From sequence record PZ242158.1: a stretch of DNA of 64,000 nucleotides; one strand, given 5' to 3'. The notes under the pieces were generated by a model. It saw only the letters and a program-made list of their open reading frames with translations, was not told where the DNA came from and did no database searches. The position numbers and the translations under genes are program-made. This DNA comes from a phage. Numbering within the stretch: position 1 is the stretch's first letter; the number at the start of each line of letters is the position of its first letter. Shown here in pieces: positions 1 to 64,000 of the stretch.

Positions 1-753
1 TACAAAGAACACTACCACAAAGGTGTTGTGTGGAGTCTATTTGACGGGTCTGGTGGTGCAGTTATTGACTGGGCGAAAGCTGGGTACCTGTGCCTGTGCT
101 TTAATGCAGAAGGTGCTGACCACGGCAGTTATGCAGAGGTGATAACCGATCATCCTAACATTCACTATGTGGATTATTGGATTGACCCATGGTTCCCTCA
201 GGAAACTTTTTGCATGTATCCAGCTCCAGACTTTATTCTTGCATTTCCTCCGTGCACGCATTTAGCGGTATCAGGTGCTGCACATTTTAAGAAAAAGCTG
301 GCTAAGGATCCTTTGATCCAAATTAATGCTGTAAAGGATGCTCGGGTTGCGGAAGAGTTGGGAGAGATTTACGATTGCCCGTGGCATGTAGAGAATCCTG
401 TAGGGGTTATGTCCACACTGTGGCGAAAACCTGATTACCGTTTTCATCCTTCGGATTATGGTGGGTATTTACCGGAGGATGATGTAAACCCCTGGTTTCC
501 TGAATTTATAGCTCCACGTGATGCCTATCCAAAAATAACTTGCGGCTGGATAGGCAATGGATTTATAATCCCGGCCACAAAACCTGTCCCGCAAATAGTT
601 GACGCGGTTAGCGGGTATTCCATGCAACACGCCAAGCTGGGTGGAAAGAGTGCAAGAACGAAGATGATCCGAAGCCTCACGCCACGTGGCTGGGCAAAAG
701 CCGTATTCTTAGCAAACGAGCCTGTAGTAAGGAGCAGAATTAATGGGAAGTAA
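1..753 (+). CDS. DNA (cytosine-5)-methyltransferase-like protein, 5'-truncated at window edge
   Basis: Frame open to position 1; motifs in C5-MTase order and spacing: SLFDGSGG (I), FPPC (IV, Gln replaced by Thr), VENPVG (VI). Short for a full C5-MTase. Confidence 0.45.
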   Translation, partial: YKEHYHKGVVWSLFDGSGGAVIDWAKAGYLCLCFNAEGADHGSYAEVITDHPNIHYVDYWIDPWFPQETFCMYPAPDFILAFPPCTHLAVSGAAHFKKKLAKDPLIQINAVKDARVAEELGEIYDCPWHVENPVGVMSTLWRKPDYRFHPSDYGGYLPEDDVNPWFPEFIAPRDAYPKITCGWIGNGFIIPATKPVPQIVDAVSGYSMQHAKLGGKSARTKMIRSLTPRGWAKAVFLANEPVVRSRINGK

Positions 754-2821
754 ATTTATGGCATCTGCATACAACCGTTTCGGTGAGCCAAACCCGAAAG
801 CAACTAAGTATAAAAGTGGGGGGAGTGTGAAACGAGACTATCGTGATGAAAAAGAGGTTGAAACTGTAGAGACTGTTTTAGAAAATACTAAAATCGTCCC
901 TGTCCCACAACAAAATATCGGTCTGATGGCTGCACAATATTTTGGTGTGCGATCAGCATTATCCCAAGAAGATGGTGTGACAGTCACTGCAACATATTTC
1001 CCATATTACGACCGCTACGGAAATCTGTCCGGTTTCAAAAAGCGTGACTGGACGATTCCTAAAGAGCAAAGAGGCCATTTCTCCGTTGTTGGCATAGTAA
1101 AGGCTAACTCTCAGATGTTTGGTCAAAAGCTGTGTGCATCTTCCAACAACCGTAAGCAGATTAACGTTTGTGAGGGAGAAGGTGATGTTATTGCAGCATG
1201 GCAGGCTGCATATCAGATACAAGTAAAAGGGATTCTCACCAACGCTAAAGCCCCGGCAAAGGTGAAACAGTGGGCTAAAGAGGTCCAGGACGGGATCGAT
1301 GCAGTTATCAACGGTGGCGATCTGGCAGGAAAACCATGCCTGCCTTTTGTTGGAATTAACTGTGGATGTGCAAACGCAGTAGATACTTTTGCAAACAATG
1401 AGAAGTTTATCCGTAGCTATGGAACAGTTGTGCTGGCAATGGATAACGATGCAGCTAACGAGGTAGAGAAGCAAAAACACGTCATTAAAGGTGTTGAGGC
1501 CACGCACAATATCGCAGCATTTTTGATGGCTGATAACGTTTACCACGTAGAATACCCTGGTGAAGTAAATGACCCTGACGGGGTAAAAGATATCCGTGAC
1601 ATGCTGAAGGCTAAAAAGCTGGAAGATATTGTCAACATGTTCCGGCACCCTGTTAAATATGTGCCTGATGCTGTGTCGGATTTAGAAGACTTCTCTATCG
1701 AGTCTTTGCGGAAAAAGACTTCCAACGGGGTAGATATCAGCGCAGAGTTCCCAAAACTGCAAAAAATGCTAAAAGGCTTGCACAAAGGGACACTCGTAAT
1801 GCTTACAGGGCCATCAGGGGGCGGTAAAACAACTGTAGCTAAAAAACTGGAACATTGTATTGCAAGATACCTAATGGACCCGACATGCCCGAAGGCTGAT
1901 GACTATGAAGAGGATGATCGTCTATGTATGATCCATCTTGAGGAGGACCCAGAGGAAGCAATTAACTCCTTGTATGCAAACCAGTTAGGGTTTGATGTTA
2001 AAGAGTTTGTTGAAGATCCTAGCCAGTTTTTAACTGATCAAGAACACGCAGAGATTCACCAATCATGGGCAAAAGCTGGAAAAATCAAAGTGTTCAAACA
2101 TTTCGGATCTATTCCGGTGGACGAGTTGATTACCAAGCTTAAGCAAATGGTTTGCCTGTACCATTGCCGTTATATTGTGCTGGATCACCTGTCCATGGTA
2201 ATTTCAGGGCTTAATGTTAAGGATGAGCGAAAAGAACTGGACATGGCTATGACTCAGCTGGCTGCGTTTTGTAAGCAGTTTAACGTGTTTATCTTGGTGA
2301 TCGCTCACCTCAAACGTACAGAGATTGTGCCTCCTAAGGACAAGGATGGTAACCCGTTACCTTTCTGGTATCCTGTGCGAAAAGAGAATTTGCGAGGATC
2401 GGCGGGGCTTGAACAGTTGAGTTGGGTAGTCATAGGTGTCGAGGCCGAAGAAATGGTGGATCGTTCTCGTGGACGTGTCCGTCTGGTAGGTCTTAAAAAC
2501 CGTCCAGCAAAAACTCTAGGTATTGCTGACACTTTGGTTATGGACCCGCACACAGGTAAGTTCCATGATGCCAGTAATTGGTACTGGGACAAAGAAATGC
2601 AAATGTTTACAGACGGAGAAGGTGGGGAGGTTGTTTGGAGACCTCAGGCTATGTTTGAGGATCAGGAGCATGCAGTTGTAGAAACACCTATGGGCAAGGT
2701 TGTGGCTGATAAGGTTGTAACTCCTACTGTTAAGCCTGTTGACACGCAGGAAGACCTCCAGTACGATGATCCATCCTCTGACCCGGTCCCTGGTTTTGAG
2801 GATGATGAAACGCCTTTTTAA
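743..2821 (+). CDS. DNA primase-helicase (T7 gp4-like, TOPRIM plus DnaB-family helicase)
   Basis: AGGAG RBS; TOPRIM-like CEGEGD and MDNDAAN motifs; Walker A GPSGGGKTT and Walker B IVLDHLS; acidic C-terminal tail ending DDETPF. Confidence 0.85.
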   Translation: MGSKFMASAYNRFGEPNPKATKYKSGGSVKRDYRDEKEVETVETVLENTKIVPVPQQNIGLMAAQYFGVRSALSQEDGVTVTATYFPYYDRYGNLSGFKKRDWTIPKEQRGHFSVVGIVKANSQMFGQKLCASSNNRKQINVCEGEGDVIAAWQAAYQIQVKGILTNAKAPAKVKQWAKEVQDGIDAVINGGDLAGKPCLPFVGINCGCANAVDTFANNEKFIRSYGTVVLAMDNDAANEVEKQKHVIKGVEATHNIAAFLMADNVYHVEYPGEVNDPDGVKDIRDMLKAKKLEDIVNMFRHPVKYVPDAVSDLEDFSIESLRKKTSNGVDISAEFPKLQKMLKGLHKGTLVMLTGPSGGGKTTVAKKLEHCIARYLMDPTCPKADDYEEDDRLCMIHLEEDPEEAINSLYANQLGFDVKEFVEDPSQFLTDQEHAEIHQSWAKAGKIKVFKHFGSIPVDELITKLKQMVCLYHCRYIVLDHLSMVISGLNVKDERKELDMAMTQLAAFCKQFNVFILVIAHLKRTEIVPPKDKDGNPLPFWYPVRKENLRGSAGLEQLSWVVIGVEAEEMVDRSRGRVRLVGLKNRPAKTLGIADTLVMDPHTGKFHDASNWYWDKEMQMFTDGEGGEVVWRPQAMFEDQEHAVVETPMGKVVADKVVTPTVKPVDTQEDLQYDDPSSDPVPGFEDDETPF

Positions 2822-2879
2822 TGTTTAACAAAGAGTGGGAGGGGTAGTACAACCGCCTCCCCTTTAAGGAGAACTGTAT

Positions 2880-5303
2880 ATGAGCATGTGGTCGTTCGAT
2901 TTTGAGTCATCCGGTTTGCTGGAAGACCCAGATCTTTATTATCACTGCGGCCTGTTTAAAGAGCTGAATAAGAACCGTTTTATGCTGTTCCTTCCTCTGA
3001 ATGACCGCACACACTACTCCGAGGAGGATATAGAGAAGGCCAAGAACTTTATTCTGGCAAAGAAAACTCTTTATAAGGATTTTGAAGTTCGCATAGCAGA
3101 TTTTTCGGAGTTGGAAGGTTGGCTTACAGGAAATTCCGACTGGTCACCAACAGCTTTGAACTGCCATAACTGCTACAGTTATGACTTTATGCTGATGGAG
3201 AGATTATCCGGTATTCATTTTGATATGTTCCGTGATCCTAAATGCATGGGGACTATCAACGACCACCAGGTTAACCTGTTTGATACGTTGGCTATGAGCC
3301 GAATCTTGTGGCCTGATCGCCCTTTACCAAAAGGTTGTCCGGACGCTGTATTCAACCCGGTTACTAAGAAAATGCAACCTGTTGGTCCTCACGGCCTTAT
3401 GGCATGGGGCTACGCCCTTGGTAACCAGAAAGTTCAAATTGATGACTGGCGCGATCTTCCGCTGTGGAAATATGTGGATCGTGTGTTCGAGGACGTTATC
3501 ATCCAGGAGTTGCTCTGGAAAGAGTTGGTAGCGGAATCAAAAGGTGTATTCTACGGCAAATCTGACATGCAGAACTTTATGTATGACCCTGCCAAAGAGA
3601 AGCCTAAAGGATTCAAGAAGATTACCTGGAAGAATGCATTACGCCGAGGCATGCTGCAGCATTTCCTGATGGAGCTGCAGGCTCGACAGGGTGTGTATTT
3701 CGACATAGATGGGGCTATTGCTTTACGTGACCGCTGCGATGCGTGGATGAAAGAGATCGCTGATCGTGTTGAACCACAACTTCCTTTAAAAGAGTTATCA
3801 ATGTCTCAGCGGCCTAAGTTCCCTGAAAAGCCGTTTAACCAGGATGGGACAATCTCCAATAATGGTTGGAAATGGTTAAAAGACAAGCTTGGCTACCCTG
3901 TGGACATGAGTGCTTTAGAATTCAAAGCTCCTCCTAAGCGAGCATTTACCTCCACAGGAGATGTCAGTAAGATGGGGATAAAATGGTGTGAAGAGATGGG
4001 CTGTAAAGACCCTGACAAGATGGCGGATTTCTTGAGGGGCTATATCAAGGGCACCTCCACACCACAACCTTTACCTAAAGAGCTAATGGATCAGGCAATA
4101 AGTGATCTACAGCAGAAGCGAATGCCTGACTGCAAGATACCTATGAAAATCAGTAATCAGGACGATATTAAGCGATACCTGATCAGTGCTGGTTGGCTTC
4201 CGACAATGTGGAGAACTAAGGATGTAACTAAAGACAGCAAGAAGAAAGCTCTACCTGATGCAGATGTTGATGCACGAGTGTATGCATATATGGACGAGCT
4301 TTTAGAGTCAGAGTATTGTGACCTAATTATCAACTTCTGGAACAAAACTGATGCTAAGTTCCAGACAACCGTGCACAAGTTCCGAAGCTTTCCTAACTCC
4401 GAAAGGATTAAAAAGGAAGTATTCGGGAAAATACGTAGAAAAGCTAGGGCACTTATTACTTCTCCGCAACTGAAAGATACGTTTGGACACCTATGCCCGA
4501 ATCTTGAAAAATTGAACGGAGAGATGGCTAAAGATATCGTCTTGTGGTTATCATTGCGAAACCGCAGATCGGTCCTTGATCCAATCAAGGAGGATAAGGT
4601 TGATACTGGTCTTCTTAATCACCCACGTTTGAAGATTGACCATAAGCTTCCTGCTAAAAGTTCTGGATTAACAAACACTTCCCGACAGAAACACAGTATT
4701 TGTGCAAACATGCCTAAACCATCTCCTAAAGTGGTTATGGGTAAAGAGATGCGTAGTCTGTGGGGTGTTCCTCCAGGATACTTTGAGATCGGTATTGACG
4801 GGTCCAACTTAGAGCAGCTTATCGGGGCTTGGGGTGCCTTTGAGTTCGACAACGGCCTGTATTACGATGTTGTAAGTAACGGGGACGCACACCAAAACAA
4901 TGCTGAGGCATATACAAAAGTAGCAGGTAGAGAGGTGTCTCGTAACGACGGTAAACCTATCACGTATGGGGTTATGTATGGGGCACAAAAAGATAAAGTT
5001 GCAGATATGCTGGACATCTCTCCAGAGTTGGGACAAAGGGTAATCGATGCACTCTGGGATGCCAACCCTGGTCTTAAGGGGCGTAAAGAAGATCTGGAGA
5101 AATTCTGGGAAGCAACGGGTAAGAAGTTTATCTACTCTTTTGATGGTCATGCTATCTGGACCCGATCTAAACACTCTTTACTTAATGCATACCAACAAAA
5201 TGGCGGCGCATCGTTGTGTGACTTAGTTGGGATACTCATGCACCATCAAATGGTGAAGCGTGGGTGGTACGATGAAGGTGTTCGTCGTATTATCTATTAC
5301 CAT
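2880..5303 (+). CDS. DNA polymerase, family A, exon 1
   Basis: AAGGAG RBS; exo motifs FDFESSG and HNCYSYD; motif B KPITYGVMYG; ORF stops one codon after the His where motif C (HDE) is expected. Confidence 0.8.
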
Positions 5304-6145
5304 AAATAACATTGTGGCTTCGTGCAGTGATGCACGTCGAAAACCTCTTTAATTGACGGGAAGGCTAAGTTGACTTTTACACCTAAACATGGTAAAAGCT
5401 CAATATGCTAATCCGCAGCGAAGACTAAAGGGGTGTAGTTAAAATGGCTAGATCAGTTGATTATCACGGATATACCGTGTTTGATGATGGAACAATACCT
5501 TTATCGAAACGTGATCATACAACAATGTTTTGTTTTGATAATGGTCGAGGTTACCTTTGCGTAACCATGTTCATCGAGGGGAAGCAGTGCACAAAAGGTG
5601 TCCACCACTTGGTTGCTGAATGCTTTGTATCAAACCCTGATCCTGAAAGGCTCACATGGGTGAACCATAAGGACGGAAACAAATACAACAATGCATACTG
5701 GAACCTTGAATGGACCACCCCTGGTGGAAATATCAAACACGCTTATGATAATGACCTCAGAGTAAGGCCAGTCGGTGAGTATAATGCCAACGCTGTACTG
5801 ACCGAGGATGAGGTAACGGAGATTTGCGAACTGTTACAGAGTGGTCTACGACAATGCGAGATTAGGGATCTTGGGTATCCTTATGAGACGGTCAGAGCCA
5901 TAAAGCAAAGAAGACAGTGGAAACATATCTCTAAAAACTACACCTGGTAGTAACGTTCAGAGACTATCGAAAGCATAGCGCCAACATAAATTGGTGCGAA
6001 GAAGCGAGTAGAGTAGGCCAGCAAGTGCGGTCGAAATGGGAGGTGCCTTGGTAACAAGGTAGTGAGATAGTCCGATCCATACAGGAAACTGTATGGCTGT
6101 GCACGTAATGGTGCGGGGTAGCTTAACGACCTACCTGAACTATTG
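5304..6145 (+). mobile_element. Group I intron in DNA polymerase gene, carrying an HNH homing endonuclease ORF
   Basis: 5' exon ends in U, intron ends in G; P-like AATTGACGGGAAGG (~5350), Q-like AATCCGCAGC (~5410), R-like GTTCAGAGACTA (~5955), S-like GAGATAGTCC (~6064); boundaries approximate. Confidence 0.7.
5444..5950 (+). CDS. HNH homing endonuclease (intron-encoded)
   Basis: HNH signature VNHKDGNKYNNAYWNLEW; C-terminal helix-turn-helix-like module; lies between Q and R elements of the intron. Confidence 0.8.
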   Translation: MARSVDYHGYTVFDDGTIPLSKRDHTTMFCFDNGRGYLCVTMFIEGKQCTKGVHHLVAECFVSNPDPERLTWVNHKDGNKYNNAYWNLEWTTPGGNIKHAYDNDLRVRPVGEYNANAVLTEDEVTEICELLQSGLRQCEIRDLGYPYETVRAIKQRRQWKHISKNYTW

Positions 6146-6499
6146 GATGAGTACCAACTTCAGGTCCCTGACACACCTAAGTATAAGACTGTGTACACCT
6201 TCGACACAATTGAAGAATTGGAAGCATTTAAGGCAGAGCAGGAGGCCAAACTTCATGTGTTCGACGGTCATAAGTACAAAAAGGCACGCAAGGATGAAAA
6301 CGGAAACGAAGTGGTTGACAGAGACGGAAACACGGTGTACGATCCTATCCTGAACGATGACGGAAAGCTTGAACTTATCTGGAGCCCTGTGGGTGAAATG
6401 GTGGTGCATTGCTTCTGGCAAGCTTCTAAAATGATGGGAGTCCCGTTCCAGATCACAGGTGAATACTTGTGTGGTCGTAACTGGGGTGATTGTCACTAA
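6146..6499 (+). CDS. DNA polymerase, family A, exon 2
   Basis: Begins DEYQLQV, completing motif C as YYH|DEY; ends GRNWGDCH, the canonical Pol A C-terminus; no RBS of its own; ORF-track start is a TTG at 6143. Confidence 0.7.
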   Translation, partial: DEYQLQVPDTPKYKTVYTFDTIEELEAFKAEQEAKLHVFDGHKYKKARKDENGNEVVDRDGNTVYDPILNDDGKLELIWSPVGEMVVHCFWQASKMMGVPFQITGEYLCGRNWGDCH

Positions 6500-6548
6500 T
6501 GTAAACTATCAACACATGGAAGTGTTGTTGAGCAAAGAGGAGACTTTT

Positions 6549-6866
6549 ATGGTAGTAGAACCAACAAAAACATTTACATCCATGACTATCCCTGTTATTA
6601 TGCAGGTGGAGTGTGTTCAGGTATCTCAAGTGTGGCCAGGCACTAAAATCCCAACAGGGCCTGATTTCTTTCAGGTTGGGAAAGTGTACAATGTCTGGAA
6701 AGCACCAGATTGTCACCCTTTCATTAAAGAGAAGGCACCAAATTGCTACCCTTTCATCAAAGATGACCGTGGAATGCTGTGGTATCTTGGAAATGACTTG
6801 ACACTGCACCTTGGGAATGCTATTATTGCAGTATTCAGACTTAACAAGAAGGAGACTGATCAATGA
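6549..6866 (+). CDS. hypothetical protein
   Basis: ORF-track ORF trimmed to Met with AAGAGGAG RBS; no recognisable domain. Confidence 0.5.
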   Translation: MVVEPTKTFTSMTIPVIMQVECVQVSQVWPGTKIPTGPDFFQVGKVYNVWKAPDCHPFIKEKAPNCYPFIKDDRGMLWYLGNDLTLHLGNAIIAVFRLNKKETDQ

Positions 6867-7090
6867 CGACTTTGGTTAAAGCTACCTTTGTAGAAGAAAA
6901 GATGACAGACCTGTCATTCTTTAAAGAAGGAAAGACCTACGAGGTTTATTACGATAAAGCTCGTGCAAACAAAATGATTAAAGACGAGGAAGGGGTTGCC
7001 TGGTATATCTCTCACCTGGCAAACGGTGAGTATCATATCTACGGAACCACTTTGCTTGCCAAGTTTGTAGTTGTTGAAGAGGACCTATGA
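6863..7090 (+). CDS. hypothetical protein
   Basis: ORF with start overlapping upstream stop (coupled); no recognisable domain. Confidence 0.5.
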   Translation: MTTLVKATFVEEKMTDLSFFKEGKTYEVYYDKARANKMIKDEEGVAWYISHLANGEYHIYGTTLLAKFVVVEEDL

Positions 7091-7281
7091 AAGTAAAGTA
7101 TCTGGCTGAGGGTATGAGTAGGTATTTCACCCTTGGTGAAGAATATTGGCCCTTTACAAGCAACGGCGATGTCTACGTGAAAGATAATTTCGGCACGCCG
7201 TGGTTTCTGCACCCTAATGGGCTGGGATACTCCATTTACTGCGGTGCAGTGAACAACACAACACTTGCAGAGTTTGTATAG
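7087..7281 (+). CDS. hypothetical protein
   Basis: Coupled ORF in same-strand array; no domain. Confidence 0.45.
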   Translation: MKVKYLAEGMSRYFTLGEEYWPFTSNGDVYVKDNFGTPWFLHPNGLGYSIYCGAVNNTTLAEFV

Positions 7282-7291
7282 AGGAGGTAGA

Positions 7292-7663
7292 ATGTTAGTA
7301 AAAGGTACCCACACAGTCAAACAACGTATTGAAGTTGAGATTGATGACTGCGAGCTGAAGCATATTTTACGGTCATGCTCCAACGTTTTGCTCCTTAGCA
7401 TTCTTCAGGAGCGAGCAGAGAACGAGTTCTTAAATGCACTGGCAGGCCGTCCTGGTGACTTCTGTGTGCGTAAGCGTGGTGACAACAAGTCATGGCTGTG
7501 GGAAATCGATGCCGACTGGGATTACCACAAAAATGAGGGTATAGATGAGCCTATTCGTGAATTGACAGACAAAGAGGTTCAGACGTACAATGAAGTTTGT
7601 CATTGGGCAACACGCCAACAAATCTACCTCGACCCTGTGTGGCTGATTGAAAATAGCCATTGA
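7292..7663 (+). CDS. hypothetical protein
   Basis: Start set at Met after GAGGAGG RBS (track ORF begins 7265); no domain. Confidence 0.5.
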   Translation: MLVKGTHTVKQRIEVEIDDCELKHILRSCSNVLLLSILQERAENEFLNALAGRPGDFCVRKRGDNKSWLWEIDADWDYHKNEGIDEPIRELTDKEVQTYNEVCHWATRQQIYLDPVWLIENSH

Positions 7664-7739
7664 CAAGAAGTAAGATTAGATATAAGATGCTTCACACAAA
7701 CAGAGCGTTGATTTTTAAATAACTAAGGAGACTGCCAAG

Positions 7740-7994
7740 ATGAAAATTACTTTGAAGCCAGAATGCGTTGCAAATGACCGAGCTTTTAAAGATTGCACAG
7801 TCGGTGCAATTTATGAAGCAGAGTTTTGTGAGAACCCTCTGGTAAAAGCCCTTCTGGAAGAAGGGGCCCCTTTATCACAAGAAGAGATTGATGAGCTGGA
7901 AAACTCAGCACAGTGCCTTACCTTTAAAGATGACGAAGGAGACTCTGTCTGGTGCACTGTTAATGAAGTAGTTTTTGTAAAACCTGAACATTAA
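7740..7994 (+). CDS. hypothetical protein (paralog pair with 8058..8330)
   Basis: AAGGAG RBS; shares KP-x-F-DCT and KDD-GD-C-T motifs with the next ORF. Confidence 0.55.
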   Translation: MKITLKPECVANDRAFKDCTVGAIYEAEFCENPLVKALLEEGAPLSQEEIDELENSAQCLTFKDDEGDSVWCTVNEVVFVKPEH

Positions 7995-7997
7995 TAC

Positions 7998-8026
7998 TTG
8001 ACAACAGTGATGGGGCCTAATATAAT
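7998..8026 (+). promoter_or_regulatory. sigma70-like promoter
   Basis: TTGACA, 17-bp spacer, TATAAT; upstream of the 8058 start. Confidence 0.5.
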
Positions 8027-8057
8027 GGCCCTATCAAAACGAAAGGGGACCACAGCA

Positions 8058-8330
8058 ATGACCAAACAATATCAACGAATTAAAGCCAAGGTTAAGCCAG
8101 ACTATCTGGAAAAGGACTCTGCTTTTCGGGACTGCACAGCTGACAAAGTTTACACAGGGGCCGTCCTGCTGAACGATGAATTTGAAGTATATGTTCTGGG
8201 TAAAGAGGCCACTATTAAGGACGACCAAGGAGATTATGTTTGCTGCACCACACGTGAGCTAGAAATCTTAGAATACTTCGGTGAAATCTTCACCTCTCTT
8301 GATGATTACTTAGACGACGAGGAAGCGTGA
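8058..8330 (+). CDS. hypothetical protein (paralog of 7740..7994)
   Basis: Start moved to internal Met after AAAGGGGA RBS and downstream of the promoter; paralogous motifs. Confidence 0.5.
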   Translation: MTKQYQRIKAKVKPDYLEKDSAFRDCTADKVYTGAVLLNDEFEVYVLGKEATIKDDQGDYVCCTTRELEILEYFGEIFTSLDDYLDDEEA

Positions 8331-8719
8331 TGAAAAATATTTGGGATATTGATATCTTTGAAGCCTCTAAGCTTGACGGTGCTGATGGAGTGATTATGGT
8401 GTCTGATGGCAAGGCAACACTAACTTCAGGAGATATCATCTATGCCTTGGACGAGCTGGCGCTTCTGAAATCTACCGGTAACACTTTAGAGGAGCGTCTT
8501 CAAGGCTTCGCCTTCAAAGAAGGCACAAATACAGCCATGATGTGCACCACACGGACAGTTCAGGTGGGTAACGGTGTCTATATGATCATTGCTGTGTGTC
8601 CTAAATTCAGCAACGTCAACAAAGATGATGCTGACGCTGTCAACGATGTGGTTGTTCTCTTCGTGGGTGACGCTATGGCAGACCTGATGAATGCAGGAGA
8701 AGCGGCAAATGAAGACTGA
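8327..8719 (+). CDS. hypothetical protein
   Basis: Coupled ORF; no domain. Confidence 0.5.
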   Translation: MMKNIWDIDIFEASKLDGADGVIMVSDGKATLTSGDIIYALDELALLKSTGNTLEERLQGFAFKEGTNTAMMCTTRTVQVGNGVYMIIAVCPKFSNVNKDDADAVNDVVVLFVGDAMADLMNAGEAANED

Positions 8720-9011
8720 AAACATTACCCCAGCAGGGTTCTTAAAAGTATACCGTGAACTGCTATATACTACAGAGGACAGTGTTCTAGAGTATCCAGA
8801 ATATCTTTTGCTGTATAAGTATCTACAGGAAGCTGGTGAAAATCTGCCAGTTAGTGCAGAAGGCGGTCCGAACTGGGTATACAGCGCATGGAGAAAGGTT
8901 GGCATTCTCCCAGATCCAGGTAAAGATATGGTAGTTTGGCAGCTTATCAACAACATCGGGATTCCAATCTTTGATGAAGCTGTTAAAATCTATTTTGAAC
9001 TTGACGATTAA
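8709..9011 (+). CDS. hypothetical protein
   Basis: Start set at second Met after AGGAGA RBS; no domain. Confidence 0.45.
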   Translation: MKTENITPAGFLKVYRELLYTTEDSVLEYPEYLLLYKYLQEAGENLPVSAEGGPNWVYSAWRKVGILPDPGKDMVVWQLINNIGIPIFDEAVKIYFELDD

Positions 9012-9028
9012 TATCAGGAGACCTTAAG

Positions 9029-9274
9029 ATGACTGAAGTAGTTGCTCGCGCAGGACAGAAAGTACGTTGTGTTGAAGTAGGTTTTGGTGGCAAAGGGTGT
9101 CAAAACTTGACTCAAGGTAAGGAATACGCTGTTATTTCTGGTGGTGGCGACGAAAGTATTGTGTTCGAGGGCCACATCCTGGATGCTGAAAACTTTGAAA
9201 TCTTTGACGACGATGGGGATCCGATCACCTGCCTGCTGGACGGGAATTGGGGAACTTTTGAAGTGATTGGCTAA
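9029..9274 (+). CDS. hypothetical protein
   Basis: GGAGA RBS; no domain. Confidence 0.5.
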   Translation: MTEVVARAGQKVRCVEVGFGGKGCQNLTQGKEYAVISGGGDESIVFEGHILDAENFEIFDDDGDPITCLLDGNWGTFEVIG

Positions 9275-9357
9275 CAAATATCTATTGTAATTTACAGAAG
9301 GGGATGCTAAAATAGTGTCTCCTTCTATGTTGTTCAAATAAAATCGGAGATTCCATA

Positions 9358-9723
9358 ATGGAACAAATGAACGATCAAGCGTCGGTTGCGATGAACGAGC
9401 AAGAACAACCTCAAGAATTTTTCTTAGGGTTAAGTAAAGATCAAGTGTCTCTTCTGCTAGTGCTTTCTTCTTTCATGGGAAGACTTCAGGAGCTTACACA
9501 ACAGCCAGAGGCTGAACAATTATTTCAGGCTCTGCGCGAAGAAGAAAAATATCGTCGTTTGGACTATGCCTTAGGTTGGGTAGCTCAACAACGAGATATG
9601 CTGATGGCTCTCTCTGGGACCACAAGTTTTGCAATGGGCCTGTTGGCTCAAGTTCAGGACAAATTAATTCAGGCAGGGTTTGCACACACGGCGAACACTA
9701 ACGAAGAACAAGGAGACAAATAA
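9358..9723 (+). CDS. hypothetical protein
   Basis: GGAGA RBS; no domain. Confidence 0.5.
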   Translation: MEQMNDQASVAMNEQEQPQEFFLGLSKDQVSLLLVLSSFMGRLQELTQQPEAEQLFQALREEEKYRRLDYALGWVAQQRDMLMALSGTTSFAMGLLAQVQDKLIQAGFAHTANTNEEQGDK

Positions 9724-10994
9724 TGAGCGTTATTCAACAATTCGCTAACCCGATGAATCCGCGTGAAACTGTTTTACTGGCTCACGGCATGATTAAACGT
9801 GTCAGCATCAAACCTATCAAAGGTGCTGATCCTACAACAGGTATTAAAACCACTGTGTGGCAAGGTAAGAAAATTGAATCCAGCCACACCATCTCTTTAC
9901 TGATTTCTGAACTGGATTCCTCTGATAACCTGCTTCAAGGTGGTGAAGAAGTTTGGATCAGTATGGGTGATAAGCTGCTTAAACCTGGTCATCAAGACTC
10001 TGTCTCTGTTAAAATTGATGACAAGTGGGAAACCGTAACGCCGGGATGGATCGTAAATATCCCTTTGAAGGCAAACGAGCATAACGGTAAGACCTATTAC
10101 AAAGGCTCACTGGCTAAGATGGTCAAACTGGGTGCAGGAGAGGCTCCAGCAGCGACTCAGCAGCAAAAACAGCAACAAGGTGCACAATCACAAGGTCAGA
10201 AGCAGAAACCCCAGCAGAATGCCAATCAGGACGTTTTACGCATCTATGGGGATGTGACTCAGATTGTTGGCAACGTGGTTACTGTAAATGACCACAAGAT
10301 TGGCGAAGGTGCTATGGTTGTAACTGATGAGCAGCTTAAAGACCTGGTGGTAGGTGGTCGTGTTGCAGCCATTGTTGACAAAGACACCGGAAACATTATC
10401 AGTGGTTTCAAAGCCTATCCACCTAAGGCAGAGAACGGCACTCAAGGCTCTGGTGGCAAGCGTAAATCCTCTTACGACCCTATTGGTGTAGAGACGGGGC
10501 ATAGCATCAATGCTTTGCAGATCATCCTGGATCGCGGGTTTAAGGTGGATGACCCACTAAGCGTGGCTAAAACACTGCACGTAGTCACCATTGAGCTTAA
10601 GAAAGAGTATGCTCAAGCCACCAACCGAACTGAAGATGAAGTAGGTGCCAGTGTCGGTAATGCGGTGTTGAACGCTTGTCGCCGTATTGACAAGAAAACG
10701 AAAGTTGATGATTTTGCAGCGGCAATTACTGCAGAAGCAAAAGATGTCTTGACTAATCTGGCTGAGCCGTTGTACGATTGGATCAAGAACGGTGCTGAGT
10801 CCACTGACCATCAAGAACCTCAAGCTGCCAAACAGGAAGCCGCTCCACAGCAAAACACTGTAGACGCTCCTCCTGTAAATGATGAGGAAGATGACCCGAT
10901 GGGTCAGAATCCGGCGCAGTATGACTTCTGTGATGACATACCTTTCGCTCCGGTAGGTTTGCAATATGGCAAAAGTAGAATCCACGCATTGTAA
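9723..10994 (+). CDS. putative single-stranded DNA-binding protein
   Basis: Gln/Gly-rich linker ([20 protein letters not shown]) and acidic C-terminal region containing DFCDDIPF, resembling the SSB C-terminal tail; located in the replication block. Confidence 0.45.
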
Positions 10995-11589
10995 GAGGTG
11001 CATCAAGTGCGGAGAGGTGAAAGACCTCTCCGAGTTCTACAAACACCCAAAGATGTCTGACGGTCATCTTAATAAGTGCAAAGAGTGTTGCAAGAAGGCC
11101 AGCAGGGAGGCTGACCAATTTTCCCACGACTCTTCAGAAAAAGGTGTAATACGCGTGCTGTACAAGGCTCAAAAGTGCAACAGCAAGCAAAGAGGTCACC
11201 CGCCTCCGACTTACACCAAAAAAGAGTTTAAGGAGTGGCTATACCTAAACGGTTACAAAGAGTTGTATGATCAGTGGGTAGCCAGCGGATACGACAAAAG
11301 GAAAAAGCCTTCTTGTGACAGGATAGATGATTTCAAAGGGTACTCTTTTGATAATATCCGTTTAACGACTTGGGGAGAAAATAAAGACAAGCAGACAGAG
11401 GATATTCTGTTGCATAGAAGCACCAGCGGTAGACGGTGTAAAAATGTAAGGAGGCTGGACATGAATGGCAACGTTCTTAAAGAATGGGTATCCCACAATT
11501 CTTGTAGAAGAGAAACCGGAATATGTGTTGATTACTACATTCATGAAAAAATTCCAGCCCCAGATGGATACCTCTATGAATACTTTTAG
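10966..11589 (+). CDS. putative HNH-like homing endonuclease with N-terminal zinc-binding motif
   Basis: CKRCIKCG...CKECC zinc-finger-like N-terminus; DRIDD...DNIRL...GEN resembles HNH_3 core with the first His replaced. Confidence 0.4.
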
Positions 11590-11604
11590 CACCTAACTAA
11601 CATA

Positions 11605-11633
11605 GCCCTGCCCGAAAGGGTGGGGCATTTTTG
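11605..11633 (+). terminator. rho-independent terminator
   Basis: GC stem GCCCTGCCC/GGGTGGGGC with GAAA loop followed by ATTTTT. Confidence 0.55.
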
Positions 11634-11651
11634 TATAAGGAGATCTGAAAA

Positions 11652-12068
11652 ATGACATTAGAAGATATCATTGTTAAACCTGAGAACTATGACCAATACA
11701 ACCTGTCAACTCAATCTGTAGACTTTGGATGCGCCACGGTCAGTGCGTGGCTGGTTAACGGAAAAGAGCTGGATAAATGCTTAGAAGCTCACATGTCTAT
11801 TAACAAGTTTCTGGATGAAAATACTCACTGGCTTGAGGGTGCAGGCGTATATGCTTCATGGTTGGAGAGTATGGGATTCGACTACCAATCTGAAGAGGGG
11901 TGGTGGAGCTATTTAGCTATCTGCCCAGAGACGCTGCAATGCTTCATGAAATATTCTGAAGATTTAGAGTATCGCGCTGTGGTTGACAGTGCTATTGCCC
12001 GTTATAGCCGTAAACCTTTTTCCCACGACATTAAAACTGTGGAAGAATTTGTTGAAGTTTTCTGTTGA
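11652..12068 (+). CDS. hypothetical protein
   Basis: AAGGAG RBS; no domain. Confidence 0.55.
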   Translation: MTLEDIIVKPENYDQYNLSTQSVDFGCATVSAWLVNGKELDKCLEAHMSINKFLDENTHWLEGAGVYASWLESMGFDYQSEEGWWSYLAICPETLQCFMKYSEDLEYRAVVDSAIARYSRKPFSHDIKTVEEFVEVFC

Positions 12069-12164
12069 CACAGGTTGAAAGGTGTGCAATTATAACTTCA
12101 TAGAACGGGAGGACGTGATGAACGAAGAAAACTGGGATGTATAACTAACAGGAGGCCACTGCCC

Positions 12165-12362
12165 ATGATTTATAGAATCCGTGTAAGAGAAGATGCACCA
12201 GGTTGTTACTTTGACTGGCGTGGGTGGTGGTTTCTCCACCCGATGGATGGACTCACAGATAGAATGCTGGATGCTGCCCTTTATACAGATACCGATATAG
12301 AATATAATCTCTATCTGAAGGATGGTATAGATAACGGTCTATTTGAAGCAATTCCTGTGTAA
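12165..12362 (+). CDS. hypothetical protein
   Basis: AGGAGG RBS; no domain. Confidence 0.5.
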   Translation: MIYRIRVREDAPGCYFDWRGWWFLHPMDGLTDRMLDAALYTDTDIEYNLYLKDGIDNGLFEAIPV

Positions 12363-12430
12363 GAAACTGTGATAGCCATGTTTTATGATCTTCCTGTAGC
12401 ACCACCACCTGTTGAACCCGGAGAACTAAG

Positions 12431-12856
12431 ATGATCTATGAAATGCCAAAACTGATTCGTGATGATGCCCAAAACGCTCACACCATTATTATGGGCAAAC
12501 GTATGGATATTATTTGTCATAAAGATTTCTGGGAAGGAAGTTACTTCACAGAGTATTTTGGTAAACTGGACAATGGTCTGCTGATCCAGTTCTACACCGA
12601 TGCGGAAAACAACATTCACTGGGAGTTCGAAACTGAAGATATCCATAAACTTTTCACCTTCCTCGGTATTAAGGTTGAGGCCAAGTTTGAAGAAGGTGAG
12701 TGCGACGATTGTGGATTCTATGAGGTAACAGATTTCTACCTTCCAAGTGGTAAAAATCTCTACTACGAAAGCCACTTCGGCAACTCAAATATGCCACAGG
12801 GTTGGGATGAGTTTTTGGAAATTGCAGAAGAGGAGCTGGAATACCGTGATTATTGA
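12431..12856 (+). CDS. hypothetical protein
   Basis: GGAGA RBS; no domain. Confidence 0.55.
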   Translation: MIYEMPKLIRDDAQNAHTIIMGKRMDIICHKDFWEGSYFTEYFGKLDNGLLIQFYTDAENNIHWEFETEDIHKLFTFLGIKVEAKFEEGECDDCGFYEVTDFYLPSGKNLYYESHFGNSNMPQGWDEFLEIAEEELEYRDY

Positions 12857-13304
12857 TACTGTAAAGGGAGATCTAATCTCCATTTTCAAGAAAGGGTCAG
12901 GCCACATGATCCACGGTTGTAACTGCTTTCACACAATGGGTGCAGGTATAGCGAAAGATATTGCCCGTGAGTTCCCTCAAGCACTGGCAGCCGACAAAGA
13001 GACTGCTTATGGTAATCTAGACAAGCTGGGTATGTTTTCTTGTTGGGAGCATTTTGCCAAGGCCAGGGTCGTATATGGAATCAACCTGTATACCCAGTTC
13101 TACCCAGGGCCCAATGCTGAATACTTCTCAATCATGAAAGGTTTTGAGCGAGTCAACGAGGTATTCAAAGGTATGTCATTGCCGTTCTACATTCCTAAAA
13201 TCGGATGCGGTATTGGAGGTCTAAAGTGGAAACATGTAGAAGATGTAATTAATCTTGCAACCACAGATATTGATGTGGTTGTAGTAGAGTACAAAAAGTG
13301 TTGA
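12846..13304 (+). CDS. macrodomain protein (TARG1/DarG-like ADP-ribose hydrolase fold)
   Basis: KGDLISI...HGCNCFHTMGAGIAKDIA matches the TARG1-type HCxS/N...MGAGIA motif; start taken as GTG after GGAG (track ORF begins 12747). Confidence 0.6.
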   Translation: MIIDTVKGDLISIFKKGSGHMIHGCNCFHTMGAGIAKDIAREFPQALAADKETAYGNLDKLGMFSCWEHFAKARVVYGINLYTQFYPGPNAEYFSIMKGFERVNEVFKGMSLPFYIPKIGCGIGGLKWKHVEDVINLATTDIDVVVVEYKKC

Positions 13305-13329
13305 CGACCATCTTCTGAGGTGATATAGT
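13301..13329 (+). promoter_or_regulatory. sigma70-like promoter
   Basis: TTGACG, 17 bp, TATAGT. Confidence 0.4.
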
Positions 13330-13555
13330 TTCCACAACAACTAAGAGAGGAGAGCACTGTGGAGACTAAAATCTTAATTCTTGCTGTGGTAGATACAACC
13401 GAAGGAGCTATATTCGAATCTGCAGGAGGGTATTTCTACCTACCATACGGAAAAAGAACTTCCGAGCCAAGTAAAGATTCAATCCTCAAAGTGTTCCCGT
13501 GTGCTTTCTGGCTGGAGATTTTGGTATAAGATTGCAGATGATTTGGGAGAGAATT

Positions 13556-13750
13556 ATGAGAAACAAGAAAGAACTTTACTCTGGTGAGTGGATCAACGAT
13601 CAACAGGTGGGAGAGGTAACCTGCTTCCGATGTTTTACCAGGTACAATCTTAAAACTGCACCAAAAAGTGTTCCAAAGACTGATGGTTATTATATAAAAG
13701 AACCTCATTGCCCAAAATGTAAATGCCGATTGTACTGGAGCAATCTGTAA
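13556..13750 (+). CDS. small zinc-ribbon protein
   Basis: Internal Met after GGGAGAG RBS; CFRC...CPKCKC motif. Confidence 0.5.
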   Translation: MRNKKELYSGEWINDQQVGEVTCFRCFTRYNLKTAPKSVPKTDGYYIKEPHCPKCKCRLYWSNL

Positions 13751-13754
13751 GAGG

Positions 13755-13782
13755 TTGACATCTGAAAACTGCAGTGTATAAT
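13755..13782 (+). promoter_or_regulatory. sigma70-like promoter
   Basis: TTGACA, 16 bp, TATAAT. Confidence 0.5.
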
Positions 13783-13813
13783 ATACGCATAAACTAACAG
13801 AGAGCGATGTATT

Positions 13814-14005
13814 ATGGTAATTTTTAACCGAGATGGTATCATAGTTAGACAGCACCCGTTCCTTGAATACTATCAAATTGAGCAATGGTGCTACGGGGAT
13901 TGCAGTCACTCCTATGGGCAAAGTTGGGGATACCGTACAGTTTTTGAATCCACAGACCTTGACAAAGTAAGACAGAAAGTTTTAGAACTTATTAACAACA
14001 AGTGA
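13814..14005 (+). CDS. hypothetical protein
   Basis: Short ORF downstream of promoter; no domain. Confidence 0.4.
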   Translation: MVIFNRDGIIVRQHPFLEYYQIEQWCYGDCSHSYGQSWGYRTVFESTDLDKVRQKVLELINNK

Positions 14006-14012
14006 GTATGAT

Positions 14013-14348
14013 ATGGTAACATTGGAAAGACGTAAAGCTATCGCCGCCACACTGGCAGACATCTTTTGGGATTGCAATTTAAAAGATACCCGATATTGTG
14101 GCGCATCTGTAGATGCATTATTCCCACGGCCCACTATTGTTGCAATGGGAAACCTGTCAAACGTGGTGTATGGAGCATGGGACAAAGAAGGTGGATTTTA
14201 TATCTGGCAACCTGACTACGGGACCTGGAAAGAGGTAAGGGGTGCGGATGACTTTGGGCCTGCAGTTGCCAAAACGATGGATGGCTGGCAAATTTATGTT
14301 GGAAATGACATGAAGCTGAAAGGCGAGATTGTTTACTGGTTACCTTAA
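14013..14348 (+). CDS. hypothetical protein
   Basis: ORF in early array; no domain. Confidence 0.5.
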   Translation: MVTLERRKAIAATLADIFWDCNLKDTRYCGASVDALFPRPTIVAMGNLSNVVYGAWDKEGGFYIWQPDYGTWKEVRGADDFGPAVAKTMDGWQIYVGNDMKLKGEIVYWLP

Positions 14349-14368
14349 GAAAGTGCAGGAGATAAAGT

Positions 14369-14614
14369 ATGAACAAAGGGTGGACATTTGTAGACGGCGT
14401 TGAAAACATGCCTCTAGGAAAGTATATTGTAGCCATGGCAGATGAGAATGGTAAGGTAGATTTCGGAGCTTGCGAGATTGTTCTTGCAGGATCTGGTGAC
14501 CATGTGCACAAAACTGGGATAATTAACGGTCATTTCTACTTTGATTACAACCCTGTTGTGGCGTATATGGCTATGCCAGAATTCGAGTTCCCAAAGGAGG
14601 GTGCGGATGTTTAA
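14369..14614 (+). CDS. hypothetical protein
   Basis: AGGAGA RBS; no domain. Confidence 0.5.
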   Translation: MNKGWTFVDGVENMPLGKYIVAMADENGKVDFGACEIVLAGSGDHVHKTGIINGHFYFDYNPVVAYMAMPEFEFPKEGADV

Positions 14615-14804
14615 GCTTAAATCTGCATGGAACATCGCTGTGGGAGACGAGATCCGCATCCCAGGCGGAAAGACAATCATGAAGATATCTCGTATCGAGT
14701 ACGAAGGTGATCGTGTATTCCACATCTTTGCAGAAGATGGTCGAGAAATTTATATACAGGCAGGTTCTCACATTTATATCCGTAAGAAAGGGGACGACAA
14801 ATGA
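14607..14804 (+). CDS. hypothetical protein
   Basis: Internal Met after AAGGAGGG RBS (track ORF begins 14541). Confidence 0.45.
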   Translation: MFKLKSAWNIAVGDEIRIPGGKTIMKISRIEYEGDRVFHIFAEDGREIYIQAGSHIYIRKKGDDK

Positions 14805-15130
14805 CAGAGATCATCATTTCAACTGCAGGGTATGTGTTCCTGACAATCATTGCACTGACTATTTTGGTTACAGTGTATGGGTTTGTTATCCTTCCTATCC
14901 TTGAGACATTTAGTTTGTGTCGGTGTTGGAGAAAAGCTTACGGGCCACAACCGTGGAAGGACTGGCCTCACCTGGTGCGCTTAGCGTTCTCTTATGCTTA
15001 CGATCACTCTAGCAGTGCATGCATAACCGGATACCACGCCCACAATTGGAGCTGGGAAGGGTTGAGGAAGTGGAATGTTACAAAGACTATACCTCTCCGC
15101 ATGTATAAACCTAAAAACAAAGATAGCTGA
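14801..15130 (+). CDS. membrane protein
   Basis: N-terminal hydrophobic span ISTAGYVFLTIIALTILVTVYGFVILPIL; coupled start. Confidence 0.5.
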   Translation: MTEIIISTAGYVFLTIIALTILVTVYGFVILPILETFSLCRCWRKAYGPQPWKDWPHLVRLAFSYAYDHSSSACITGYHAHNWSWEGLRKWNVTKTIPLRMYKPKNKDS

Positions 15131-15730
15131 TACTTGAAAATTTCTGGCATATCAAGTATAAGGGGGATTTCTAAAATGGATTTCCTCCTTTTTGATATTT
15201 CACCAGGCCAGATATTTTAAAATTCTTAGAAAATCAGAAAACGGATAGAAAACTAAAATGGATTTTTCAGGGTAGACACGATGAGCTGAGCCACTCATCC
15301 TATCGTTTGCGTCATATTCCGGGCTACCATTCCAGATTTTCCGCGTATGCTCACACCCTTCTACCAGAACTTTCCCACTCGCCCTTGGCCTTTTATGGCA
15401 ATAATCCAGCCACTATCTTGAAGTTGCGGTACAGCTCTCCAAGTACTCGATCTGTTTTTCGTTTCAAAGATTGAATTTTCTGAAAATTTTTCTCGATAAA
15501 TTTCTCAGTACTCGATCTGTTTTTCGTTTTCTGAATCGGATTTTCTGGAAATCGTTCCAGCTCTCGACCTGAAATTTTTGGGGACGAAATCGATTTTTCG
15601 TTTTCAGAAATGGATTTTTAAAATTTCTATATGGGAATATTTTATGGGATACTGTTTTATAGGAAATTGTTACGGAGGGTAATTAGCATGCTAATTAAAT
15701 TTATTAAATGCGAGGAGTTCTCATTTAGAA

Positions 15731-15807
15731 TTTTGAATGATAATCATTCTCGTTTGCAGAATAACGGGCAGGCCCGGTGATTGTCTCCCGGCCCCTGTTG
15801 CCCCGGC
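15731..15807 (+). repeat. conserved non-coding element, copy A (AATGATAAT...CCGGTGATTGTCTCCC)
   Basis: Shares extended similarity with copy B at 15861..15945 and an inverted copy at 24901..24948. Confidence 0.5.
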
Positions 15808-15860
15808 TTGTTATTATAGTATCACACAGGACAAAGAAAGCAAGGATTTTTTGCATAAAT

Positions 15861-15945
15861 TTTTAAATGATAATGATAACCGTTCTCATTTTATGCAGCG
15901 CCCATCCCCGGTGGTTGTCTCCCCCGTCACCGGTGCCTGCCGTCC
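15861..15945 (+). repeat. conserved non-coding element, copy B
   Basis: AATGATAATGATAAC...CCGGTGGTTGTCTCCCCCGTCACCGGTGCCTGCCGT; followed by ACCTGGCGGGGCC boxes near 15966 and 16032. Confidence 0.5.
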
Positions 15946-16406
15946 TTTCGATAGGCATATTGTGCCACCTGGCGGGGCCGCTGTCAACACTTCTTCAAAA
16001 ATTTTTTCTAACATAATGCACCAACCGCTGCAACCTGGCGGGGCCAGCCTGGCAGGACCTGACTGACCAGGTAGGAGAGAGTGAAAACTTGCAAACCTGG
16101 TAGGCCTATGCTACAGGGCAGGTAACAATTGAAGAGGAGGTACAAAAATGAAAAGTAATATAATCCCCTGGAAAATGTAGCGATCAACGCCGCTGAAGTT
16201 ATCACCCTGGTTGAAAAGGCTATGGCGGGAGCGTTGGAACATAAAGAAGAGTACGAAAAATGATGGTTAACCTGGCAGGGGCGGCGGCTGGAGAATTCTT
16301 CCCAAAAAATAATTCTAACTAATGGTTGACAGCTCGGAGAGTTCTGTTATTCTTATCCTCGCAAGGTGAACAACACCACACTAATTAACAGAGAGGATAA
16401 AAAATC

Positions 16407-16604
16407 ATGAACGCCTACGGAATTAAAGTACGTCGCAACACTCACCAGGCCGTCACCGATCAAATGGTTTGCCAGGTGGACGTAACCATCAACAACGGGC
16501 AAGGCCTTTATAAATTCCGTCGCGGTCAGAGCTATACCCGGCAACAGCTTAATCGTTGCGCCCTGACAAAAGGCCAGATCAACCACTGGTTTAATAAAAA
16601 ATAA
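16407..16604 (+). CDS. hypothetical protein
   Basis: AGAGGA RBS; no domain. Confidence 0.55.
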   Translation: MNAYGIKVRRNTHQAVTDQMVCQVDVTINNGQGLYKFRRGQSYTRQQLNRCALTKGQINHWFNKK

Positions 16605-16607
16605 GTA

Positions 16608-16636
16608 TTGACATATAGTCTGACACCAAATACACT
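16608..16636 (+). promoter_or_regulatory. sigma70-like promoter
   Basis: TTGACA, 17 bp, TACACT. Confidence 0.45.
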
Positions 16637-16668
16637 AAAAGCACAAAAGACACTAAGAGGATAAAATC

Positions 16669-17067
16669 ATGAAAACCACTACCTTTAATTTTGATAATGC
16701 GGACTTTTCTTTTTCTGATGTCAAGAACTGCCGCCGTGATCGTGGATTTTACAAGGCTTATAATCTGGTGGGCCTGGACGATGACAATAATTTGCACGAA
16801 GTAGCTGAGATCCGGTATTATGCCGCCGCCAGTGGTAACACTCACTACTGCGTGTTTTGGATTCACGACAACAAGAACAATAAGTACGGTTATACTGGCG
16901 GCAAGGCGAGCGGTCACGGTTACGATAAAGCTAACGCAGCACTTGAGAGCGCATTAAATGCTATGGGGATCACTGCCGACGGCTGGATCTACGAAGAAGA
17001 GTTTTTGTCGGCACTTGCTGACCACCTGGGCTATAAAAAGCACATTGTGACATGCGCCCACGAATAA
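16669..17067 (+). CDS. hypothetical protein
   Basis: AAGAGGA RBS; no domain. Confidence 0.6.
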   Translation: MKTTTFNFDNADFSFSDVKNCRRDRGFYKAYNLVGLDDDNNLHEVAEIRYYAAASGNTHYCVFWIHDNKNNKYGYTGGKASGHGYDKANAALESALNAMGITADGWIYEEEFLSALADHLGYKKHIVTCAHE

Positions 17068-17073
17068 AAATCA

Positions 17074-17101
17074 TTGACACGCTGCAAAATTTAAGTAAAC
17101 T
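17074..17101 (+). promoter_or_regulatory. sigma70-like promoter followed by 5'-UTR hairpin
   Basis: TTGACA, 16 bp, TAAACT; then GGCGGGAATGTTTCCCGCC stem-loop before the RBS. Confidence 0.5.
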
Positions 17102-17149
17102 AGACACAAAAGGCGGGAATGTTTCCCGCCAACACAAAGGAAAAAGATC

Positions 17150-17554
17150 ATGAATAAGAACGTACGCCGCATCATGAATGAACTGGCAAACGATGAAAAA
17201 ATTATTGACATGCATTTGATCAACATTTGCCGCCGTTGTGTAACATATAACAACCGCGCCGCAAAAGCGCGTGAGATGAACGCAAAAGGCACCTTAAAGC
17301 CATTCCAGGTGGTGGTAAAGGCCATTAAAGATGTAACTAATACGGCAAACCAGGTACAGGGGAGCACCAACGAGAGTACCAATATTGATCCGGCTTACAT
17401 CATGAAACGGATCCGGACCTGCAAGAACAAAGAGCAAGTGTATAATGTCATAGACTGGTTGGATTCTATGGGCGATGTGGTGTACAATAGATTCTCTGCA
17501 GCTATTGAGATCCAGCTTGACAGGTTAGACGGTAAAGTACTTAAAACTTACTAA
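17150..17554 (+). CDS. hypothetical protein
   Basis: AAAGGAAAAA RBS; no domain. Confidence 0.6.
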   Translation: MNKNVRRIMNELANDEKIIDMHLINICRRCVTYNNRAAKAREMNAKGTLKPFQVVVKAIKDVTNTANQVQGSTNESTNIDPAYIMKRIRTCKNKEQVYNVIDWLDSMGDVVYNRFSAAIEIQLDRLDGKVLKTY

Positions 17555-17555
17555 A

Positions 17556-17600
17556 TTTATTTTTAGATGGCCTTGACTCCAGGGCCATCAATAAAGTAAA
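17556..17600 (+). repeat. 44-bp conserved intergenic element, copy 1
   Basis: TTATTTTTAGATGGCCTTGACTCCAGGGCCATCAATAAAGTAAA right after a stop codon; 7-bp inverted repeat GATGGCC/GGCCATC. Confidence 0.6.
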
Positions 17601-17634
17601 TTAATCTCAGCTAAGCGAAAAAGGGGGCTTTAAG

Positions 17635-17754
17635 ATGAGCACTACACGCCAATACACAAAGGTAACTATTATCGCCTGCGTTGTCGGTTACATCCTGGCG
17701 CAAATGTTAATGAGCAGCGCTAACAGTTTTGCAAAATTTTTCTTAAATTTTTAA
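17635..17754 (+). CDS. small hydrophobic peptide (39 aa)
   Basis: AAGGGGG RBS; MSTTRQYTKVTIIACVVGYILAQMLM...; below the ORF-track size cutoff. Confidence 0.4.
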   Translation: MSTTRQYTKVTIIACVVGYILAQMLMSSANSFAKFFLNF

Positions 17755-17782
17755 TTGACAAGCTAACTTAGATTGATATACT
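17755..17782 (+). promoter_or_regulatory. sigma70-like promoter followed by 5'-UTR hairpin
   Basis: TTGACA, 16 bp, TATACT; then CGGGAAAACTTCCC stem-loop. Confidence 0.55.
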
Positions 17783-17833
17783 TAAACACGTAAACGGGAA
17801 AACTTCCCAGAGCACACAAAAGGAGAAAACACC

Positions 17834-18175
17834 ATGACTACTATGACCGCCGCAGAAAAAGCTATTCAGATCGCCGCACTGAAAAAACAGATCGCAGACC
17901 TTGAGAACAAGATCGATAACTTTGAAATCGACGAGGACAAGTACGACGAAAACTATGATGAATGGTTAGACGAGATCTACGGCGAAATTATGATCGGAAA
18001 CATTTCTTTTCTTCCGTCGCGTATCCTCAAGGAGCTAGATCCTATCGCTTACCGCTGCGGATTTAGCGACTACATCGACAGCCTGGATATTGAGGACGAT
18101 GAAGAATACCAGGAATTACAGACAGAGTTAGAAGAAGCAAAAGAAGAGCTTGCAGAACTGGAAGAAAACGAGTAA
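17834..18175 (+). CDS. acidic coiled-coil protein
   Basis: AAGGAGAAAA RBS; Asp/Glu-rich C-terminus. Confidence 0.6.
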   Translation: MTTMTAAEKAIQIAALKKQIADLENKIDNFEIDEDKYDENYDEWLDEIYGEIMIGNISFLPSRILKELDPIAYRCGFSDYIDSLDIEDDEEYQELQTELEEAKEELAELEENE

Positions 18176-18177
18176 GA

Positions 18178-18221
18178 TTATTTTTAGATGGCCTTGACTC
18201 CAGGGCCATCAATAAAGTAAA
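18178..18221 (+). repeat. 44-bp conserved intergenic element, copy 2
   Basis: Identical to copy 1, again directly after a stop codon. Confidence 0.6.
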
Positions 18222-18264
18222 CTTTATACTGTTAACACTGAACTAATGCATAGGAGTTAAAACC

Positions 18265-18510
18265 ATGGCAGCACTAATCACCAAATATTATGCCCCTACC
18301 AACACCAAAAGCGCCCGTATCATGGTAAAAGGCTTCGGACGTAAAAAGGTGTACACCTGGGATTATGCCTTAGACACGGAAGACAACTACACCAACGCGA
18401 TGACCGATTTTATTAATGATCTGAACACGCGGATCTTGACAAATTATAAAATTACCGATATTGCCTATATAGGGGAAGGCGGGATCTGTTTTGTCGGTAT
18501 CGTCAAATAA
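18265..18510 (+). CDS. hypothetical protein
   Basis: TAGGAG RBS; no domain. Confidence 0.6.
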   Translation: MAALITKYYAPTNTKSARIMVKGFGRKKVYTWDYALDTEDNYTNAMTDFINDLNTRILTNYKITDIAYIGEGGICFVGIVK

Positions 18511-18585
18511 GCTGTTTTTTCGGTGGTCCTGGTAGCAGGGCCATCTATAAAGATAGTTTATCAATACAATGAAAGGAGAAAGTAC

Positions 18586-18939
18586 ATGATCAGCGGGGCA
18601 AGTTTTATTATTGGCGCTATTGCTACGGCTTTAATTGTAAACAAGATCCAATCTAAAAACGAAAAAGATAGCAACGCCCTTACAGAATACCCGTTTTGGG
18701 TATTCAACGACAATGAAGACTATATTATCAAGTACAAGAATGAGAAGGGCGACCAGGTAACACCGCGACCGATCCCGGCTTACAAGATGCAAGAAACACT
18801 ATACCGCCTAAAGGCTGGAGGCGCAAAAATCGTAGACTTTTGGGGATACGATCACACAGATCAGGAAGTTATAAAGCGCCGTATCCGGGCTATTCAGGCC
18901 AATATTGAAGTTAGCAAGGGGGGAATATATGAAGATTAA
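18586..18939 (+). CDS. membrane-anchored protein
   Basis: Internal Met after AAGGAGAAAG RBS; N-terminal hydrophobic helix. Confidence 0.55.
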   Translation: MISGASFIIGAIATALIVNKIQSKNEKDSNALTEYPFWVFNDNEDYIIKYKNEKGDQVTPRPIPAYKMQETLYRLKAGGAKIVDFWGYDHTDQEVIKRRIRAIQANIEVSKGGIYED

Positions 18940-19126
18940 TTTTGAGAAGATTGTAAAGCGATCTCATGCTTCCGAAGAGCTGCCGGAACGCCGCCAGCGC
19001 AACAATAAACTGAATAAGCCAAAAAGATTTGGGAAGATCTGGCGAAATCATTATGATCGCAAATTACCGGGCCTGCTTTTGGAACGTGAACGACAGGCGG
19101 AACGATACCGCCACAAAGGCAAATAA
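18929..19126 (+). CDS. small basic protein
   Basis: Internal Met; Arg/Lys-rich. Confidence 0.45.
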   Translation: MKINFEKIVKRSHASEELPERRQRNNKLNKPKRFGKIWRNHYDRKLPGLLLERERQAERYRHKGK

Positions 19127-19134
19127 CAACCAAC

Positions 19135-19163
19135 GCCCCGCCATTGTGCGGGGCTTTTTATTT
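19135..19163 (+). terminator. rho-independent terminator
   Basis: GCCCCGC-CATTGT-GCGGGGC stem-loop followed by TTTTTATTT. Confidence 0.7.
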
Positions 19164-19307
19164 CTATCCTACGAATAGCGCCCCCGGTTGGCCCTGTAAG
19201 CGCCAAAAAGGCCCCACCTATGCAATCGCCCCCCTTTAACCTGAAAACATCGCTTAGGGCCGTTTTATGGCGTTAAAAATATCATTGACAGTGATTTTAT
19301 TTAAAGC

Positions 19308-19335
19308 TTGACATCTTAAACAGGTTAGCTATACT
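19308..19335 (+). promoter_or_regulatory. sigma70-like promoter
   Basis: TTGACA, 16 bp, TATACT. Confidence 0.55.
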
Positions 19336-19367
19336 AACCACATCAAAGAGAGAAAGGAGTAAACGCC

Positions 19368-19628
19368 ATGCGTAAATTAAAAAATTTTGATAAAGTTGAT
19401 GTTGTCCTGAATAATTTTTACTACTGCAACAACAAGGCCATTTGGTGGCGTGATAGTTCCACCGATAAAGTTAAAGCTCGCTTTCTCCAAGGGCACTGGC
19501 AAGGCCGTCCAGTGATTAAAATACTGGGGCAACTGGTAGCGTTTAAAAATTGCCGCCGTGTTGATGACGTTGAAGAGATCTTGAACATTTTACGCCACAA
19601 TAATTTAAAAAATAGTGTTGACAAGTAA
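19368..19628 (+). CDS. hypothetical protein
   Basis: AAAGGAG RBS; no domain. Confidence 0.55.
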   Translation: MRKLKNFDKVDVVLNNFYYCNNKAIWWRDSSTDKVKARFLQGHWQGRPVIKILGQLVAFKNCRRVDDVEEILNILRHNNLKNSVDK

Positions 19629-19645
19629 ATCTCGATAAGTATACT
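19618..19645 (+). promoter_or_regulatory. sigma70-like promoter followed by 5'-UTR hairpin
   Basis: TTGACA, 16 bp, TATACT; then GGCGGGAAAACTTCCCGCC stem-loop. Confidence 0.55.
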
Positions 19646-19702
19646 TAAACACACAGGCGGGAAAACTTCCCGCCACTAACAAAGAAAATAGGAGAAAATA
19701 TC

Positions 19703-20326
19703 ATGACCACCGTTAACATTACCACAGGTTACAATTTATCTTTCGACGTGCTGACCGACGAACAAAAAGAAAAAGCTATTGAAATGGTCCGCGAAAGAGA
19801 AGAACACAGCGGGGATAATTTTTTTGCAGAAAGTGTAATTGAACACTATAAAGAATATGTCTTTCCAGAGTACGGCCTTGAAGATACCGAAGTACGTTGG
19901 TCCGGCTTTTGGTGTCAAGGCGATGGCGCGTCAATCAGTGCTGAAAACGTGGATTTAGAAAAATTCTTGCGTAAAGTAAAGGCCCTGACCAAGTTCCGAT
20001 CAATTCGTCACTTGTTCGGCACAATGCACGATGGCGAGTTATCAGCCAGTGTTGAACGTATCCCGTTTAGCCATTATCATCACGAAAACACAATAGGAGG
20101 GTGCATCGATACTAATTGGCTAGACCTGACCACCAAGCAAGAGGACAAAGTTGAAGAGCTGGAAGAGCTGATCACCGAGACGGTACGGGAGCTATCCCGC
20201 AAGGTTTACGTAGACCTGGAGGAGGCCTATCTTGAACAGTTTACTACCGAAAACCTGATCGGCCTTATTGAAGCCAATGATTGGCGGTTTGATGTGGATG
20301 AATATGGGGAGATGAGTTTTTCATAA
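19703..20326 (+). CDS. hypothetical protein
   Basis: TAGGAGAAAA RBS; 207 aa; no confident domain. Confidence 0.6.
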   Translation: MTTVNITTGYNLSFDVLTDEQKEKAIEMVREREEHSGDNFFAESVIEHYKEYVFPEYGLEDTEVRWSGFWCQGDGASISAENVDLEKFLRKVKALTKFRSIRHLFGTMHDGELSASVERIPFSHYHHENTIGGCIDTNWLDLTTKQEDKVEELEELITETVRELSRKVYVDLEEAYLEQFTTENLIGLIEANDWRFDVDEYGEMSFS

Positions 20327-20416
20327 ATAAAGTGTTGCAATAATCTAAAAACCTGCTATATTAAAAACTCAAGGGGCGAGATGACTTGCCCCCCACAAAA
20401 CAAAGAGGAAAACATC

Positions 20417-20797
20417 ATGAAAAACACTACTAAAGCTATTGACACCGTTATGTTTAACCTGGTTACATTCCGTGAAGATATGAAAGATCTTCCACGTGAA
20501 ACAGTGTGCGACCATATCGAAAACTATCGCAAACTAATCAAAGAGTTGCCTTTAAAACGTGACCAGTACGCGGCTAACGCTATGCTTAACGCCATGATCA
20601 AAAAGATGATCCAGTGTGATTTAACTCTGGCCTATGATTATGCAGGCGGTCGTTTTGCAGTATACAATCAGCCCGTGCCCGGTATGAGCACCACCGAAGA
20701 ATTGCACGCGTTAAATCTGAAACAAGATGTATGGGATAACATGCCCCGCGTGGTGGTGTGGGCAGAAAGCGGAAAGATTTACGGCGATAATTTTTAA
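20417..20797 (+). CDS. hypothetical protein
   Basis: Internal Met after AAGAGGAAAACATC (track ORF begins 20381). Confidence 0.55.
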   Translation: MKNTTKAIDTVMFNLVTFREDMKDLPRETVCDHIENYRKLIKELPLKRDQYAANAMLNAMIKKMIQCDLTLAYDYAGGRFAVYNQPVPGMSTTEELHALNLKQDVWDNMPRVVVWAESGKIYGDNF

Positions 20798-20861
20798 TCA
20801 GGTAACAGGCGGCATATTTGCCGCCTTATTGTTAAACAGAACTGCAAAAGAGGTACATAGA

Positions 20862-21233
20862 ATGGAATTTATTATTTTGGCTGTAGTAGTTGCCTTGTTC
20901 AACGCCTGGATCGCTGGCAAGATGGGTAGATCCGCTTTTTTATGGTTTATTATATCTATTTTCCTGGGGGTGGTTGCAACTATTGTACTTGTTATCCTTG
21001 CAATTGTTGACAAGGGGAATAATAGAAAGGGTAAAGTATTTTCAGACCTGTACGACGCTCAAACATTTGTCAACGCCTACTACAGCGATCTTCCAGTCTC
21101 CCTACGTTGCAGCCTTGCACAACAGGTTTTCGATGAAGCTAAAACCAGAGATCACGCCCATGAGATTTGTTTAACTGAGGCGGATCGCCTATTTGAGAGG
21201 AATAGAAAATATGTGGACCAGCCGTTTAAATAA
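20862..21233 (+). CDS. membrane protein
   Basis: Internal Met after AAGAGG; two hydrophobic helices. Confidence 0.5.
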   Translation: MEFIILAVVVALFNAWIAGKMGRSAFLWFIISIFLGVVATIVLVILAIVDKGNNRKGKVFSDLYDAQTFVNAYYSDLPVSLRCSLAQQVFDEAKTRDHAHEICLTEADRLFERNRKYVDQPFK

Positions 21234-21432
21234 TGCCACGTTAATTAACCCCTTTAGTGAAGATTTGAAGCCAGCCGCCTGGCGGGATGGATTCAATAAC
21301 GAAAGCTTTATTTTCAGGCCTGATCTTAAGGAATTTTATAACAATGGATCGAACAACGACAGAGATAATTTTTCTTGTAATGTGCGTGGTGATAATACTC
21401 CTGGGAGCCATTGCAAACCACGTCACTGCTAA
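21211..21432 (+). CDS. hypothetical protein
   Basis: Met after AGAGGAATAGAAAAT; overlaps the upstream gene end; uncertain. Confidence 0.3.
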   Translation: MWTSRLNNATLINPFSEDLKPAAWRDGFNNESFIFRPDLKEFYNNGSNNDRDNFSCNVRGDNTPGSHCKPRHC

Positions 21433-21452
21433 CAGGAGGAAAGGGGGAGACG

Positions 21453-21572
21453 ATGACACCCAAGGATAAGCCCCGCACCGATAAGGCGCGCCGTGTTATG
21501 GTATGGCTTGAGATCATCGCCCTTGAAATATTGTTAGGCGTAGGGATGTATTTTATCGCTGTAAGTAATTGA
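21453..21572 (+). CDS. small hydrophobic peptide (39 aa)
   Basis: AAAGGGGGAGA RBS; MTPKDKPRTDKARRVMVWLEIIALEILLGVGMYFIAVSN; followed by terminator. Confidence 0.4.
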   Translation: MTPKDKPRTDKARRVMVWLEIIALEILLGVGMYFIAVSN

Positions 21573-21575
21573 TAA

Positions 21576-21615
21576 CGGCCCCGATCCCTGGGGCCTAACT
21601 TTTCAAATTTTTTTT
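21576..21615 (+). terminator. rho-independent terminator
   Basis: GGCCCC-GATCCCT-GGGGCC stem-loop followed by T-rich tract. Confidence 0.55.
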
Positions 21616-21713
21616 CTCCCTGAGTGTTGCAATCCGATCCAGAATATGGATAATAACAATCAACGGGGAGACACTCCCCACCGCATAGACAAAGTTCCAA
21701 AAGGAGAAACAAA

Positions 21714-21914
21714 ATGAGCAACAATATCCGCGTTATTAACTTCAAAAAAGAAGAAAAAATTGCCGTGCTGATTGACGGTCAAGAAATCTTTAAAGGTGAT
21801 TATGAAGATCATCAAACGGCGATTAGTATCACTCGCGTGATTGGTTACCATAATTTTTACCCTCAAGGCGCTGAGGCAGCAGTAAAACTAATTAAAGAGA
21901 TTGTAGGCCTGTAA
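21714..21914 (+). CDS. hypothetical protein
   Basis: AAAAGGAGAAACAAA RBS. Confidence 0.55.
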   Translation: MSNNIRVINFKKEEKIAVLIDGQEIFKGDYEDHQTAISITRVIGYHNFYPQGAEAAVKLIKEIVGL

Positions 21915-21916
21915 AA

Positions 21917-21961
21917 TTTATTTTTAGATGGCCTTGACTCCAGGGCCATCAATAAAGTAAA
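21917..21961 (+). repeat. 44-bp conserved intergenic element, copy 3
   Basis: Identical to copies at 17556 and 18178; directly after a stop codon. Confidence 0.6.
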
Positions 21962-22005
21962 TTTAAACCCTGTTAAAATAATCAGTGCAAAAAGGAGTAA
22001 TGATC

Positions 22006-22305
22006 ATGTTTATCCAGGCTAATAATCTTTATTTCTTTGATGGTCAGATCGTAGACGGCGTGGAGGTGGAAATCACCGGGTGCCCTGGCGGTCAGGTTAT
22101 GACTTTTCGGAATAATGCCTTTGATGATTCTCATATCGTTATGAGAATGGAAGTTAGTAAGCTGGATGACAAGAAAACACTCATTGATTATTCCGTGAAA
22201 GATCATCCAGACTACCACATGATCTATGGTGATTTGTGCATTGTTGACCGTGACAAGGTGGGCGGCATTGTGATCGCTATTGTGAACGATGTTTTCTCAA
22301 ACTAA
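22006..22305 (+). CDS. hypothetical protein
   Basis: Internal Met after AAAAGGAG RBS (track ORF begins 21985). Confidence 0.55.
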   Translation: MFIQANNLYFFDGQIVDGVEVEITGCPGGQVMTFRNNAFDDSHIVMRMEVSKLDDKKTLIDYSVKDHPDYHMIYGDLCIVDRDKVGGIVIAIVNDVFSN

Positions 22306-22322
22306 TTTCAGCAGGTGATTTT

Positions 22323-22673
22323 ATGAAAGTAAAACTATATTACCTTAATGAGCTTAACCCCCTTGCCCAGGTCCGCGCCCTGGCTAATACCTTGATTTGT
22401 GAGAAATCTGTATATTGTGTTGAGCTTAACTCCATGCGTGAACGTCTCAAAGGTGGTTACTTTGACATCCATGCTGCAATCAACGGCCTGAATATGGAAT
22501 TTATCCGCTTACGTAACAGCCGCCAGAATCTGGCAAGAATGGAACAAGATCCGGCCCACCTTCGTAAGCTGGTTATTGAAAATCATCTAATGTTTAATGC
22601 CGATGGTGATTATTACCATTTTCACCGTAAACGCTGGTACCGTAGCGGCAATATAGGAAAGAATGCAAAATAA
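22323..22673 (+). CDS. hypothetical protein
   Basis: ORF followed by terminator; no domain. Confidence 0.55.
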   Translation: MKVKLYYLNELNPLAQVRALANTLICEKSVYCVELNSMRERLKGGYFDIHAAINGLNMEFIRLRNSRQNLARMEQDPAHLRKLVIENHLMFNADGDYYHFHRKRWYRSGNIGKNAK

Positions 22674-22708
22674 GGCCCCTGGCAGGGCCTGCAGCGATAT
22701 AATCACAT

Positions 22709-22742
22709 AAAGGCTATGCGGTTGCATAGCCTTTATTATTTT
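22709..22742 (+). terminator. rho-independent terminator
   Basis: AGGCTATGC-GGTT-GCATAGCCT stem-loop followed by TTATTATTTT. Confidence 0.7.
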
Positions 22743-22879
22743 GGCGTTACAGCGGCCCCCAAGGCGCTTAAAAAATTTTTAAAGAAGTACTTGCATCAAG
22801 TCCTACAATATGGATAATAAAGGGTGTCGGGGGGCGGTGAGGCCTCCAATCATTAACCGGATAGATAGGAGTTAAAACC

Positions 22880-23164
22880 ATGGCTATTGTTACCGTTGGC
22901 GATGTAGTAGAAATGGAAGCCAAATACTTAAAAGCTGGTATGCATATCATACGGAATGATCAAGAATTGTTATTAACCATGGTTGAATATAATCCCGGTC
23001 AGGATTATCCAAGCATTGACTACTTTTTCCAGTATGTTGATGAAGAATTAAAAGAGGATGAGGCTTATCAGGGTGAATTTTGTAATTTCTTTTGCCCTGA
23101 TGAGGTTGTAAAAGTTATCTATCAACCTGGCGTACCTTTCCCGCTGCACGCTATCAACAAATAA
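22880..23164 (+). CDS. hypothetical protein
   Basis: TAGGAG RBS; followed by ACCTGGCGGGGCC box and GGGGCC-GAAAA-GGCCCC hairpin. Confidence 0.55.
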   Translation: MAIVTVGDVVEMEAKYLKAGMHIIRNDQELLLTMVEYNPGQDYPSIDYFFQYVDEELKEDEAYQGEFCNFFCPDEVVKVIYQPGVPFPLHAINK

Positions 23165-23219
23165 ACCTGGCGGGGCCGAAAAGGCCCCCAATTATGAAAA
23201 TAAAGAGAGGCAAATCATC

Positions 23220-23453
23220 ATGATGGAACAAATTAAACGCGCCGAGGCTATTAATGGCAACGTGATCTATTTTGTCAGCAAAAACGAAAAAGGCGTACCC
23301 TATGCGGCGGTAATAGTACAGCCTGACGGCGATTATTGGTGTACTGTGTACGGCGCTTATTCTTTTGGGCGTCCAGTGCATGATAAAATTTTGAAAGTAG
23401 CGAACCCTACCGGGAAAAATATCACAGCAGAAAAATTTTTTGAAAATAGTTGA
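23220..23453 (+). CDS. hypothetical protein
   Basis: AGAGAGG RBS. Confidence 0.55.
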   Translation: MMEQIKRAEAINGNVIYFVSKNEKGVPYAAVIVQPDGDYWCTVYGAYSFGRPVHDKILKVANPTGKNITAEKFFENS

Positions 23454-23476
23454 CATGACCATATAAGACTGTAGTA
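23449..23476 (+). promoter_or_regulatory. sigma70-like promoter
   Basis: TTGACA, 16 bp, TAGTAT; then GGGGC-AA-GCCCC hairpin. Confidence 0.5.
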
Positions 23477-23524
23477 TATAAATCAAAGGGGCAAGCCCCA
23501 CCAACCACAAAGAGGATAAAAATC

Positions 23525-23704
23525 ATGGCTATTATTGCAAAGACTGAGATCGTAGGCTTGGATTCTATTCTCCTCGCATATGAGGAAGCTATAGAAATGT
23601 ATGTGGTTTCCTATGGTGAGTATATCCGTGAATATAAATCTATTGATCTGGCTTTTGAATGTTATATTCGCCAGGTTAATAAAGCGTACGATGATTATCG
23701 TTAA
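23525..23704 (+). CDS. small protein (59 aa)
   Basis: AAAGAGGATAAAAATC RBS; below track cutoff. Confidence 0.45.
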   Translation: MAIIAKTEIVGLDSILLAYEEAIEMYVVSYGEYIREYKSIDLAFECYIRQVNKAYDDYR

Positions 23705-23794
23705 AATAGTTTGAAAACAAACAACCATCTTACAAAGCATAATACATAAGGCGGTGGAATGGTCCGCCACCTGGAACAAGAAGAGGAAAACAAA

Positions 23795-23899
23795 ATGAAA
23801 CAGAAATTAATTGATGCGGTGATCCTGGTTATTGCCCTGGGTATTGGCCTGATTGCAACCATGGCTAATGTGATCTTGTCTTCCAACGGTATCGGGTGA
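23795..23899 (+). CDS. small hydrophobic peptide (34 aa)
   Basis: AAGAGGAAAACAAA RBS; MKQKLIDAVILVIALGIGLIATMANVILSS. Confidence 0.4.
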   Translation: MKQKLIDAVILVIALGIGLIATMANVILSSNGIG

Positions 23900-23908
23900 G
23901 GTTGGCAA

Positions 23909-24124
23909 ATGATCACTAACAAAACAGGCAAAACGGAATTTTTACGCAACTTACAGATCGGCAAGCCTGAGATCTGGTATTGCACTAAAACACCACGTGA
24001 CGAAATGAAAGACTTCACCGCCACGCTGCAACGGGTAAAGATATCCATCACGCAGAAAAAGGCCTTGATAGTGGTGGAAGGTGAGATCCCTCAAACCGTT
24101 GTTATAGTTGAGCGTACAGCATAG
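23909..24124 (+). CDS. hypothetical protein
   Basis: ORF directly after upstream small gene. Confidence 0.5.
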   Translation: MITNKTGKTEFLRNLQIGKPEIWYCTKTPRDEMKDFTATLQRVKISITQKKALIVVEGEIPQTVVIVERTA

Positions 24125-24215
24125 TTTAATTTATACCGATACCCGAAAATTAACCAACAAAGCATAAACAGGCGGTTACCGCCGCCTTAAACGTAGCAGA
24201 AAGAGGATAGACACA

Positions 24216-24500
24216 ATGAAAAAGATGATCGCAGTGGTTGCCCTGGTTGTTGGACTTAATGCGCCTGTAATGGCTAAAGAGCTGGCAAAAGAGGTTGATC
24301 TAACGGATATCCATGCCGTCAATCAAATCGGGGTTACTTATCGCTTATGCCTTGCCGCTAAAACTTTTAATGACGGCACAACAGAGTACTACGGATTCGA
24401 GGGTATCCGGTGCGGTGAGCTTGCTCGCGACCTTAAGGAAGATCCAGACCTGGAAGATCTGCCCATCACCGTAAACGGTAAAGCTTACGTAAACCGTTAA
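24216..24500 (+). CDS. secreted or periplasmic protein
   Basis: AAAGAGGATAGACACA RBS; signal-peptide-like MKKMIAVVALVVGLNAPVMA. Confidence 0.55.
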   Translation: MKKMIAVVALVVGLNAPVMAKELAKEVDLTDIHAVNQIGVTYRLCLAAKTFNDGTTEYYGFEGIRCGELARDLKEDPDLEDLPITVNGKAYVNR

Positions 24501-24502
24501 CC

Positions 24503-24637
24503 ATGAGAAAGATAATCATCACCTTGGGGATTGTGGCGGGATCGCTGGCGCTCTTTCTCCTTATGGTTAGGTATGTGCTGATCGGTATTGTCCTGGTAGT
24601 CAGTGATCTATTGGAAACGGTTGGCACCTTGTTTTAA
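24503..24637 (+). CDS. small hydrophobic peptide (44 aa)
   Basis: Start 2 nt after upstream stop; hydrophobic throughout. Confidence 0.4.
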   Translation: MRKIIITLGIVAGSLALFLLMVRYVLIGIVLVVSDLLETVGTLF

Positions 24638-24649
24638 AGAGCGGTAAAA

Positions 24650-24841
24650 ATGAATATCGAACAAGTTAGAAAGGTATTGGCGGTACTGCGTTATCATAAT
24701 CATAGAAAGGTCATAGACGATCCTGATTATGTCGATTCAAGCCTGGAAGGGGATACACTACAAGCCATAAGTAATATGCAAGAATTGCTAAAGCGCATGA
24801 CAGAGAAAAACCGACCGGACTACATAGGCGAAAAAATATAA
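24650..24841 (+). CDS. hypothetical protein
   Basis: ORF followed by terminator. Confidence 0.5.
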   Translation: MNIEQVRKVLAVLRYHNHRKVIDDPDYVDSSLEGDTLQAISNMQELLKRMTEKNRPDYIGEKI

Positions 24842-24857
24842 TCCTTATAAACTACAA

Positions 24858-24887
24858 AACAGGGCTTGCAATGGTCCTGTTTTTTTG
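24858..24887 (+). terminator. rho-independent terminator
   Basis: AACAGG...CCTGTT stem followed by TTTTTTT. Confidence 0.55.
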
Positions 24888-24900
24888 TTATACTTGTTTC

Positions 24901-24948
24901 ACGGCAGGCACCTGGCGACGGGGGGAGACAATCACCGGGTGTGCCTGC
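24901..24948 (-). repeat. inverted copy of the CCGGTGATTGTCTCCC element
   Basis: Reverse complement closely matches copy B core at ~15905-15945. Confidence 0.5.
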
Positions 24949-24970
24949 TATATAAAAACTATAAAAACCG

Positions 24971-24999
24971 TTGACATCTGCCAGGTGCTGGGGTAGCAT
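24971..24999 (+). promoter_or_regulatory. sigma70-like promoter
   Basis: TTGACA, 17 bp, TAGCAT. Confidence 0.5.
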
Positions 25000-25054
25000 T
25001 TATCTCGAAGGGGGCAAAAGCGCCCACACAACAACCGGAAGAGAGGAAAACGCC

Positions 25055-25327
25055 ATGTTAAGCTGGATTAACCAAGAAGTTGAATCACGTTTTAATGCTA
25101 TTTGGGATCTCATCGAAAAAGAAGACGGCACATCAAGCCCCTACCTCAACAATTTGGAATTCCATTTTGTGGAAGCGATGAACGCAGAACATGATCACGA
25201 AGGTGGCGCGGATGAGTTCGCTAAAGGTTATGGCTTTAACAATGCCAACGAAATGATCGAGGCGGTAGTACTCCAGGCTGAGGAAGATTATCAATTAAAA
25301 ACGCTTGAATTCTGCCGCCGCAAGTAA
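25055..25327 (+). CDS. hypothetical protein
   Basis: Internal Met after AGAGAGGAAAACGCC (track ORF begins 24971). Confidence 0.5.
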   Translation: MLSWINQEVESRFNAIWDLIEKEDGTSSPYLNNLEFHFVEAMNAEHDHEGGADEFAKGYGFNNANEMIEAVVLQAEEDYQLKTLEFCRRK

Positions 25328-25389
25328 TAAGATAATGACACGGGCCAAAAGGCCCACTAAACAAAAACCACATAAAGAGGAAAAACATC

Positions 25390-25653
25390 ATGAAACGCCT
25401 TGATCAGCTCAAATTAGTTCAATATATGGCTTATCGTGTTCTTGAAGTCCAGAAAGGTAGCAAAAAAGAGGTTTGCGAGAAAGCTTATAAGATCTTCACT
25501 CGCAAAAAAGATGACTGGATGCTACGCCAGACCAAAAAGGCTGACATCTTGGGGTACCTGGAAGAAGAGATCCGACTTGAAGAGCAAGAAGAGATCCGCC
25601 GTAGTGAGGCAGATTATCAGGCAGCTTGGGAAAACTGGATGAGCAACAAATAA
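25390..25653 (+). CDS. hypothetical protein
   Basis: AAAGAGGAAAAACATC RBS. Confidence 0.55.
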   Translation: MKRLDQLKLVQYMAYRVLEVQKGSKKEVCEKAYKIFTRKKDDWMLRQTKKADILGYLEEEIRLEEQEEIRRSEADYQAAWENWMSNK

Positions 25654-25718
25654 TACAACAAGGTGCACGGTCAGGGGCTTAAAGCCCCTTGATCACATAA
25701 AAATTATGCTATCCCTGG

Positions 25719-25747
25719 TTGACAGGGATCGGCAGTTTTGCTATATT
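25719..25747 (+). promoter_or_regulatory. sigma70-like promoter
   Basis: TTGACA, 17 bp, TATATT. Confidence 0.55.
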
Positions 25748-25796
25748 CTTTTTTGAAGGGAAGTTGTAAGAAAATTAACTAAGAGGTAAAAACACC

Positions 25797-26216
25797 ATGA
25801 ACATTAAATCTAATAATCCGGCATATAGCTTTGATAACGCTTTTTGTCACGGTCCGGCGGCGAAAGGATTCGAAATCGATGGTAAACTAATTATTGTCAA
25901 TGTTGACGGGGAAGAGGTTGCAGTATATCCGGTGGCAGACGTAAAAAGCCGTTTACAATGCCGCATGGATGTTACCGCCTATCAGCTTGATCCGGTCCGC
26001 ATAGTTGCCCTGGTCCTGGAAGAAGAAATTAAAGCCATGCACCATAGCAACAGGTTTATTGGTGACGCTCAGGATAATATGAAGGTGTGCCGCCATAAAG
26101 TTAATGAAGTGCTTAAAGAGTACGGCTATAAAGATCTTATGATCAAACGTGATGAAAAATTCCGGTACCGTAACGACCTGGCAAATCGGATTTTTGAAAT
26201 ATACGAATCATTATAA
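25797..26216 (+). CDS. hypothetical protein
   Basis: AAGAGGTAAAAACACC RBS; last + strand gene before the non-coding switch. Confidence 0.55.
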   Translation: MNIKSNNPAYSFDNAFCHGPAAKGFEIDGKLIIVNVDGEEVAVYPVADVKSRLQCRMDVTAYQLDPVRIVALVLEEEIKAMHHSNRFIGDAQDNMKVCRHKVNEVLKEYGYKDLMIKRDEKFRYRNDLANRIFEIYESL

Positions 26217-26234
26217 TTTTTTAACTGAATTATC

Positions 26235-26259
26235 AAGGGGCTTAGGTCCCTTTCTTTTT
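26235..26259 (+). terminator. putative rho-independent terminator
   Basis: AAGGG...CCCTT stem followed by TCTTTTTG. Confidence 0.45.
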
Positions 26260-26859
26260 GTCTGCTCTTCCTCCCTACCATAAACGGCCCTACCTGGCAA
26301 GTGGAATAATTGACGAGCCATCAATCCCACACACTGTACAAATATACATGTAAAATAACTATTGCATAACCTTTCATTGTGTGGTAGCGGTGCTATTTTT
26401 ACCCGTTTTCCTTCCAAAATTGCACGTAATGCAGCTATTGCACAAAATTTAACCTGATGCGCATCTTCAATATCTTGTCAACAACTAAAAATCTTTATAA
26501 GTCATACACTTACACAAACCAAAAAGCGTGTTCTACGTGAAAAATCGAGTATAACTATAGCCGACAGATCTCAGAATTTACGTACGCTCACCATTCTATA
26601 GCCTGCTAAGTATTTATTCCGACCATAGAATAACAGAATAGTCAATACCTGCATAAAATAATTATTCGTTTAAATTGCATAACATAAATCAGCTCAGGTG
26701 TCAACATTTTTCGTAAACAGTCTGAAATTGTCACGGCAAGTTATCATAATCAGAGAAATCTTTAGTCGTCTAATGTTTACTGTACGTTACTATACTAACT
26801 GGAATCATTAGATGACTAATAGAAAGATAAGAAATAATTAACAATACAATTATTTTATC

Positions 26860-27045
26860 TGTAACAATAAGGCAACTATGCAAACGAATGGCATGGCGCG
26901 ACGGAGTCGCGACATAATATAAAAGCAGTAACCATCACCCCCGTGATAGTTTGTCTGCAATCTATTAATCAGATCATAGTTGCCTTGTATTTAGTTAATC
27001 ATGACATAACAAGCAAGGCAACTATAGATCTTCTAATAGTTGCCC
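26860..27045. repeat. iteron-like cluster (AGGCAACTAT / ATAGTTGCC in both orientations)
   Basis: At least four copies within ~180 bp plus duplicated ATGCAAACGAATGGCATGGC and palindrome CGCGACGGAGTCGCG in an AT-rich ORF-poor region. Confidence 0.5.
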
Positions 27046-27284
27046 TGCTTTTATATTATGTCATATATTATTAACTTGTTAATTGTTAGTCAGTCAAATC
27101 AACAGCGTTATCATTTCAGTCTTTATTGTTGTTGATCGTTATTGTTATCATGCAAACGAATGGCATGGCTTATCATCTCTGTATAAACAGTTTATGCGTG
27201 AACAGTGAGGCATGCAATAGTAACAATTGTTATTGTGTCATCATGTCAAGGGTAAAGTGTCATAGTATGTCAGACATGTTTTTC

Positions 27285-28277
27285 CCCTCTTTGTCAAGTG
27301 CTGCATGAAAAAATTTACAAGCTGGTATGGTAGCATTTTTGCGGCCTTGTTTACATTCAGGAGTGTATGTATAATCCTTGTTGTGTGGGCGTTTATACGT
27401 CTGGACGGTCAGAAGTCTGCAGGTTAATATCTAATCTATTGGCTGCTAACTATATCCCACACAAATGATAAGAAATATAATTGTTATATGCGTAAACTGT
27501 AACTCATGTTATCAATCCCTGTATGTATCGCCAGTGGTGCGCATAATGGGTATTATGTTAAATTGCCCGTAATGATAACAGTTCTCACAATGATAGGTAT
27601 TCTCATTCATCCACACAAAATAGGTTGCAAATGTTGTGCCACTGTGTGAACGGCCTGGCCTATTAATTTCTCTCACTGCCTCGATATTTGAGAATTGTTA
27701 TAAGAATGAGAAGTATCCATGTTTATATTACATCTACTTGGTTCAGAACCAAAATGCGCGAAAGCGTTTCACGATAACTAGCGACCACGGTCTGTTCCCT
27801 GGCGGCCATACGGCTTCTACTGAACGCAGCAGAGGGCGATAATCCCCTCTTTGTCAAGTGCTGCATGAAAAAATTTACAAGCTGGTATGGTAGCATTTTT
27901 GCGGCCTTGTTTACATTCAGGAGTGTATGTATAATCCTTGTTGTGTGGGCGTTTATACGTCTGGACGGTCAGAAGTCTGCAGGTTAATATCTAATCTATT
28001 GGCTGCTAACTATATCCCACACAAATGATAAGAAATATAATTGTTATATGCGTAAACTGTAACTCATGTTATCAATCCCTGTATGTATCGCCAGTGGTGC
28101 GCATAATGGGTATTATGTTAAATTGCCCGTAATGATAACAGTTCTCACAATGATAGGTATTCTCATTCATCCACACAAAATAGGTTGCAAATGTTGTGCC
28201 ACTGTGTGAACGGCCTGGCCTATTAATTTCTCTCACTGCCTCGATATTTGAGAATTGTTATAAGAATGAGAAGTATT
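27285..28277. repeat. tandem direct repeat: two near-identical ~430-bp copies (about 27285-27717 and 27845-28277) separated by ~128 bp
   Basis: Long stretches read identically at a ~560-bp offset; each copy contains promoter-like TTGTTT-17-TATAAT. Confidence 0.7.
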
Positions 28278-28410
28278 CCCATTCCGTCCGCCTGGCAGCG
28301 CTCCTGTAGGTCCTGCAAGGACTCTAGCTTTCAGCTAGACCCTTCGGGCCTCCCTACAGGTCAGGTCAAAATCGTGGTAGAATTGGGCCTATTCAGATAT
28401 TTCTGGCTGA

Positions 28411-28952
28411 CTCTTCAGGTCTGTGTGGGAAAAGCCAACCTCTCCGGCGGGGCAGGGGGAGGTCAATTAAAAAATTTACGTGGTGTATGAAGCGCTCTTC
28501 AGGTAAGGCAGGTATTATGGGATGAAACCCTCTTCAGGCAATGATATTTGTGGGTGTGATATTTGCTGGAAAGCCAGATATGACGGGACTCCCGGCGGGG
28601 CAGGGGTAGTACAGACAGGGAAAATATGAGAATGTAGTTGGGGAAATTGATCAGACAGGTAGAGTATGGAATATGTTACAAGTATGTTAAATATGGAGGT
28701 TGAATATCTGTAGGATTTGTGTGTAAAATCAAAGACTTAAGGGGTGTTGTGATATTTTCTATAAATAATTCAAGTTTAATAGGTGATATTTGTCTCTATC
28801 CGCTTTGTGTGGTAAACAGATTCAGATGAGATTGGTTTACAAGTGTATACATAATATACAAATTAAAGATACAAGAAACCCCCCATCCCCCTTCGGCTAC
28901 CATTCACCTTTTCCTCTGACTGGTACTTAAACACTTATTCAGACTCTTCAGG
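28411..28952. repeat. cluster of CTCTTCAGG boxes (4 copies; a 5th near 29594) and duplicated CCGGCGGGGCAGGGG
   Basis: 9-mer recurs at ~28411, 28495, 28530, 28944 within non-coding DNA; also long inverted repeat CCTGTAGG...CCTACAGG at ~28300-28360. Confidence 0.5.
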
Positions 28953-29304
28953 TTATCACCCATATATCATATGGCAGTGACTGGTGTCCTCCGGCCCCTC
29001 TTTCGTCACCCGTCCGCTTCGCCATGCTAATGCCATAGCCAATGGTTCGGTTGTTCACCCTGTTCACTCAGGTGTATCTCCATACCCCTTCAAACCGAAG
29101 AGAACAGAAAACCCGAATTACTCGGTAAAAGAAAAGAGAAGAACTTAATTTTATCAGGATAGGCAAGAATGTCAAGGCATGACTGCTCACTAAACAAGCA
29201 AACAGTCATGTGTGGGAGGTAAGTGATTGTGGTGGTGGGAAATTTAGTTGAAAGATGTGTTATAGGTGCGCTTCCAGCACTTTAGCCGGGCAGCTAATTG
29301 TGTG

Positions 29305-29520
29305 TCAGTCCAGTGGTTCATCACCTACTTCACTGAAATCAATGTTCATGGTCTCCTCCCAACCATCAATCTCAGCACCAGAGTAGAGATCTTTAGGACT
29401 TACTCCCAAAGCATCAGCAACAGAGTCCATATTTAACACCTCTGGCAGGTATGATTCATCGAATTCAAGGTAAATCAGGCCACGAGTGTTGTCAGCTCCA
29501 CCAAATATTTCTATCTTCAT
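29305..29520 (-). CDS. small acidic protein
   Basis: First gene of the minus-strand array; Asp/Glu-rich; no domain. Confidence 0.5.
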   Translation of the reverse strand: MKIEIFGGADNTRGLIYLEFDESYLPEVLNMDSVADALGVSPKDLYSGAEIDGWEETMNIDFSEVGDEPLD

Positions 29521-29641
29521 GAAATCTCCTCTGGAAATGAGAGTGTGAACAGGGTTTTATACGTTCCGATGCACAGGAATTATGCACGTTTGCCTCTTCA
29601 GGCCATGCTTTAGCATGAGGAACCTGTGTGGGCTCGGTGCT

Positions 29642-29854
29642 TCATAGTCTACCACCCCTGAACTCTTCGTGCTCAGGCATAATAGAGAACCAGATATCTA
29701 CGATGTCTTCCCACGTTAGGTCATCAGCCTCAGGATCTACCTGGAGCGAAGATGGAGAATCTTCAGAATCTAAGTTTTCCTCTTTCACTGGCTCAGCCAA
29801 GGGACATATAGTCACTCCTTTGGATGTCTCTTCAGATGCATGTGTGTTTATCAT
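29642..29854 (-). CDS. small acidic protein
   Basis: Start overlaps upstream stop (ATGA). Confidence 0.5.
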   Translation of the reverse strand: MINTHASEETSKGVTICPLAEPVKEENLDSEDSPSSLQVDPEADDLTWEDIVDIWFSIMPEHEEFRGGRL

Positions 29855-29940
29855 GTTCCACCCGTGAGTATTCCGGCAACAGCCGCTATGGACGTAATGA
29901 TCATCAGGATCACCACTAAAACTTCGGACAATGTTCTCAT
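29851..29940 (-). CDS. small hydrophobic peptide (29 aa)
   Basis: GGAG RBS; MRTLSEVLVVILMIITSIAAVAGILTGGT; stop overlaps next start. Confidence 0.4.
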   Translation of the reverse strand: MRTLSEVLVVILMIITSIAAVAGILTGGT

Positions 29941-30161
29941 TGTGTACTCCATATTCTACAAACTATGTGTGGATACTATCACTGGATCGGTAATGTGTCA
30001 ACAGAAACGCCGCGAGGGTTTGGTTAAAATCCGAGCGTATGGTGATTTGGGTCAAAACGGACGTGCGTTCTCGCTACGCTCGAAATATGGAGTTGTTTGT
30101 AGGGAGCTCTTAAACGCTCTGTAATGAGATTAACTGCCCAAGGTATGCAATCGTGCACCAG

Positions 30162-30189
30162 ATAAAGAAAAGGACGCCACAGAGCGTCC
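30162..30189 (-). terminator. rho-independent terminator
   Basis: GGACGC-TCTGTG-GCGTCC hairpin followed by TTTTCTTT on the minus strand. Confidence 0.6.
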
Positions 30190-30214
30190 TAGGTGTCTTA
30201 AATTTGATATTTTG

Positions 30215-30526
30215 CTATACCCACGAGGGCTTATCAAGGTTGGAGTAGCTGAAAGGTGTCAAAAGGTGACTGTCAAAATCTCTCAAACTATCCAAATCTT
30301 TTTCCTCGTCCTGACACCATCTGTGCCTACATTTGTTGTTGTAGTGCATGGAATGCATAGCGTTCTGCAACTTAACAGGCACAAGTGATTCAGGAGTAGA
30401 TAGTATTGTTGGGTATGCCAGAACCACCTCAAACAGTGGAAACACATCGAAACTAAAGTCTACCTCTGCAGAGGTTGATGGCATGTAGGAGTATTTAGCC
30501 GCCTTTGTAGACATAATCCACCTCAC
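30215..30526 (-). CDS. hypothetical protein
   Basis: ORF in minus array; no domain. Confidence 0.5.
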   Translation of the reverse strand: MRWIMSTKAAKYSYMPSTSAEVDFSFDVFPLFEVVLAYPTILSTPESLVPVKLQNAMHSMHYNNKCRHRWCQDEEKDLDSLRDFDSHLLTPFSYSNLDKPSWV

Positions 30527-30855
30527 ACAGGTTTGATAATACCTTCACCGAATAGCTCTTCGTATCTAATCTTGTCCGGATCCCACTCCTGGAGAATTTC
30601 GAAGACAATATCCAACCCAGGAACAATCACTTCTCCAGTGTCAAGCTTAGCAAGAACAAAACCGGAAGGTTGAATGGTTTCCCAGTTACGGCGATCAGAA
30701 TAAAATACTTCGAAAATATCACCAACCTCAATCCGTTTCTGTTGCTCAAGATGCTCAAGGTTCTCTTTCATACGGATGCAGCGTATTTTTCGTGCAGGCC
30801 ATAGACCACCTGCATCACGTTCATTCAATTCTTTTACAGTGATCGGTATACCCAT
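30523..30855 (-). CDS. hypothetical protein
   Basis: AAGGAG RBS; coupled to downstream gene. Confidence 0.5.
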   Translation of the reverse strand: MGIPITVKELNERDAGGLWPARKIRCIRMKENLEHLEQQKRIEVGDIFEVFYSDRRNWETIQPSGFVLAKLDTGEVIVPGLDIVFEILQEWDPDKIRYEELFGEGIIKPV

Positions 30856-30877
30856 CTCAAATCTCCTTCATAGATAG

Positions 30878-30900
30878 TAAAAGAGGGGCCCAAGCCCCTC
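30878..30900 (-). terminator. rho-independent terminator
   Basis: GAGGGGC-TTGG-GCCCCTC hairpin followed by TTTT on the minus strand. Confidence 0.6.
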
Positions 30901-30909
30901 TCTTTGTCA

Positions 30910-31215
30910 TTATTCTACAGAGCGTTTGAACAGAATGTCTGCCTCGGACATGTGCTCAACCTCTTCTTCGATTTTAGCTCGACGTTTTTCAGCCTCATAG
31001 CGAATATCGAACTCGGTAGCCACCAGAGATTTGATGAATTTAGGAGAATACAGGTGATCCTGCTTCTCAACGAGAATGATATCCTTAATGGCATCTTTCA
31101 GATCTTTAATCTGAAGTTGGAGTTCCACCAGTTCTTCGATTGTCTTGCGAAGGCGATCACGCTCTGCAGTGTCAGAAGGAAGAGAGGTGAACAGTTCAAC
31201 TTTAGATTTAGCCAT
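30910..31215 (-). CDS. coiled-coil protein
   Basis: Charged heptad-like sequence; no domain. Confidence 0.5.
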   Translation of the reverse strand: MAKSKVELFTSLPSDTAERDRLRKTIEELVELQLQIKDLKDAIKDIILVEKQDHLYSPKFIKSLVATEFDIRYEAEKRRAKIEEEVEHMSEADILFKRSVE

Positions 31216-31243
31216 AGTAAGAGTCTCCTTATGTTGTTTTAAA

Positions 31244-31495
31244 TTAACGTTCTACAAAAATATCGTTCAGTTCAATAACCAGGAATTTCTGGTCTTCACT
31301 GTCGTCTCGTGCCAGCACCTCACAGACGTATCGGTCATCTCCATCATCATCGCAGTCAAATACAAGACTGAGGACTTTATCATGGTAAACCTTCGCCACT
31401 ACCGCCTCGTAAGTATTGCCGATTGTGAATCCAAGATAATCTCCGATGCATTTGACAACAACATGGTCTCCAGCATTTAAGTCAATCTTCGTCAT
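31244..31495 (-). CDS. small acidic protein
   Basis: Internal Met after AAGGAG RBS (track ORF extends to 31561). Confidence 0.5.
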   Translation of the reverse strand: MTKIDLNAGDHVVVKCIGDYLGFTIGNTYEAVVAKVYHDKVLSLVFDCDDDGDDRYVCEVLARDDSEDQKFLVIELNDIFVER

Positions 31496-31650
31496 TACTG
31501 CGCTCCTTGGGTAATAATACTGTATGTAAAACTTTAACCAGAGATGTGAATAACGCCCCAAAACACACCGATAGCGCTAAAACAGACAAGGCCATCATTA
31601 AAGCTTCAGTAAAATCAGTCACCCCTCACCTCTTGTTAGTCACTATACTG

Positions 31651-31914
31651 TCATTTATCCTTGCCGTCAAGAACTTTTTTAAATCTTTCAGGGATATCGC
31701 CTGTTCTTAGATAGCTCATGACCTCACAAGGTTCCCACTTAAATTTCTTACAAAGCAGGGCGGCTGAGATTGTTTCATTGCGAAAAGAAAGGATATTAAT
31801 ATCCCATTCTGAGAACCCCAACTTCCGAAGGGTAGCTACAGAAATCCTCACCGCAACCCAGCAGCAAAAACATGCAACAAACGCCACTGCTATAACCCAC
31901 ATCAGGATGTTCAT
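31651..31914 (-). CDS. membrane protein
   Basis: N-terminal hydrophobic helix MNILMWVIAVAFVACFCCWVAV. Confidence 0.5.
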   Translation of the reverse strand: MNILMWVIAVAFVACFCCWVAVRISVATLRKLGFSEWDINILSFRNETISAALLCKKFKWEPCEVMSYLRTGDIPERFKKVLDGKDK

Positions 31915-31923
31915 ACAAGCACC

Positions 31924-32007
31924 TCACTGAAATACAAGACACAGTGTTAAGGTTACTGACCAGCAAATAATTAACAGTGCCGTTGCAACCTTGGCAAGAT
32001 TTATCAT
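31924..32007 (-). CDS. small hydrophobic peptide (27 aa)
   Basis: ATG overlaps upstream stop; MINLAKVATALLIICWSVTLTLCLVFQ. Confidence 0.35.
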   Translation of the reverse strand: MINLAKVATALLIICWSVTLTLCLVFQ

Positions 32008-32291
32008 AGTGCCTCTAAGATTTCATATCCTTCGGGTCGGAATACAAGCCACTCCGTGGCTCCGTTTGGTCGATACGCTTTATACAGAACAACCTGATCT
32101 CGGCACATGCACATAGCTACATAGTTTTCATCCACACCTGCAGCCTGCATTGCAGCTTCTTCTCCGGCAACTGCTTTGCTTACAACCTCCTTGGTAGGCA
32201 GGTGTGCGATCAGCTCGTCACCATCATTAATTCCAAAATGGCTGAGTTCTCCATTGGTATCTTTAATCTTAATCTTAACCAGATCTTTCAT
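32004..32291 (-). CDS. small acidic protein
   Basis: Coupled ORF; no domain. Confidence 0.5.
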   Translation of the reverse strand: MKDLVKIKIKDTNGELSHFGINDGDELIAHLPTKEVVSKAVAGEEAAMQAAGVDENYVAMCMCRDQVVLYKAYRPNGATEWLVFRPEGYEILEAL

Positions 32292-32620
32292 TAGTCTTCC
32301 TCCAGGTTCAAAGGCCCTAAGATTTCATATGCCAGATTAGAAGTTACCAGAGGGTCTTCTGCATCTTTAGTATTGTACCACCCGTGAATAACCAGAGTCC
32401 CACTTTGTTTCATGTCCAACTGGAGCTCTTCTGCCGTTTCCTCATCCAGCTCCAAGATTTCCATGAGGTATTTGATGTTAGGAAGGTATGCAGCTGTTAC
32501 AGTTCCCTCCACCAAACCTTCGGGCCAACCTACATCCGGATGACAAGTAGGAACCAAGTTGGTCAACTTAATGGTGTACGCTTTTTCTGCACGAGCCTTC
32601 AGTAACGGGTCAATCTTCAT
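32291..32620 (-). CDS. small acidic protein
   Basis: Coupled ORF; MKI N-terminus shared with neighbours. Confidence 0.5.
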   Translation of the reverse strand: MKIDPLLKARAEKAYTIKLTNLVPTCHPDVGWPEGLVEGTVTAAYLPNIKYLMEILELDEETAEELQLDMKQSGTLVIHGWYNTKDAEDPLVTSNLAYEILGPLNLEED

Positions 32621-32970
32621 TATTCGTCCTCCTCTTCGGTGCCTGCTTCCAGTAATAAGTTAAGAATATCTTCTGCACAAGGCTCATAGAACTCTTGGCC
32701 TTCATTATCGATGATTTTGTAGTCATCTCCACGAATAATTAGTGGATCACTCTCAAAATTATCGAGACCTTTAACAACGACAACACGATCGATTGCCATC
32801 ATTGTAAGAACTTTATCGACATCTTCCTCTGCTACACCATACTGCAGCAGAATGTCTTTAGTAGGAGGAACAGCATCCACCACAACACCGTTACCAAAAC
32901 CTTCCGGAAGTTTAGCTAAAATATCTTCCGGAACCACATTAACATCAAAACCAGTAATTTCTACTTTCAT
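32620..32970 (-). CDS. small acidic protein
   Basis: Coupled ORF; C-terminal EEEDE tail. Confidence 0.5.
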   Translation of the reverse strand: MKVEITGFDVNVVPEDILAKLPEGFGNGVVVDAVPPTKDILLQYGVAEEDVDKVLTMMAIDRVVVVKGLDNFESDPLIIRGDDYKIIDNEGQEFYEPCAEDILNLLLEAGTEEEDE

Positions 32971-33231
32971 TTACAGCACCTCTTCGTCAACTACTTCATA
33001 AAAATGGCCTGGGATTGCAATAGCGTTCTCACCTTCACCTACAAACACAGTTCCGTCAAGAATCAACATCATAAGAATTTCTGTAATATCCTCTTCCGGA
33101 ACGTTGCCAAAACCTTTAATCAGCTCGTAGGTTGGAATATTTACCTCTAAGATGTCACCATCTTTAGAACGGAAATCAACACCGTCCTGAATCTCTGCCG
33201 TTTCAAGGTTTTTCAATTTAATCTTCATCAA
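32971..33231 (-). CDS. small acidic protein
   Basis: Coupled ORF; MKIKL N-terminus. Confidence 0.5.
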   Translation of the reverse strand: MMKIKLKNLETAEIQDGVDFRSKDGDILEVNIPTYELIKGFGNVPEEDITEILMMLILDGTVFVGEGENAIAIPGHFYEVVDEEVL

Positions 33232-33307
33232 TCGGTCTCCTGTCTTGTTAAGATGAAGGTATTATTTCACACAGGGTTGGCGTTGTCAACACCTGTGTGC
33301 AAGAAAA

Positions 33308-33703
33308 TTACTGAAACAGTGCGGATAAATTACCTTCTGGTGGGAACTTATCTGCCAAAAACGGTGTTAGCACAGTAGCCTTCTGAAGATCTGGGGTCCA
33401 CTCGTTGTTCAGAACATCCCAGTAGTACGCAATGTTGCTGTGTGGGTGCCGCATTACGAACTTTTTCCCTTCGTAGTCATCTGAAACCTCTACAGAAGAA
33501 ATAACAACAGAATCTTCAAGGGTTTCTTCATAGAAAGATCCGCCTTCAAATTTCCAACGAGATGCAAGAGCCCCTGCCTTGAACGCTGCAGATAACGGAC
33601 TGTCGGCAAGAACATACATTTCTTGCACTCTGTCGCTGCGATCTTTGCTTCTTACGTTGTATACAGTATCTGAGCTATACTCAACACGGTATAGGCTTAC
33701 CAT
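33308..33703 (-). CDS. hypothetical protein, paralog family 2 (with 35510..35908)
   Basis: Shares F-V-HP-S...YW...WTP block with 35510..35908. Confidence 0.5.
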   Translation of the reverse strand: MVSLYRVEYSSDTVYNVRSKDRSDRVQEMYVLADSPLSAAFKAGALASRWKFEGGSFYEETLEDSVVISSVEVSDDYEGKKFVMRHPHSNIAYYWDVLNNEWTPDLQKATVLTPFLADKFPPEGNLSALFQ

Positions 33704-34035
33704 TACCGCACCTCCTCAATAACTTCCACATCTGAACCTACCACAAATGCAAAAGGACAGGTTTCATGAAAGACATCCGGATCGCCGCCAAGCTTGCTAA
33801 CAATCTCTCCACCACTAATAAACACAAGCTCACCGATATTCATCAGATTGCTGAAATAGTACCCATAATGATTAAAGAATGCAGCAGGGTCAGGTAGACT
33901 AGTAGCCTCAAGCACTACATCAGTTGAGGTTACTTTCTTATCATAACCTCTCGCCTTTTGAGATGCAAGATCTGCAGAATCCTCAGGCGACCGGAGATGC
34001 ACAGGAATTGTTTCACCAATAAAGCGTACTTTCAT
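33703..34035 (-). CDS. small acidic protein
   Basis: Internal Met MKVRFIG chosen (track ORF extends to 34062). Confidence 0.45.
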   Translation of the reverse strand: MKVRFIGETIPVHLRSPEDSADLASQKARGYDKKVTSTDVVLEATSLPDPAAFFNHYGYYFSNLMNIGELVFISGGEIVSKLGGDPDVFHETCPFAFVVGSDVEVIEEVR

Positions 34036-34039
34036 ATTA

Positions 34040-34303
34040 TCACCCAACAACCATAGCTTCAAAAGGGGTCATGAACGAATAAACGGCATCATCATCTGCT
34101 TCAGGGAATGCTCCCAAAGACTTCATGTCTGAGCCCTTGACAAATACAAGGTTTTGATCAAAAGCTTCTTGAGGATCAATCCGATACATATTTCGTAGAA
34201 TATCGCCTACCTCCTCATCAAGAGGTGAGTATGCTGTGCACGTTTTTCCGATCAAGCTTTGAGAATCAGGGTATCCACCTGAAGTTTTAAAATAAACAAT
34301 CAT
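34040..34303 (-). CDS. small acidic protein
   Basis: Contains VKGSDMKSLGAFPE, related to family 1 motif. Confidence 0.5.
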   Translation of the reverse strand: MIVYFKTSGGYPDSQSLIGKTCTAYSPLDEEVGDILRNMYRIDPQEAFDQNLVFVKGSDMKSLGAFPEADDDAVYSFMTPFEAMVVG

Positions 34304-34394
34304 ATAGTATCACCTCTGGTAAGAGATTGGGATTCCTTTCCCACAAATAATTACAAACCTTCCTTATCGAGGAAGTATGCTAATCCAAGCAGGA

Positions 34395-34664
34395 TTATTC
34401 CTCTACAATCTCATACACATCCGGAGTTACAATCAACTCTTCTCCGTTACCCGGTGCAACAAACACCACCATGCCTTCAGGTGTGTGCTTTTTAGCCATC
34501 TCGATAACATCTTCTCGCAGAGCTGGCTCCATCAGATCAAAACCTTCACCCAGGGCATCACGAACCACCTTCATATAGTCAACTGGTTGTGCTTCGACAA
34601 TCATACCTTCAACCAGTCCACAGTTTTTGTCTGCCAGCTCAGTTTTGAATAATTTAATTTTCAT
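34395..34664 (-). CDS. small acidic protein
   Basis: MKIKLF N-terminus; ends EIVEE. Confidence 0.5.
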   Translation of the reverse strand: MKIKLFKTELADKNCGLVEGMIVEAQPVDYMKVVRDALGEGFDLMEPALREDVIEMAKKHTPEGMVVFVAPGNGEELIVTPDVYEIVEE

Positions 34665-34690
34665 TTAGAGGTCTCCTCAATTATTTGATA

Positions 34691-34792
34691 TTAATAGCCG
34701 TAACCTAACACATTAACTACAACTGCGATTGCAAACATAATTTCAAAGCATGCAATCTCTACATTTGGGACTAATTTCTTGATCACACCCAT
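34691..34792 (-). CDS. small hydrophobic peptide (33 aa)
   Basis: GAGGTG RBS just downstream of HPF stop; MGVIKKLVPNVEIACFEIMFAIAVVVNVLGYGY. Confidence 0.35.
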   Translation of the reverse strand: MGVIKKLVPNVEIACFEIMFAIAVVVNVLGYGY

Positions 34793-34801
34793 TGTAGCAC
34801 C

Positions 34802-35119
34802 TCATTCTCTAAAGTCAATCTTTACTTTGCCTTTCCCCTTACCTTTCTTTCCACCGCATTTAGCCAGTTGACGTGCTGCAACATCTACCATACGGTCAGT
34901 TGCCTCGTAAGCATCACTGCCTTTAGCTTTGGCAATAACTTCTTTTCCAGAATTGTCAAAAATGAACGCCATAACTTCCTGGTGATCATTTTCAACTTTT
35001 ACACTCACACGTGCATAGTTGGCAGAGGGATGCAAACGCTCCAGCTTAGACATTTTGTGGGAAATGAAAGACACCATACCTTCAGTGATTTCTACGTTGC
35101 CAGTGATTTCAATTTGCAT
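34802..35119 (-). CDS. hpf: ribosome hibernation promoting factor homolog (HPF/RaiA family)
   Basis: MQIEITGNVEITE...KLERL...VSVKVE...GKEVIAKAKGSDAYEATDRMVDVAARQLAK aligns along its length with E. coli HPF/RaiA; Lys/Gly-rich C-terminal extension. Confidence 0.8.
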   Translation of the reverse strand: MQIEITGNVEITEGMVSFISHKMSKLERLHPSANYARVSVKVENDHQEVMAFIFDNSGKEVIAKAKGSDAYEATDRMVDVAARQLAKCGGKKGKGKGKVKIDFRE

Positions 35120-35130
35120 AACGTGTTCCT

Positions 35131-35157
35131 TTTAAAGAAGAGGGAACCAAACCCTCT
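35131..35157 (-). terminator. putative terminator or intergenic hairpin
   Basis: AGAGGG-TTTGGTT-CCCTCT hairpin upstream of the HPF RBS. Confidence 0.4.
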
Positions 35158-35201
35158 TTGAAAACAATGATACTAAATCTGAAGCGTTGTGTCAACAGTT
35201 T

Positions 35202-35492
35202 TTACAGATTGTTGTCGATAGTTTTTAAAATATCCACAGCAAGATCTGCCATTTTTCGAACATACTCTGCAAACTCAACAGGATCCTTGATCAAAGAATT
35301 CACAGGGTCGTACCCTAGAGCGTTCAAAATGGCTGCAGCATCTACAACCTTCTCATCATTTGCGAAGATCTCTCCGTCAAACTTGTAGGTCCATTTTGAG
35401 TCAACCTTAGCAGAGCAGGGTTTGTCCATGCTTGTTACACCATCGTCTTTAAACTCTCCTGCGTTATCAATATTTAGAATTAAATCCATCAT
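35202..35492 (-). CDS. small acidic protein
   Basis: Coupled ORF; no domain. Confidence 0.5.
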   Translation of the reverse strand: MMDLILNIDNAGEFKDDGVTSMDKPCSAKVDSKWTYKFDGEIFANDEKVVDAAAILNALGYDPVNSLIKDPVEFAEYVRKMADLAVDILKTIDNNL

Positions 35493-35509
35493 GGTGACAC
35501 CTCACTGTT

Positions 35510-35908
35510 TCAGTTTAGCTTTTCTTCAACAACCCCATAACTTGGGGCAGAGTCAAGAGCTTTCTGGTTTAAAAGTGGCGTAGCAGAATCTGCAAACGGT
35601 GTCCAAGTTTTTGTTCTGGCATTCCAGTAATGCTTCACTCTGGAATCTGGATGCACTATAACAAAAACTTTTTCACTTGTCAACACATTAATTTCTTCTA
35701 CACCCTTGCTGATAATTTCTCCGTCATAGCCCCCAGTCTGGTATCCTTCGTACCAGGTTCTTGCATAGGCATAGCCAGCCTGCCAGCATGCAGCCTCCTC
35801 CGAGGTGGAGACTACGTAGAAGTCTTTCTCAAATTCTGGAATACGCCCTTGCTTTACGCTCCAAGCCCCGCGAATTTTCATTGTAACTTTAAACAGTTTA
35901 TTTTTCAC
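35510..35908 (-). CDS. hypothetical protein, paralog family 2 (with 33308..33703)
   Basis: Shares FVIVHPDSRVKHYWNARTKTWTP block with 33308..33703. Confidence 0.5.
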   Translation of the reverse strand: MKNKLFKVTMKIRGAWSVKQGRIPEFEKDFYVVSTSEEAACWQAGYAYARTWYEGYQTGGYDGEIISKGVEEINVLTSEKVFVIVHPDSRVKHYWNARTKTWTPFADSATPLLNQKALDSAPSYGVVEEKLN

Positions 35909-35920
35909 AACGGTTACCCA

Positions 35921-36175
35921 TCACAGCTCTACAATATCTGCATCTGACCCTACCCCAAAGGCATAGTAGGACTCTTCCCCGAAATAATATTCAGGTGCAC
36001 CAGCGGTGATCAGGTCTGATCCCAAGATAAACACCACGTTGTGGCCTACATAACTGTGATGTTGCCGCACAGGATCATCCCACGGCAACCCTTCAAAGTA
36101 TACCGCAGGAACGACCTTTCCATTCAGGAAGGATTGTCCCAAGTAGACGTTAGAATCAAGAATTTTAACCTTCAT
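35921..36175 (-). CDS. small acidic protein, paralog family 1
   Basis: MKVKILDSNVYLGQ...GSDLITAGAPE matches family motif MKVKxLD...KGxDLxAAGA. Confidence 0.5.
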   Translation of the reverse strand: MKVKILDSNVYLGQSFLNGKVVPAVYFEGLPWDDPVRQHHSYVGHNVVFILGSDLITAGAPEYYFGEESYYAFGVGSDADIVEL

Positions 36176-36392
36176 GATCGTCCTCCACTACCTCTACATC
36201 CTCACCTAGGGCAAAGTTATAGGTCCACTGACTGTCAAAGCATTCCTGAGATGCACCAGCGGCAATAAGATCTGCTCCTTTTATTTTTAAAAGGTCAGGG
36301 TAATCTTCGTTAGGGACAGCAGTAAACACTTTTCCTACTAAAGGCTCCTGACCAATATAGAAGCTTGAATCTAAAACTTTAACTTTCATCAA
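36165..36392 (-). CDS. small acidic protein, paralog family 1
   Basis: MMKVKVLDSSFYIGQ...KGADLIAAGASQE. Confidence 0.5.
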   Translation of the reverse strand: MMKVKVLDSSFYIGQEPLVGKVFTAVPNEDYPDLLKIKGADLIAAGASQECFDSQWTYNFALGEDVEVVEDDHEG

Positions 36393-36676
36393 CGGTCTCC
36401 ATCAGGTGGTTGTGGGACGTAAACACTGTTACGAATATCGTCAGCAGTGTAGTAATAAGTGGTTCCAACCCTGTCTCGGGCTGCAATGTACTCTGCTATA
36501 CCAATAAGTGCCATTGATTTGGTGGCGTATCTTCCCAACTCGTTAGCTCCCCAGTAGAATTTAGACCAGTAGGGAATAAGACCGAACAAATATACCTTTT
36601 GACGAACTTCCCAGTAAGTGCCTTTTCCGACAAGTTTAAACTCTACTTCACTACTGTTAATCTTTTTCATTATCAA
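36389..36676 (-). CDS. hypothetical protein
   Basis: Coupled ORF. Confidence 0.5.
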   Translation of the reverse strand: MIMKKINSSEVEFKLVGKGTYWEVRQKVYLFGLIPYWSKFYWGANELGRYATKSMALIGIAEYIAARDRVGTTYYYTADDIRNSVYVPQPPDGDR

Positions 36677-36969
36677 TCTCCCTCTACCGTGGTCGGATTG
36701 TCAGTAAGAAATTGAGCATTGGCTGGAGGCACGCCTGACATTTTCCACACAACCATAAGTTTGTAACCAGGCACTCTATTAAGTGCAGATCGAGTAGAGT
36801 TTGTGCACGTATACTTTCGCTTTCCAAACCCGTTCTCCATCATAATCCAGTACCCAGTATCTTTGTCACCAGGTATCGGTAGACCACCTTCATCAACCCA
36901 CTGAATGGACCACGGCACGATGGCTACAGCTTTATATTTAAACTTTTTAAACCACTCAAAAAGTTTCAT
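36673..36969 (-). CDS. hypothetical protein
   Basis: Coupled ORF. Confidence 0.5.
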   Translation of the reverse strand: MKLFEWFKKFKYKAVAIVPWSIQWVDEGGLPIPGDKDTGYWIMMENGFGKRKYTCTNSTRSALNRVPGYKLMVVWKMSGVPPANAQFLTDNPTTVEGD

Positions 36970-37154
36970 AATTCAGCCTCGCTTGGCAACTCTTCTACCT
37001 TAACATGCCGAAAAGTGTTACCGTAATGGTTGATCCATGACATCAGCTCGCTTTCTTGCTCTTCCTCTGGGATGAACTCTCGAATGCTGACAAGTTTTAA
37101 GAAAACCCAATCACAATCTGCACCCATTCTACCAGACAGGCAATAGTGCTTCAT
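36966..37154 (-). CDS. hypothetical protein
   Basis: Coupled ORF. Confidence 0.45.
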   Translation of the reverse strand: MKHYCLSGRMGADCDWVFLKLVSIREFIPEEEQESELMSWINHYGNTFRHVKVEELPSEAEL

Positions 37155-37172
37155 AAAACCCTCCTGCCTGGT

Positions 37173-37367
37173 TTAGAATATTGCTTCTTCCATTGCGCCT
37201 GAGAGCAACAAAGAGGTGATCTGGCTAACATTCATCTCAGACTCTACTTCCTCCCCTTTGAAAGGTTCGCGGCAGAATAGGACTGTTTCAGGACTTTTAC
37301 TTCGAACAATATAATACAAATCATTCAATGTGTTGTAGTAATAAGTGTTAAAACGTAAGTTTTTCAT
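37173..37367 (-). CDS. hypothetical protein
   Basis: Short ORF in array. Confidence 0.45.
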   Translation of the reverse strand: MKNLRFNTYYYNTLNDLYYIVRSKSPETVLFCREPFKGEEVESEMNVSQITSLLLSGAMEEAIF

Positions 37368-37651
37368 TTTCTAGTCCCCTTCTTAGATTTTTGTGTAGAA
37401 ACGCTTTCTGCAATACGAGACAGACGTTCTTCTGAAGCCTTACCTACTCCAGGTTTTTTGAGTGGATTATCTTTATGACCACAATCCAACTGGATATTGG
37501 ATACCTCTCCAACTTTGTAAGTCAATTCTAGCAAAAGGTTGTCGTCCTTGTCAAATGTTTTTACGATAAATTTTTTATCGTTCTCCTGAACTTCATATCT
37601 GGTACCTGCAGTATACAGCATGGTGCCATCAGCATAGGATATCCAGATCAT
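37364..37651 (-). CDS. hypothetical protein
   Basis: Coupled ORF. Confidence 0.5.
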   Translation of the reverse strand: MIWISYADGTMLYTAGTRYEVQENDKKFIVKTFDKDDNLLLELTYKVGEVSNIQLDCGHKDNPLKKPGVGKASEERLSRIAESVSTQKSKKGTRK

Positions 37652-37995
37652 TGAGCCTCCTTTTGCTGCAACAGCATTAACTCTTTGTTAGAGATCTTTA
37701 CTGCTGTTTTTATTGTTCCATCTTCACGAAACCACGACCAGAACTCTACAGTGTCACCACTATCAAGTAAAGCATGCCCATGGTAAAAATCTTTGTCCTT
37801 AGACAGTTTCTCATCTATATCTGCATCAACACATTCGTGATCCATAGCATTTTGCCTGAACGCATCGGTTATGCCAATGCACGCCTTGCTCTCAAGACTG
37901 GTATATCCGATATCTTTTAATTCAGTTTCCCAAGTCCAGTACCCTATAAAAGCTAAAACAGCTACCCACAGTAATAACGTTTTAATCTTTGGCAT
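37648..37995 (-). CDS. secreted or membrane-anchored protein
   Basis: Signal-anchor-like MPKIKTLLLWVAVLAFIGYWTW. Confidence 0.5.
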   Translation of the reverse strand: MPKIKTLLLWVAVLAFIGYWTWETELKDIGYTSLESKACIGITDAFRQNAMDHECVDADIDEKLSKDKDFYHGHALLDSGDTVEFWSWFREDGTIKTAVKISNKELMLLQQKEAQ

Positions 37996-38057
37996 TCTCT
38001 CTACCTCTTTCTTAGTTTATTTCACTATGGCACATCCTTTGTGCCATATCTCAACTA

Positions 38058-38528
38058 CTACTTAAATAGTAGTTCAAAATAGTGCAAAATTAACAGAAGT
38101 TGAACTACACCTAGTGCAACGGCGAGTATGTTAATCTTAGAATCGAAAAACTTCTTAACTTTTACTCTAAAAGGTTCCTTAATGTCCTTTACGATCCTAT
38201 CTATAGATGACCTCATATCTCTGATTACCATCCTGAACATTAAAGACGGATGCTCCCCCATCTCTGTAACGGAATCGAAAACATACTCTCTTCGGTCATA
38301 AGGGCCGCCAGCTCTGCGTATTAACCTCTCCACAGAGACCTCGAACGTCACACCTGTAACGTAATCATCTATAACAAGTCGTGACGGGTCTTTACCTTTA
38401 CTATCAAGAGGTATCAAAGTTATCTTTCCAGATTTTGTTAAAATTTCCCCTTTTTCAAGCAAGGTGTACCAATGCTCTCTGCCAAGACTGTTGAGGCACG
38501 TTTTTACATATTTAACAAACATCGTCAC
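38058..38528 (-). CDS. membrane-anchored protein
   Basis: C-terminal hydrophobic helix LAVALGVVQLLLILHYF. Confidence 0.5.
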   Translation of the reverse strand: MTMFVKYVKTCLNSLGREHWYTLLEKGEILTKSGKITLIPLDSKGKDPSRLVIDDYVTGVTFEVSVERLIRRAGGPYDRREYVFDSVTEMGEHPSLMFRMVIRDMRSSIDRIVKDIKEPFRVKVKKFFDSKINILAVALGVVQLLLILHYFELLFK

Positions 38529-38728
38529 CCCTCACCGCACGTCTGATATAACCACTCTATAAAATCTTGATACCATTCGCCCTCTGAGCGCTCCGTAGGC
38601 CAATAATCTTCACCCTCTCGTGCATTAAAATCTGAGTATTCAACTTTCCACTCCTTTACCAGCTCGTGGAGAAGGTTTTCAGCCTGCTCTAAAGATTTAT
38701 TTTTTACCATTGCTGTCTCCTTTTTCAA
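38525..38728 (-). CDS. hypothetical protein
   Basis: TTG start in track; internal ATG with AAGGAG RBS also possible. Confidence 0.45.
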   Translation of the reverse strand: MKKETAMVKNKSLEQAENLLHELVKEWKVEYSDFNAREGEDYWPTERSEGEWYQDFIEWLYQTCGEG

Positions 38729-38929
38729 GATAGTTATACATCAGAACTGCACCACCTAAGATGGCTACCAGTAACAATATCCCAGATAGCATCTCAATAA
38801 ACATGGCTTGAAACACTGGAAGGTCTCCCTAAATTAACGCACCATTTTAAATACATGCTCTTTTCCCATAAAGGTGCCTGGCTAAGATCTGCGTAGAACG
38901 CAATCTCTTTAAGAACAGTATAGATAGTT

Positions 38930-39157
38930 TTAGGTGCGGTCTCCATCCCTACTCTCCTTCCTGATATTCTTGTAGTAATCAACTAGGCACATTATTACGA
39001 TGAAGATAACAACAGGCCAAAAAGGTGCAGCAGTGATGATGGTGATAAAATCATCAAACTTCACCCTTCGTCTGGACACGATGCATACACCTGTCAAGAA
39101 TACCGCTGTTATAACGGACATTACCAGGTAACCTATTAGCACAACATTTATACTCAT
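38930..39157 (-). CDS. membrane protein
   Basis: Two hydrophobic helices. Confidence 0.45.
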   Translation of the reverse strand: MSINVVLIGYLVMSVITAVFLTGVCIVSRRRVKFDDFITIITAAPFWPVVIFIVIMCLVDYYKNIRKESRDGDRT

Positions 39158-39187
39158 TGGTCCTCCCTTTGTAGGTTAAATTGTATA

Positions 39188-39721
39188 CTACAAATGGTCG
39201 CTGAGGGTGTCAAGAAAATTATCCCGTTCTTTCTCAGAGTTTTCATGTGTGTAGCTGAAAAACATATCGAGAATAACCTTATTGATATATTCCAGCTCCT
39301 CTGTGTTCAGATGCTTAGCAGGATCTACAATGACATCCCAAATATCATACAGACCACACTCATGATACCCATAACGCCACTCAATTGTCAAGCTGAGCGG
39401 CAAATCTTTACCTTCACAAACAACCTTCCATCTACATATGTTGGTATCTGGTCGTACCTGTGCACGGTACACCTGCACAAAATCCAATTTGAATTTGAGG
39501 TACTCGTCATACAATTTAAGCACAAAGCTCTCGATTTGTGGAGACACTTTTGCAGCAAACTGTGCGTATTTGTACTTGCACTGAATGATCTTTCTGCGTT
39601 TTGCAGTTAAATTTTTTGCCGCCAGTTGTTCTTCAGTGTATCTCCACCTACGATCAACAAACGCAACAGGGTCTTTGTCCCCATAGAGGTCTTCCCAGTT
39701 AATCAGAAGCATACCTGTCAC
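39188..39721 (-). CDS. hypothetical protein
   Basis: 177-aa ORF; no domain. Confidence 0.55.
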   Translation of the reverse strand: MTGMLLINWEDLYGDKDPVAFVDRRWRYTEEQLAAKNLTAKRRKIIQCKYKYAQFAAKVSPQIESFVLKLYDEYLKFKLDFVQVYRAQVRPDTNICRWKVVCEGKDLPLSLTIEWRYGYHECGLYDIWDVIVDPAKHLNTEELEYINKVILDMFFSYTHENSEKERDNFLDTLSDHL

Positions 39722-39951
39722 TCCTCCACAACTTCAAGGCCTTTACCGCCTCGCTCTGGCAGATTACTTAAAGATAGGTAATACATATAATCAGGAGAGA
39801 TCCTGCCAGACTCTGCACCTGCAGCTAGTAAATCCTTCCCTTTAACCAGGACAACATTCTCGTTTGCAGATAGCCGTTTTGCTTCCACAATTTTACCAAC
39901 ACAGTCAACCAAGGAAGGGTACCCTAAATCTGTAAGAAATTTAACTTTCAT
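39718..39951 (-). CDS. small acidic protein, paralog family 1
   Basis: MKVKFLTDLGYP...VKGKDLLAAGAESG. Confidence 0.5.
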   Translation of the reverse strand: MKVKFLTDLGYPSLVDCVGKIVEAKRLSANENVVLVKGKDLLAAGAESGRISPDYMYYLSLSNLPERGGKGLEVVEE

Positions 39952-39988
39952 GCTACCTCCTACCTACCGTCCCTGGTAAGATAAATTA

Positions 39989-40387
39989 TTACTGAACAGA
40001 GCGCGGTGCTGGGAAGGATAACTCTTCTAAAGAGAAGATTTCATTTCCTACCACCCAAGTTGCTGGGTCATCTGGATCAACAGGTTGGATAATCATTACC
40101 TCATCCGCCTCGCACACACGTTTCCCACCCATAGTAGCGTCAGCCACTAACATACGCGGCTCTTCAGAAATGCACAGGTAGCCACCTCGGCCCACTGTTC
40201 CTTCCACGGGATCCTGCCCTTTGACCACAATGAATACCTTCTCTCCTGTGGAGATATTACTTTTCACACTAACAGTTTGACCAACTTTAGATGTACCGAT
40301 CTTGGTGGCTTCAAACATTAAATCCCGAATTACTGTTGCATAGTTGCCGGACACTTTCTTACCTTCTTTAGTAATCTCAATCTTCAT
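39989..40387 (-). CDS. hypothetical protein
   Basis: MKIEITKEG N-terminus; no domain. Confidence 0.5.
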   Translation of the reverse strand: MKIEITKEGKKVSGNYATVIRDLMFEATKIGTSKVGQTVSVKSNISTGEKVFIVVKGQDPVEGTVGRGGYLCISEEPRMLVADATMGGKRVCEADEVMIIQPVDPDDPATWVVGNEIFSLEELSFPAPRSVQ

Positions 40388-40659
40388 AATCTAGGCTCCT
40401 TAAATGAATCTATGTAATCAATTAAATCCCAAGCATCGCGATGGGCTGTCAGAGGGTATACTTCTCCGAGAGGGATCATAGCAATAAGTCTATCAAAAAC
40501 CCAGTCTGGACGCAACATTTTATGGTGATATTCCCACTCACCTTCCACAGATTTTTTCTGAGTGATCAGGATCTCTGTGTAGTGTTTCGCCTGTCTTGAG
40601 TAGATTGAAAATGACTTGTACATAAATGACCCCCTCTTGTTGAAAACAACAATACACAA
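40384..40659 (-). CDS. hypothetical protein
   Basis: Coupled ORF. Confidence 0.5.
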   Translation of the reverse strand: MCIVVFNKRGSFMYKSFSIYSRQAKHYTEILITQKKSVEGEWEYHHKMLRPDWVFDRLIAMIPLGEVYPLTAHRDAWDLIDYIDSFKEPRL

Positions 40660-40974
40660 CTACCAGGTTACTGTCAAGTAGGCAACCGTATTATTTTTCT
40701 CTGGGGAGATGCCAACAACATCTACCTGCAGACCTCCTGCCCTTAAATCTCCAACAATGTGCGGGAAGTAATCTGAGAGATGCGAGGGCAGATTTATCGA
40801 AAATCCGCACCCCAGAAAGCCTGCTAACGCTTTATTTTGTATCTCCCCTACAATCGCATCATAAATGGAGTTAAGCTCGTCAGGGAGCGTTACAGGGCGT
40901 TTTAGCGCTAGCTGGTGTAATTTGTCCTTAGCACTCATTTTCATTTCAGGTCTACCTCTGGGGGTGCCAACCAC
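40660..40974 (-). CDS. hypothetical protein
   Basis: ORF in array. Confidence 0.5.
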   Translation of the reverse strand: MVGTPRGRPEMKMSAKDKLHQLALKRPVTLPDELNSIYDAIVGEIQNKALAGFLGCGFSINLPSHLSDYFPHIVGDLRAGGLQVDVVGISPEKNNTVAYLTVTW

Positions 40975-41474
40975 ATAAACGGCGGCAAGTCTAAACGGTT
41001 TTTCTTATCCCACACAAAATATGCATATGCTTGCCCGTCAGTTCTGCCGTTTGATTGAAATGATGGACGCTTAGATATTGTGATCACAGTAGTAGGTGCA
41101 TTATCAAGCCACCATTCAAATCTGGCTTTGCTTTCCAGAAAATTAAGACGCAAAAGCATAATAACTACGTCAGCATCTTTCAACGCCTTGTCTACAAACT
41201 CACGAGCCAGGCTGTATGGTGGGTTGGTGATAATACAGTCAACATGGTTGTATTCTGTATTCAGATAGTCAACACCTTCTTGTATTTCTCCCCATGCAGA
41301 TCCTAACGGCATACGGGAGTAGAACACACCTGAGGCACTATTCCTGCAAGGCTCTAAGTAGGTCCAGTCTTCTGGGAACGGAATAAGGTCATACAGCCCT
41401 TCTGCACACCACTCCGGTGTCACATACTCATCGTAGGCGTTACGTTGTTCATCAGGTTTTCTAGCACAAGTCAT
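40941..41474 (-). CDS. putative N6-adenine methyltransferase (short, gamma-class-like)
   Basis: YVTPEW (motif X-like), LEPCRNSASGVF (motif I-like), CIITNPPYS (motif IV NPPY); only 177 aa. Confidence 0.55.
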   Translation of the reverse strand: MTCARKPDEQRNAYDEYVTPEWCAEGLYDLIPFPEDWTYLEPCRNSASGVFYSRMPLGSAWGEIQEGVDYLNTEYNHVDCIITNPPYSLAREFVDKALKDADVVIMLLRLNFLESKARFEWWLDNAPTTVITISKRPSFQSNGRTDGQAYAYFVWDKKNRLDLPPFMWLAPPEVDLK

Positions 41475-41490
41475 GCAAATCTCCAGATCA

Positions 41491-41513
41491 TAAAAGCCCT
41501 CCGAAGAGGGCTT
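41491..41513 (-). terminator. intergenic hairpin, putative terminator
   Basis: AAGCCCTC-TTCG-GAGGGCTT hairpin downstream of the ClpP-like stop. Confidence 0.45.
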
Positions 41514-41525
41514 TAGAATTAATGT

Positions 41526-42575
41526 TTAAGCTTCTTCGACAATTCCTGCACCCAGGATTTTTTCATTGAGCTCTTTTGCTGTTTTAATAATATTGTCCAC
41601 AAGACGCTTGCGAGTCTTATCTTTCACCTTAACCTCTTCACCGCCGTTCAGAGTAGTCTTCAATTGAGACAGAATATCCTGAAGTTCAACGACAGAGAAT
41701 CTCTGCAGATCTTCTGAAGTAATCTCACCCAGGGCAATTCGGACGGTCTCGCCACTTTCCATCTGCAGATTCAGGAACACAGTGTGAACATCACCTTTCG
41801 AACCACCCGCTTTTGCAGATTCAACAGCATGAACTAACTCATCTAAAGATGTGCACTGATGAATCTCCGGAAGACCTGCTTCACCTAACACGCCTTCTTC
41901 ATCACCTTTTGCCAGAAGCTTTTTCGGTTTTTGTCCGTTCTGGATGCGTTGTATGTTGCCTTCATCCAGAATAATAGCTCCAGTGCGTGCTGCCAACTCT
42001 TCTCCGTCCAACCACACTTCGCCACCAGCTGTGATGGATGCGATCTCATCTTCTGTCAGCACCCCACCGTAGTATTTTTCGATCAGGTGTTCAAAACGTT
42101 TTTTCCAGTAGCTGACCTGAGTATTCATGTTAACACCGTTACCATAAGTGCCACCTTGATAGTAGTGGAACATAAATTCTGTGTCCGGAGCCACAGTGCG
42201 TTCTTTGCAACCAAGCCATAAGATTGTTCCAGCAGAGCAGCACATCCCTTCAGCATGTGCAACAACGCTTGCCTGAGACTCGCGGAATGCCTGCAGATAG
42301 GCCATTGCAATGTGCACGCAACCACCAGGGCTATTGATGATCACACGTATGCTTTCTTCCGGCTGAGCCATACGGATCGTCTGCAGACGAGACATATGAT
42401 CCTGCAGGTCCTCCAAATCGTCGATATAAAGAACGTGGTCAACAACAGGTGTTGGGTAGCTGTATGTTTCCATGATACCGCCCGGCATACCAAACATTTT
42501 ATTACTCATAGGTTCGAAACCGTTCTGTTTTTCTTTCATGCCGTGTACCATGGTGCTGCGAGGTGTTAAATTCAT
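41526..42575 (-). CDS. ClpP-like serine peptidase (S14 family) with C-terminal extension
   Basis: IINSPGGCVHIAMAYLQAF...VAHAEGMCCSAGTILWL...FMFHYYQG matches the ClpP fold with Ser and His positions; ~130-aa charged C-terminal extension. Confidence 0.7.
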   Translation of the reverse strand: MNLTPRSTMVHGMKEKQNGFEPMSNKMFGMPGGIMETYSYPTPVVDHVLYIDDLEDLQDHMSRLQTIRMAQPEESIRVIINSPGGCVHIAMAYLQAFRESQASVVAHAEGMCCSAGTILWLGCKERTVAPDTEFMFHYYQGGTYGNGVNMNTQVSYWKKRFEHLIEKYYGGVLTEDEIASITAGGEVWLDGEELAARTGAIILDEGNIQRIQNGQKPKKLLAKGDEEGVLGEAGLPEIHQCTSLDELVHAVESAKAGGSKGDVHTVFLNLQMESGETVRIALGEITSEDLQRFSVVELQDILSQLKTTLNGGEEVKVKDKTRKRLVDNIIKTAKELNEKILGAGIVEEA

Positions 42576-42635
42576 GAGAAATCCTTAATATTGGAAGTTG
42601 AAAGCTATTTATTTAAACCTGATTCACATTTACCT

Positions 42636-42947
42636 TTATTTAGCAATCACTATGGAGTACTTACGATTGTCAGAAGCATCACAACTCAGTGATTGCCAAT
42701 CTACCACATACCACGTATCATTGTCAACAATTACTTTATCGCCTGTTCTGTAGCAAGTGCTGCTTTCAATAATTCGAGACTCGATAAAGAATCTGTGTCG
42801 GCGCTCACGTAGCAACGCTAAGTTGATTATATTACCACCGCTGTCCTTGGTCCACACATTCTTGGATCCTTTATTTGCCAAAATTGTCTCACCGTTATAG
42901 ACAAATAGGCAGTATATTTTATTCAGTTTCTCTTGTATTGTAGCCAT
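42636..42947 (-). CDS. hypothetical protein
   Basis: Internal Met after AGAAGGA RBS (track ORF extends to 43070 and would overlap phoH). Confidence 0.5.
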   Translation of the reverse strand: MATIQEKLNKIYCLFVYNGETILANKGSKNVWTKDSGGNIINLALLRERRHRFFIESRIIESSTCYRTGDKVIVDNDTWYVVDWQSLSCDASDNRKYSIVIAK

Positions 42948-42975
42948 ACTGTCCTTCTCTTTGTTTTGTCCGATA

Positions 42976-43004
42976 ATAATATCTAAAGCTTGCCTATTTG
43001 TCAA
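42976..43004 (-). promoter_or_regulatory. sigma70-like promoter (minus strand)
   Basis: On the minus strand: TTGACA, 17 bp, TATTAT. Confidence 0.5.
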
Positions 43005-43048
43005 CAACTGTTTTAGATATTTAAGGGTGGAATAACCACCCTTCTGTA

Positions 43049-43837
43049 TTACTCGGAAACAGGGGTCCAAATATGATTTGCACGATCCTCAATAAGATTG
43101 AGTGCGATTTGACGACCCAACCCGGAACGAACGACATCGTCTGGACTATCAAAGCTGATCATTCCAACCTCAGGATCTGGATGACGAGTAAAGAAATCTG
43201 TCACCCATGCAAGGCCAGATTTACCAGGGATGTCACGTTGGCTATTATCACCCATAATTACAAGGGTGGCTTGATCAGAGATCCTTGTGATAATTGACAA
43301 CATTTCTTCAGGGTTAGTTTGCTGTGCCTCGTCAATCAGGACAAAGCATCGCTCATCGAAACTACGACCACGAATGCTTTCAACTTCACAAATCTCGATA
43401 CGACTGTTCTGACCGTCTCCCAGCATTGCGGCAAAAGCACCTTTGCCAACACGACGACAAATCGTGTCCATCATGCTTCGAAGATAGGGCCACAGTTTCT
43501 GCATTGCATTTCCGGGTTTAAATCCTGAAGTCTTTCCTGTCTGGACGTAAGGACGTGCAACAATGATCTTATCAATCTCGTTCTTACGCAGAAGATCACC
43601 TGCATATGCAGATGCCATAAATGTCTTACCGGATCCAAACACGCCGTTTACAATAATAATCTTACGTGACCCTAGATAATCAAGATACTTTTGCTGCTTC
43701 TTATTCATTGGTCGGAGAGCTGGAGCGGTGTGCTCTCTTTCGTCAGCAAATTTCTCAGCAGCCTTACGCAGGCGATCAGATTTGCGAGCCTCTCTAGCTT
43801 CATCACGCATGCGTTTTGTTTCTTTAGCTCGACCCAT
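43049..43837 (-). CDS. phoH: PhoH-like ATPase
   Basis: Walker A GVFGSGKTF and PhoH-family similarity through the core. Confidence 0.85.
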   Translation of the reverse strand: MGRAKETKRMRDEAREARKSDRLRKAAEKFADEREHTAPALRPMNKKQQKYLDYLGSRKIIIVNGVFGSGKTFMASAYAGDLLRKNEIDKIIVARPYVQTGKTSGFKPGNAMQKLWPYLRSMMDTICRRVGKGAFAAMLGDGQNSRIEICEVESIRGRSFDERCFVLIDEAQQTNPEEMLSIITRISDQATLVIMGDNSQRDIPGKSGLAWVTDFFTRHPDPEVGMISFDSPDDVVRSGLGRQIALNLIEDRANHIWTPVSE

Positions 43838-43875
43838 GTTGGGACTCCTTTCAGATTGAGATGTGCCAAGTACTT

Positions 43876-44226
43876 TTACTGCAACAGTTTTTCAATAGCC
43901 GCTTCCATGCTGCTTGCAACAGCCTGAACTCGGATATTCATCTCTTCTTGGTGGATCAGCTCCTTAAGCTCTTTAATGGTAAATTCTTTAGAGAAACCTT
44001 CCACCATAATCTTGTGCAAGGCTTCTTGCGTGTCTACTTGCAAGAACTTTTCCAGTTTGTTGGCAGAGGCTTCTAAATCAGCCCGAATACGAGGGTCATC
44101 TGTGCGATTCAGCATTAGGCGTAAGCCATCAAGATTAGTAGAAATAGCATCTGCATGTTGAGTAACTAACCGTGGCAAAATGAGGTCTACAAACTTATTA
44201 GCCAAATCGATACGTTCTTGTGTCAC
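43876..44226 (-). CDS. hypothetical protein
   Basis: GTG start overlapping upstream stop (GTGA). Confidence 0.5.
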   Translation of the reverse strand: MTQERIDLANKFVDLILPRLVTQHADAISTNLDGLRLMLNRTDDPRIRADLEASANKLEKFLQVDTQEALHKIMVEGFSKEFTIKELKELIHQEEMNIRVQAVASSMEAAIEKLLQ

Positions 44227-44336
44227 TGTTGCACCCCCTCTTCATCTTCATGATGTTTCTTTTCACGCTTGTGTTTTTTCTTAAGCTCAAGCGCAATCTC
44301 TTTCTTGTACGCCTTCTTCAAGGCTTTTTTAGCCAT
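44223..44336 (-). CDS. small basic protein (37 aa)
   Basis: GGAGGTG RBS; MAKKALKKAYKKEIALELKKKHKREKKHHEDEEGVQQ. Confidence 0.45.
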   Translation of the reverse strand: MAKKALKKAYKKEIALELKKKHKREKKHHEDEEGVQQ

Positions 44337-44367
44337 TTGGCACCTCCTCTGCTTTCATTTTACGATA

Positions 44368-44397
44368 ATTATACCTATCTAAACAAAGCTTTGTCAA
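44368..44397 (-). promoter_or_regulatory. sigma70-like promoter (minus strand)
   Basis: On the minus strand: TTGACA, 18 bp, TATAAT. Confidence 0.5.
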
Positions 44398-44400
44398 CAA

Positions 44401-44874
44401 CTAGTCTACCTGAACCCAACCGCCTGATACTTTTTTAAACATTCTTTGGTTATCACTGCCTCGGAACGGTTTCTTGGTTGGTAAATCTTTTACATACTTA
44501 CCGTCAATGATGATATCAGCCAGTTTAAGAACATCACTAGAGATATGGTCAAATGTGAACCCAGTATATACAAGAATAGTTTTCTTGTCACCAAATTTTT
44601 CCTTAATTTTCTCCATCAGGCTAATAATACCTGGCTCATTATAGTATGCTAAGGGTTCTCCACCCAGCAGAGAGATACCGCACACAGACGGGTTATCCAG
44701 ATCTGACAAGATTTTTTGCAAATCTTCTTCAGTGAACTCCCTCCCCTTATCTTTTGACCAAAATGCCTGATTAAAGCAACCAGGGCAAGCGTGTGGGCAC
44801 CCAGATACCCACAAGGCAGTTCTAATACCTGGCCCTTCTGTGTAAGATACTTCTGTGTATCCGACAATGTTCAT
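44401..44874 (-). CDS. nrdG: anaerobic ribonucleotide reductase activating protein (radical SAM)
   Basis: GCPHACPGC radical-SAM cysteine cluster near the N-terminus; size and position next to nrdD. Confidence 0.85.
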   Translation of the reverse strand: MNIVGYTEVSYTEGPGIRTALWVSGCPHACPGCFNQAFWSKDKGREFTEEDLQKILSDLDNPSVCGISLLGGEPLAYYNEPGIISLMEKIKEKFGDKKTILVYTGFTFDHISSDVLKLADIIIDGKYVKDLPTKKPFRGSDNQRMFKKVSGGWVQVD

Positions 44875-44987
44875 AGATACTCCGTATCACATTCAGGGCA
44901 ATGCCAAATAAAATCGTCCAGTGCCTTGCACCAACGAAGATTGCAACGACAACCACACTTGCAAATTTTATAAATGCCTGATGACAT
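44871..44987 (-). CDS. small Cys-rich zinc-ribbon-like protein (38 aa)
   Basis: AAGGAGGTG RBS; 8 Cys (CKCGCRC...CPEC); stop overlaps nrdG start (ATGA). Confidence 0.45.
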   Translation of the reverse strand: MSSGIYKICKCGCRCNLRWCKALDDFIWHCPECDTEYL

Positions 44988-45035
44988 GCTGCACCTCCTT
45001 TAGTTTATAACATGTTTAAAGGTTGATATATGGCT

Positions 45036-46028
45036 CTACAGGTTATTACCTGTCCTATGTTTACAACAAATCTCTCTATGCGCTGATTCTACCATACTGA
45101 ACACTTCAGGTCTGTAGTTAAAGAATTCGGTACTACCATCAAATTTTACAGGGAAGTTTATTTTATATTTACTGAAGGCTTTGTGCATAGATTTTTCTAC
45201 AGCCAGCATGTTTTCAGTTGATCCTTCCAACGTTTTCACTATGTGAAGATCGCGGATACCAGCTCCAGATCTTTGTGCACTTTTAAGTATCTGGTCTCTT
45301 CGCTTACTTTCATTATGACTGACCCCTATTTTCATAAATGTAGGTACTTCTGGATCATCAACCATAATGTAGAGTTTTCCGTTATCGTGTGATAAAAATC
45401 CTGTTTTAGCGCATCTAGGGCAAGCATGTCCCTGCTTAAGACTGCTTGGTACGGTTAACCATGTGTGGCTACAACCTTTACAGCAGCACAGGACTTTCTT
45501 ATCCCACCCAATAATTTCTTCCAATATCTCAACATAAGGATTTCTACTTCTTATGGACTCAACCCACTTTTCGTGTGGTGATGTTTTACTTTGTGAGATT
45601 CTTGACCCCTTGCAAACTGGACAACCTCTTTTCAAATTTATATGGTTATCAGGTGTCTGTGTAAAGTGATTTCCACAAGTGTTGCAGATTATTTCTACCC
45701 TGTCTTTGCAAGTCTTGTAGTATACGAGAGAGTAGTCATATTTATCTCCATGGATTTCTTTGGCCCTTTCTACAAATTTAAGACCTTTATTACACTTTGC
45801 AGCACGAGAAAGTTTTGCACAAAAAGGACAACCACGACCTTGCAAGTGTTTACAAGGTGCTTGCATAAAATCCCCATGGATTTGGCAGGTAATGCAAACC
45901 TTCGCATAGCAATCCACGTACACTGTTTTCGTGTAATCGTATTTATAACCGTGAATGATTTTCGCCTTCTCTATAAACTCTTCTGTTGATAATTTAGCCA
46001 TTTCTTGTTTCCTAACTTCCCTAAACAT
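45036..46028 (-). CDS. homing-endonuclease-like protein (repeated zinc-binding modules plus T5orf172/GIY-YIG-like C-terminal domain)
   Basis: Three repeats of HG-KYDYS...C..C...G.F...P..H...GCP.C; C-terminal GKLYIM...KIGVS block. Confidence 0.5.
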   Translation of the reverse strand: MFREVRKQEMAKLSTEEFIEKAKIIHGYKYDYTKTVYVDCYAKVCITCQIHGDFMQAPCKHLQGRGCPFCAKLSRAAKCNKGLKFVERAKEIHGDKYDYSLVYYKTCKDRVEIICNTCGNHFTQTPDNHINLKRGCPVCKGSRISQSKTSPHEKWVESIRSRNPYVEILEEIIGWDKKVLCCCKGCSHTWLTVPSSLKQGHACPRCAKTGFLSHDNGKLYIMVDDPEVPTFMKIGVSHNESKRRDQILKSAQRSGAGIRDLHIVKTLEGSTENMLAVEKSMHKAFSKYKINFPVKFDGSTEFFNYRPEVFSMVESAHREICCKHRTGNNL

Positions 46029-46065
46029 CTGTATAGTGCCACATCCTTGTGGCTTTTGTCAAGTA

Positions 46066-47328
46066 TCAGCAACCACAACTTCCGTAGTGCTTAACTCGCT
46101 CGATAACTTCCGCTTGCTTACCTTTATTGTAAGGACGGGAGTTAGGACTGGAAAGATATCCAGACACTCTTCGGATCACTGAGATATATTGTTCATCGTG
46201 GCATCCGCACGCAGGGCAGCAGAACCCTTTAGCTGTTGCACTGAACTCACCAGAGAAACCACACTTGAGACATTTATCCACAGGTTGGTTAATACCAAAA
46301 TACATAATATGTTTATACCCGAAGTCAACAAGAGCCTCTAAAGCATCCAGGTTGTTTTTCAGGTTAGGTGTCTCTACGTATCCAATGTTGCCACCAGAGG
46401 AGATCATAGCAAAACCTTCCTCATACTCCCACTTATCAAAAGGAGAGCTATTTATCCACACTGGCTGATGGAAACTGTTGGTGAGATATTCATGCTCGTG
46501 CTTCAACACTTCCGGGTATTCACGATCCAGACAGGTTGCAGCTTTATAGCATAGACTCTCAGAAGGAGTGCCGTACAAGCTAAATGCTAGTCTACTTTCC
46601 TTCTTGTATCGCTCACAAGCATCTCTCATGTGCTGAAGGATTCCAAGAGCTAAAGCCTTGTCACCCTCTCTGCCCAAAATCTGACAGGTTTCATACACAC
46701 CAATATACCCAATACTGATGGAAGCGTACCCGTCATAGAAGAGTTTATCAATACTCTCTTCAGGATCCAGGCGAGCAAGAGCGCCTTCACACCACATGAT
46801 GGGGTTCTGCCCTGCCTTTGTTCCTTTTAGACGGTTAACCCTTACAAGGTGAGCCTCATATGCAAGATCCAAGTATTCGTCAAGAACTGCAAAGAAATCA
46901 ACACCTTCCGTCTTAGCTTTTGCCGCAATCATTGGCAGGTTAAGGCTAACAACGCCTAAGTTAAATCTGCCAAGGTATTTCTCCTCGCCTGTTTCCAAGT
47001 CATTGTATTTGCTAAGAAAACTCCTGCAACCCATGCTAGTTACTTTGCCATCTGTCGAGCCTGTCACTTTTCTATTTAGTGGTACAGATACGAAGTCAGG
47101 ATAGATACGTTCTGCACAGCATTCCAGAGCTAATCGTTTCAAATCATAGTTAGGATCCCCAGGGTTCATGTTGACACCCTCTTCCAGGAAGAACAGCACT
47201 TTAGGGAACACAGGTGTGATACGTTCTTCACCAAGACCCATTTTGTGGACTTTCAAGTAATTTTTGGTAATCATTCTACCAAAGACCGAAGTGTCCAAAC
47301 CTAAACTTAATGTGATAAAAGGGGTTTG
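46066..47328 (-). CDS. nrdD: anaerobic ribonucleoside-triphosphate reductase, exon 2
   Basis: Begins QTPFITLSLGL (aligns to E. coli NrdD QTPFVTFGFGL); C-terminal zinc site CLKCGF...CPACGC and glycyl-radical region RRVSGYLS. Confidence 0.8.
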   Translation of the reverse strand, partial: QTPFITLSLGLDTSVFGRMITKNYLKVHKMGLGEERITPVFPKVLFFLEEGVNMNPGDPNYDLKRLALECCAERIYPDFVSVPLNRKVTGSTDGKVTSMGCRSFLSKYNDLETGEEKYLGRFNLGVVSLNLPMIAAKAKTEGVDFFAVLDEYLDLAYEAHLVRVNRLKGTKAGQNPIMWCEGALARLDPEESIDKLFYDGYASISIGYIGVYETCQILGREGDKALALGILQHMRDACERYKKESRLAFSLYGTPSESLCYKAATCLDREYPEVLKHEHEYLTNSFHQPVWINSSPFDKWEYEEGFAMISSGGNIGYVETPNLKNNLDALEALVDFGYKHIMYFGINQPVDKCLKCGFSGEFSATAKGFCCPACGCHDEQYISVIRRVSGYLSSPNSRPYNKGKQAEVIERVKHYGSCGC

Positions 47329-47585
47329 CGGTCCCCACCCTTATGTTTCCACAAGGCCAGACTATCTCTTGCCTGAAATCACACCGTGTGATTCTTAATC
47401 AGACCCCTGCGTTTCGGAATCTTCCATAATCCCTACACCAAAAGGTTAGTCGTTACAACCGCCTCACTCCTTGTGAAGCTAGTCACGGGATTGGCATAGC
47501 TTTCGCCTTAGCGTTCCCCGTTAGCCAGCGATCAGCTGACCCCTCATACTGAGGTTAGCAGAGTTTTAAAACGGCCAGTTTGTTA
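47329..47585 (-). other. ORF-less group I intron in nrdD (~257 nt)
   Basis: Exon 1 ends ...VNG then in-frame TAA; 5' exon ends in U, intron ends in G; guide GCCGUU pairs with exon AACGGU; P/Q/R/S-like elements present; boundaries approximate. Confidence 0.65.
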
Positions 47586-48446
47586 ACCGTTTACCGAGGT
47601 TAGTGTGTTGATCTGATAAAGCAACGTCTGCATGCTGTCAAACACGTCTTTATCTGTCATTTGCATTGCAACAGTTTCAGCATCCGGCAACCAATGTTCC
47701 TGGCAAAATTTAAGGTTCTTCTCATAGGTTGCTTCAGCATACTGTGCCAGATAATGATCAATATGGCTCATAGTCTGACCACCATATTGAGCACTAGCTA
47801 CCGCGCTAGAGATTTGACTAAGGATTGTTGTTGCAACCCCTATTGACTTCGGCTTACTGACATGGGCGTTGCCAATGTTGAATCCGTTTTCCAACATATC
47901 TGGATAATTTACCAAACAACAGTTTGTTAACGGACTGATCAAGTAGTCAAGATCATGCACATGGATGAAGCCTTTATTGTGCTCTTCTGAAACACGGTCT
48001 GGCAGGATCTGTGTTGATGCAAGGTGTTTGCTAAGGATGCCTGCAAGCAGGTCACGATGAGTGTGTACATGATTAGTGGGCTTATTTGCGTTTTCTTTTG
48101 TAAATTCATCACAAGTTCGATCCAAGAAGCCACTAATATCTGCAAGCAGTTTTCCACCTGCCTCTCTGTTATTATCTCTTGTCTGTCTATACTGGATGTA
48201 TTCTCTGGCTGCACATTTTAAACCCATATCCATAAGAGCATCTTCAACAAGGATATGGATATTTTTTACAGAGATCGTGCACTGGTCGGTTGGTAGATTG
48301 TTAGCAACAACTTCATTAACCGCGCAGGCGATCCGGTAAGCTTCTTCTTCAGTATGTCCAGACTCAAGTAAGGCGGACTCTGCCGCCTTGATCACCTTAA
48401 TTCCGTTATAGAACTCTTCTCTACCGTCCCGTTTTACAACTTTCAC
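47586..48446 (-). CDS. nrdD: anaerobic ribonucleoside-triphosphate reductase, exon 1
   Basis: ATP-cone-like N-terminus MKVVKRDGREEFY; ends ...NTLTSVNG where E. coli NrdD continues ANGQTPF. Confidence 0.8.
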
Positions 48447-48721
48447 TTTTTCTCTCCAAAACCATTCTTAACAAAAGAGATGAAATCGTCGGCACCGCCT
48501 ATATGGACACTTTCAAGATTGCTTTCTAAGAAGATCTGCGGCAACGTTCTGGGGACAATTGGACTGCACTTCTCAATAAGCTCTTCTTTTGTGTAGCCCT
48601 CGCCAAGTGTCTTATATACAAAAGGCAGACCTTTGCTGATTGCAAATTCTTTTGCTCTGACACAATGTGGGCAGTTATCCTTACCGTAAATGATGATGAA
48701 AAAAGATTTTTCGCAGCTCAT
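48443..48721 (-). CDS. glutaredoxin
   Basis: CPHC active site, TLPQIF and GGADD glutaredoxin-fold motifs. Confidence 0.75.
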   Translation of the reverse strand: MSCEKSFFIIIYGKDNCPHCVRAKEFAISKGLPFVYKTLGEGYTKEELIEKCSPIVPRTLPQIFLESNLESVHIGGADDFISFVKNGFGEKK

Positions 48722-48724
48722 ATA

Positions 48725-49813
48725 TTAAAACTCCCAAATTTCTTCTTCAGCGTCGTTAACAGTTGTGTTGACGCGGTAGTCAGTGTTCGACATTTCTTGG
48801 TTCGCCGTCTGTTGTAATGAAGGTTTCATCCACACCTGCATAAACGGTAGCGGGTCCTTTGTTGGCGGCACAAAGTCTTTGTCGATGTCGTAGTAATCAT
48901 AAATCGGTGAGCAGTTATAGTCAACCCACTCTTTAAGCAACGGTGAGTTAAGACCTATAATCGCTCTTCCTTCGCTGAAAATATAGTCACTCCAACCGTA
49001 CTCTTTGGTTCGTACTTCATCAAGAATCTCTTTTAACTCCCCCTTTATCTCAAGGAAGCTTTTCTCCCATGCGGGATCATTAAGCAAGATATCAATGATG
49101 GCAAAATCACCTTTCGAATGTAGCATTTCGTCAAGCATGATTTTTTGAACAAGCTGCGCCACCTGAACAAAGATACCCTGTTCAGCTACTGCGAAAGTGC
49201 ATGCAAAACTTGCAATAAACTCAATACTTTCCAGAGCTAAAAGCGCAAAAAGCGCTCTAAGAATGCATTTCCGCACAATATCTTCTTCAACACTAGAAGG
49301 ATCCAGGCGGTATTTTGCACCAATAACCTCAAGCTCTTGCATGTATTTGACAATAACGCCGGATCTGCTCAGAACGTTTTGGTTTTCCTGAATCTCTTCT
49401 ATAATCTCACGGGCATTGGGGAGGCATTGTCTAACAATCTCTGAGTAAGTTAGTGCGTGAAGAACTTCAATCTCTGACTGTTTCATCAATAGAGTGAAAA
49501 GCTCACTATTAGTGATGAATGGTGAAAAGAGGCAGATGATAGATCTTGCCGCAACGCTATCAGCCTCCCATTGCCACATCAAGGTCTGCACCATCACGTC
49601 ATAAGTTGACTTTGAGCATGTTACAAAATCTGAAATAGATTGCGACAAATCCACTTCATCCTCTGCCCAATCTTGCTCTTTTTGTTTTTTGTATAGTTCA
49701 AACAGTTGTGGATATTTTTTGTTGATAGAGTCGTACATACCCATTTGCTGTCCCAGAAACAGCGGATAGTCACCAGTTTTATGAGCGGTGTTCTCAGCAT
49801 TAAATACAGCCAT
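48725..49813 (-). CDS. nrdB: ribonucleotide reductase small subunit
   Basis: Ferritin-like R2 sequence; start set at Met after AGAGGTAG RBS (track ORF extends to 49873). Confidence 0.85.
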   Translation of the reverse strand: MAVFNAENTAHKTGDYPLFLGQQMGMYDSINKKYPQLFELYKKQKEQDWAEDEVDLSQSISDFVTCSKSTYDVMVQTLMWQWEADSVAARSIICLFSPFITNSELFTLLMKQSEIEVLHALTYSEIVRQCLPNAREIIEEIQENQNVLSRSGVIVKYMQELEVIGAKYRLDPSSVEEDIVRKCILRALFALLALESIEFIASFACTFAVAEQGIFVQVAQLVQKIMLDEMLHSKGDFAIIDILLNDPAWEKSFLEIKGELKEILDEVRTKEYGWSDYIFSEGRAIIGLNSPLLKEWVDYNCSPIYDYYDIDKDFVPPTKDPLPFMQVWMKPSLQQTANQEMSNTDYRVNTTVNDAEEEIWEF

Positions 49814-49830
49814 TATTCTACCTCTAAAAT

Positions 49831-49844
49831 GGGGCCGAAGCCCC
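49831..49844 (-). other. intergenic GC hairpin with tetraloop between nrdA and nrdB
   Basis: GGGGC-TTCG-GCCCC on the minus strand. Confidence 0.4.
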
Positions 49845-49851
49845 TTTAAAA

Positions 49852-52167
49852 TTATAGTGCACAGCTTTCGCAATACGGATCTTCAACTGAACTATCTGCA
49901 ATCAAAGGATAGTTCTTTCTGGTTTCATCTTCAGCCTGTTTCTTGGCATGAAGTTCCTCTGCCAAGGAGTCACCAGCACCAACCCTAGAGTTTAAATAAT
50001 ACCATGTCTTCATCCCGAATTTAGTGGCACGGATAAGGTACCCTAACTGCTCCTTCATTGAAATTTTACCATCTTTCAACTTGGTGTAGTCTATGTATAA
50101 ATCCGCGCTGATTGCCTGACCTGTGAATTTTTGAATCACGGCATACATATCGATCATGTCGTTAGTATCAACGTCCCAAGCCGAGGTGTAATACTCTTTC
50201 AACTCATCATAGTCAGGAACGATAAACAGCACCTGCCCTTGTGGCGACTTTTTAAAGATAATGTGCTCACGGACAGGATAAACCCCGTTAGTGGTGTTTG
50301 TTGCCAGCGAAGAGCTTTCATTAGGCATATATGCTTCAAGAACGCTATTACGTAGCCCACCATTCTCAATGATTTCTTTACGTAACCCTTCCCAATCCTG
50401 TTTAAGAGAAGGATCTTTCACCACGCTATCGACCTCTTTGTTATAGGTGTCGATTGGTAACCAACCTTCTGGATATTTTGTTTTATGCATCCACTCGCAG
50501 ACACCACGCTCTTTTGCCAACCGTAAACTTGCCTTATGCAAGCTGTAGCTGTGAAGTTCTGCAAGATCGTGAACGAGCTGTTTACTTTCAGGAGACCCGT
50601 AAGTAACCTTGTGGCTGGCAATAAAATGTGCAACATTGGTAAGGCCAACCCCGATGGATCTGCGTTTTTTAACTGTGCTTTCCATATTTTCATACGGATA
50701 TGTCATGATTTCCATAACATTGTCAATCATAAGCACCGTATAGTATGCAACATCCTCATACTCCTCTGGAGTAACCCTCCCAGCTACAAGAGATGACAGG
50801 AAGCACAATGCAACCTCTCCATCATCAGCATCGTACTTGAAGATATTACGCATATCTGAATAGCCTTTTGTCGGGAGGGCTATTTCTGCACACAGGTTGC
50901 TTGAATAGATCACATCTTTAAAAGGTGTATGTCTATTCATCTCATCTGTCCAGTATACGTACAGCCTTCCCACCTCAGTGCGCTGCGTGATCAGTTCAAC
51001 AGCAAGATCTCTAGCTCGGATCCATGTTTTAGGAATACTGTCATCTTTAGCAATACGATCAACCTCTGCATCAAACTCCTCCATAGACATGGTGAAGATA
51101 CCCTCATGCAGTTGAGGCGCGTGCTTATAAGAAACAAGCATCCAATCTAAATTCTTAGCCACACGGTTGATAAACGACCTATTAATACCGATAGAGTAGT
51201 CCATGGTGTTGATTCTTTTTGAAGCAACAGTCATAGGGTTTCTCAAACGGATTAGCTCATCAATCTGCGGGTCCAGTGCAAGGAATGATACTGTTGCAGA
51301 ACCACCACGTGATTGTTGTCTGTTCTCCTTAACCCCAGCATCAATACCTCGATAATATGGAATCTTACCCATATGTTTAATAGTGTTACCACGAACACCA
51401 TCGCCTGCAGATCTTGAGGATAAGTAGTAGCCGATACCTGCTTGATTAACCGTCATTGTGTACGCAACTTCACGTGCCACACCAATAGATTTTGCTGTAT
51501 CGTCAGCTTTTATTACACAACAAGATGCATACCCTGTCTTACCTGTGCGCAGCCCGTTTAAGTACGGTGTCGGGGCATTGATCTTTAAGTCGGACAGATA
51601 AGTGTATAATTTTACAACATCGTTGATACGACGTTCTTTCGGCATATTCTTCATGACAGCCATTGCTATCCCCATAAACATCATCTGGGGAGATTCAAAC
51701 AAGGTGTCTTTAAGAGTATCCTTGATCCCATATTTGTCGCGAAACTGTTTAAGGACTGCATAGCCATAACCGAGATCTTTACTGTGGTCAATAACAGCGT
51801 CTAAAGTGTTTAGCTCGGTAAAGCTATAGCCCATATCCTCCCAATACCCTTTCTCAACCATGGTATTGTAAAATGATGGTAAGGAAGGGATCTTTGTAAA
51901 CCCTCCAAAAGCCTCTTTATAAATCTGACCAATAAGAACACGACCCGCCATACGGGAATGTGCTTCGTCTTTACGGCTAACACAGGAGTCTATGATAGCT
52001 TGGTTAACTTCTTTGGTTGTACATCCATCATACAGTCGTTTGTATGCATCCAGTGCAATGTGTGACCAATTGCCGTTACCGTCGTCACCGAAAATAGCTG
52101 CCTTATTTAAACGTTCTGGATCGAATGCCACTTCACATCCGTTGCTTTTAATTACCTTGGTGATCAA
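49852..52167 (-). CDS. nrdA: ribonucleotide reductase large subunit (class Ia)
   Basis: 771 aa with N-terminal ATP-cone; SSNLCAEIALPT active-site region; C-terminal Cys pair ...YCESCAL. Confidence 0.9.
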   Translation of the reverse strand: MITKVIKSNGCEVAFDPERLNKAAIFGDDGNGNWSHIALDAYKRLYDGCTTKEVNQAIIDSCVSRKDEAHSRMAGRVLIGQIYKEAFGGFTKIPSLPSFYNTMVEKGYWEDMGYSFTELNTLDAVIDHSKDLGYGYAVLKQFRDKYGIKDTLKDTLFESPQMMFMGIAMAVMKNMPKERRINDVVKLYTYLSDLKINAPTPYLNGLRTGKTGYASCCVIKADDTAKSIGVAREVAYTMTVNQAGIGYYLSSRSAGDGVRGNTIKHMGKIPYYRGIDAGVKENRQQSRGGSATVSFLALDPQIDELIRLRNPMTVASKRINTMDYSIGINRSFINRVAKNLDWMLVSYKHAPQLHEGIFTMSMEEFDAEVDRIAKDDSIPKTWIRARDLAVELITQRTEVGRLYVYWTDEMNRHTPFKDVIYSSNLCAEIALPTKGYSDMRNIFKYDADDGEVALCFLSSLVAGRVTPEEYEDVAYYTVLMIDNVMEIMTYPYENMESTVKKRRSIGVGLTNVAHFIASHKVTYGSPESKQLVHDLAELHSYSLHKASLRLAKERGVCEWMHKTKYPEGWLPIDTYNKEVDSVVKDPSLKQDWEGLRKEIIENGGLRNSVLEAYMPNESSSLATNTTNGVYPVREHIIFKKSPQGQVLFIVPDYDELKEYYTSAWDVDTNDMIDMYAVIQKFTGQAISADLYIDYTKLKDGKISMKEQLGYLIRATKFGMKTWYYLNSRVGAGDSLAEELHAKKQAEDETRKNYPLIADSSVEDPYCESCAL

Positions 52168-52472
52168 TTTGCTTCCTCCACTTCATTAACGTATTTATCA
52201 AGGCAGGTATCAGTATCTTGCTGGATAAAGGTATCCTCTTCTACAGAGATATTTATAATTTTACCTGTATACTCGTCATAATAAACATCATCATACATTT
52301 TAATATCGTTTGTCAGGCCGTTGAACCAAAGCCAACCAACATACTCTGCCCGACTTGCAAAACCAAGATCCTTCCACTTGGAGTTATGACTCATCTTCAC
52401 CACCTTAGCTTTCAATACCGAATAATTTTTCCAGGCGATGCAGATCTTCAAAATTGAAAGGTTCATCAACAA
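52164..52472 (-). CDS. hypothetical protein
   Basis: Coupled ORF. Confidence 0.45.
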   Translation of the reverse strand: MLMNLSILKICIAWKNYSVLKAKVVKMSHNSKWKDLGFASRAEYVGWLWFNGLTNDIKMYDDVYYDEYTGKIINISVEEDTFIQQDTDTCLDKYVNEVEEAN

Positions 52473-52905
52473 TATGAATATCTTCAGCCTTTTCAGATTG
52501 TTTTGTATACTTTCTTACATTAACACGATCCTCTACAGGGATATCATACGGAAGATCTTGAACAAGCATTGCCTCACCGGGTGCTTTATCTACATCTAAA
52601 ATATCTACACCGTTATACATTTGCGGGTATCTAAAGTCTGCACGCATGACACCAGCAAATACATCTGCCTTTCGATAATGTGTTGGCTTATTTTTGCATC
52701 GAACGTTTTTTCCACGAAGAACATCAATACTTTTTAAATCAAACCCTACGGCAAAGAGTGCAGCTCGGAGACCGTTTCGTGTGCGAACGTTAAACCCGGG
52801 AACGGTAGATAGGAAATCCAAAGTAACTGAAATAAATGTCTTTTTAGGAATCATAACATTACTCATATCTGTCTCCATTTCTGGCTCACCAACAAAGTGA
52901 GCCAT
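52405..52905 (-). CDS. hypothetical protein
   Basis: ORF-track coordinates; true start probably internal. Confidence 0.45.
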   Translation of the reverse strand: MAHFVGEPEMETDMSNVMIPKKTFISVTLDFLSTVPGFNVRTRNGLRAALFAVGFDLKSIDVLRGKNVRCKNKPTHYRKADVFAGVMRADFRYPQMYNGVDILDVDKAPGEAMLVQDLPYDIPVEDRVNVRKYTKQSEKAEDIHIVDEPFNFEDLHRLEKLFGIES

Positions 52906-52964
52906 TATTATAGATTATCTAATACTATTAGTCAACACAAAAGTTACCTATCGCTGTGATAGGA

Positions 52965-53948
52965 TTAACCTTTCACGAAGTGGTTATTAAGCAGTTGTCT
53001 GTGCTGAACCCACCCACAAAAGTTGGCAGACCAGAATTTACCATCACGGTCTTGATGGGTTACACCTTCCTGCCAAGTACTGATGTCTTGTGTGATTTCA
53101 CATGAAGACAGGTAGTAGTTTAAACGTTCCATTGCGTTATCGTGATCCATAGGTGTTGCCTGGTGCTCGTAAGGGCTTGCATGAATACGATCCCCACCAA
53201 TCAATTTTTTAGCCACACTATCTGCCTTTTCAAACGTGCTGTCAATATTTCGATAAGATACTTGTGCACAGCAACTAGCACTGATAGACAGAGCTTCTTT
53301 AGTATCGAGAATGCAGAGCTTTCCTTCTGTGTCACGTACAGCGTAGTTAAACTCTCCGTCCAAATAAACGTGCTCTACATATGGGGTGTGCCATTGACCC
53401 GGTTTAAGGATTTCAGGAGTGCTATTCTCAAGAGCCTCCCACATACAATTAGCTAACATCTGAATCGTAGGATCCGCATCGTGCCAGCAACGGAGGTGGA
53501 AAAAATTATTCCACTCGGTGCTTGTTACAACTGTTTTCATGCGCTGGAACGGCTCCACTAAGCGGTTACATACTTGCTTATGGTAACCAGCAAGGGCGAA
53601 CTTCTCTGCATGCCAAGCGGCGTTTTTTGCAGCTTCTTTCCAAAACTCTTCAGGAGTTAGCTCCATGTCAGTGTACTCTACACGGATCTTTTGATCGTGT
53701 TCCCCACCATCTTCCATTCCTCGCTTATTTACACCGAAGCGAACTGGCATTGCCGGATTCTCCACAATCTGTTGCAGCATCTTGCCGACAGGTACTGCAC
53801 GGGAAGACATGGCGTTTCGGCTGAACACTCGGTGCGTCATAAGCTCTGAGTGAATAATTCGAGGATACTCTAGTTCAAAAGTGGTGATACGCTTACCTTT
53901 CTCGGAAATGCTGTCAGCAATAATCTTTGCAGTGCACAGTTTTAGCAT
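52965..53948 (-). CDS. thyX: flavin-dependent thymidylate synthase
   Basis: ThyX signature THRVFSRNAMSSRAVP (RHR...S.R-type motif). Confidence 0.85.
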   Translation of the reverse strand: MLKLCTAKIIADSISEKGKRITTFELEYPRIIHSELMTHRVFSRNAMSSRAVPVGKMLQQIVENPAMPVRFGVNKRGMEDGGEHDQKIRVEYTDMELTPEEFWKEAAKNAAWHAEKFALAGYHKQVCNRLVEPFQRMKTVVTSTEWNNFFHLRCWHDADPTIQMLANCMWEALENSTPEILKPGQWHTPYVEHVYLDGEFNYAVRDTEGKLCILDTKEALSISASCCAQVSYRNIDSTFEKADSVAKKLIGGDRIHASPYEHQATPMDHDNAMERLNYYLSSCEITQDISTWQEGVTHQDRDGKFWSANFCGWVQHRQLLNNHFVKG

Positions 53949-54148
53949 TATTTAGCTCTCCTTGTTTTAATTTTGGAAATTTCGTCTGGGTTTATGTTGG
54001 CCTTAAATGCAAGGTATCTGTTGAACATGTCAGAGCACATATCTTGGGTGATCCTAGAGGCATACACTAGCTTACCTCCTAGATCATACACCTCTAGCCA
54101 GTCACCGTATCTGACTACAGGATCGCCACCTTTAGAACATCTGCCCAT
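53948..54148 (-). CDS. hypothetical protein
   Basis: Coupled ORF. Confidence 0.45.
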   Translation of the reverse strand: MGRCSKGGDPVVRYGDWLEVYDLGGKLVYASRITQDMCSDMFNRYLAFKANINPDEISKIKTRRAK

Positions 54149-54149
54149 T

Positions 54150-54743
54150 TCAAATACCTTCTAAAAATTTTCCTATTTTATACCAGCTATTAGCGGTATA
54201 GTCAACACTGACCTTTAACTCCTCGAATTGCTCATAAGGCGTATCTTTTAGGATTTTAATAACTTCAGGTCGTGAAGCGAATTGGTTCAGGTATTCATGC
54301 CTGTCGTCAATTATAACATCTACAGCCACATTCCCTTTGAAATGTGTGGCGTAGAAGCCGTGGCCCTGGGTGTGATCGTCCAGATCCATAAAATCACCGG
54401 TCCAACGCTTTAAGAACCTTGATTTAGATGCAAGGTGACCTTTCTTGCATACCGAGATAAATGCAAGCTTGTGACCACGAGCCACCAAATCTTTCATAAC
54501 CTCAATAGCCCCCTCTTCAGGCTTAAGGAAGTCGTAGAGGAACGGATCACTCCAGAAATCAAAAGGTCCTATGATGTTTTCTTTGGGGCGATCAGGCCAA
54601 TACTTTGACAGATCGTAATACATCAGCCCATTAGAAGGTTTAACGACTGTCTTACTGGCTGGACCATACAAACGCTCCAACCACTCCCACCATGCTGTTC
54701 CTGAATCTACCAGTGTCAAATCTACATCAATTCCGATTAACAT
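54150..54743 (-). CDS. HAD-superfamily phosphatase, putative 5'-deoxynucleotidase
   Basis: N-terminal DxDxT motif (IGIDVDLTLVD); nucleotide-metabolism context. Confidence 0.55.
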   Translation of the reverse strand: MLIGIDVDLTLVDSGTAWWEWLERLYGPASKTVVKPSNGLMYYDLSKYWPDRPKENIIGPFDFWSDPFLYDFLKPEEGAIEVMKDLVARGHKLAFISVCKKGHLASKSRFLKRWTGDFMDLDDHTQGHGFYATHFKGNVAVDVIIDDRHEYLNQFASRPEVIKILKDTPYEQFEELKVSVDYTANSWYKIGKFLEGI

Positions 54744-55354
54744 TCTTCTTGGGCCTCTTTAGCATCAATATACTTGCACACAATCTCCGATGCACATTCC
54801 CAAGGTGCACCTTCAGGATTTACAACATCGAACTCAATCCCTTTTATTCCGTTCTTTTCCAGACTTAGATAGGTTCTGGAATCATTTCCCCAGTCATATC
54901 CGACACGGTGAATACGGAACAACAACAGATCTCCACCTGTGCTGTATGCGTACTCACTAAGGCATGCCAGCTCCTCTTTGAATCCACCATCGGAGTAAAC
55001 AACAACCCCTTTACCTTTAGGGAAATCTTTCTTCAAGGATGTGACTGCGGCCTTACCGAAAGCATCTTCACCAAAGATAGGTTTAATCAGATTTTCACTA
55101 CAATGGATCATCCACTCTCGCGGAGAAACATGCTTACCGTCTATCATTAAGAAAGGGCAAGGCTCTTCTTTGTAGTGGCGGTCATAAAGTGCATTCCAGA
55201 GTTGAGGAGTTACACCAGCTGCCTTAATTGCCACGCTGAAGAGCATCTCCTTAACCTCACGATGGTGTGAGTTAGGAATAGCTTCCAACAAGAGATCTGC
55301 AATGTGATCCTTACCACTACTAGGTGGGGCGTTAAGAACAATAATATCCATCAA
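54737..55354 (-). CDS. putative deoxynucleoside monophosphate kinase
   Basis: P-loop-like NAPPSSGKDHIADLL resembling T4 gp1 SGVKRSGKDTTADFI; context. Confidence 0.45.
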   Translation of the reverse strand: MMDIIVLNAPPSSGKDHIADLLLEAIPNSHHREVKEMLFSVAIKAAGVTPQLWNALYDRHYKEEPCPFLMIDGKHVSPREWMIHCSENLIKPIFGEDAFGKAAVTSLKKDFPKGKGVVVYSDGGFKEELACLSEYAYSTGGDLLLFRIHRVGYDWGNDSRTYLSLEKNGIKGIEFDVVNPEGAPWECASEIVCKYIDAKEAQEEC

Positions 55355-55554
55355 AAACCTCCGTGGTATTCTTCAACTGCATCAATAATACTTTTACACT
55401 TATCTACCAGCTCGTTAGCCACTACAGCATCGTCTTCCCAAACAGCCTCTTCAATCTGATCAAGCAATGATCGCATCTTATCCATCATTTCTGGGATAAA
55501 GTTTTCTGAAAAGCTGTCTGGAACTGTTAACTTTAGTGTCATTGCGGTCTCCAA
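55351..55554 (-). CDS. hypothetical protein
   Basis: Coupled ORF. Confidence 0.45.
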   Translation of the reverse strand: METAMTLKLTVPDSFSENFIPEMMDKMRSLLDQIEEAVWEDDAVVANELVDKCKSIIDAVEEYHGGF

Positions 55555-55569
55555 TCATACTATGCGTTA

Positions 55570-56028
55570 TTAGAAGTTTGTTTTTACACGTCCCTTTTCA
55601 TCTACCTCATTGTTAGCTAAAAGCGTTACAAAGTCTGTGAAACGGACATGAAGAACTCTTTTCTTGTCAAGGTATCCTAAAGCCACCCCTGAAAAATTTA
55701 GCATCAAGGGGGCTAAAGAAGCTCTGGCACTGAAATGCTGTTGTTCTACTCTTCCTACACCCTTAGTGTAGGATGGGTTAAGATTGTAAGTTCTGAATCC
55801 CAGTTTTGTTGGAGCTTTAGAATTAAAAACAACTTTATAGCGTTTCTTACTCAACTTATGCTCCAGGATAAGAATTCCCTTATCACCCTTGATAAGTTGA
55901 AAATCTGTAAAGTGCTCTTTTAAGACGAAAGGTAGTGCCAGTCCCATAGCCTGGCCTCTTTGTACCGCTGTCTCACCAAAAGCTTTTGCATCAGTAAGTT
56001 CTTTGGTCAAGTCTATGCTTTTGATCAT
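55570..56028 (-). CDS. hypothetical protein
   Basis: ORF; no domain. Confidence 0.45.
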   Translation of the reverse strand: MIKSIDLTKELTDAKAFGETAVQRGQAMGLALPFVLKEHFTDFQLIKGDKGILILEHKLSKKRYKVVFNSKAPTKLGFRTYNLNPSYTKGVGRVEQQHFSARASLAPLMLNFSGVALGYLDKKRVLHVRFTDFVTLLANNEVDEKGRVKTNF

Positions 56029-56809
56029 ACCGGGTCTCCAAAATGTATTGTAGTTCTTTCTTGCCTATACTCTTCATTCCAGCAGTCTTACCTGCTTCTT
56101 CTTGAAAAGAAGAATAGCATTCAGCAAACACTCTGTCAACACCGTCAACTAAAGATTTTATGAAATATGTAGATTCTTCAGATTTTGGATCATCATCACC
56201 CAATACTTTTCCAGCGTTATACCCAACACGTCTTACACAGAAGTCGTAGTCATCCGGTGTGCTAAAAGAAAATAACTTATTCTCTCCAATATCTACAGGA
56301 TCCCTATTGCACGCCTTTTTCTCCCAAATTTGGAAAACACATGGCACGTCATAAGGTTTGCCATTAAGTAAAAACGAGTTCTTAGGGCACCTTTCGCTGT
56401 AGACAAGGTGCATAGACATGTCCAGTTTGTTTGAAAAAAATATTTTTTCAAATGTCCGTGGCAAGATGAAGGCTATAGCCCCGCCAAGCTCTAGCAATGA
56501 TGCACAATGGTTAAAGAATTTGCAAGCTAAAGATGAATTCTTACCAAACGGTGGGTTACCTATGAAGACATCTGCCTTGGGGTGCACCTCCAAGAAGTTT
56601 GCCTGAATGCACGGTGTTGGTCCTTCAAATTCAGGATCTGGTACTAAATCGTACGACAGTATCTCTGAAAATAGTTTTGAAAAAGAACCTCTTCCAGCAG
56701 AAGGCTCAACGTATGCACAATTCCCATACTTATCTTTTACTTTACCAACAAGATATTCTGCATACTCAGGGTTTGTGTAATATTTGTCGTTGGACTCTTT
56801 CTTACTCAA
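55991..56809 (-). CDS. N6-adenine DNA methyltransferase (gamma-class)
   Basis: YYTNPEYAEYL (motif X), YVEPSAGRGSF (motif I), FIGNPPFG (motif IV); TTG start after GGAGG. Confidence 0.7.
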   Translation of the reverse strand: MSKKESNDKYYTNPEYAEYLVGKVKDKYGNCAYVEPSAGRGSFSKLFSEILSYDLVPDPEFEGPTPCIQANFLEVHPKADVFIGNPPFGKNSSLACKFFNHCASLLELGGAIAFILPRTFEKIFFSNKLDMSMHLVYSERCPKNSFLLNGKPYDVPCVFQIWEKKACNRDPVDIGENKLFSFSTPDDYDFCVRRVGYNAGKVLGDDDPKSEESTYFIKSLVDGVDRVFAECYSSFQEEAGKTAGMKSIGKKELQYILETRYDQKHRLDQRTY

Positions 56810-56816
56810 AGTGCCT

Positions 56817-56846
56817 CCAAAAGGAAAAGGGAGGCTTGCGCCTCCC
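56817..56846 (-). terminator. rho-independent terminator
   Basis: GGGAGGC-GCAA-GCCTCCC hairpin followed by TTTTCCTTTT on the minus strand. Confidence 0.6.
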
Positions 56847-56854
56847 TATACTTG

Positions 56855-57838
56855 TTAGATTATCTGAATCAGGGTGTTTTTCATCTCTTCTCTGGTACGG
56901 ATGTTGTTACGATCACGAACAACAGATCCACAACCTTCACAGCGGTATGTTTTAAATGCACTCAGCTGAGTATATGCCAAAGCTTCTTCCTCGTGAAGGT
57001 GTTCTCCACCACAGCGTGGGCAACGAACCTTTGGCTCCTCGTCCTGGTAGTACAATGACATGTTTGGGTGCTGCTTAGCAAACGGGCGAGCCAGCAAATA
57101 CAGTCCTTCCAGAGACAGGATATCACCAACATTATACTCCCGCATCTGTTTAAATGCCTCAAGATCACCATGGACACACTTGATCCACATTTCAAATGTG
57201 TGATCAATCAGTTTCTGTCGGGCCAGTTGGAAGTATTTGCATGCATACTCCAAAGTGTTTGCATTCAAACGAAATGCCTTTTTGATCATTTTAAGGGTGT
57301 CAACATCTTTGTAGGGGCTTGTTGGAGGCAACCCGTGAAATGCAAATCGTTGGTTGGCCCACCCGCAGTCAAAACCTGAATTGTGGGCTACTGCGACATC
57401 GCATTTATCCAGATAATACCACAAATCCTGAATCAATTCGAGATCATTGTGAATATCCTCATCCCACATTTTGTAATCTGGAAGAGCGCAATCAACCACA
57501 CTAGGGCTGTCTAACCACTTACCTGCGAAAGTTAGCATATAGGGCATAACTTCAATACCACAGGTTTGAATGTTGGTCTTATAGTGCCCAAAGAACCAGC
57601 CGTTTGTTGGGGATGTCTCTGTATCATACACCCAAACTTTAGCACCTTTGTGCTCTTCAAGGAAGCGCTCCGTTGCCTCTCCTACAATCTCTGACATATT
57701 CTCTTGTGCACGTCTAAGCTGTAGTCGGATCCAGCTCTCACGTGACTCACGGCCTAAAAATTCACGAGCAATTTGTCTATTAGTGTATCCCTGTTGCTTT
57801 AGTGTTAAAATTTGCTCAAGAGTTAACTTTGTCATCAT
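56855..57838 (-). CDS. DEDDh 3'-5' exonuclease with N-terminal helix-turn-helix
   Basis: Exo I VYDTETS, Exo II AHNSGFDCGW, Exo III CVHGDLEAF; N-terminal LTLKQQGYTNRQIAREF HTH; C-terminal CPRCGG...CEGCG zinc ribbon. Confidence 0.7.
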   Translation of the reverse strand: MMTKLTLEQILTLKQQGYTNRQIAREFLGRESRESWIRLQLRRAQENMSEIVGEATERFLEEHKGAKVWVYDTETSPTNGWFFGHYKTNIQTCGIEVMPYMLTFAGKWLDSPSVVDCALPDYKMWDEDIHNDLELIQDLWYYLDKCDVAVAHNSGFDCGWANQRFAFHGLPPTSPYKDVDTLKMIKKAFRLNANTLEYACKYFQLARQKLIDHTFEMWIKCVHGDLEAFKQMREYNVGDILSLEGLYLLARPFAKQHPNMSLYYQDEEPKVRCPRCGGEHLHEEEALAYTQLSAFKTYRCEGCGSVVRDRNNIRTREEMKNTLIQII

Positions 57839-57850
57839 CGTTAAGATTCC

Positions 57851-58072
57851 TTAGTAAAACTGAAGAATGTCTTTTAAAGCGAAGTCACGATATTCGCCCT
57901 TGTCTACATCGAAGGCACGCATCAACCACTGCTCTTCTTTATGATACTCTGTAGAGCCAAACCATAAATTAGGCTCAGTAACGCAGCGATCTGCAACAAC
58001 ACCTTTCCAGTTACGGTATTTCATCCTGATCAGGACTGAGTCGCAAGGATTGAATACCTTTTTCATCCCCAT
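57851..58072 (-). CDS. hypothetical protein
   Basis: Short ORF. Confidence 0.4.
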   Translation of the reverse strand: MGMKKVFNPCDSVLIRMKYRNWKGVVADRCVTEPNLWFGSTEYHKEEQWLMRAFDVDKGEYRDFALKDILQFY

Positions 58073-58616
58073 AGAAATCTCTCTCCTCAGTTTTCTTTAT
58101 AAACTCTTGCATGTAGAACTCAATAGCCTCATGCTTGGTGCACTCCGGATCAATGACAAGATTGAGATCTGATTCTGCTCGTGCAATAATCGTAGCTTTA
58201 GAGCATCTCCTCAAGAACTTTGTCATATCATCTCTGTAGTTTTTGTGGAGCGGGAAGTCGCTGTAGTCTTTCTCCAAATAGTCAGCCATCCGGCGCAACG
58301 CCTCTGATAAACTGCAATCTGTATACTCGTTACAGTATTTCATCCAGTATTTAAGCACATACCCCTCAAAGGTATTAGTGCATTGAGACAAAACACCCCT
58401 GCAACGACCAGTCAGATGATCATGATCTAAACAAGGCTTACGAAGTGGCTCGCACAAGATCGGATCAAGACCATCCTGCTCCTCTGACAATTCTTTTCGA
58501 AAGTTGGCTATGTCCTTAGAATCTTTTAACCACCCGTTATGAACTGGGGCTTTGACAGCTTTCTTTCTTATTTTACGCTTTGCGATAATCCCTCCAGATG
58601 AGCCCTGCCTATCCAA
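58011..58616 (-). CDS. endonuclease VII-like Holliday junction resolvase
   Basis: C..C...DHDH...G.CRGVL..C motif as in T4 endonuclease VII; start uncertain. Confidence 0.75.
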   Translation of the reverse strand: MDRQGSSGGIIAKRKIRKKAVKAPVHNGWLKDSKDIANFRKELSEEQDGLDPILCEPLRKPCLDHDHLTGRCRGVLSQCTNTFEGYVLKYWMKYCNEYTDCSLSEALRRMADYLEKDYSDFPLHKNYRDDMTKFLRRCSKATIIARAESDLNLVIDPECTKHEAIEFYMQEFIKKTEERDFYGDEKGIQSLRLSPDQDEIP

Positions 58617-59197
58617 TAAGCATCTGCGAGATCGGCCTTACCTTGTACCAAATTGATCCCGTCTAGGAACCCAGGTTCAGATACTTCGCAGGCCTTAACC
58701 ATCAACTTTTTATCCATTGTAACAGGTTTCTTCACAGTATGCTCTTTACCTGTCTTTTTGTCAAGCTTTTTCTTCTCCTCAAAAGCAAGTTCTTCAGGAA
58801 GATGACTACGAGCAAACTTTTTGGCAGTTGTTGGTGTCACTGTGTGGACCTTAAACAGGCCGTCATTTTCACAATCAGCTAAGGCATCCCAAAGCATAAT
58901 TTCAAGACCGTAAAACAACCCAGCCAGTTCACGTGTGGCATCCCCGCGTGATCCAAAGGAAAGCCCTTCCATAACCACGGTGTCAACGTGATGCGTGTGG
59001 ATATAATATCTGACCTGTTTGCAGATCCAGTCAATACGCTCAGCAGCTGTTGCAAAAGAAACCGTCCCTGGTTTCTTCTCTTTTGCAGATGAGCTTTGAG
59101 TTCGTAACACAACCTTATGAACAGGCTTTCCATCGTCCCATACAACGCAAGCTGTGTGTGTCAACGACTGGTCTATGGATAATAGACGCTCTCTCAT
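58568..59197 (-). CDS. RuvC-like resolvase
   Basis: LLSIDQSLTHTACVV N-terminal RNase H-fold motif, VVMEGLSF, C-terminal ADLADAYWIGRAHL. Confidence 0.6.
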   Translation of the reverse strand: MRERLLSIDQSLTHTACVVWDDGKPVHKVVLRTQSSSAKEKKPGTVSFATAAERIDWICKQVRYYIHTHHVDTVVMEGLSFGSRGDATRELAGLFYGLEIMLWDALADCENDGLFKVHTVTPTTAKKFARSHLPEELAFEEKKKLDKKTGKEHTVKKPVTMDKKLMVKACEVSEPGFLDGINLVQGKADLADAYWIGRAHLEGLSQSVK

Positions 59198-59529
59198 GCT
59201 TCCTCATCCTCCTCTCCTTCATCAGGAGCATAAGCCTTATCTTTGAACAAGACGAGAGAGCAAAGCTTAACATCTGTTTCCACACTGGTGAACATGCATA
59301 ACCGCTCGCCCTCAATCAGCTCACAATCCTCTTTTAAAACAGCAGACCATACACGGTCATCTGCGTAATCATCCGTGTACAGGATGTATGAAATGGTGTC
59401 ATCTTCATACAACCGCCACATACCTGTGGCAACAATAAATGTATTTTTTGTTTTAATGGCCCCTGTTGTATGATCATCCTCAAAAACAGCTTCCATGATT
59501 GCATTATCTACAGAATTTTTAGTCATCAA
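59194..59529 (-). CDS. hypothetical protein
   Basis: Coupled ORF. Confidence 0.45.
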   Translation of the reverse strand: MMTKNSVDNAIMEAVFEDDHTTGAIKTKNTFIVATGMWRLYEDDTISYILYTDDYADDRVWSAVLKEDCELIEGERLCMFTSVETDVKLCSLVLFKDKAYAPDEGEEDEEA

Positions 59530-60665
59530 ATTGCTCCAACATTTCTAAGAACGTTAACAAGTTTTGTTTGATCATTGAATGTTCGCTTCATATACAAACA
59601 GTCAAAAATTATACTCATCCATTGACCTACGGAAATTCTACGATCAACACCATTGAAGTCAGTATACTTAACAACACCTTTCGGGAACCACTTCTTGTAC
59701 TGATCAATAATAGCCACCCACATCTCCTTTGGAGTGCTGCACTGAGACAGTAGGTAGAATGCTGAGGCATCCCCGAACTTACCCTTACCGATAAGTCCTT
59801 GATACGGCTTGATATTGTCAGCAGAGTCACCACACAGCATTTGGTATCCGAAGAACAGCATTCCGTAACCACCAACCTCTCCATTAGGCTTCATGAAGAT
59901 GTTCCCCATACCGTTATCGATCAGCATAGGGGTTTCCCTTACAAAATCTCCCTTATCGTTTCGCATGGGATCGAACACAAGCCCCGGTAGTGTTCTTTGG
60001 TCCTTATCAATAGAGATAATAAACTTGTTGAACTTACCTGTTTTTTGGTAGTGGTTCCAACCTTCAAATTGCTGAATAGCTAACCAGTCGTCAGCCTCGA
60101 TACCGTTGATCACTTGAGCATTATACTGCTTTTGGAGATACTGTCTTGCATCTCCAAGCAGCAGTGGTCGAAGAGTATTGTTACGGTTGGCCTTGTATCT
60201 TTCCGGCATTGGAAGATCTAGTCTGAAGTTACCTGTGCCTCCCAACACCCCGACACATCGCTCTTCCGGAATACCCAGATAGTTAAGAACTGCATTAGCT
60301 TTACACTTAATTGTGTGTAAGCAGTTCTCTACAGGATCAGGGGTTTGGATATCCAAGACATCGAAATCTTCGCGTGTCCACGGAATAAACTCCTTTCCAG
60401 CCTTTTTACATGCGGCTTCACGGTTGGTATTCTCAGCTTTTAACCAACCACCAACGGTGTTCTTCTGCCTCCCCCAGAACTCTGTTCGTGTTTTAAACAT
60501 CTTCTTGCGTCCGGAGGCTTTGTGTGTTACCTCAATTGTCCTTTTTTCACAACTTGCCGCAGCTTGATATGCAACCTGGTCGAAGTCATAATAAACTATA
60601 GCGTCAGGTTCGAGAAGATCAGCAAGACAATCTACAGATTCAATAAGTGGATATTCTCTACTCAA
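59526..60665 (-). CDS. 5'-3' exonuclease / flap endonuclease (T4 RNase H-like)
   Basis: GIEADDWLAIQQ and CGDSADNIKP FEN-family motifs; N-terminal YYDFDQVAY. Confidence 0.75.
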   Translation of the reverse strand: MSREYPLIESVDCLADLLEPDAIVYYDFDQVAYQAAASCEKRTIEVTHKASGRKKMFKTRTEFWGRQKNTVGGWLKAENTNREAACKKAGKEFIPWTREDFDVLDIQTPDPVENCLHTIKCKANAVLNYLGIPEERCVGVLGGTGNFRLDLPMPERYKANRNNTLRPLLLGDARQYLQKQYNAQVINGIEADDWLAIQQFEGWNHYQKTGKFNKFIISIDKDQRTLPGLVFDPMRNDKGDFVRETPMLIDNGMGNIFMKPNGEVGGYGMLFFGYQMLCGDSADNIKPYQGLIGKGKFGDASAFYLLSQCSTPKEMWVAIIDQYKKWFPKGVVKYTDFNGVDRRISVGQWMSIIFDCLYMKRTFNDQTKLVNVLRNVGAI

Positions 60666-60966
60666 AGTCCCTCCTGTTAGTTACTCTGCAAGATGGTTGG
60701 ATGCTGTAATGAAATGCATCATCACTTTCTGCAATAAGTGACTCAACATCCCAATACTTTTCAAAAAGGAACGGATTAGACCCCCAGTGGTGGGTTATTT
60801 TCATCAAGGAGTCTGGTATCAGATAGCCACAGATCTTAATTACATCGCCAGGTTGAATTGTGTTTTCATGAAGGTTGCTTGCCTTCTTCAGAATCATACC
60901 TTTGTGATTCTCATTTGCATACAACTGGACGATATCTTTATCTTCAACAATAAAAATTTTAAGCAT
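60658..60966 (-). CDS. hypothetical protein
   Basis: ORF; no domain. Confidence 0.45.
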   Translation of the reverse strand: MLKIFIVEDKDIVQLYANENHKGMILKKASNLHENTIQPGDVIKICGYLIPDSLMKITHHWGSNPFLFEKYWDVESLIAESDDAFHYSIQPSCRVTNRRDFE

Positions 60967-61025
60967 ACCTAGTTCTCCTAGTTAATAAATAGTTAACTGA
61001 TAATATCAGATCAGAGACTCATTTG

Positions 61026-61319
61026 TCAAGACTTTTTAGTCTTTCTTGGAGAGCTTTTTGTTGATCTTTTTCTTTTGTGGTAAATTCCAAGTGCAGCATT
61101 TTCTTGGGCACACGTTTTAACGGTTTTTAGATCAGAGCTTTCAGCTTTAGGTAGATTAAGCTCCCACCAACCCAACCAGTAAAGCTCTGATTCCGACAGC
61201 TGCTCAGATTCAGACTTCCGATACAAGGCTTGCATACCTCTGATGATATCGTCCAGAGGTGTATCGAATACAAAAGCTGTCTTATCAAATTTCTCTTTTG
61301 CAGGTTTCTTAGCCATCAA
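61026..61319 (-). CDS. hypothetical protein
   Basis: Basic C-terminus; no domain. Confidence 0.45.
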   Translation of the reverse strand: MMAKKPAKEKFDKTAFVFDTPLDDIIRGMQALYRKSESEQLSESELYWLGWWELNLPKAESSDLKTVKTCAQENAALGIYHKRKRSTKSSPRKTKKS

Positions 61320-61773
61320 GGTAACCCTCTATCCACGAAAAGTCAGTCTTCCATTCTGGAACTTTACTAAGCTCACGCCACTCTGCAAAGCAGTCTCGGT
61401 AATAGGCCTCTGCCATACCCTTGGTGATCTTATTCACCTTAGCCAACTGATTAACTGCCTGAGCATACTTTCCACGGATATTTGCTAACCCAGGATGCAC
61501 AGATGTGTGACAATCTGGGCACAACGCTATCAGTCCGACAAGCCGGATCACTCCCTCTTCGAAAGTGTAAAGTTCATGACACTCCACTGGATGTTTGCTG
61601 CCTTTACCTCCGCACACCTCACAAGTGTAGTTGGCTTCTCTGTAACACTTCTTACGGATCTTATCCCACTCACTCTTCTTCACAGCGTTTCGGAGGTTAT
61701 TATACCAAGCTGTTTCTGGGATCAGTTGCACAATAAGCCTGCGTTCAGACTTCATTAAACGTCCGTCTTCCAC
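61309..61773 (-). CDS. HNH-type zinc-binding endonuclease
   Basis: CEVCGG...HPVECHEL...CPDCH pattern. Confidence 0.55.
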   Translation of the reverse strand: MEDGRLMKSERRLIVQLIPETAWYNNLRNAVKKSEWDKIRKKCYREANYTCEVCGGKGSKHPVECHELYTFEEGVIRLVGLIALCPDCHTSVHPGLANIRGKYAQAVNQLAKVNKITKGMAEAYYRDCFAEWRELSKVPEWKTDFSWIEGYLDG

Positions 61774-61782
61774 GTATCCTCC

Positions 61783-61989
61783 TCATTCAAAGAAATGGGT
61801 GCGAGGGCAGGAACCTGCCTCACCTTGTTTCACAAGCTCGTAGAGCTCACCTTGGCTTGTCTCATAAAGGCAAATACGTTTACCATTGTCCCGATATACA
61901 TCGACAAGATACGCTGTTTCACCTGCAAACACGACACCACAGGACAGACATGCTGCCATGAACAAAATTGCCAACAGAAAATCTTTCAT
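61783..61989 (-). CDS. small secreted protein
   Basis: Signal-peptide-like MKDFLLAILFMAACLSCGVVFA. Confidence 0.45.
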   Translation of the reverse strand: MKDFLLAILFMAACLSCGVVFAGETAYLVDVYRDNGKRICLYETSQGELYELVKQGEAGSCPRTHFFE

Positions 61990-62052
61990 GGTTAAACCCT
62001 CCTAAACATTTTATGAGGTAACAATACCACGTCCGTGTGGTTATGTCAATGA

Positions 62053-62814
62053 TCAATCCTCAACACAAGGTCTTGGATAGCCTCTGGATAACTTCCACTC
62101 AGTTAGTGACATCCCTCCGTAGAGACAGTTTACTTCCCAAGACTTTCTTGCACAAACTGCCTCCCACCACGGATTTAGCCACTTCCTGTCGTTGAAGCAT
62201 CTTAAGTTTCTTCCTTTGTTATCTCGTGCCCTCCAACAGGTATCTTTCTTAGACCAATCAATACCTGGCAGGATATTATTCTTGTGCGGGTTTGGAACTA
62301 TCTTTAAAGCCTCTTCCGGGTTGGCTATTGACCATTCAACCCTAGACTTAGCCTCTTCGAAAGTGTCAAAATCTCCCAACCTAACATTTACCCTATTTAT
62401 CCTTCTACTTGCCCTCCACTTACCCTCTCTTTTCAGCCATACCACACCAGTCACTGTAGAGGTGTTATTGCTTTGCACATTTTCCAAGGCTCTCTTACAG
62501 TAGTTATCCCAAGGCTTCAACATTTGAAGGTTTTCTATCTTGTCTACAGGCACTCCGTTAGTAGAATTTTTCTTAGAGACGATATGATCGATATGCCAAG
62601 TATCTGTGACACATCCGTAAAACATGTCAAAAATTTCCCTATGTCTGCCACGTTTAACATTTGTCAGCTTATTGTACACTTGGAAATATCCAGTCTTTTT
62701 GTTGTAGTGTCCAGCCCTATTTCCATTCCTACTGTAGCCAGGTTTCCAAAAGATTAGATCACCATCCTTGTACCAATAAGGATAGTGATCATTAAAAAAG
62801 AAATGTATCTTCAT
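62053..62814 (-). CDS. HNH homing endonuclease with AP2-type DNA-binding domain
   Basis: WHIDHIVSKKNSTNG...NLQML HNH core; AP2-like GVVWLKREGKWRASRRINRVNVRLGDFDTFEEA. Confidence 0.75.
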   Translation of the reverse strand: MKIHFFFNDHYPYWYKDGDLIFWKPGYSRNGNRAGHYNKKTGYFQVYNKLTNVKRGRHREIFDMFYGCVTDTWHIDHIVSKKNSTNGVPVDKIENLQMLKPWDNYCKRALENVQSNNTSTVTGVVWLKREGKWRASRRINRVNVRLGDFDTFEEAKSRVEWSIANPEEALKIVPNPHKNNILPGIDWSKKDTCWRARDNKGRNLRCFNDRKWLNPWWEAVCARKSWEVNCLYGGMSLTEWKLSRGYPRPCVED

Positions 62815-62868
62815 ATCTCAACACACCTCTGGTGTAGAAAGGTAGGCGAGTGGCCTACCTTTTGATCA

Positions 62869-63366
62869 TTAATCCAGAACAACACCTCCAAACTCTACAA
62901 ATTTCTTAAGCAACTTGTCAATGGTTTTTGGATTTTGGTCGTACTGGTTGTATGGGAACGAAGCCCAAATATTTGAGGTCTTACGTATAGCAGATTTAAT
63001 ATGACCGTTATCTATGTCTTCAAGTGCTTTACGTTCCCTGATCAACTGGATTGCCCACTTATCCTGGCTATCTGGTCCAAAATCCGGCAACTTAAGCTGT
63101 TTTTTGTAGTGTTCCCAGTATTTGACAAGAAATTGATATTTACCGCAGGCTGTAGTTCTTTGCCCTTTTGAGTTAAACACTTTACCAGGGCGACCGTTTG
63201 CAAAAGGGTGCGTAGAAAAATCTGTAAAGATTTCAGGTTTTCCGTCCATCCCGTATGCTACAACATCGTATCCTCCACATTTGGTGGCAGGGTGGGTTGT
63301 TGTTCCCTCTGCCCAGCCAATAAGATCCAAGAAAGCTTTTCGTTGAACATTTTTATCAAGTTTCAT
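62869..63366 (-). CDS. endolysin (lambda R-like lytic transglycosylase)
   Basis: QRKAFLDLIGWAEGT...GYDV...FTD...HP...YQFL..YW..YKKQL aligns along its length with lambda R. Confidence 0.85.
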   Translation of the reverse strand: MKLDKNVQRKAFLDLIGWAEGTTTHPATKCGGYDVVAYGMDGKPEIFTDFSTHPFANGRPGKVFNSKGQRTTACGKYQFLVKYWEHYKKQLKLPDFGPDSQDKWAIQLIRERKALEDIDNGHIKSAIRKTSNIWASFPYNQYDQNPKTIDKLLKKFVEFGGVVLD

Positions 63367-63493
63367 TTTTCATACTCTCCAGTTTACTCATAACTAACCA
63401 GATCAACAACACTACACAGTGTGGTTGTTATGTAGGTACCAATTGAAAAACCATCATTCGATTGGCTACCGTTACCTACTAAACCTTCCTACA

Positions 63494-64000
63494 TCATTCC
63501 AGAACCTCCCAAGTGTCTGGGTCAACATTTCGGACGCAGATACCGACAGGGAATTGGTAGTTGTTGTCTTCTGTCCTTGATTGATATTTGAAGGTGACAA
63601 ACTTGCCGATCATTTCCTGCATCCTGTCATAGCTACGCTCCTCGTGCGTGCCTTTCATCTTCATTTTAACAATAACACCTTCCTTGTCAACACAGATAAG
63701 AACACCTTCATCATTCTTATCTTTCTCAACGTCAATAACTTTCACCTCTGCGTCGTTGAACTTTTTCCATTTCAATGCTTCAGATGTTCGCTGACCGTAC
63801 TCGTATTTACCGCAGAAATTACGCATGATAGTACCTTCATATCCTTCGGACATGAATATACCAACAGATTCTTCGCAATGATCAACTGTGTACGCAAGCT
63901 CTGCGTCAACAACCTTGATATGGTCAAGCATCAGAGTGGTAACGGTATCCTCTGCATCCATAAGATCCTTGCAGCGTCCAGACTCTGTTTCTGGATCCCA
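63494..64000 (-). CDS. ATP-dependent DNA ligase, C-terminal part (5' end beyond window)
   Basis: EGYEGTIMRNF...GQRTSEALKWKKF resembles ligase motifs IV-V; frame open to the window end. Confidence 0.65.
   Translation of the reverse strand, partial: WDPETESGRCKDLMDAEDTVTTLMLDHIKVVDAELAYTVDHCEESVGIFMSEGYEGTIMRNFCGKYEYGQRTSEALKWKKFNDAEVKVIDVEKDKNDEGVLICVDKEGVIVKMKMKGTHEERSYDRMQEMIGKFVTFKYQSRTEDNNYQFPVGICVRNVDPDTWEVLE

Follow-up and report, generated by a model that had tools for sequence, protein, structure and literature searches.

A ribosome hibernation factor homologue encoded by rV5-like coliphages: family membership, predicted fold and possible action on host ribosomes

Hibernation factors decide ribosome survival under starvation, and ribosome-associated proteins of phages give one of the few direct approaches to viral manipulation of host translation. 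In the 64,000-nt stretch of phage DNA analysed here (the window; sequence record PZ242158.1), the initial annotation described a 105-aa product that aligns along its length with bacterial HPF/RaiA and is encoded among small acidic proteins. The strand had not been given; the ORF is on the minus strand. The locus raises the questions of whether this protein is a genuine member of the HPF/YfiA family and what it might do on host ribosomes. The features considered are the following:

35167..35195, minus strand: sigma-70-type promoter of hpf, TTGACA-17-TATCAT, matching 11 of 12 consensus positions and corresponding to rV5 P144
35138..35158, minus strand: stem-loop in the hpf leader, AAGAGGG-TTTGGTT-CCCTCTT (RNAfold -9.9 kcal/mol), near the predicted 5' end of the leader
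34802..35119, minus strand: hpf-like CDS with ATG start and TGA stop, 105 aa, orthologue of rV5 gp139/ORF144
34856..35119, minus strand: folded HPF core, residues 1–88, strand-helix-three strands-helix in the AlphaFold2 model
34805..34855, minus strand: Lys/Gly-rich C-terminal tail, residues 89–105 (GGKKGKGKGKVKIDFRE), net charge +5, predicted disordered
34791..34818, minus strand: second sigma-70-like promoter, TTGACT-16-TG-n-TACAAT, matching 10 of 12 consensus positions, with an extended -10 TG
34691..34792, minus strand: hydrophobic micro-ORF of 33 aa, equivalent of rV5 gp140, matching phrog_15151

The hpf start codon is preceded at 7 nt by the Shine-Dalgarno sequence AAGGA, and the full product is MQIEITGNVEITEGMVSFISHKMSKLERLHPSANYARVSVKVENDHQEVMAFIFDNSGKEVIAKAKGSDAYEATDRMVDVAARQLAKCGGKKGKGKGKVKIDFRE. 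All of the motifs on which the alignment to HPF/RaiA had been based are present in this translation, together with the Lys/Gly-rich GGKKGKGKGKVK tail. The protein matched Pfam PF02482 (Ribosomal_S30AE) with an E value of 1.8e-12 and 48.3 bits (gathering score 23.7), covering profile positions 1–83 of 88, and S30AE was its sole significant Pfam domain. It also scored 45.9 bits against TIGR00741 (HPF/YfiA family; cut-off 40.9), and a sequence search of the PDB aligned E. coli HPF chains with residues 1–89 (E ~5e-12). The initial annotation had staked its claim of homology on an HPF-family HMM match, and such a match, significant and extending along the protein, was found. Among phage proteins, the product belongs to phrog_12469 (E 2e-70). 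At the equivalog level it reached 55.8 bits against short HPF (NCBIfam NF007780/PRK10470; cut-off 125) and 17.6 bits against RaiA/YfiA (NF007654/PRK10324; cut-off 158). It is a divergent protein of the short-HPF type. The RefSeq name 'RaiA' was rejected at this level (17.6 bits versus 158) and is best read as generic. With a pI of 9.0, the protein is a basic outlier among neighbouring small products that are mostly acidic (pI 4.1–4.8), which agrees with the acidic surroundings first described.

A model of the protein was built with AlphaFold2 from an alignment of 22 sequences, replacing a poor single-sequence model (pLDDT 52). The mean pLDDT was 82.7, and the elements were E2-7, H13-29, E33-43, E46-55, E60-67 and H70-93. 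By ten-residue blocks, pLDDT was 87–94 over residues 1–80 and 80 for residues 81–90. A Foldseek search of the PDB with this model gave 37 matches at E ≤ 0.001, every one of them HPF, YfiA or pY. The top match was V. cholerae HPF (4hei_A; E 1.5e-9, TM 0.82/0.93, rmsd 1.0 Å), and the E. coli HPF of a hibernating ribosome (6h4n_x) gave TM 0.82/0.90 and an rmsd of 1.1 Å. Structure prediction, which had been proposed as a check on the family assignment, thus points the same way, and the phage protein is predicted to have the HPF fold.

The closest well-studied cellular protein is E. coli short HPF (YhbH; PDB 2RQL, 4V8H, 6H4N), which shares 43% identity over 88 residues, a like fold, and the same start and domain boundaries. 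For comparison of the residues that contact the ribosome, we used a list drawn from the HPFs of E. coli, E. hormaechei and P. aeruginosa (bioRxiv 10.1101/2025.10.07.680626 and 10.1101/382572), in E. coli numbering. In these HPFs, K80, R83, K87 and K91 make up the basic track of helix 2. The phage protein keeps R83, which contacts m4Cm1402 (bioRxiv 10.1101/2025.10.07.680626, 10.1101/382572), as well as K87, K91, D75 and, as its K25, the equivalent of K26; position 62 stays hydrophobic. In contrast, three ribosome-contacting residues of cellular HPFs are altered in both phage lineages (rV5-like phages and a sister lineage, see below), namely K80 (to V/T), R33 (to S/T) and T53 (to F/R); of these, R33 is an E-site tRNA contact and T53 a contact of m2G966 (bioRxiv 10.1101/2025.10.07.680626, 10.1101/382572). 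The near-invariant columns of the family (T12, K22, A63, D69, Y71 and D75) are all retained. In addition, the two phage lineages share departures from the family consensus at EGMV, RLHP, AKAKG and DAYEATD.

The other differences from E. coli HPF concern charge and the C-terminus. The E. coli protein has a pI of 6.5, is about 95 aa long and ends at His95, which stacks on G693 (bioRxiv 10.1101/382572 or 10.1101/2025.10.07.680626), whereas the phage protein of 105 aa has no terminal His and ends instead in the Lys/Gly tail, which runs 10 residues beyond the length of E. coli HPF. This tail has a pI of 10.3, as against 5.9 for the core, and its end is predicted to be disordered (pLDDT < 50 for residues 91–105). 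Its basic part is kept in all relatives, and the extreme end varies (FRE, FGE, FWD, FE). The 3' end of hpf contains the purine run GGTAAGGGGAAAGGCAAAG, where single-base indels frameshift the tail in the phages APECc02 (L009) and Murica (L010), shortening their HPFs to 101 and 99 aa, respectively; slippage in nature may have produced these variants, or they may be sequencing errors in a homopolymer. At the other end of the protein, some genomes have GNNV in place of GNV near the N-terminus, giving 106 aa.

E. coli RaiA (YfiA, protein Y) is more distant (25% identity) and shares family and fold with the phage protein. Both extend C-terminally past HPF, and both are expected on 70S monomers, with no promotion of dimers. 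The RaiA tail has been reported to run towards the RMF site, to block RMF and to prevent dimers (one of the bioRxiv contact papers above); it ends acidic, whereas the phage tail is polybasic, and the two sequences are unrelated. In long HPF of Gram-positive bacteria, a linker leads to a C-terminal dimerisation domain of some 60 aa, in place of which the phage protein has only the disordered tail. S30AE/HPF-fold proteins of about 110 aa are also encoded by the jumbo phages Cronobacter GAP32 (K4F6Q6) and Escherichia PBECO4 (L7TII8). These share about 22% identity with the window protein, were not recovered with it by tblastn at E 1e-3, and belong to a different PHROG (phrog_8990, which the window protein matches at E 1.5e-6, compared with 2e-70 for its own phrog_12469), so that the sequences point to a probably independent acquisition. 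The anti-CBASS sponge Acb4 (PDB 9E4W) was considered as a relative and rejected: it ranked 47th or lower in the Foldseek search, behind the 37 HPF/YfiA structures, and a PDB sequence search gave no Acb4 match at E ≤ 10.

When the core of hpf (codons 1–88) was compared with nine other Vequintavirus copies, dN/dS was 0.00–0.13, dS reaching 0.54 at most. In the comparison with the sister lineage, whose HPF (P0004, 103 aa) is 64% identical and lies in a colinear locus, synonymous sites were saturated and dN was 0.28. The hpf core is under strong purifying selection. By profile, predicted fold and purifying selection, 34802..35119 encodes a genuine phage member of the HPF/YfiA family, and since the protein is conserved and strongly constrained, it clearly does something.

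The sister-lineage copies sit on phage-size contigs (44–137 kb). Their loci L002 to L005 represent a divergent rV5-like lineage, missing from the phage collection searched, which is colinear with the window, with about one third alignable at 69–88% DNA identity, and whose HPF carries another basic tail. One copy lies inside an E. coli isolate assembly (GCA_012894635.1, contig AATLQU010000010.1, 136,793 bp). As to the more remote origin of the gene, an exhaustive HMMER scan of 1.84 billion representative proteins gave 22 matches at E ≤ 1e-3 with no intermediate sequences, and the best cellular match was an enterobacterial HPF with 45% identity. Since the nearest cellular HPFs are only 43–45% identical and intermediates are absent, recent capture from the host was rejected.

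The gene is not new. The 2-kb neighbourhood of hpf is 98–99.8% identical to more than 100 genomes of Vequintavirus (rV5-like) coliphages, with phage EdH4 as the best DNA match (99.8%), and every one of the 119 related phage records contained the protein by tblastn, 118 with an identity of ≥ 90%. In rV5 itself, the gene is gp139/ORF144 (YP_002003641, ABI79209; P0001), 99% identical with the single difference R104G. The rV5 record annotates the sigma-70 promoter P144 just upstream, and locus, promoter and downstream 33-aa ORF are all as in the window; no difference of substance was seen, and the window is from an isolate closely related to rV5. The protein appears in the records as 'sigma 54 modulation factor', 'ribosome hibernation promoting factor' or 'RaiA'. 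Phage HPFs were described in 2019 in rV5, FV3, JES-2013, FFH2 and typing-phage-14 (Mizuno et al., PMC6375957; Nat Commun 10:752), and a 2020 paper again states that hpf is encoded by rV5 phages. The novelty implied by the initial annotation is therefore lost, and the gene is already known from annotated rV5-like genomes and from the 2019 and 2020 papers; the HPF call, made from sequence only, was nonetheless accurate. The gene is conserved across a large group of coliphages that includes therapeutic candidates. Among the related records, three in GenBank wrongly name hpf 'ATP-dependent protease La type I', and 18 labelled 'Campylobacter phage' are 93–99% identical to these coliphages, which suggests that the host is mislabelled or that they contain coliphage contamination.

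Mizuno et al. also placed the rV5 gene in pBAD24 and induced it with arabinose in E. coli NM522 (PMC6375957). The protein was present in the crude extract, but no peptides were found in the 70S/100S fractions, and 100S formation was not discernibly affected; unlike E. coli HPF, which together with RMF drives 100S formation, the phage protein did not promote 100S when expressed. The cells were harvested at late exponential phase and their ribosomes sedimented through a cushion with 500 mM NH4Cl; dissociation by salt and the phase of growth were both offered by the authors as explanations that might account for the missing ribosome signal. Because of this wash and this harvest, we regard the published negative as non-decisive and compatible with salt-labile binding. 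The expressing cells could be grown both overnight and to OD 1, and their 70S profiles were normal (PMC6375957); growth to this density argues against strong translational silencing. Our literature search found no functional work on the phage protein later than Mizuno et al. and no infection-time expression, binding or knockout data for it.

The initial annotation placed hpf in the middle of an operon. The micro-ORF does follow the gene at 34691..34792 on the minus strand, as first described, and the array is co-directional; however, hpf has a promoter of its own directly upstream, at 35195..35167. The -35 context of this promoter, AAACTGTTGACAC, is conserved in all 11 loci compared, the sister-lineage locus L002 included, so that hpf heads its own host-polymerase transcription unit inside the array. 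Since this promoter is of the sigma-70 type, the protein is probably made early. The significance of the leader stem-loop is uncertain. Its sequence is partly conserved among relatives and absent in L002, and we gave it little weight because of this inconsistent conservation.

The second sigma-70-like promoter overlaps the stop codon of hpf as well as the micro-ORF start codon (ATG). All Vequintavirus loci conserve it, with a -10 of TATAAT in L007, and in L002, which lacks the micro-ORF, TTTACA-17-TACACT is found at the equivalent position. This promoter probably drives the downstream gene of 89 aa (34395..34664); if it is active, its transcripts would begin 3' of the micro-ORF ATG and serve this gene. 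The micro-ORF is intact in all 10 Vequintavirus loci, and its Shine-Dalgarno sequence GAGG overlaps the hpf stop codon. In the comparison with L007, its dS was 0.28, as against 0.54 for hpf, with few substitutions in the micro-ORF; the low value hints at added constraint at the nucleotide level. That it encodes a protein is plausible. The 89-aa gene, called 'sigma 54 modulation factor' in several records, was examined as a second HPF and rejected; the name is an annotation slip, since the product has no Pfam match and falls in a PHROG without known function.

The explanation that we favour, with moderate confidence, is that the protein is the Vequintavirus orthologue of short HPF and sits in the decoding channel of the 30S subunit on idle host ribosomes, in a salt-labile, RMF-independent manner. 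Host RNA polymerase would transcribe hpf from its own sigma-70 promoter, and the HPF core would then, like cellular HPF/RaiA, enter the decoding channel of vacant host ribosomes, with the retained helix-2 residues contacting 16S rRNA. The disordered polybasic tail may reach along the mRNA path in the direction of the platform, as the RaiA tail does on its way to the RMF site. Acting alone, the phage HPF would hold 70S monomers inactive but intact, reversibly and salt-sensitively, in a mode more like that of RaiA than that of a 100S promoter. Searches of the window and of 50,697 phage records gave no RMF homologue; 121 ORFs of the window matched 35 Pfam families, and RMF was not among the first 25 of these. 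Monomers are expected because there is no phage RMF and the protein lacks the dimerisation domain of long HPF, and the unchanged 100S formation on expression agrees with a factor that lacks dimer-promoting activity. We infer ribosome binding, the path of the tail and a benefit to the phage, which may lie in protecting or buffering idle ribosomes during takeover or in starved hosts. The lack of recovery with 70S/100S, the changes at K80, R33 and T53 and the score below the HPF equivalog cut-off are points against this explanation.

Mizuno et al. (PMC6375957) proposed a role against hibernation, in which the protein would act as a decoy that competes weakly and reversibly for the 30S site of host HPF/RaiA while its longer basic tail blocks RMF, so that the ribosomes of starved or stationary hosts are kept out of stable 100S and remain free for phage mRNAs. 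We consider this role unlikely. It draws on the 10 extra residues of the polybasic tail, on the reported effects of the RaiA tail on RMF and dimers and on the lack of an RMF homologue in the phage collection, and the loss of K80 together with salt-labile association fits weaker binding; yet the small 100S peak was not visibly lowered on expression (at a growth phase when RMF is scarce), the phage tail has no sequence similarity to that of RaiA, and tail-truncated variants occur in two otherwise intact phages. We would put a low probability on a dominant-negative or 'wake-up' factor that takes the HPF/RaiA site and whose tail excludes RMF, ribosome-targeting nucleases or toxins. If this were true, the phage would override or exploit hibernation, for example by countering dormancy-type antiphage responses of starved gut E. 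coli, and the protein would be the first viral hibernation antagonist or mimic with a defined mechanism.

The initial annotation had offered silencing or protection of host ribosomes as a possible role. It is improbable that the protein is made early to block the decoding site and silence host protein synthesis. Cellular HPF/RaiA do occlude the positions of mRNA and of A- and P-site tRNA (bioRxiv 10.1101/382572 or 10.1101/2025.10.07.680626), and the gene has an early-type promoter, but induced E. coli grew to OD 1 with normal 70S, so the protein is not strongly toxic; moreover, the phage needs the same ribosomes, no feature sparing phage mRNAs was found, and it is on vacant, non-translating ribosomes that factors of this family have been described. 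That the fold has been exapted for a non-ribosomal job, binding another RNA or a nucleotide signal like the dsRBD-like phage sponge Acb4, strikes us as very improbable. The absence of the protein from salt-washed ribosomes and the EGMV, RLHP, AKAKG and DAYEATD departures common to both lineages are in keeping with such a change, and Acb4, reported to be structurally similar to V. cholerae HPF, has chains among the distant Foldseek matches; its E value of ~0.03 and TM of ~0.5 compare poorly, however, with the TM of 0.8–0.9 and rmsd of 1.0 Å for HPF structures, and the rRNA-contacting R83, K87, K91 and D75 are kept under purifying selection. An isolated host-like gene among phage ORFans might also be a functionless passenger captured from the host, but this is hardly credible: the dN/dS values effectively refute it, none of the 119 records has lost the gene, which a synonymously saturated sister lineage also keeps, and an identity of 43–45% at most to any cellular HPF among the 1.84 billion representatives is not that of a recent capture.

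The small proteins around hpf include paralogues. Members of phrog_7379 are encoded at 33308-33703 and 35510-35908, on either side of hpf (BLASTP E 3e-9), and phrog_5009 forms tandem paralogues (E 9e-14); further paralogues lie at 35921-36175, 36165-36392 and 39718-39951, and at 7740-7994 and 7998-8330. A Pfam scan of the ten nearest neighbours of hpf gave no domain, an Rfam scan of the whole window no known RNA family, and ARAGORN no tRNAs in the window.

Outside the hpf region, the window contains a perfect direct repeat of 434 bp on the plus strand (27283-27716 and 27843-28276), with the copies 126 bp apart. The sequence is present as a single copy in 113 of 120 related phage records, with a best external identity of 97%, and the repeat resembles the product of a recent duplication, or else an artefact of assembly. 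It lies in an ORF-poor stretch of about 3 kb (~26400-29300), the first part of which is AT-rich (GC 33–38%) and which also holds several inverted repeats. Since this stretch separates the rightward block of genes (to ~26.2 kb) from the leftward block (from ~29.3 kb), it may be a region of divergent control or an origin.

Follow-up and report, generated by a model that had tools for sequence, protein, structure and literature searches.

The window analysed here, a stretch of 64,000 nucleotides of phage DNA (sequence record PZ242158.1), comes from an rV5-like Escherichia myovirus (Vequintavirus) and is collinear with positions 68.5-129.5 kb of phage EmilHeitz, a region of replication and nucleotide-metabolism genes. 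In line with this collinearity, and as the preliminary description had stated, no structural genes were found in the 64-kb window. The gene of interest encodes a protein that had been read as a ClpP-like protease from three motifs, and both the open reading frame, preceded 8 nt upstream by the ribosome-binding site AAGGA, and the motifs are real, with INSPGG at residues 80-85, GMCCSAG at residues 110-116 and FMFHYYQG at residues 134-141 of the translation (Table 1). The gene is already known, with annotations in over 100 genomes. It corresponds to gp122 of rV5 (349 aa and 38541 Da in rV5 Table S3), which has carried the label 'ClpP protease subunit' since 2013, and we use this name throughout. 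The protein shares 100% amino acid identity with an annotated phage ime protein and 99.4% with bas49_0178 of EmilHeitz (349 aa each), it has 119 near-identical records, and its residues 24-345 are covered by the PHROG 5410 profile (positions 4-322 of 323; 2.2e-154). The gp122 proteins of the Vequintavirinae (rV5, EmilHeitz, and ime) are the same protein, with the same length and the same neighbours (PhoH, a 103-aa ORF, and a small methyltransferase), and no sequence-level difference sets the source-phage protein apart from them. We found no functional study or experiment on any member of the gp122 family in the literature searched, and the published PAK_P3/PAK_P4 transcriptome study does not report on its Clp-like gene individually.

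The small methyltransferase gene lies directly downstream of gp122 and is homologous to the PF05869-labelled neighbours of the corresponding protease genes in L028 and L030, while PhoH lies upstream. The preliminary description named both neighbours correctly but omitted the 103-aa ORF that separates gp122 from PhoH. This ORF, gp121 of rV5, had no Pfam match, and neither it nor the gp122 protease had a match in PADLOC, which was checked for resemblance to defence systems. The predicted gp121-gp122 transcription unit is bounded by a promoter and a terminator that were both predicted independently in rV5 (Table S4 of that genome, with −14.9 kcal/mol for terminator t122), and the terminator hairpin is the sole exact match of its kind in the window. 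The late-promoter motif, found in rV5 upstream of structural genes only, is absent from the 64-kb window. Judging from these predicted signals, gp122 is probably made early or in the middle of infection.

Table 1. Features of the gp122 locus (positions in the 64,000-nucleotide window).
Feature	Position	Strand	Description
Small Dam-related DNA methyltransferase gene	40941..41474	minus	PHROG 799 (8e-67); weak Pfam Dam match
Rho-independent terminator	41496..41511	minus	GCCCTC-TTCG-GAGGGC + TTTTAT; 14 nt past the stop; equals rV5 t122
ClpP-like protease CDS	41526..42575	minus	349 aa; ATG at 42575, stop 41526-41528; equals rV5 gp122, PHROG 5410
C-terminal domain, residues 265-349	41529..41783	minus	Beta-hairpin and two long helices; subfamily-specific
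Variable linker, residues 216-264	41784..41930	minus	Mildly acidic, net −3; pLDDT 36-64
ClpP-fold peptidase domain, residues 45-215	41931..42443	minus	From pLDDT, Foldseek, hhalign
Glu186 codon, candidate third triad residue	42018..42020	minus	Position of ClpP Asp171
His137 codon, predicted general base	42165..42167	minus	In FMFHYYQG; invariant; aligns with ClpP His122
Ser114 codon, predicted nucleophile	42234..42236	minus	In GMCCSAG; invariant; aligns with ClpP Ser97
N-terminal region, residues 1-44	42444..42575	minus	Predicted disordered; subfamily motif FGMPGG...YSYP
103-aa ORF	42636..42947	minus	rV5 gp121, PHROG 5456 (2e-39); shares predicted transcription unit with gp122
Sigma-70-type promoter	42976..43004	minus	TTGACA-17-TATTAT, 11/12; from scan; equals rV5 P121 (Table S4)
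PhoH-like ATPase gene	43049..43837	minus	Pfam PhoH (3.6e-47)

Profile searches and structure prediction agree on a ClpP-like fold for the peptidase domain. The Pfam CLP_protease model (PF00574) matched gp122 with 47 bits (cutoff 20.2; E 3.5e-12), over profile positions 32-143 of 182 only, and an hhalign comparison with E. coli ClpP (E 4.9e-9) ended at residue 150. In the AlphaFold model residues 45-222 are of high confidence, with pLDDT mostly 86-94 in the peptidase domain, and the best 50 Foldseek matches to the model are all ClpP (E about 5e-10), with TM scores, normalised to ClpP length, of 0.62-0.72 and of about 0.68 over ~170 residues. Ser114 and His137 are invariant in 19 members of the gp122 subfamily and across 10 lineages. 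The preliminary description had relied on these catalytic residues being present on alignment, and they are. The GG of the oxyanion motif is likewise kept, so that all three are retained across lineages that are just 18-30% identical, a pattern expected for an active enzyme. The third triad position is less uniform. Glu186 was placed there by motif alignment (GGE-VW against ERD-RF, which contains ClpP Asp171), it also aligns with the Asp of a head-type relative, and its distance of 49 residues from His137 equals the His122-Asp171 spacing of E. coli ClpP. Of the 10 lineages, 8 have D or E at this position and 2 have Q, and of the 19 subfamily members 4 have E and 15 have Q. As far as the fold and the Ser and His are concerned, the label 'ClpP' is right for gp122.

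The regions on either side of the peptidase domain distinguish gp122 from relatives outside its subfamily. The N-terminus is modelled with pLDDT 30-40 and carries a conserved motif, FGMPGG...YSYP, that is specific to the gp122 subfamily; the first structured element is a strand at residues 46-51, and other lineages have just 12-16 residues, short and variable, ahead of the equivalent strand. The C-terminal extension had been described as a charged stretch of about 130 residues, and residues 216-349 are indeed 134 aa long, 31% charged, with a net charge of −6. It is not, however, a uniform charged tail, but a low-confidence linker, varying in length and sequence among subfamily members, followed by a folded domain. 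Residues 265-343 are confidently folded (pLDDT 78-93, and 83 when the C-terminal domain was modelled separately), and F293, E297, L298, R322, and L325 are conserved. An exhaustive profile search with the C-terminal domain against 1.84 billion representatives gave 7 matches, of which 5 belong to the family itself and the other 2, both repeat proteins, are spurious. Pfam returned sub-threshold noise only (MpsC, Scm3), a search for fold matches yielded none that was convincing, with BFVD returning a single family member, and profile comparison with the extension of ICP1 GP211, the tail of the ValKK3 protein, and the phage's own scaffold protein showed no similarity (~0 bits). As judged from these searches, the last ~85 residues of gp122 are an orphan domain confined to the gp122 subfamily.

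To place the gene among its relatives, we looked up gene neighbourhoods from profile matches, and the free-standing family as sampled comprises 13 lineage clusters. The family profile, phrog_1827, matches the protease domain of gp122 at 3.2e-40. In the source phage and in the 12 other lineage clusters the gene lies outside the head module, among replication and nucleotide genes, and these clusters include T4-like, T5-like, N4-like, ICP1, Pakpunavirus, Otagovirus, and Barbavirus phages. Members of PHROG 1827 (ICP1 GP211, PaP1 gp041, phiPsa347 gp048, Barba gp072, and ValKK3 ORF255) have a homologous peptidase domain with 25-35% identity to that of gp122 and invariant GG, Ser, and His, are never found between portal and capsid genes, and often have PhoH upstream. 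They differ from gp122 in being mostly 180-245 aa long, without its C-terminal domain; the ICP1 protein, at 326 aa, has an extension that is not detectably similar to that of gp122.

The recurrence of PhoH next to the protease raises the possibility that the two act together. PhoH lies on the same strand, at most 1.4 kb upstream of the protease, in 8 of the 13 lineage clusters and abuts or overlaps it in 5, and Vequintavirinae and L028/L030 share the order PhoH, Clp-like protease, small Dam-like methyltransferase, which is also seen in Barba except that the adenine methylase there is a different one. An earlier description of this linkage was not found in the literature searched. Under one explanation PhoH would be an unfoldase or translocase for gp122, or a co-factor with a target in common with it, the two forming a phage-specific two-component machine; the loss of the ClpX/ClpA pocket described below would leave room for such a different partner. 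We consider this unlikely. Although the complete genome of PaP1 carries the protease, it has no PhoH, which rules out PhoH as an obligate partner, and ~120 phages closely related to PaP1 also encode this protease. Likewise, no PhoH was found within 5-6 kb of the protease in KVP40-like, T5-like, N4-like, and L034 members. PhoH is also far more widespread than the protease family, being present in at least 2437 phage records, and published descriptions present PhoH proteins as SF1-related RNA helicases rather than as unfoldases of proteins. In the source phage, moreover, a promoter separates PhoH from the gp121-protease unit, and several of the linked lineages (rV5, PaP1) share a head-module layout, so that the synteny may be inherited.

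A broader form of this idea, to which we give an equally small chance, is that PhoH, the ClpP-like peptidase and, in some phages, the small Dam-like methylase form a functional cassette, either an ATPase-peptidase pair or a set of proteins with a shared RNA-protein target, that would act in early host takeover, with the C-terminal domain as a recruitment module of the Vequintavirinae. If true, the cassette would provide the first mechanistic context for phage PhoH, a very widespread gene, and a functional linkage would be relevant to what PhoH does in phages, a question of long standing. If the linkage is merely inherited synteny, gp122 would be an ordinary accessory gene. In ICP1 and in Klebsiella phage DP, ORFs of similar sizes also separate PhoH from the protease, which hinted at conserved genes, but blastp showed no similarity apart from weak local matches of gp121 to two ORFs of phage DP.

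The preliminary description had noted that phage proteases of this type usually serve in head maturation and had offered two readings, a free-standing enzyme or a displaced morphogenetic protease, and it had named the location of the capsid and portal genes as a point to check. In EmilHeitz these genes lie far from gp122, in a head module at 0.7-6.8 kb that comprises terminase, portal, a Peptidase_S78_2 (XkdF-type) protease, scaffold, decoration protein, and Phage_cap_E capsid. Measured along the record, gp122 and this module are 105 kb apart; measured through the ends of the record, the distance is about 33 kb. The slot between portal and scaffold or capsid is thus taken in relatives by the Peptidase_S78_2 (XkdF) gene and not by gp122, and 118 records contain this XkdF-type head protease with conservation of at least 99%.

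The possibility that gp122 nevertheless is, or assists, the prohead protease, with its C-terminal domain as a capsid-targeting or scaffold-like module, draws on its resemblance to proteases of this kind. By HMM score the closest families to gp122 after its own are phage head-maturation proteases (NF045542; PHROGs 1684, 94, 2976, and 133), which are of similar length and also consist of a protease with a C-terminal extension. The arrangement of protease, linker, and C-terminal domain in ~350 aa is like that of protease-scaffold fusions found in head modules (P0123, 344 aa; P0127, 325 aa), which have HDPD and then Phage_cap_E downstream, and the XkdF-type head protease is itself a predicted protease. 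In contrast to these proteins, gp122 lies outside the head module, and the genomes of its kind have a different, XkdF-type head protease in a module that is complete, with a separate 325-aa scaffold. The C-terminal parts are unrelated, that of gp122 having no similarity to the phage's scaffold or to the head-type relatives, and P0123 and P0127 score 64-66 bits against the family profile, compared with at least 150 bits for free-standing members. The predicted signals of gp122 include a sigma-70-type promoter and no late motif.

Published mass spectrometry of virions, which the preliminary description had pointed to as informative, agrees with this picture. In rV5, gp122 was not among the 19 proteins detected, and in CB7 no Clp-like protein appeared while the head-module protease was detected, although absence from virions is weak evidence, given the shallow rV5 analysis and the frequent departure of maturation proteases from the capsid. 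The family also coexists with other head proteases, since Barba phages carry a family member together with a separate head peptidase and the T4-like phage ValKK3 carries one as well. In T4-type phages, gp21 serves as the prohead protease. Taken together, these results make a morphogenetic function of gp122 quite improbable and do not support the displaced-protease reading. The alternative, a free-standing protein, is supported by the complete and distant head module of relatives and by the gene's own promoter and terminator. The morphogenesis question is largely settled in favour of a non-structural, free-standing gp122. Because rV5-like phages have a separate head protease, gp122 would be an accessory enzyme and a candidate remodeller of host or phage proteins.

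We also compared gp122 with cellular ClpP (MEROPS S14; E. coli, PDB 1TYF/6WR2), since the usual annotation is 'ATP-dependent Clp protease proteolytic subunit' and PHROG 5410 is labelled 'ATP-dependent protease'. Both share the fold, the Ser and His positions, and the INSPGG oxyanion motif, and gp122 retains a glycine-rich handle motif (QGGxxGxGxN) like that of ClpP (LGGxQGQATD). Identity is only ~20%, and the third triad residue is Asp in ClpP, whereas it is Glu or Gln in the gp122 subfamily. Cellular ClpP further has a hydrophobic pocket in which the IGF/IGL loops of ClpX and ClpA dock and, at its N-terminus, an axial loop and a helix (helix A) that gate the pore and touch the ATPase. Neither of these axial elements has a counterpart in gp122, which carries a C-terminal extension in addition to the ClpP fold. 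The residues that form the pocket were taken from the list for E. coli ClpP in a ClpAP cryo-EM paper and mapped onto gp122 by sequence. Among the 11 ClpX/ClpA pocket residues that could be mapped, 3 (L48, F49, and A52) are deleted, 6 are replaced by R, E, H, E, T, or A (Y60 to R77, F82 to E99, I90 to H107, M92 to E109, F112 to T127, and L114 to A129), L23 becomes a Pro (P43), and Y62 (I79) alone stays hydrophobic. These positions are not conserved across lineages, but the polar replacements are invariant within the gp122 subfamily.

These observations make it very unlikely that gp122 is a canonical ClpP subunit, forming rings of its own or mixed with host ClpP that would be driven by the ClpX or ClpA of E. 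coli. The fold, the Ser and His, the handle motif, and a Pfam CLP_protease score above threshold all fit such a subunit, yet the docking surface is deleted or polar, the axial elements are absent, and gp122 falls far below the cutoffs of both curated ClpP models (TIGR00493, 33.2 bits against 308.6; PRK00277, 37.9 against 249). The ClpP hallmarks proposed earlier therefore hold for the fold and for the Ser and His, but not in the sense of an ATPase-coupled ClpP. Because the surface needed by ClpX and ClpA is missing, the 'ATP-dependent' label is doubtful, and the annotation is, as far as sequence comparison can tell, probably wrong in its functional part. It is more improbable still that the main role of gp122 is non-catalytic, with the protein serving as a scaffold, an inhibitor, or a decoy that might poison the ClpP rings of the host or sequester one of its factors. 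The frequent Gln at the third triad position and a large invariant polar surface patch (R77, E99, H107-A-E109, and T127) that suggests a conserved interaction surface might indicate such a role, but Ser114, His137, and the GG motif are invariant across the divergent lineages, and catalysis is compatible with a Ser-His dyad as well as with Ser-His-Glu or Gln-assisted variants.

The explanation that we favour, and regard as reasonably probable, is that gp122 is a non-structural ClpP-fold serine peptidase belonging to a phage-specific family (PHROG 1827, with PHROG 5410 as its long form) that many large virulent phages encode outside their head modules. Host RNA polymerase would transcribe gp121-gp122 as a two-gene unit early or in the middle of infection, as the predicted signals suggest. 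The retained handle region may then allow the protein to form ClpP-like rings, and in the cytoplasm it would cleave proteins of the host or the phage independently of a Clp ATPase, by means of a putative Ser-His dyad assisted by Glu186. The C-terminal domain, held on a flexible linker, could recruit substrates or partners or control assembly. As a known gene encoding what appears to be a non-structural peptidase, gp122 would be of low to moderate interest; what the present analysis adds is the doubt about the ATP-dependent label, a largely settled morphogenesis question, and the linkage to PhoH.

The comparison of ClpP with prohead protease families, suggested in the preliminary description, did not assign gp122 cleanly to either. 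It scored 79 bits with PHROG 1684, far less than with its own families, and 60.6 bits with the NCBIfam model Clp_rel_HeadMat (NF045542; cutoff 120). The corresponding values were 47 bits with Pfam CLP_protease, above the Pfam cutoff, and 38.8 bits with the highest-scoring model of cellular ClpP. Scores of this kind indicate that phage head proteases are no more distant from the family than cellular ClpP is, and may be closer, which makes the label of a host-derived auxiliary metabolic gene doubtful. An hhalign comparison with a head-type protease aligned residues 74-195, including the third triad position. The family may well descend from a phage ancestor resembling a head protease rather than from capture of a host clpP, although the hhalign E-values for the two are equal (4.9e-9 for ClpP and 4.3e-9 for the head-type protease). 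Patchily distributed phage ClpP proteins have been proposed to be host-directed (PMC7824862).

The ClpP-like protease gene of the window is a known and already annotated gene, since PHROG 5410, the long form of these proteases, matches its product from end to end (2.2e-154), phage ime encodes an identical protein (100%) under the name 'ATP-dependent protease subunit', and rV5 lists it as gp122, 'ClpP (ATP-dependent) protease subunit', 349 aa (2013 rV5 paper, PMC3606486, Table S3). The object itself is thus not new. The window derives from a Vequintavirus, an rV5-like Escherichia myovirus, and over 38-48 kb it matches phage nom with 99.7% identity. The ClpP/S14 motifs noticed in the preliminary description were all found in gp122, which matches Pfam CLP_protease with 47 bits (E = 3.5e-12; cutoff 20.2), and so was the charged C-terminal extension. 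Among related entries, ~18-23 GenBank MG0656xx records that are titled 'Campylobacter phage' and give Campylobacter jejuni as host show 99-100% identity to E. coli rV5-like phages, and several of them are unannotated fragments; either the host labels are wrong or the samples were contaminated, probably.

Coordinates of features in the window, in gp122 and in compared phages
Feature	Location	Position	Strand	Remarks
Small methyltransferase gene	window	40941-41474	minus	directly downstream of gp122
GC-rich hairpin and T-tract	window	41511-41496	minus	14 nt past gp122 stop
ClpP-like protease ORF (gp122)	window	41526-42575	minus	349 aa
AAGGA ribosome-binding site	window	8 nt ahead of gp122 ATG	minus	
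103-aa ORF (rV5 gp121, phrog_5456)	window	42636-42947	minus	between PhoH and gp122; no Pfam match
Sigma-70-type promoter TTGACA-17-TATTAT	window	43004-42976	minus	just past PhoH stop, ahead of 103-aa ORF
PhoH	window	43049-43837	minus	upstream of gp122; Pfam PhoH 3.6e-47
PhoH - ClpP-like peptidase (- small Dam-like methylase) order	window	43049-43837 to 40941-41474	minus	also at compared loci L008, L010, L014, L028, L030, L031, L032
Perfect sigma-70 consensus TTGACA-18-TATAAT (12/12)	window	44368-44397	minus	upstream of small ORFs preceding PhoH; rV5 P118
Stretch absent from EmilHeitz	window	44999-46033		holds 330-aa ORF
330-aa ORF with several CxxC pairs	window	45036-46028	minus	between NrdG and NrdD genes
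Switch of coding strand and GC skew	window	about 26000-28000		GC content down to 0.37
Disordered N-terminus	gp122	residues 1-43		AlphaFold model
ClpP-like domain	gp122	residues 45-222		AlphaFold model, confident
INSPGG	gp122	residues 80-85		
GMCCSAG	gp122	residues 110-116		
FMFHYYQG	gp122	residues 134-141		
Charged extension	gp122	residues 216-349		31% charged, net charge -6
Linker	gp122	residues about 223-263		AlphaFold model, low confidence
Small domain (beta-hairpin and two long helices)	gp122	residues 265-343		AlphaFold model, confident
Head module	EmilHeitz	0.7-6.8 kb		terminase, portal, 139-aa Peptidase_S78_2 (XkdF-type) protease, 325-aa scaffold, decoration protein, Phage_cap_E capsid protein
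XkdF-type head protease	EmilHeitz (L001)	3957-4376		best match phrog_1530
XkdF-type head protease (PaP1 gp048)	PaP1 (L036)	2525-2995		best match phrog_1530
ClpP-like gene	EmilHeitz	109.4-110.5 kb		

An AlphaFold model built from 19 homologs resolved gp122 into two confident domains joined by a linker. The top Foldseek matches were ClpP structures only (TM about 0.68, normalised to ClpP length; about 20% identity). On alignment the proposed catalytic residues held: neither Ser114 nor His137 varies among the 19 close homologs of the subfamily or across ten divergent phage lineages, and the same is true of the GG in the oxyanion motif. Glu186 sits at the position of ClpP Asp171, which is D/E in 8 of the 10 lineages and Gln in 15/19 close homologs. 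The Ser-His pair is certain; the full catalytic triad is not. The C-terminal domain has orphan status: among 1.84 billion representatives, searched exhaustively with a profile of its folded part, there were seven matches (five from its own family, two spurious repeat proteins). Fold searches with the domain found nothing convincing, and it shows no similarity to the ICP1 extension or to the phage's own scaffold. This Vequintavirinae-specific domain probably serves to recruit substrates or partners, or to control assembly.

The preliminary description had left a choice between a free-standing ClpP and a displaced morphogenetic protease. Comparison of HMMs for ClpP and head proteases gave the latter some footing: after its own PHROGs, the best matches of gp122 are head-maturation protease families, ahead of cellular ClpP models, and hhalign E-values are equal for E. 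coli ClpP and a head-type protease. These results make an origin of the family from a phage head-protease-like ancestor plausible, although not proven. As to present function, the evidence says that gp122 is not the prohead protease. Collinear with EmilHeitz 68.5-129.5 kb, the window holds no structural genes, as had been described; the search for capsid and portal genes in EmilHeitz, whose counterpart protein is 99.4% identical to gp122, located a head module that has its own XkdF-type protease and does not adjoin the ClpP-like gene. This XkdF-type protease shows conservation of 99% or more across 118 records, and these are roughly the records in which gp122 occurs. By mass spectrometry, gp122 is absent from the 19 proteins detected in rV5 virions, and the virion list of the related Certrevirus CB7 includes the head-module protease and no Clp-like protein. 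PaP1 and several Vequintavirus records call the XkdF-type protease itself a DNA methyltransferase, the label also borne by phrog_1530; this looks like a propagated mis-annotation.

Coupling to a Clp ATPase was assessed by placing on gp122, by profile alignment, the E. coli ClpP residues that hold the IGL/IGF loop (ClpAP cryo-EM paper, bioRxiv 10.1101/820209). L48, F49 and A52 fall in a five-residue deletion; Y60, F82, I90, M92, F112, L114 and L23 are replaced by R77, E99, H107, E109, T127, A129 and P43, respectively, and Y62 by I79, still hydrophobic. Within the subfamily R77, E99, H107, E109 and T127 do not vary; between lineages the same positions do. gp122 has no counterpart of ClpP's N-terminal axial loop and helix A, and it scores far under the cutoffs of curated ClpP models. 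Judged from these alignments, the label 'ATP-dependent' is unsupported, and gp122 is probably not an ATPase-coupled ClpP.

Both neighbours named previously, the small methyltransferase and PhoH, are present, but the 103-aa gp121 ORF had been left out. It shares one promoter-terminator unit with gp122, and both signals had been predicted independently by the rV5 authors (promoter P121, terminator t122). In their analysis a T4-like late motif preceded structural genes only; the window does not contain it. From the predicted sigma-70-type signals and the missing late motif we infer early or middle expression. gp121 may serve the protease as an adaptor or regulator. Two ORFs that occupy the corresponding position in Klebsiella phage DP resemble it only weakly and locally.

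By its peptidase domain gp122 falls in PHROG 1827, a family of free-standing proteases present in many large virulent phages, including ICP1 (GP211), PaP1 (gp041), phiPsa347 (gp048), Barba (gp072), the T4-like phage ValKK3, a T5-like Klebsiella phage and N4-like vibriophages, and replication or nucleotide-metabolism genes surround every one of these members. In T4-type phages gp21 serves as the prohead protease, and Barba phages have a separate head peptidase. Two head-module relatives, P0123 (344 aa) and P0127 (325 aa), differ in being followed directly by decoration protein D and an E-type capsid gene, and score 64-66 bits against the family profile compared with at least 150 bits for free-standing members. 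With its own promoter and terminator and the setting of its family, gp122 fits the free-standing alternative, and the best-supported reading is a non-structural ClpP-fold serine peptidase predicted to cleave host or phage proteins independently of Clp ATPases in early or mid-infection. This agrees with a published proposal (PMC7824862) that ClpP genes with a patchy distribution among phages are host-directed.

The association with PhoH is the only element of the case that might lead to something new, and no description of it was found in the literature searched. All fetched loci were scanned uniformly with PhoH, Dam-like and Clp-like HMMs, and proteases were clustered at 45% identity or more. 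A same-strand PhoH lies at most 1.4 kb upstream of the protease in 8/13 free-standing clusters (6/11 with the three Vequintavirinae genera counted once), and none is nearby in the other five. Several divergent phage lineages have this order, in many cases without a gap between the reading frames; the genes abut or overlap in five clusters (Otagovirus-like, Barba/L028/L030, L031/L032, L014/L015 and phiPsa347, the last by 8 nt), and next after the protease Vequintavirinae and L028/L030 carry a small Dam-related methylase. PhoH is no obligate partner of the protease: in the complete genome of PaP1 the protease is present and PhoH is not. Among phages, PhoH, with at least 2437 records, also far outnumbers the protease family, and in the window a promoter separates it from the gp121-protease unit. 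Since rV5 and PaP1 have a head-module layout in common, much of the synteny may be inherited.

Elsewhere in the window, the 330-aa ORF is probably a mobile insertion of homing-endonuclease type, and the switch at about 26000-28000 fits the change of transcription direction and gene-poor stretch described for rV5-like genomes.

Follow-up and report, generated by a model that had tools for sequence, protein, structure and literature searches.

Two neighbours between nrdD and nrdG of a Vequintavirus: a predicted homing-endonuclease gene and a cysteine-rich mini-gene probably independent of ribonucleotide reductase

Between nrdD and nrdG, the genes of the anaerobic ribonucleotide reductase (RNR), a Vequintavirus (rV5-like coliphage) encodes two open reading frames (ORFs) of 330 and 38 residues, and the question is whether either of them belongs to the reductase system beside which it is found. 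A sequence-only reading had regarded the locus as invaded twice and the 330-aa protein as homing-endonuclease-like, and had proposed that the 38-aa ORF (the micro-ORF in the following) could be a zinc-ribbon partner or a regulator of the anaerobic RNR. The DNA analysed is a stretch of 64,000 nucleotides (record PZ242158.1; the window), which is 99.7% identical to Escherichia phage nom. The nrd locus lies on the minus strand throughout and has the gene order nrdA, nrdB, grx, nrdD exon 1, intron, nrdD exon 2, 330-aa ORF, 38-aa ORF, and nrdG, with the GTG start of nrdD exon 1 overlapping the grx stop. The two ORFs are probably two unrelated things that are adjacent in the nrdD-nrdG interval, namely a homing-endonuclease gene (HEG) and an RNR-independent mobile mini-gene. 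The features are the following:

44401..44874, minus strand: nrdG, class III RNR activase of 157 aa, radical SAM (Pfam Fer4_12, E=9.5e-43, and Radical_SAM)
44871..44987, minus strand: micro-ORF of 38 aa with seven invariant Cys, PHROG 20137, ATGA overlap with nrdG
44993..44999, minus strand: Shine-Dalgarno sequence AGGAGGT of the micro-ORF, 5 nt 5' of its ATG, also kept in HEG-less relatives (from sequence and alignments)
45000..46032, minus strand: HEG cassette of ~1033 bp (blastn blocks stop at 44999 and restart at 46033)
45036..46028, minus strand: predicted T5orf172/GIY-YIG free-standing HEG, maximal ORF of 330 aa
45093..45383, minus strand: T5orf172 (GIY-YIG superfamily) nuclease domain, aa 216-312
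45405..45578, minus strand: zinc module 3, aa 151-208, ligands CCCKGC...CPRC
45606..45785, minus strand: zinc module 2, aa 82-141, ligands CNTC...CPVC (Pfam DUF4379, E=7e-7, residues 106-141)
45813..45989, minus strand: zinc module 1, aa 14-72, ligands CITC...CPFC, CapR/DUF723-like
46038..46053, minus strand: hairpin GCCACAAGGATGTGGC, directly past the nrdD stop
46066..47328, minus strand: nrdD exon 2, glycyl-radical domain and C-terminal Zn ribbon (Pfam NRDD and Gly_radical; tblastn against a NrdD without interruption at this site)
47329..47585, minus strand: probable ORF-less group I intron in nrdD, 257 nt (Rfam RF00028)
47586..48446, minus strand: nrdD exon 1, ATP-cone and N-terminal NRDD region

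The notion of a twofold invasion holds, because in addition to the HEG a probable group I intron is found in nrdD. The Rfam model RF00028 aligns to it over all of its positions (1-253 of 253; E=1.5e-4) with a score of 29.3 bits, which is below the gathering score of 50. Exon 1 ends with ...GGT at 47586, the intron starts after the U, and its terminal G is located at 47329. Removal of the intron restores the reading frame, and the exon junction SVNG/QTPF matches the NrdD of L007, which is uninterrupted at this site. In relatives the same intron contains an HNH ORF, which is missing in the window.

The HEG probably does not start at the first codon of the maximal ORF but at M10 (window position 46001), resulting in a protein of 321 aa. 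An AGGA is present 8 nt upstream of M10, the homologues begin there, the annotation of nom agrees, and the pLDDT of below 50 for residues 1-10 of the AF2 model also points to this start. The C-terminal domain is recognised by PF10544 (T5orf172; 27.2 bits, cutoff 20) and PF13455 (MUG113; 22.6 bits, cutoff 22.3), and PHROG endonuclease families match the protein as well. There are 2681 homologues, many of which are titled 'GIY-YIG nuclease family protein', and PF10544, PF14311, PF05265, and PF21817 are found among them. The AF2 model has a pLDDT of 87 and shows the alpha/beta fold of the GIY-YIG nucleases, which are also its best structural matches. Pfam, PHROG, and the model thus agree with the earlier description as a T5orf172/GIY-YIG protein with three zinc modules. 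The three modules are of the type CxxC...CPxC. Module 1 folds into a helix plus a beta-hairpin in the AF2 model, and homologues carry PF05265/PF14311. Module 2 clearly repeats module 1 (46% identity, E=1e-14), and its DUF4379 match exceeds the Pfam cutoff. Module 3 is divergent in sequence from both, with no similarity to module 2 in BLASTP, and is assigned by layout alone, sharing helix, beta-hairpin, and knuckle in the AF2 model; its C203 and C206 are invariant. In the nuclease domain E278 is invariant, as are Y220, K233, G235, and E301 over 35 sequences, in which R243 is nearly so. The protein has the conserved catalytic Tyr/Arg/Glu set, where the catalytic roles are given by analogy and not by structural superposition. 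Judged by its sequence, the 330-aa ORF is a free-standing HEG that falls into the T5orf172 branch within the GIY-YIG superfamily, and its cleavage and homing are presumed.

That the gene is an insertion is evident from close relatives with an empty site. The site is contiguous in 91 of the 120 Vequintavirus records and interrupted in about 29. The phages HeinrichReichert and L005 have a spacer of 63 nt at this position, ~20 nt of which are found where the cassette would lie, and the flanks of their empty site are ~98.7% identical to the window, whereas WalterGehring carries the HEG. At least five T5orf172 alleles are known here, with two to four zinc modules each and with the modules shuffled. 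The insertion point is identical in five alleles, right after the GTGGCA of the nrdD-terminal hairpin, and every allele is placed immediately 3' of the hairpin behind nrdD. By its allele content this position is an insertion hot spot for HEGs. The HEG is, by genome comparison, younger than its flanks and evolves independently of them, with 0-4 mismatches to WalterGehring per 200 bp of the gene as opposed to 13-21 for the same length of flanking sequence. The bin adjoining the HEG, which contains the micro-ORF, has 11 mismatches per 200 bp compared to ~2-3 elsewhere, and this excess is only suggestive of an HEG target or a co-conversion zone. For homing, a specific DNA site would be recognised by the three zinc-finger modules at the N-terminus (CapR/DUF723/DUF4379 type), and the domain with the GIY-YIG fold at the C-terminus would cut the HEG-less allele of a co-infecting relative. 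Repair of the cut by recombination would leave a copy of the ~1-kb cassette in the formerly empty site 3' of the nrdD hairpin.

The T5orf172 protein could alternatively be a domesticated DNA-binding regulator or a defence or counter-defence nuclease, and not an active homing endonuclease. Domestication of proteins of the T5orf172/CapR type is reported, with repressors and anti-satellite nucleases as the outcome (PMC8096241 and PMC8263062), and the ICP1/PLE system has co-opted CapR-type zinc-finger and T5orf172 proteins (same papers, and PMC10448857). Given such cases a non-homing role is possible, and PADLOC gives weak matches to PDC-S57, a candidate defence family (E=2.5e-4). However, the sporadic distribution, the presence of several alleles at one exact intergenic site, a conservation stronger than that of the flanks, and the intact catalytic residues are typical for an actively mobile selfish gene and less so for a fixed host function, and we regard domestication as very unlikely. 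With an intron and a free-standing HEG within 1.6 kb and several alleles at one site, the homing-endonuclease part of the locus is useful for understanding Vequintavirus mosaicism.

The micro-ORF is a more useful lead than the HEG because it is tiny, strongly conserved, Cys-rich, and without relatives outside its own family. It encodes the peptide MSSGIYKICKCGCRCNLRWCKALDDFIWHCPECDTEYL of 38 aa with seven cysteines (and not eight, as counted earlier). The strong ribosome binding site and the overlap with nrdG that had been noted were both recovered: the micro-ORF is preceded by AGGAGGT, and its stop TGA (44873-44871) overlaps the nrdG ATG (44874-44872) as ATGA, in agreement with translational coupling. 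In addition, nrdG has its own Shine-Dalgarno sequence, GGAG, within the 3' end of the micro-ORF. Because as many as 111 ORFs with 30 aa or more are present in the surrounding 10 kb, a 38-aa ORF by itself means nothing and it is the conservation that marks the gene. The variable columns of the family are distributed over the codon positions as 8/1/19, and pN/pS is 0.085. Between the window and L007 pS is 0.8 and pN is 0.05, the synonymous sites being near saturation. The core of the micro-ORF is ~90% identical between these two and the NrdG proteins only 52%, and thus the micro-ORF is better conserved than NrdG. The copies found in podoviruses are also under purifying selection (pN/pS 0.19). 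A conserved RNA structure or attenuator does not explain the conservation, as the RNAalifold covariation term is -1.5 kcal/mol and just one of 30 pairs is compensatory; a terminator-like hairpin within the micro-ORF (44934-44918) is weak. By its substitution pattern, the micro-ORF is a genuine protein-coding gene.

The micro-ORF product is a full-length member of PHROG 20137 (E=2e-30, 38 of 38 positions), and many GenBank records annotate it as hypothetical protein. The label 'ribonucleotide reductase' of PHROG 20137 appears to derive from records naming the ORF after the neighbouring genes, and profile search, PDB search, and hhalign did not detect homology to any RNR component. A profile search against 1.84 billion proteins retrieved nothing outside the family except one spurious repeat protein (P0014), and scans with Pfam, NCBIfam, and PADLOC gave no matches. 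This exhaustive search also did not find a relative that would make the micro-ORF a relic of an HEG or a piece of a larger parent. The motif is C-x(1,2)-C-G-C-x-C...C...C-P-x-C, in which neither C-x(1,2)-C nor C-P-x-C varies. It thus contains two zinc-knuckle motifs and three further cysteines, C13, C15, and C20, which are all invariant and suggest a second or an expanded metal site. The AF2 model built from an alignment of 11 sequences is unusable (pLDDT 50.6), and therefore metal site and fold are assumptions. Searching the PDB with the profile gave no significant match; it listed only zinc fingers, with E-values of at least 0.7 (PolD DP2, E=0.7).

Several known kinds of small cysteine-rich proteins were compared to the micro-ORF product and rejected. 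Rubredoxins were neither among the PDB search matches nor matched through Pfam, and hhalign aligned only the 10-residue W-x-CPxC knuckle to rubredoxin sequences, with a probability of 59%. A duplicate of the C-terminal zinc ribbon of NrdD obtained an hhalign probability of 14%, and no NrdD was retrieved in the search of the 1.84 billion proteins. A SCIFF-like RiPP precursor does not fit either: the neighbour is a NrdG-type activase of 157 aa (Fer4_12) with no additional domain match, and the micro-ORF is also found beside a ligase in genomes in which neither NrdD nor NrdG is detectable and no radical-SAM enzyme is annotated.

These latter genomes are informative with respect to the role of the micro-ORF. 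It is present in 122 phage records, of which 121 are from Vequintavirus and one is from a podovirus, while NrdG is encoded in 2147 phage records. Its place is invariably between nrdD and nrdG in the Vequintavirus records as well as the L007 lineage. In phi92, the nearest outgroup checked, nrdD overlaps nrdG directly, and in L006 the two genes are 15 nt apart, the micro-ORF being missing in both. As far as these gene orders tell, the micro-ORF was inserted between the two genes earlier than the HEG and in this lineage specifically, and the ATGA overlap would keep nrdG translationally coupled after the insertion. Vequintavirus genomes with the second nrdG allele (WalterGehring, Mangalyan, and A135) have the micro-ORF uncoupled from nrdG, and its sequence is unchanged there although this NrdG is only 54% identical. 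In the SP6-like podoviruses ACG-C91, L016, L017, and L018 the micro-ORF is located between a nucleotide kinase and a DNA ligase with the same ATGA overlap, and neither nrdD nor nrdG was found in the ACG-C91 genome. This pre-ligase slot of the Vectrevirus is always filled by some small ORF overlapping the ligase ATG, in K1E and vB_EcoP_B by unrelated ones. When IMG/VR and metagenome contigs were scanned with DNA patterns, the two known contexts were found and no third one. The micro-ORF behaves as an autonomous, horizontally exchanged small-gene cassette common to Vequintavirus and RNR-less Vectrevirus podoviruses.

Because the micro-ORF is also found in phages without RNR genes, its product is probably not an RNR subunit. 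It might still be a dedicated accessory of the anaerobic RNR, which would bind NrdG, or else NrdD in its C-terminal region, of either phage or host and might for instance serve the activase as a metal or electron-transfer helper or regulate how the glycyl radical is formed. The position between nrdD and nrdG together with the ATGA coupling is kept in both Vequintavirus and the diverged L007 lineage, the seven invariant cysteines are encoded beside a radical-SAM enzyme, and the rubredoxin-like knuckle mentioned above, although limited to 10 columns, would suit such a helper. The conservation above that of NrdG is also consistent with a part in anaerobic nucleotide reduction, possibly via the host enzymes: E. 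coli, the host of the podoviruses with the micro-ORF, encodes NrdDG as well, and RNR-less podoviruses depend on the host NrdD/NrdG. However, it is hard to reconcile a dedicated accessory with the absence of the micro-ORF from ~2000 other NrdG-encoding phage genomes and from phi92 and L006, with its being under selection and coupled to a ligase in phages without RNR genes, and with its unchanged sequence beside the diverged NrdG allele from which it is uncoupled. Nor was the peptide significantly similar to any solved structure, to the zinc ribbon of NrdD, or to rubredoxin. The role as partner or regulator of the anaerobic RNR, as proposed at first, is therefore unsupported, and a dedicated RNR accessory seems unlikely.

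An effect mainly in cis, with the micro-ORF as a leader feeding ribosomes to nrdG or ligase by termination-reinitiation and the peptide being functionless, is highly improbable. In its favour, the ATGA overlap is retained in two unrelated contexts and the Vectrevirus slot always has a small ORF overlapping the ligase ATG. Against it, selection at the amino-acid level is strongly purifying with all seven cysteines invariant, the ORF is intact in the three phages in which it is coupled to nothing, and nrdG has a Shine-Dalgarno sequence of its own.

The RNR-independent mini-gene most likely encodes a stand-alone metal-binding accessory protein of an early or middle DNA-metabolism module, which we infer to act on an E. 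coli or a nucleic-acid target. In a bolder version, PHROG 20137 with its seven cysteines in 36-54 aa would be a new kind of mobile phage mini-metalloprotein with an E. coli target needed by myoviruses and podoviruses alike, which taken as a whole is distinctly unlikely. Such a protein might bind two zinc ions or an Fe-S cluster, may modulate the glycyl-radical/radical-SAM RNR of host or phage or another enzyme of nucleotide or DNA metabolism, and would have passed between unrelated coliphages in the form of a cassette that is complete in itself and translationally coupled. If the product proved to be a host-directed metalloprotein, it would join the few phage micro-proteins that have been characterised. 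In any case, the copies of RNR-less podoviruses in a swappable slot allow separating context artefact from function and correcting the label 'ribonucleotide reductase'.

Compared with known systems, the micro-ORF shows no sequence difference from the hypothetical proteins of rV5-like phages in PHROG 20137 (e.g. bas58_0182 and JEP1_173). It resembles a 38-aa CxxC...CxxC ORF of K1E in having about 38 aa, two Cys knuckles ~18 residues apart, an acidic C-terminus, and an overlap with the ATG of the downstream gene. However, it has no detectable homology to this ORF or to rubredoxins and contains three more invariant cysteines. The HEG differs from the free-standing Seg proteins of T4, I-TevI, and SLX1 in having the nuclease domain at the C-terminus and not at the N-terminus, zinc fingers for DNA binding in place of HTH/NUMOD modules, and K-I-G as the second motif where Y-I-G would be expected. 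Its nearest counterparts are T5orf172 HEGs with repeated CapR-like zinc fingers, of which 33% have been reported to adjoin RNR genes (PMC10448857). Like the 'tcg' HEGs of ICP1 (Barth et al. 2023, PMC10448857), it has tandem N-terminal zinc fingers as 'beads on a string' and a C-terminal T5orf172 domain, is free-standing and intergenic beside ribonucleotide reductase genes, and varies in repeat number among alleles. It differs from these in being found in Vequintavirus and at another insertion site, and the identity to tcgB is only ~33% and confined to one zinc module. The HEG is ordinary and unsurprising, a textbook-style case of how selfish endonuclease genes crowd into the nucleotide-metabolism operons of phages.

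Region 44300-48500 of the window is 99.7% identical to Escherichia phage nom, an rV5-like myovirus of the genus Vequintavirus, and matches 122 related records. All features that the sequence-only reading had claimed for the nrd locus were found where it had placed them. The genes are arranged as follows:

49852-52167, minus strand, nrdA
48725-49873, minus strand, nrdB
48443-48721, minus strand, glutaredoxin
47583-48446, minus strand, nrdD exon 1 ORF
between the two nrdD ORFs, minus strand, intron gap
46066-47298, minus strand, nrdD exon 2 ORF
45036-46028, minus strand, 330-aa ORF
44871-44987, minus strand, 38-aa micro-ORF
44401-44874, minus strand, nrdG

The nrdD ORF with the full ATP-cone starts with a GTG overlapping the glutaredoxin stop (48443-48446); the orthologue bas58_0183, as annotated in BASEL, begins about 210 nt further downstream, which would truncate the ATP-cone. 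In the nom record, nrdG is called 'putative minor capsid protein' and the micro-ORF is not annotated. A perfect sigma-70 consensus (TTGACA, 18 nt, TATAAT) is located directly downstream of the nrdG stop (44368-44397, minus strand) and precedes a small Lys-rich ORF at 44223-44336.

The micro-ORF has the strong ribosome-binding site that had been proposed (the Shine-Dalgarno sequence AGGAGGT, 5 nt before its ATG), and its stop indeed overlaps the nrdG start as ATGA; the peptide contains seven cysteines and not eight, as had been counted. Among ten distinct loci, the variable alignment columns are distributed 8/1/19 over codon positions 1, 2, and 3, and pN/pS is 0.085. The seven cysteines and the motif NLRWCK-LDD-IW-CP-C--EY show no or hardly any variation. 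When the window is compared with L007, a diverged lineage, synonymous sites are close to saturation (pS 0.82) at a pN of only 0.05, and the micro-ORF core is about 90% identical compared to 52% for NrdG. RNAalifold did not find covarying RNA structure able to account for this conservation. Judged from these substitution patterns, the micro-ORF should be regarded as a genuine gene. It belongs to PHROG 20137 over its full length and is annotated as a hypothetical protein in several GenBank records.

The suggestion that the peptide is a partner of the anaerobic ribonucleotide reductase (RNR) is not supported. NrdG is encoded by 2147 phage records, and the micro-ORF is present in only 122. In the outgroup phage phi92 nrdD directly overlaps nrdG, and in an unrelated phage contig (L006) the two are separated by 15 nt; the micro-ORF has therefore been inserted, in a specific lineage, between two genes that normally adjoin each other. 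In addition, nrdG occurs in the Vequintavirus phages as two alleles, that of the window and a second one, with 54% identity to each other. In the genomes with the second allele (WalterGehring, Mangalyan, A135, and the contigs L022 and L024), an 81-aa and a 34-aa ORF are found between the micro-ORF, which ends with TAA and is otherwise unchanged, and nrdG. This insert, seen in L003 (2060-2441), L010 (1572-1944), L011, L022, and L024, corresponds in position to the window junction at 44871-44874; its 81-aa ORF belongs to PHROG 3249 and is coupled to nrdG, and the 34-aa ORF is Lys-rich. In P0012, a chimeric protein from the databases, residues 1-20 of the micro-ORF are fused to the 81-aa ORF, which suggests recombination at this junction.

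The micro-ORF is also present, at about 84% nucleotide identity, in SP6-like Vectrevirus podoviruses, namely ACG-C91, which contains neither nrdD nor nrdG, and three metagenomic contigs. There, it is located between a DUF3310 nucleotide kinase and the DNA ligase with its stop overlapping the ligase ATG, and purifying selection persists (pN/pS 0.19). Close Vectrevirus relatives with about 98.5% identical flanks have other small ORFs at this position, for example an unrelated 38-aa CxxC...CxxC protein (a zinc ribbon) in K1E and a 57-aa Cys-free protein in vB_EcoP_B, and each of these ORFs, like that of ACG-C91, overlaps the ligase start codon. Such ORFs were located at:

899-1015 in contig L013
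899-1072 in contig L014
3980-4108 in contig L004

In Vectrevirus (K1E/SP6-like) podoviruses, the gap between nucleotide kinase and DNA ligase is a swappable small-ORF slot. No third genomic context came up when IMG/VR and metagenomes were scanned with DNA patterns. It could be imagined that the micro-ORF protein acts on RNR chemistry through host enzymes, given its strict position and very high conservation in the myoviruses, but we consider this unlikely. The most economical reading is that the micro-ORF is an autonomous, horizontally exchanged gene for a putative small metal-binding protein, whose ATGA coupling would keep up the translation of whichever essential gene is located downstream.

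No match to the micro-ORF was found in Pfam, NCBIfam, or PADLOC. When 5.8 billion proteins were searched by word index, 12 clusters of 36-62 aa were retrieved; 1.84 billion representatives, searched exhaustively with a HMMER profile, yielded no relatives outside the micro-ORF's own family. The micro-ORF is therefore a genuine orphan, although already catalogued. The AF2 model was unusable. The likeness to rubredoxin is confined to one knuckle, there is hardly any similarity to the NrdD zinc ribbon, and both assignments were rejected. The name 'ribonucleotide reductase' is given to the 38-aa ORF in several records and in PHROG 20137. No homology to an RNR component can be detected, and the PHROG label appears to be a context artefact, akin to the label 'DNA ligase' of PHROG 13972, to which the K1E small ORF has a weak match (E=2.8e-4).

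The locus had been described as invaded twice, and this is right because nrdD contains an intron besides the inserted 330-aa gene. According to an alignment with the NrdD of L007, which has no interruption here, the exons are joined at ...SVNG|QTPF...; the intron is the following feature:

47329-47585, minus strand, nrdD intron of 257 nt

The intron begins after a U, has a terminal G, and its first codon is an in-frame stop. The full-length Rfam match to group I introns (29.3 bits, E=1.5e-4) is below the gathering threshold. There is no ORF inside the window's intron; its counterparts in WalterGehring, Mangalyan, and JEP1 contain a 534-nt HNH endonuclease gene. Because the JEP1 nrdD is annotated as three pieces, it has a second intron. 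L006, which has no micro-ORF ahead of nrdG, contains a classical I-TevI-like GIY-YIG endonuclease gene, apparently intron-encoded, between two nrdD pieces (3358-4011), illustrating how often nrdD gets targeted.

Concerning the 330-aa protein, the start is probably M10 (321 aa), because the nom record and the homologues begin there and the first 10 residues have a pLDDT below 50. Of its three CxxC...CPxC modules, the first two share 46% identity (E=1e-14); module 3 has no detectable sequence similarity to them and shares their helix/beta-hairpin layout in the structure model. In Pfam, module 2 is DUF4379, and the C-terminus matches T5orf172 and MUG113, both over the curated cutoffs. At an E value of at most 1e-10 there are 2681 database homologues, many of which bear the name 'GIY-YIG nuclease family protein' and contain PF10544, PF14311, and PF05265. 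Y220, K233, G235, and E301 do not vary, R243 hardly does, and these residues would represent the expected GIY, (Y/K)IG, Arg, and Glu set. Module layout, Pfam matches, and homologues thus agree with the proposed zinc modules and T5orf172/GIY-YIG-like C-terminus.

Comparing the synteny with and without the insert showed the gene to be an insertion at one exact site. The nrdD stop and the micro-ORF are only 63 nt apart in HeinrichReichert and an IMG/VR relative, compared to 1078 nt in the window and WalterGehring. Of 120 records, 91 have the site empty and uninterrupted. All genomes with the gene part from the empty allele at one nucleotide, right after the post-nrdD hairpin GCCACAAGGATGTGGCA. 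At least five alleles, which have the nuclease domain in common and vary from two to four zinc modules, occupy this site:

330 aa, window and WalterGehring
386 aa, Mangalyan
386 aa, SophiaRose
311 aa, JEP1
about 310 aa, A135

The window and WalterGehring differ by 0-4 mismatches per 200 bp inside the gene, compared to 13-19 at the nrdD 3' end and 17-21 at the intron borders, and therefore the cassette is younger than its backbones. Against L002, which lacks the gene, the window has about 2-3 mismatches per 200 bp and a peak of 11 at 44800-44999, the micro-ORF/nrdG-start bin abutting the insertion, which could be a recognition or co-conversion zone.

The 330-aa ORF is a mobile T5orf172 homing-endonuclease gene, and we infer that its protein performs cleavage and homing. 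This reading is right but ordinary, as family and behaviour have already been published: T5orf172 homing-endonuclease genes have repeated CapR/DUF723-like zinc fingers with recombining repeats, and 33% of them adjoin RNR genes (PMC10448857), a description that the gene in the window fits.

Follow-up and report, generated by a model that had tools for sequence, protein, structure and literature searches.

A predicted ORF-less group I intron interrupts nrdD in an rV5-like Escherichia coli phage

The DNA analysed here, a 64,000-nt window of sequence record PZ242158.1, derives from a Vequintavirus (rV5-like) phage of E. coli. Over 2.5 kb around the insert described below, the window shares 99.6% identity with Escherichia phage nom (MN850646), and ∼120 other Vequintavirus (rV5-like) genomes match the same 2.5-kb stretch with 92 to 98% identity. 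The genes of the locus lie on the minus strand in the order nrdA, nrdB, glutaredoxin, nrdD, a 330-aa ORF and nrdG, the genes for class Ia NrdAB thus preceding nrdD. The free-standing 330-aa ORF between nrdD and nrdG (45036 to 46028, minus strand) contains T5orf172/MUG113 nuclease-type and DUF4379 zinc-finger domains and is polymorphic, being absent from rV5 and HeinrichReichert; it is probably a homing endonuclease, in keeping with a preliminary description of this DNA, which had listed an adjacent homing-endonuclease-like gene. About 20 records named "Campylobacter phage" (GenBank MG0656xx, host Campylobacter jejuni) are 94 to 97% identical to the E. coli rV5-like locus, which suggests that they are mislabelled or contaminant genomes.

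The preliminary description, made from the sequence alone, had found nrdD in two ORFs ∼260 nt apart, and the gap is exactly 257 nt. The gene is laid out as follows:

47586 to 48446, minus strand: nrdD exon 1, with a GTG start and an ATP-cone N terminus (ORF list, spliced translation; colinear with PDB 9d3x and T4 NrdD 1h78)
47329 to 47585, minus strand: predicted ORF-less group I intron of 257 nt, with UAA at its start and a terminal G at 47329 (full-length RF00028 match, intron-less alleles, fold z-score of −3.35)
46066 to 47328, minus strand: nrdD exon 2, beginning QTPFITLSLGL (ORF list, spliced translation, NrdD alignment)

The exon ends read as previously reported. Exon 1 finishes with ...NTLTSVNG, its last codon being GGT, and TAA follows directly at 47585 to 47583; exon 2 opens at 47328 with CAA ACC CCT TTT, encoding QTPF. 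No ATG or GTG is present at the junction, and the earliest in-frame start codon of exon 2 is a TTG located 10 codons in. Joining the exons in silico removes the insert exactly and in frame, yielding a 2,124-nt CDS for a 707-aa NrdD. This spliced protein aligns to PDB 9d3x from residue 1 and matches T4 NrdD (PDB 1h78) with an E value of 2e-167, the alignment being ungapped over NG/QTPF (NTLTSVNGQTPFITLSLG versus NTLFSSNGQTPFVTITFG), so that the NrdD match earlier proposed across the junction holds. Of the 2812 phage records in which NrdD was matched, 2678 are unbroken over the junction peptide. The GTG start at 48446 overlaps the glutaredoxin stop codon, yields the N-terminal ATP-cone (MKVVKRDGREEFY...) and agrees with both the rV5 RefSeq annotation and the residue-1 alignment to PDB 9d3x. 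In the BASEL records and some others, the nrdD start is placed 71 codons later at a downstream ATG, and the ATP-cone is dropped.

We also compared the locus with intron-less nrdD alleles of related phages, a check that the preliminary description had proposed. The uninterrupted rV5 nrdD is a single 2,124-nt CDS, equal to the spliced length in the window. In rV5 and JohannBauhin, both intron-less, the gene reads ...AACGGG/CAAAC..., compared to ...AACGGT/(257 nt)/CAAAC... in the window. Because both alleles run on without a break at this nucleotide, the boundaries at 47585 and 47329 are set independently of any RNA model. The final base of exon 1 is the U at 47586 and the final base of the insert is the G at 47329, precisely the two nucleotides that had been singled out at the ends of the 5′ exon and the intron. 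Thus, the insert ends in an omega G and its excision restores the frame. The last exon base is U in intron-bearing alleles and G in intron-less alleles.

In the exon flanks (47500 to 47700, minus strand), differences between the window and the intron-less alleles cluster within ∼25 nt on either side of the junction (ACACTAACCTCGGTAAACGGT versus ACGTTAACTTCTGTCAACGGG and CAAACCCCTTTTATCACA versus CAAACTCCATTCATAACA) and leave the encoded residues unchanged. Identity to rV5 nrdD is 81% beside the junction and 84 to 100% in the other 100-nt blocks. In the HEG-type intron allele, the flanks are mostly of the intron-less type. The flank divergence would fit co-conversion, or selection acting on P1 or on the target sequences of an endonuclease, as read from these alleles.

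A scan of the whole window against Rfam at gathering thresholds returned no match. With permissive filters, RF00028 (Intron_gpI) matched 47595 to 47339 on the minus strand over model positions 1 to 253, with a score of 29.3 bits and E values of 1.8e-5 (local scan) and 1.7e-3 (whole window). The covariance-model search that had been suggested therefore gave a full-length match, but one that scores under the curated gathering threshold of 50 bits. For calibration, the T4 nrdD intron scored 105.3 bits and the HEG-containing introns of relatives scored 27.7 to 32.9 bits. As the latter score similarly low, the Vequintavirus intron set is distant from the Rfam seed, and the shortfall reflects this distance together with peripheral helices that are extra or missing, rather than a lack of the core.

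The predicted fold has a z-score of −3.35 (none of 200 shuffles was as stable), and nearly all of its helices appear in the unconstrained minimum free-energy (MFE) structure. Core motifs of the P, Q, R and S type, which had previously been noted as P/Q/R/S-like elements, are present as AACGGGGAAC, AAUCCCGU, GUUGUAACGACUA and AAGAGAUAGUC, and the core pairings P3 to P8 and the P7/P3 pseudoknot were all located. The pairings were then scored in six variants (four ORF-less and two HEG-type) from which P7.1, P7.2 and P8 had been excised. Of the cells scored for the proposed helices, 98.1% are paired, compared to 30 to 48% when the partners are slid, in a set whose six sequences represent about two lineages and are those from which the structure was read. 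Two-sided changes were found in P3 (G:C to C:G, in a HEG-type variant), in P9 (U:A to C:G) and in P6a, and the second peripheral hairpin (hairpin B) shows A:U to G:C or G:U. A pattern scan of IMG/VR for homologs of the core yielded one further variant of the lineage (L009) and an unrelated canonical IA2 intron (L010); the covariation thus rests on few lineages, and the support that it lends is real but thin. On the intron strand, the ORF list contains no ORF of at least 40 aa within 47329 to 47585, and the insert lacks the intron-encoded homing endonuclease of a mobile group I intron. The exact in-frame excision, the unbroken intron-less alleles, the full core with its full-length Rfam match, the compensatory changes and the lack of an ORF support the assignment of the insert as a putative ORF-less group I intron interrupting nrdD, which is how the preliminary description had read it.

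The predicted helices of the 257-nt intron are listed in order from its 5′ end, with the evidence for each in parentheses:

47584 to 47591, minus strand: 5′ strand of P1, composed of exon AACGGU and intron UA (all 8 pairs conserved across six variants; folds as a hairpin in the precursor MFE)
47570 to 47577, minus strand: 3′ strand of P1, the internal guide sequence UGGCCGUU, pairing with AACGGU/UA
47558 to 47563, minus strand: 5′ strand of P3, CUCUGC, followed by UAA as in T4 nrdD (UCUGCCUAA); pairs with 47405 to 47410 (MFE, T4 alignment)
47524 to 47554, minus strand: two peripheral hairpins between P3 and P4 (MFE; kept in variants), provisionally P3.1 (47542 to 47554, minus strand) and P3.2 (47524 to 47540, minus strand)
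47457 to 47521, minus strand: P4-P5, with a GAAA loop, and the P6/P6a domain (Rfam, MFE, variants)
47447 to 47451, minus strand: 5′ strand of P7, GACUA (Rfam, variants)
47416 to 47446, minus strand: P7.1 and P7.2 hairpins (MFE), followed by GAAAC at 47411 to 47415
47405 to 47410, minus strand: 3′ strand of P3, GCAGGG (variants)
47371 to 47404, minus strand: P8 hairpin (MFE), the loop of which houses a 177-aa HNH endonuclease ORF in relatives
47360 to 47370, minus strand: J8/7, AAGAGA, and 3′ strand of P7, UAGUC (Rfam, variants)
47339 to 47356, minus strand: P9 hairpin with a GAAA loop (MFE; compensatory U:A to C:G)
3′ of P9, minus strand: two-base P9.0, then the terminal G

In P1, the guide GCCGUU pairs with exon AACGGU as had been proposed, and the 5′ splice site falls at a U·G wobble formed by U47586 and the G at intron position 11. 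P7.1 and P7.2 follow P7 and precede the 3′ strand of P3, an arrangement by which Michel and Westhof reportedly defined subgroup IA in 1990. The canonical P2 and short J3/4 of the T4-type, IA2-like form of this subgroup are absent. Specifically, P1 and P3 are separated by UUAAAA alone, two hairpins stand between P3-UAA and P4, and the guide shows no obvious P10 pairing with exon 2. When the 32 nt of the two hairpins are left out, AAACUCUGCUAA joined to AACGGGGAAC aligns with T4 AAAUCUGCCUAAAACGGGAAAC, and P3.1 is among the optional group I pairings (PMC3873408). We therefore treat the missing P2 and the two J3/4 hairpins as peripheral variation and not as a new topology. Rfam places the 5′ strand of P3 at UCGCUGGC, and we rejected this placement, as these bases make up the 3′ side of a local hairpin that is conserved; the CUCUGC/GCAGGG pairing was preferred for its full pairing, its covariation and its match to the T4 UCUGCC-UAA motif.

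By established group I chemistry, splicing of this RNA would proceed in two steps. The sequence permits P1 to form between exon AACGGU and guide GCCGUU with the wobble pair at the splice site, and an exogenous guanosine bound in P7 would attack after U47586. The freed 3′-OH of exon 1 would then attack after the terminal G (47329) and join ...GGU to CAA..., giving the predicted ligated junction ...GTAAACGGT/CAAACCCC... and one mRNA for the 707-aa NrdD. On unspliced RNA, the in-frame UAA at intron positions 1 to 3 would halt ribosomes at the intron edge. As the intron has no endonuclease gene, it would not home autonomously, and its spread would depend on vertical inheritance or ordinary recombination. 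In this reading, the 257-nt intron is a sister lineage of a 797-nt intron that occupies the same site and encodes an I-HmuI-like HNH endonuclease. Taken whole, a group I intron that splices as predicted here is very probably the correct explanation, and the points that we count against it are the sub-threshold Rfam score, the lack of P2, J3/4 hairpins that are atypical for a T4-type IA2 intron, covariation from few lineages and the lack of an obvious P10.

The same site was examined in other Vequintaviruses. The ORF-less intron is present with at least 99% identity in 14 phage-collection records; for example, HeinrichReichert (MZ501073), AlexBoehm, RudolfGeigy, nom (MN850646) and Shigella phage CM1 carry the same 257-nt intron at the same site with 99 to 100% identity. 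About 28 records contain a same-site version whose first 141 nt are ∼87% identical to the window intron, and most of the remaining Vequintavirus records are intron-less at NG/QTPF. Three states thus occur at this site within one genus: empty, occupied by an ORF-less intron and occupied by an HNH-bearing intron. The HNH-encoding form, found in FFH2, FV3, slur16, WalterGehring and JEP1, is 797 nt long and shares P1 to P7 and the J8/7-P9 end with the window intron. Its 177-aa I-HmuI-like HNH ORF lies at intron positions 225 to 758, in the P8 loop, and has a match to HNH_3 and a weaker one to the I-HmuI NUMOD-like domain. The 797-nt intron differs from the window version in its larger P7.1 and P7.2, its unrelated P8 and its exon flanks. 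Because P7.1, P7.2 and P8 are unalignable between the two versions, the short form is no simple deletion of the long form, and we rejected a recent origin of the 257-nt intron by loss of the HEG. By their sequences, the two introns are sister lineages or mosaics.

We weighed a more elaborate account of the unusual periphery, in which the ORF-less intron would be an independent IA lineage that has lost P2 and gained P3.1/P3.2-type hairpins in J3/4, with these hairpins either replacing the P2 tertiary contact or making splicing dependent on conditions or on a protein. This account is unlikely. Were splicing condition- or protein-dependent, the intron would gate production of the anaerobic reductase instead of being a neutral passenger.

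It is also very unlikely that the insert is a degenerate, non-splicing intron relic and nrdD a pseudogene, tolerated since class III RNR is dispensable in aerobic growth. The sub-threshold Rfam score, the missing P2, the atypical J3/4 region and the lack of an endonuclease in the insert are what such a relic might show, and with class Ia NrdAB encoded just upstream and nrdD dispensable aerobically, a non-splicing form could persist for some time. However, the core helices are intact, with 98% of cells paired across the variants and compensatory changes; both splice-site nucleotides are retained; both exons are open from end to end and ∼93 to 100% identical to the intact rV5 nrdD over their full extent, with no frameshifts; and the ORF-less form is at least 99% conserved in the 14 isolates, which are independent. 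The low score itself loses force, as the HEG-containing introns of relatives score equally low against Rfam.

RNR genes that are split and yet work without splicing have been documented in phages (PMC3653736, PMC7344957), and NrdA of Aeromonas phage Aeh1 has been reported as a split gene whose fragments assemble after translation. If nrdD were a true split gene of this kind, its two ORFs would be translated separately, the fragments would assemble post-translationally and the spacer would stay in the RNA. This is very improbable here: translation of exon 2 from its first start, the TTG 10 codons in, would lose the conserved QTPFITLSLG; the spacer contains a full group I core with the correct splice-site bases; and the break lies inside a highly conserved motif and not at a domain boundary. 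Scarcely credible, too, is mobilisation of the intron in trans by the adjacent T5orf172-type nuclease (45036 to 46028) through cutting of intron-less nrdD, akin to the "collaborative homing" reportedly proposed for a cyanophage psbA intron; the T5orf172/MUG113 and zinc-finger ORF does lie directly downstream of nrdD and is annotated in WalterGehring as a putative homing endonuclease, but it occurs here in only three database genomes (nom, WalterGehring and Mangalyan), two of which have the HEG-containing intron, and the other 13 genomes with the ORF-less intron lack it, such that we rejected this mechanism for want of co-occurrence.

The group I intron reading, which we prefer, invites comparison with T4, whose nrdD had been cited as a precedent. 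The parallel holds for the gene and for the intron class, the T4 nrdD (sunY) intron being group IA in RefSeq and encoding I-TevII. It does not extend to the insertion site: the T4 intron lies at QAYE/YEVNTL, ∼10 codons upstream of the window site, and is a separate insertion. The tblastn match of a T4-like phage begins at query residue 56. The two introns have in common UCUGC-UAA, AACGGGxAAC, AAUCCCGU, ACGACUA, P7.1/P7.2, GAAAC-P3′ and AAGAxAUAGUCU; moreover, the order P7-P7.1-P7.2-GAAAC-P3′-P8-J8/7 is that of the T4 nrdD intron, and the GUAGGG...GAAAC motifs are alike. The T4 intron spans 1,033 nt, and the I-TevII gene, a GIY-YIG ORF, lies downstream of its core, whereas the window intron is without an ORF, and both the T4 intron and the IMG/VR intron L010 possess P2 and a 3-nt J3/4, neither of which is found in the window intron.

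A second comparison is provided by Fusobacterium phage Fnu1 (NC_055035; L014, 1065 to 2497), in which an insert interrupts nrdD at the identical codon boundary, just before the Q of QTPF. At its 3′ end, the Fnu1 insert resembles the window intron in having P7- and P9-like motifs and a final G. Unlike it, the Fnu1 insert is ∼1.4 kb long and contains a GIY-YIG endonuclease, and its sequence and endonuclease family are unrelated to those of the Vequintavirus introns; it gave no Rfam match at E < 0.1. From these sequences, the NG/QTPF boundary seems to have been targeted by introns repeatedly in phages that are unrelated.

In some relatives, nrdD is interrupted by a further group I intron, which is ∼760 nt in length, has an HNH endonuclease annotated within it and scores 32.9 bits in Rfam. 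Its site, which is empty in the window, corresponds to 47028/47029 (minus strand) and divides the conserved MGCRSF motif between G and C, immediately 5′ of the codon for the conserved cysteine. The site is occupied in 241Ecol014PP and in JEP1, and the nrdD of JEP1 carries both introns. The locus illustrates competition of introns for the most conserved nrdD codons, at NG/QTPF, at MG/CRSF, at the T4 site 10 codons away and in Fnu1.

Escherichia phage V18 (NC_041937) shows the flank haplotypes of both intron-bearing nrdD alleles without the introns. Its nrdD lacks 2 nt precisely at junction 1, has 2 nt too many at junction 2, where the sequence also diverges locally, and carries one further single-base deletion; the record annotates no nrdD CDS, and its genome measures only 129 kb. 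Given the scars at both intron sites and the 129-kb genome, we did not accept V18 as a natural intron-less allele with intron-type flanks. The region is probably a reference-guided assembly artefact, which is the simplest reading; imprecise intron loss is less likely.

The intron is already known at the level of annotation, as in the BASEL records the nrdD CDS is joined from two pieces, with exactly 257 nt taken out. Consistent with this, the 2,168-nt nrdD span of HeinrichReichert minus 257 nt equals the 1,911-nt CDS of the intron-less JohannBauhin. According to the BASEL paper, comparative genomics served to identify the intron boundaries (PMC8594841). The nom, bov10K2 and SophiaRose records list two separate nrdD fragments with no intron annotated. 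The rV5 genome paper reports introns in the terminase gene only, consistent with rV5 being intron-less in nrdD. Our literature search found no description of RNA structure or splicing assay for the Vequintavirus nrdD intron. By the features that can be read from it, the insert is a typical phage group I intron, predicted to splice, with a slightly unusual periphery, and the current understanding of group I introns is unchanged by it. Its value is for annotation: in many rV5-like records, two nrdD fragments stand for what is predicted to be a single spliced gene, and in some the chosen start codon omits the ATP-cone.

Elsewhere in the window, at 5294 to 6095 on the plus strand, lies a second group I intron candidate, the pol intron of the preliminary description, which the RF00028 search recovered with 40.5 bits (E = 7e-7), below the gathering threshold. 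This candidate separates two parts of a family A DNA polymerase gene, in a region with ORFs at 2880 to 5309, 5444 to 5950 and 6143 to 6499, and a 168-aa ORF inside it matches HNH_3 weakly.
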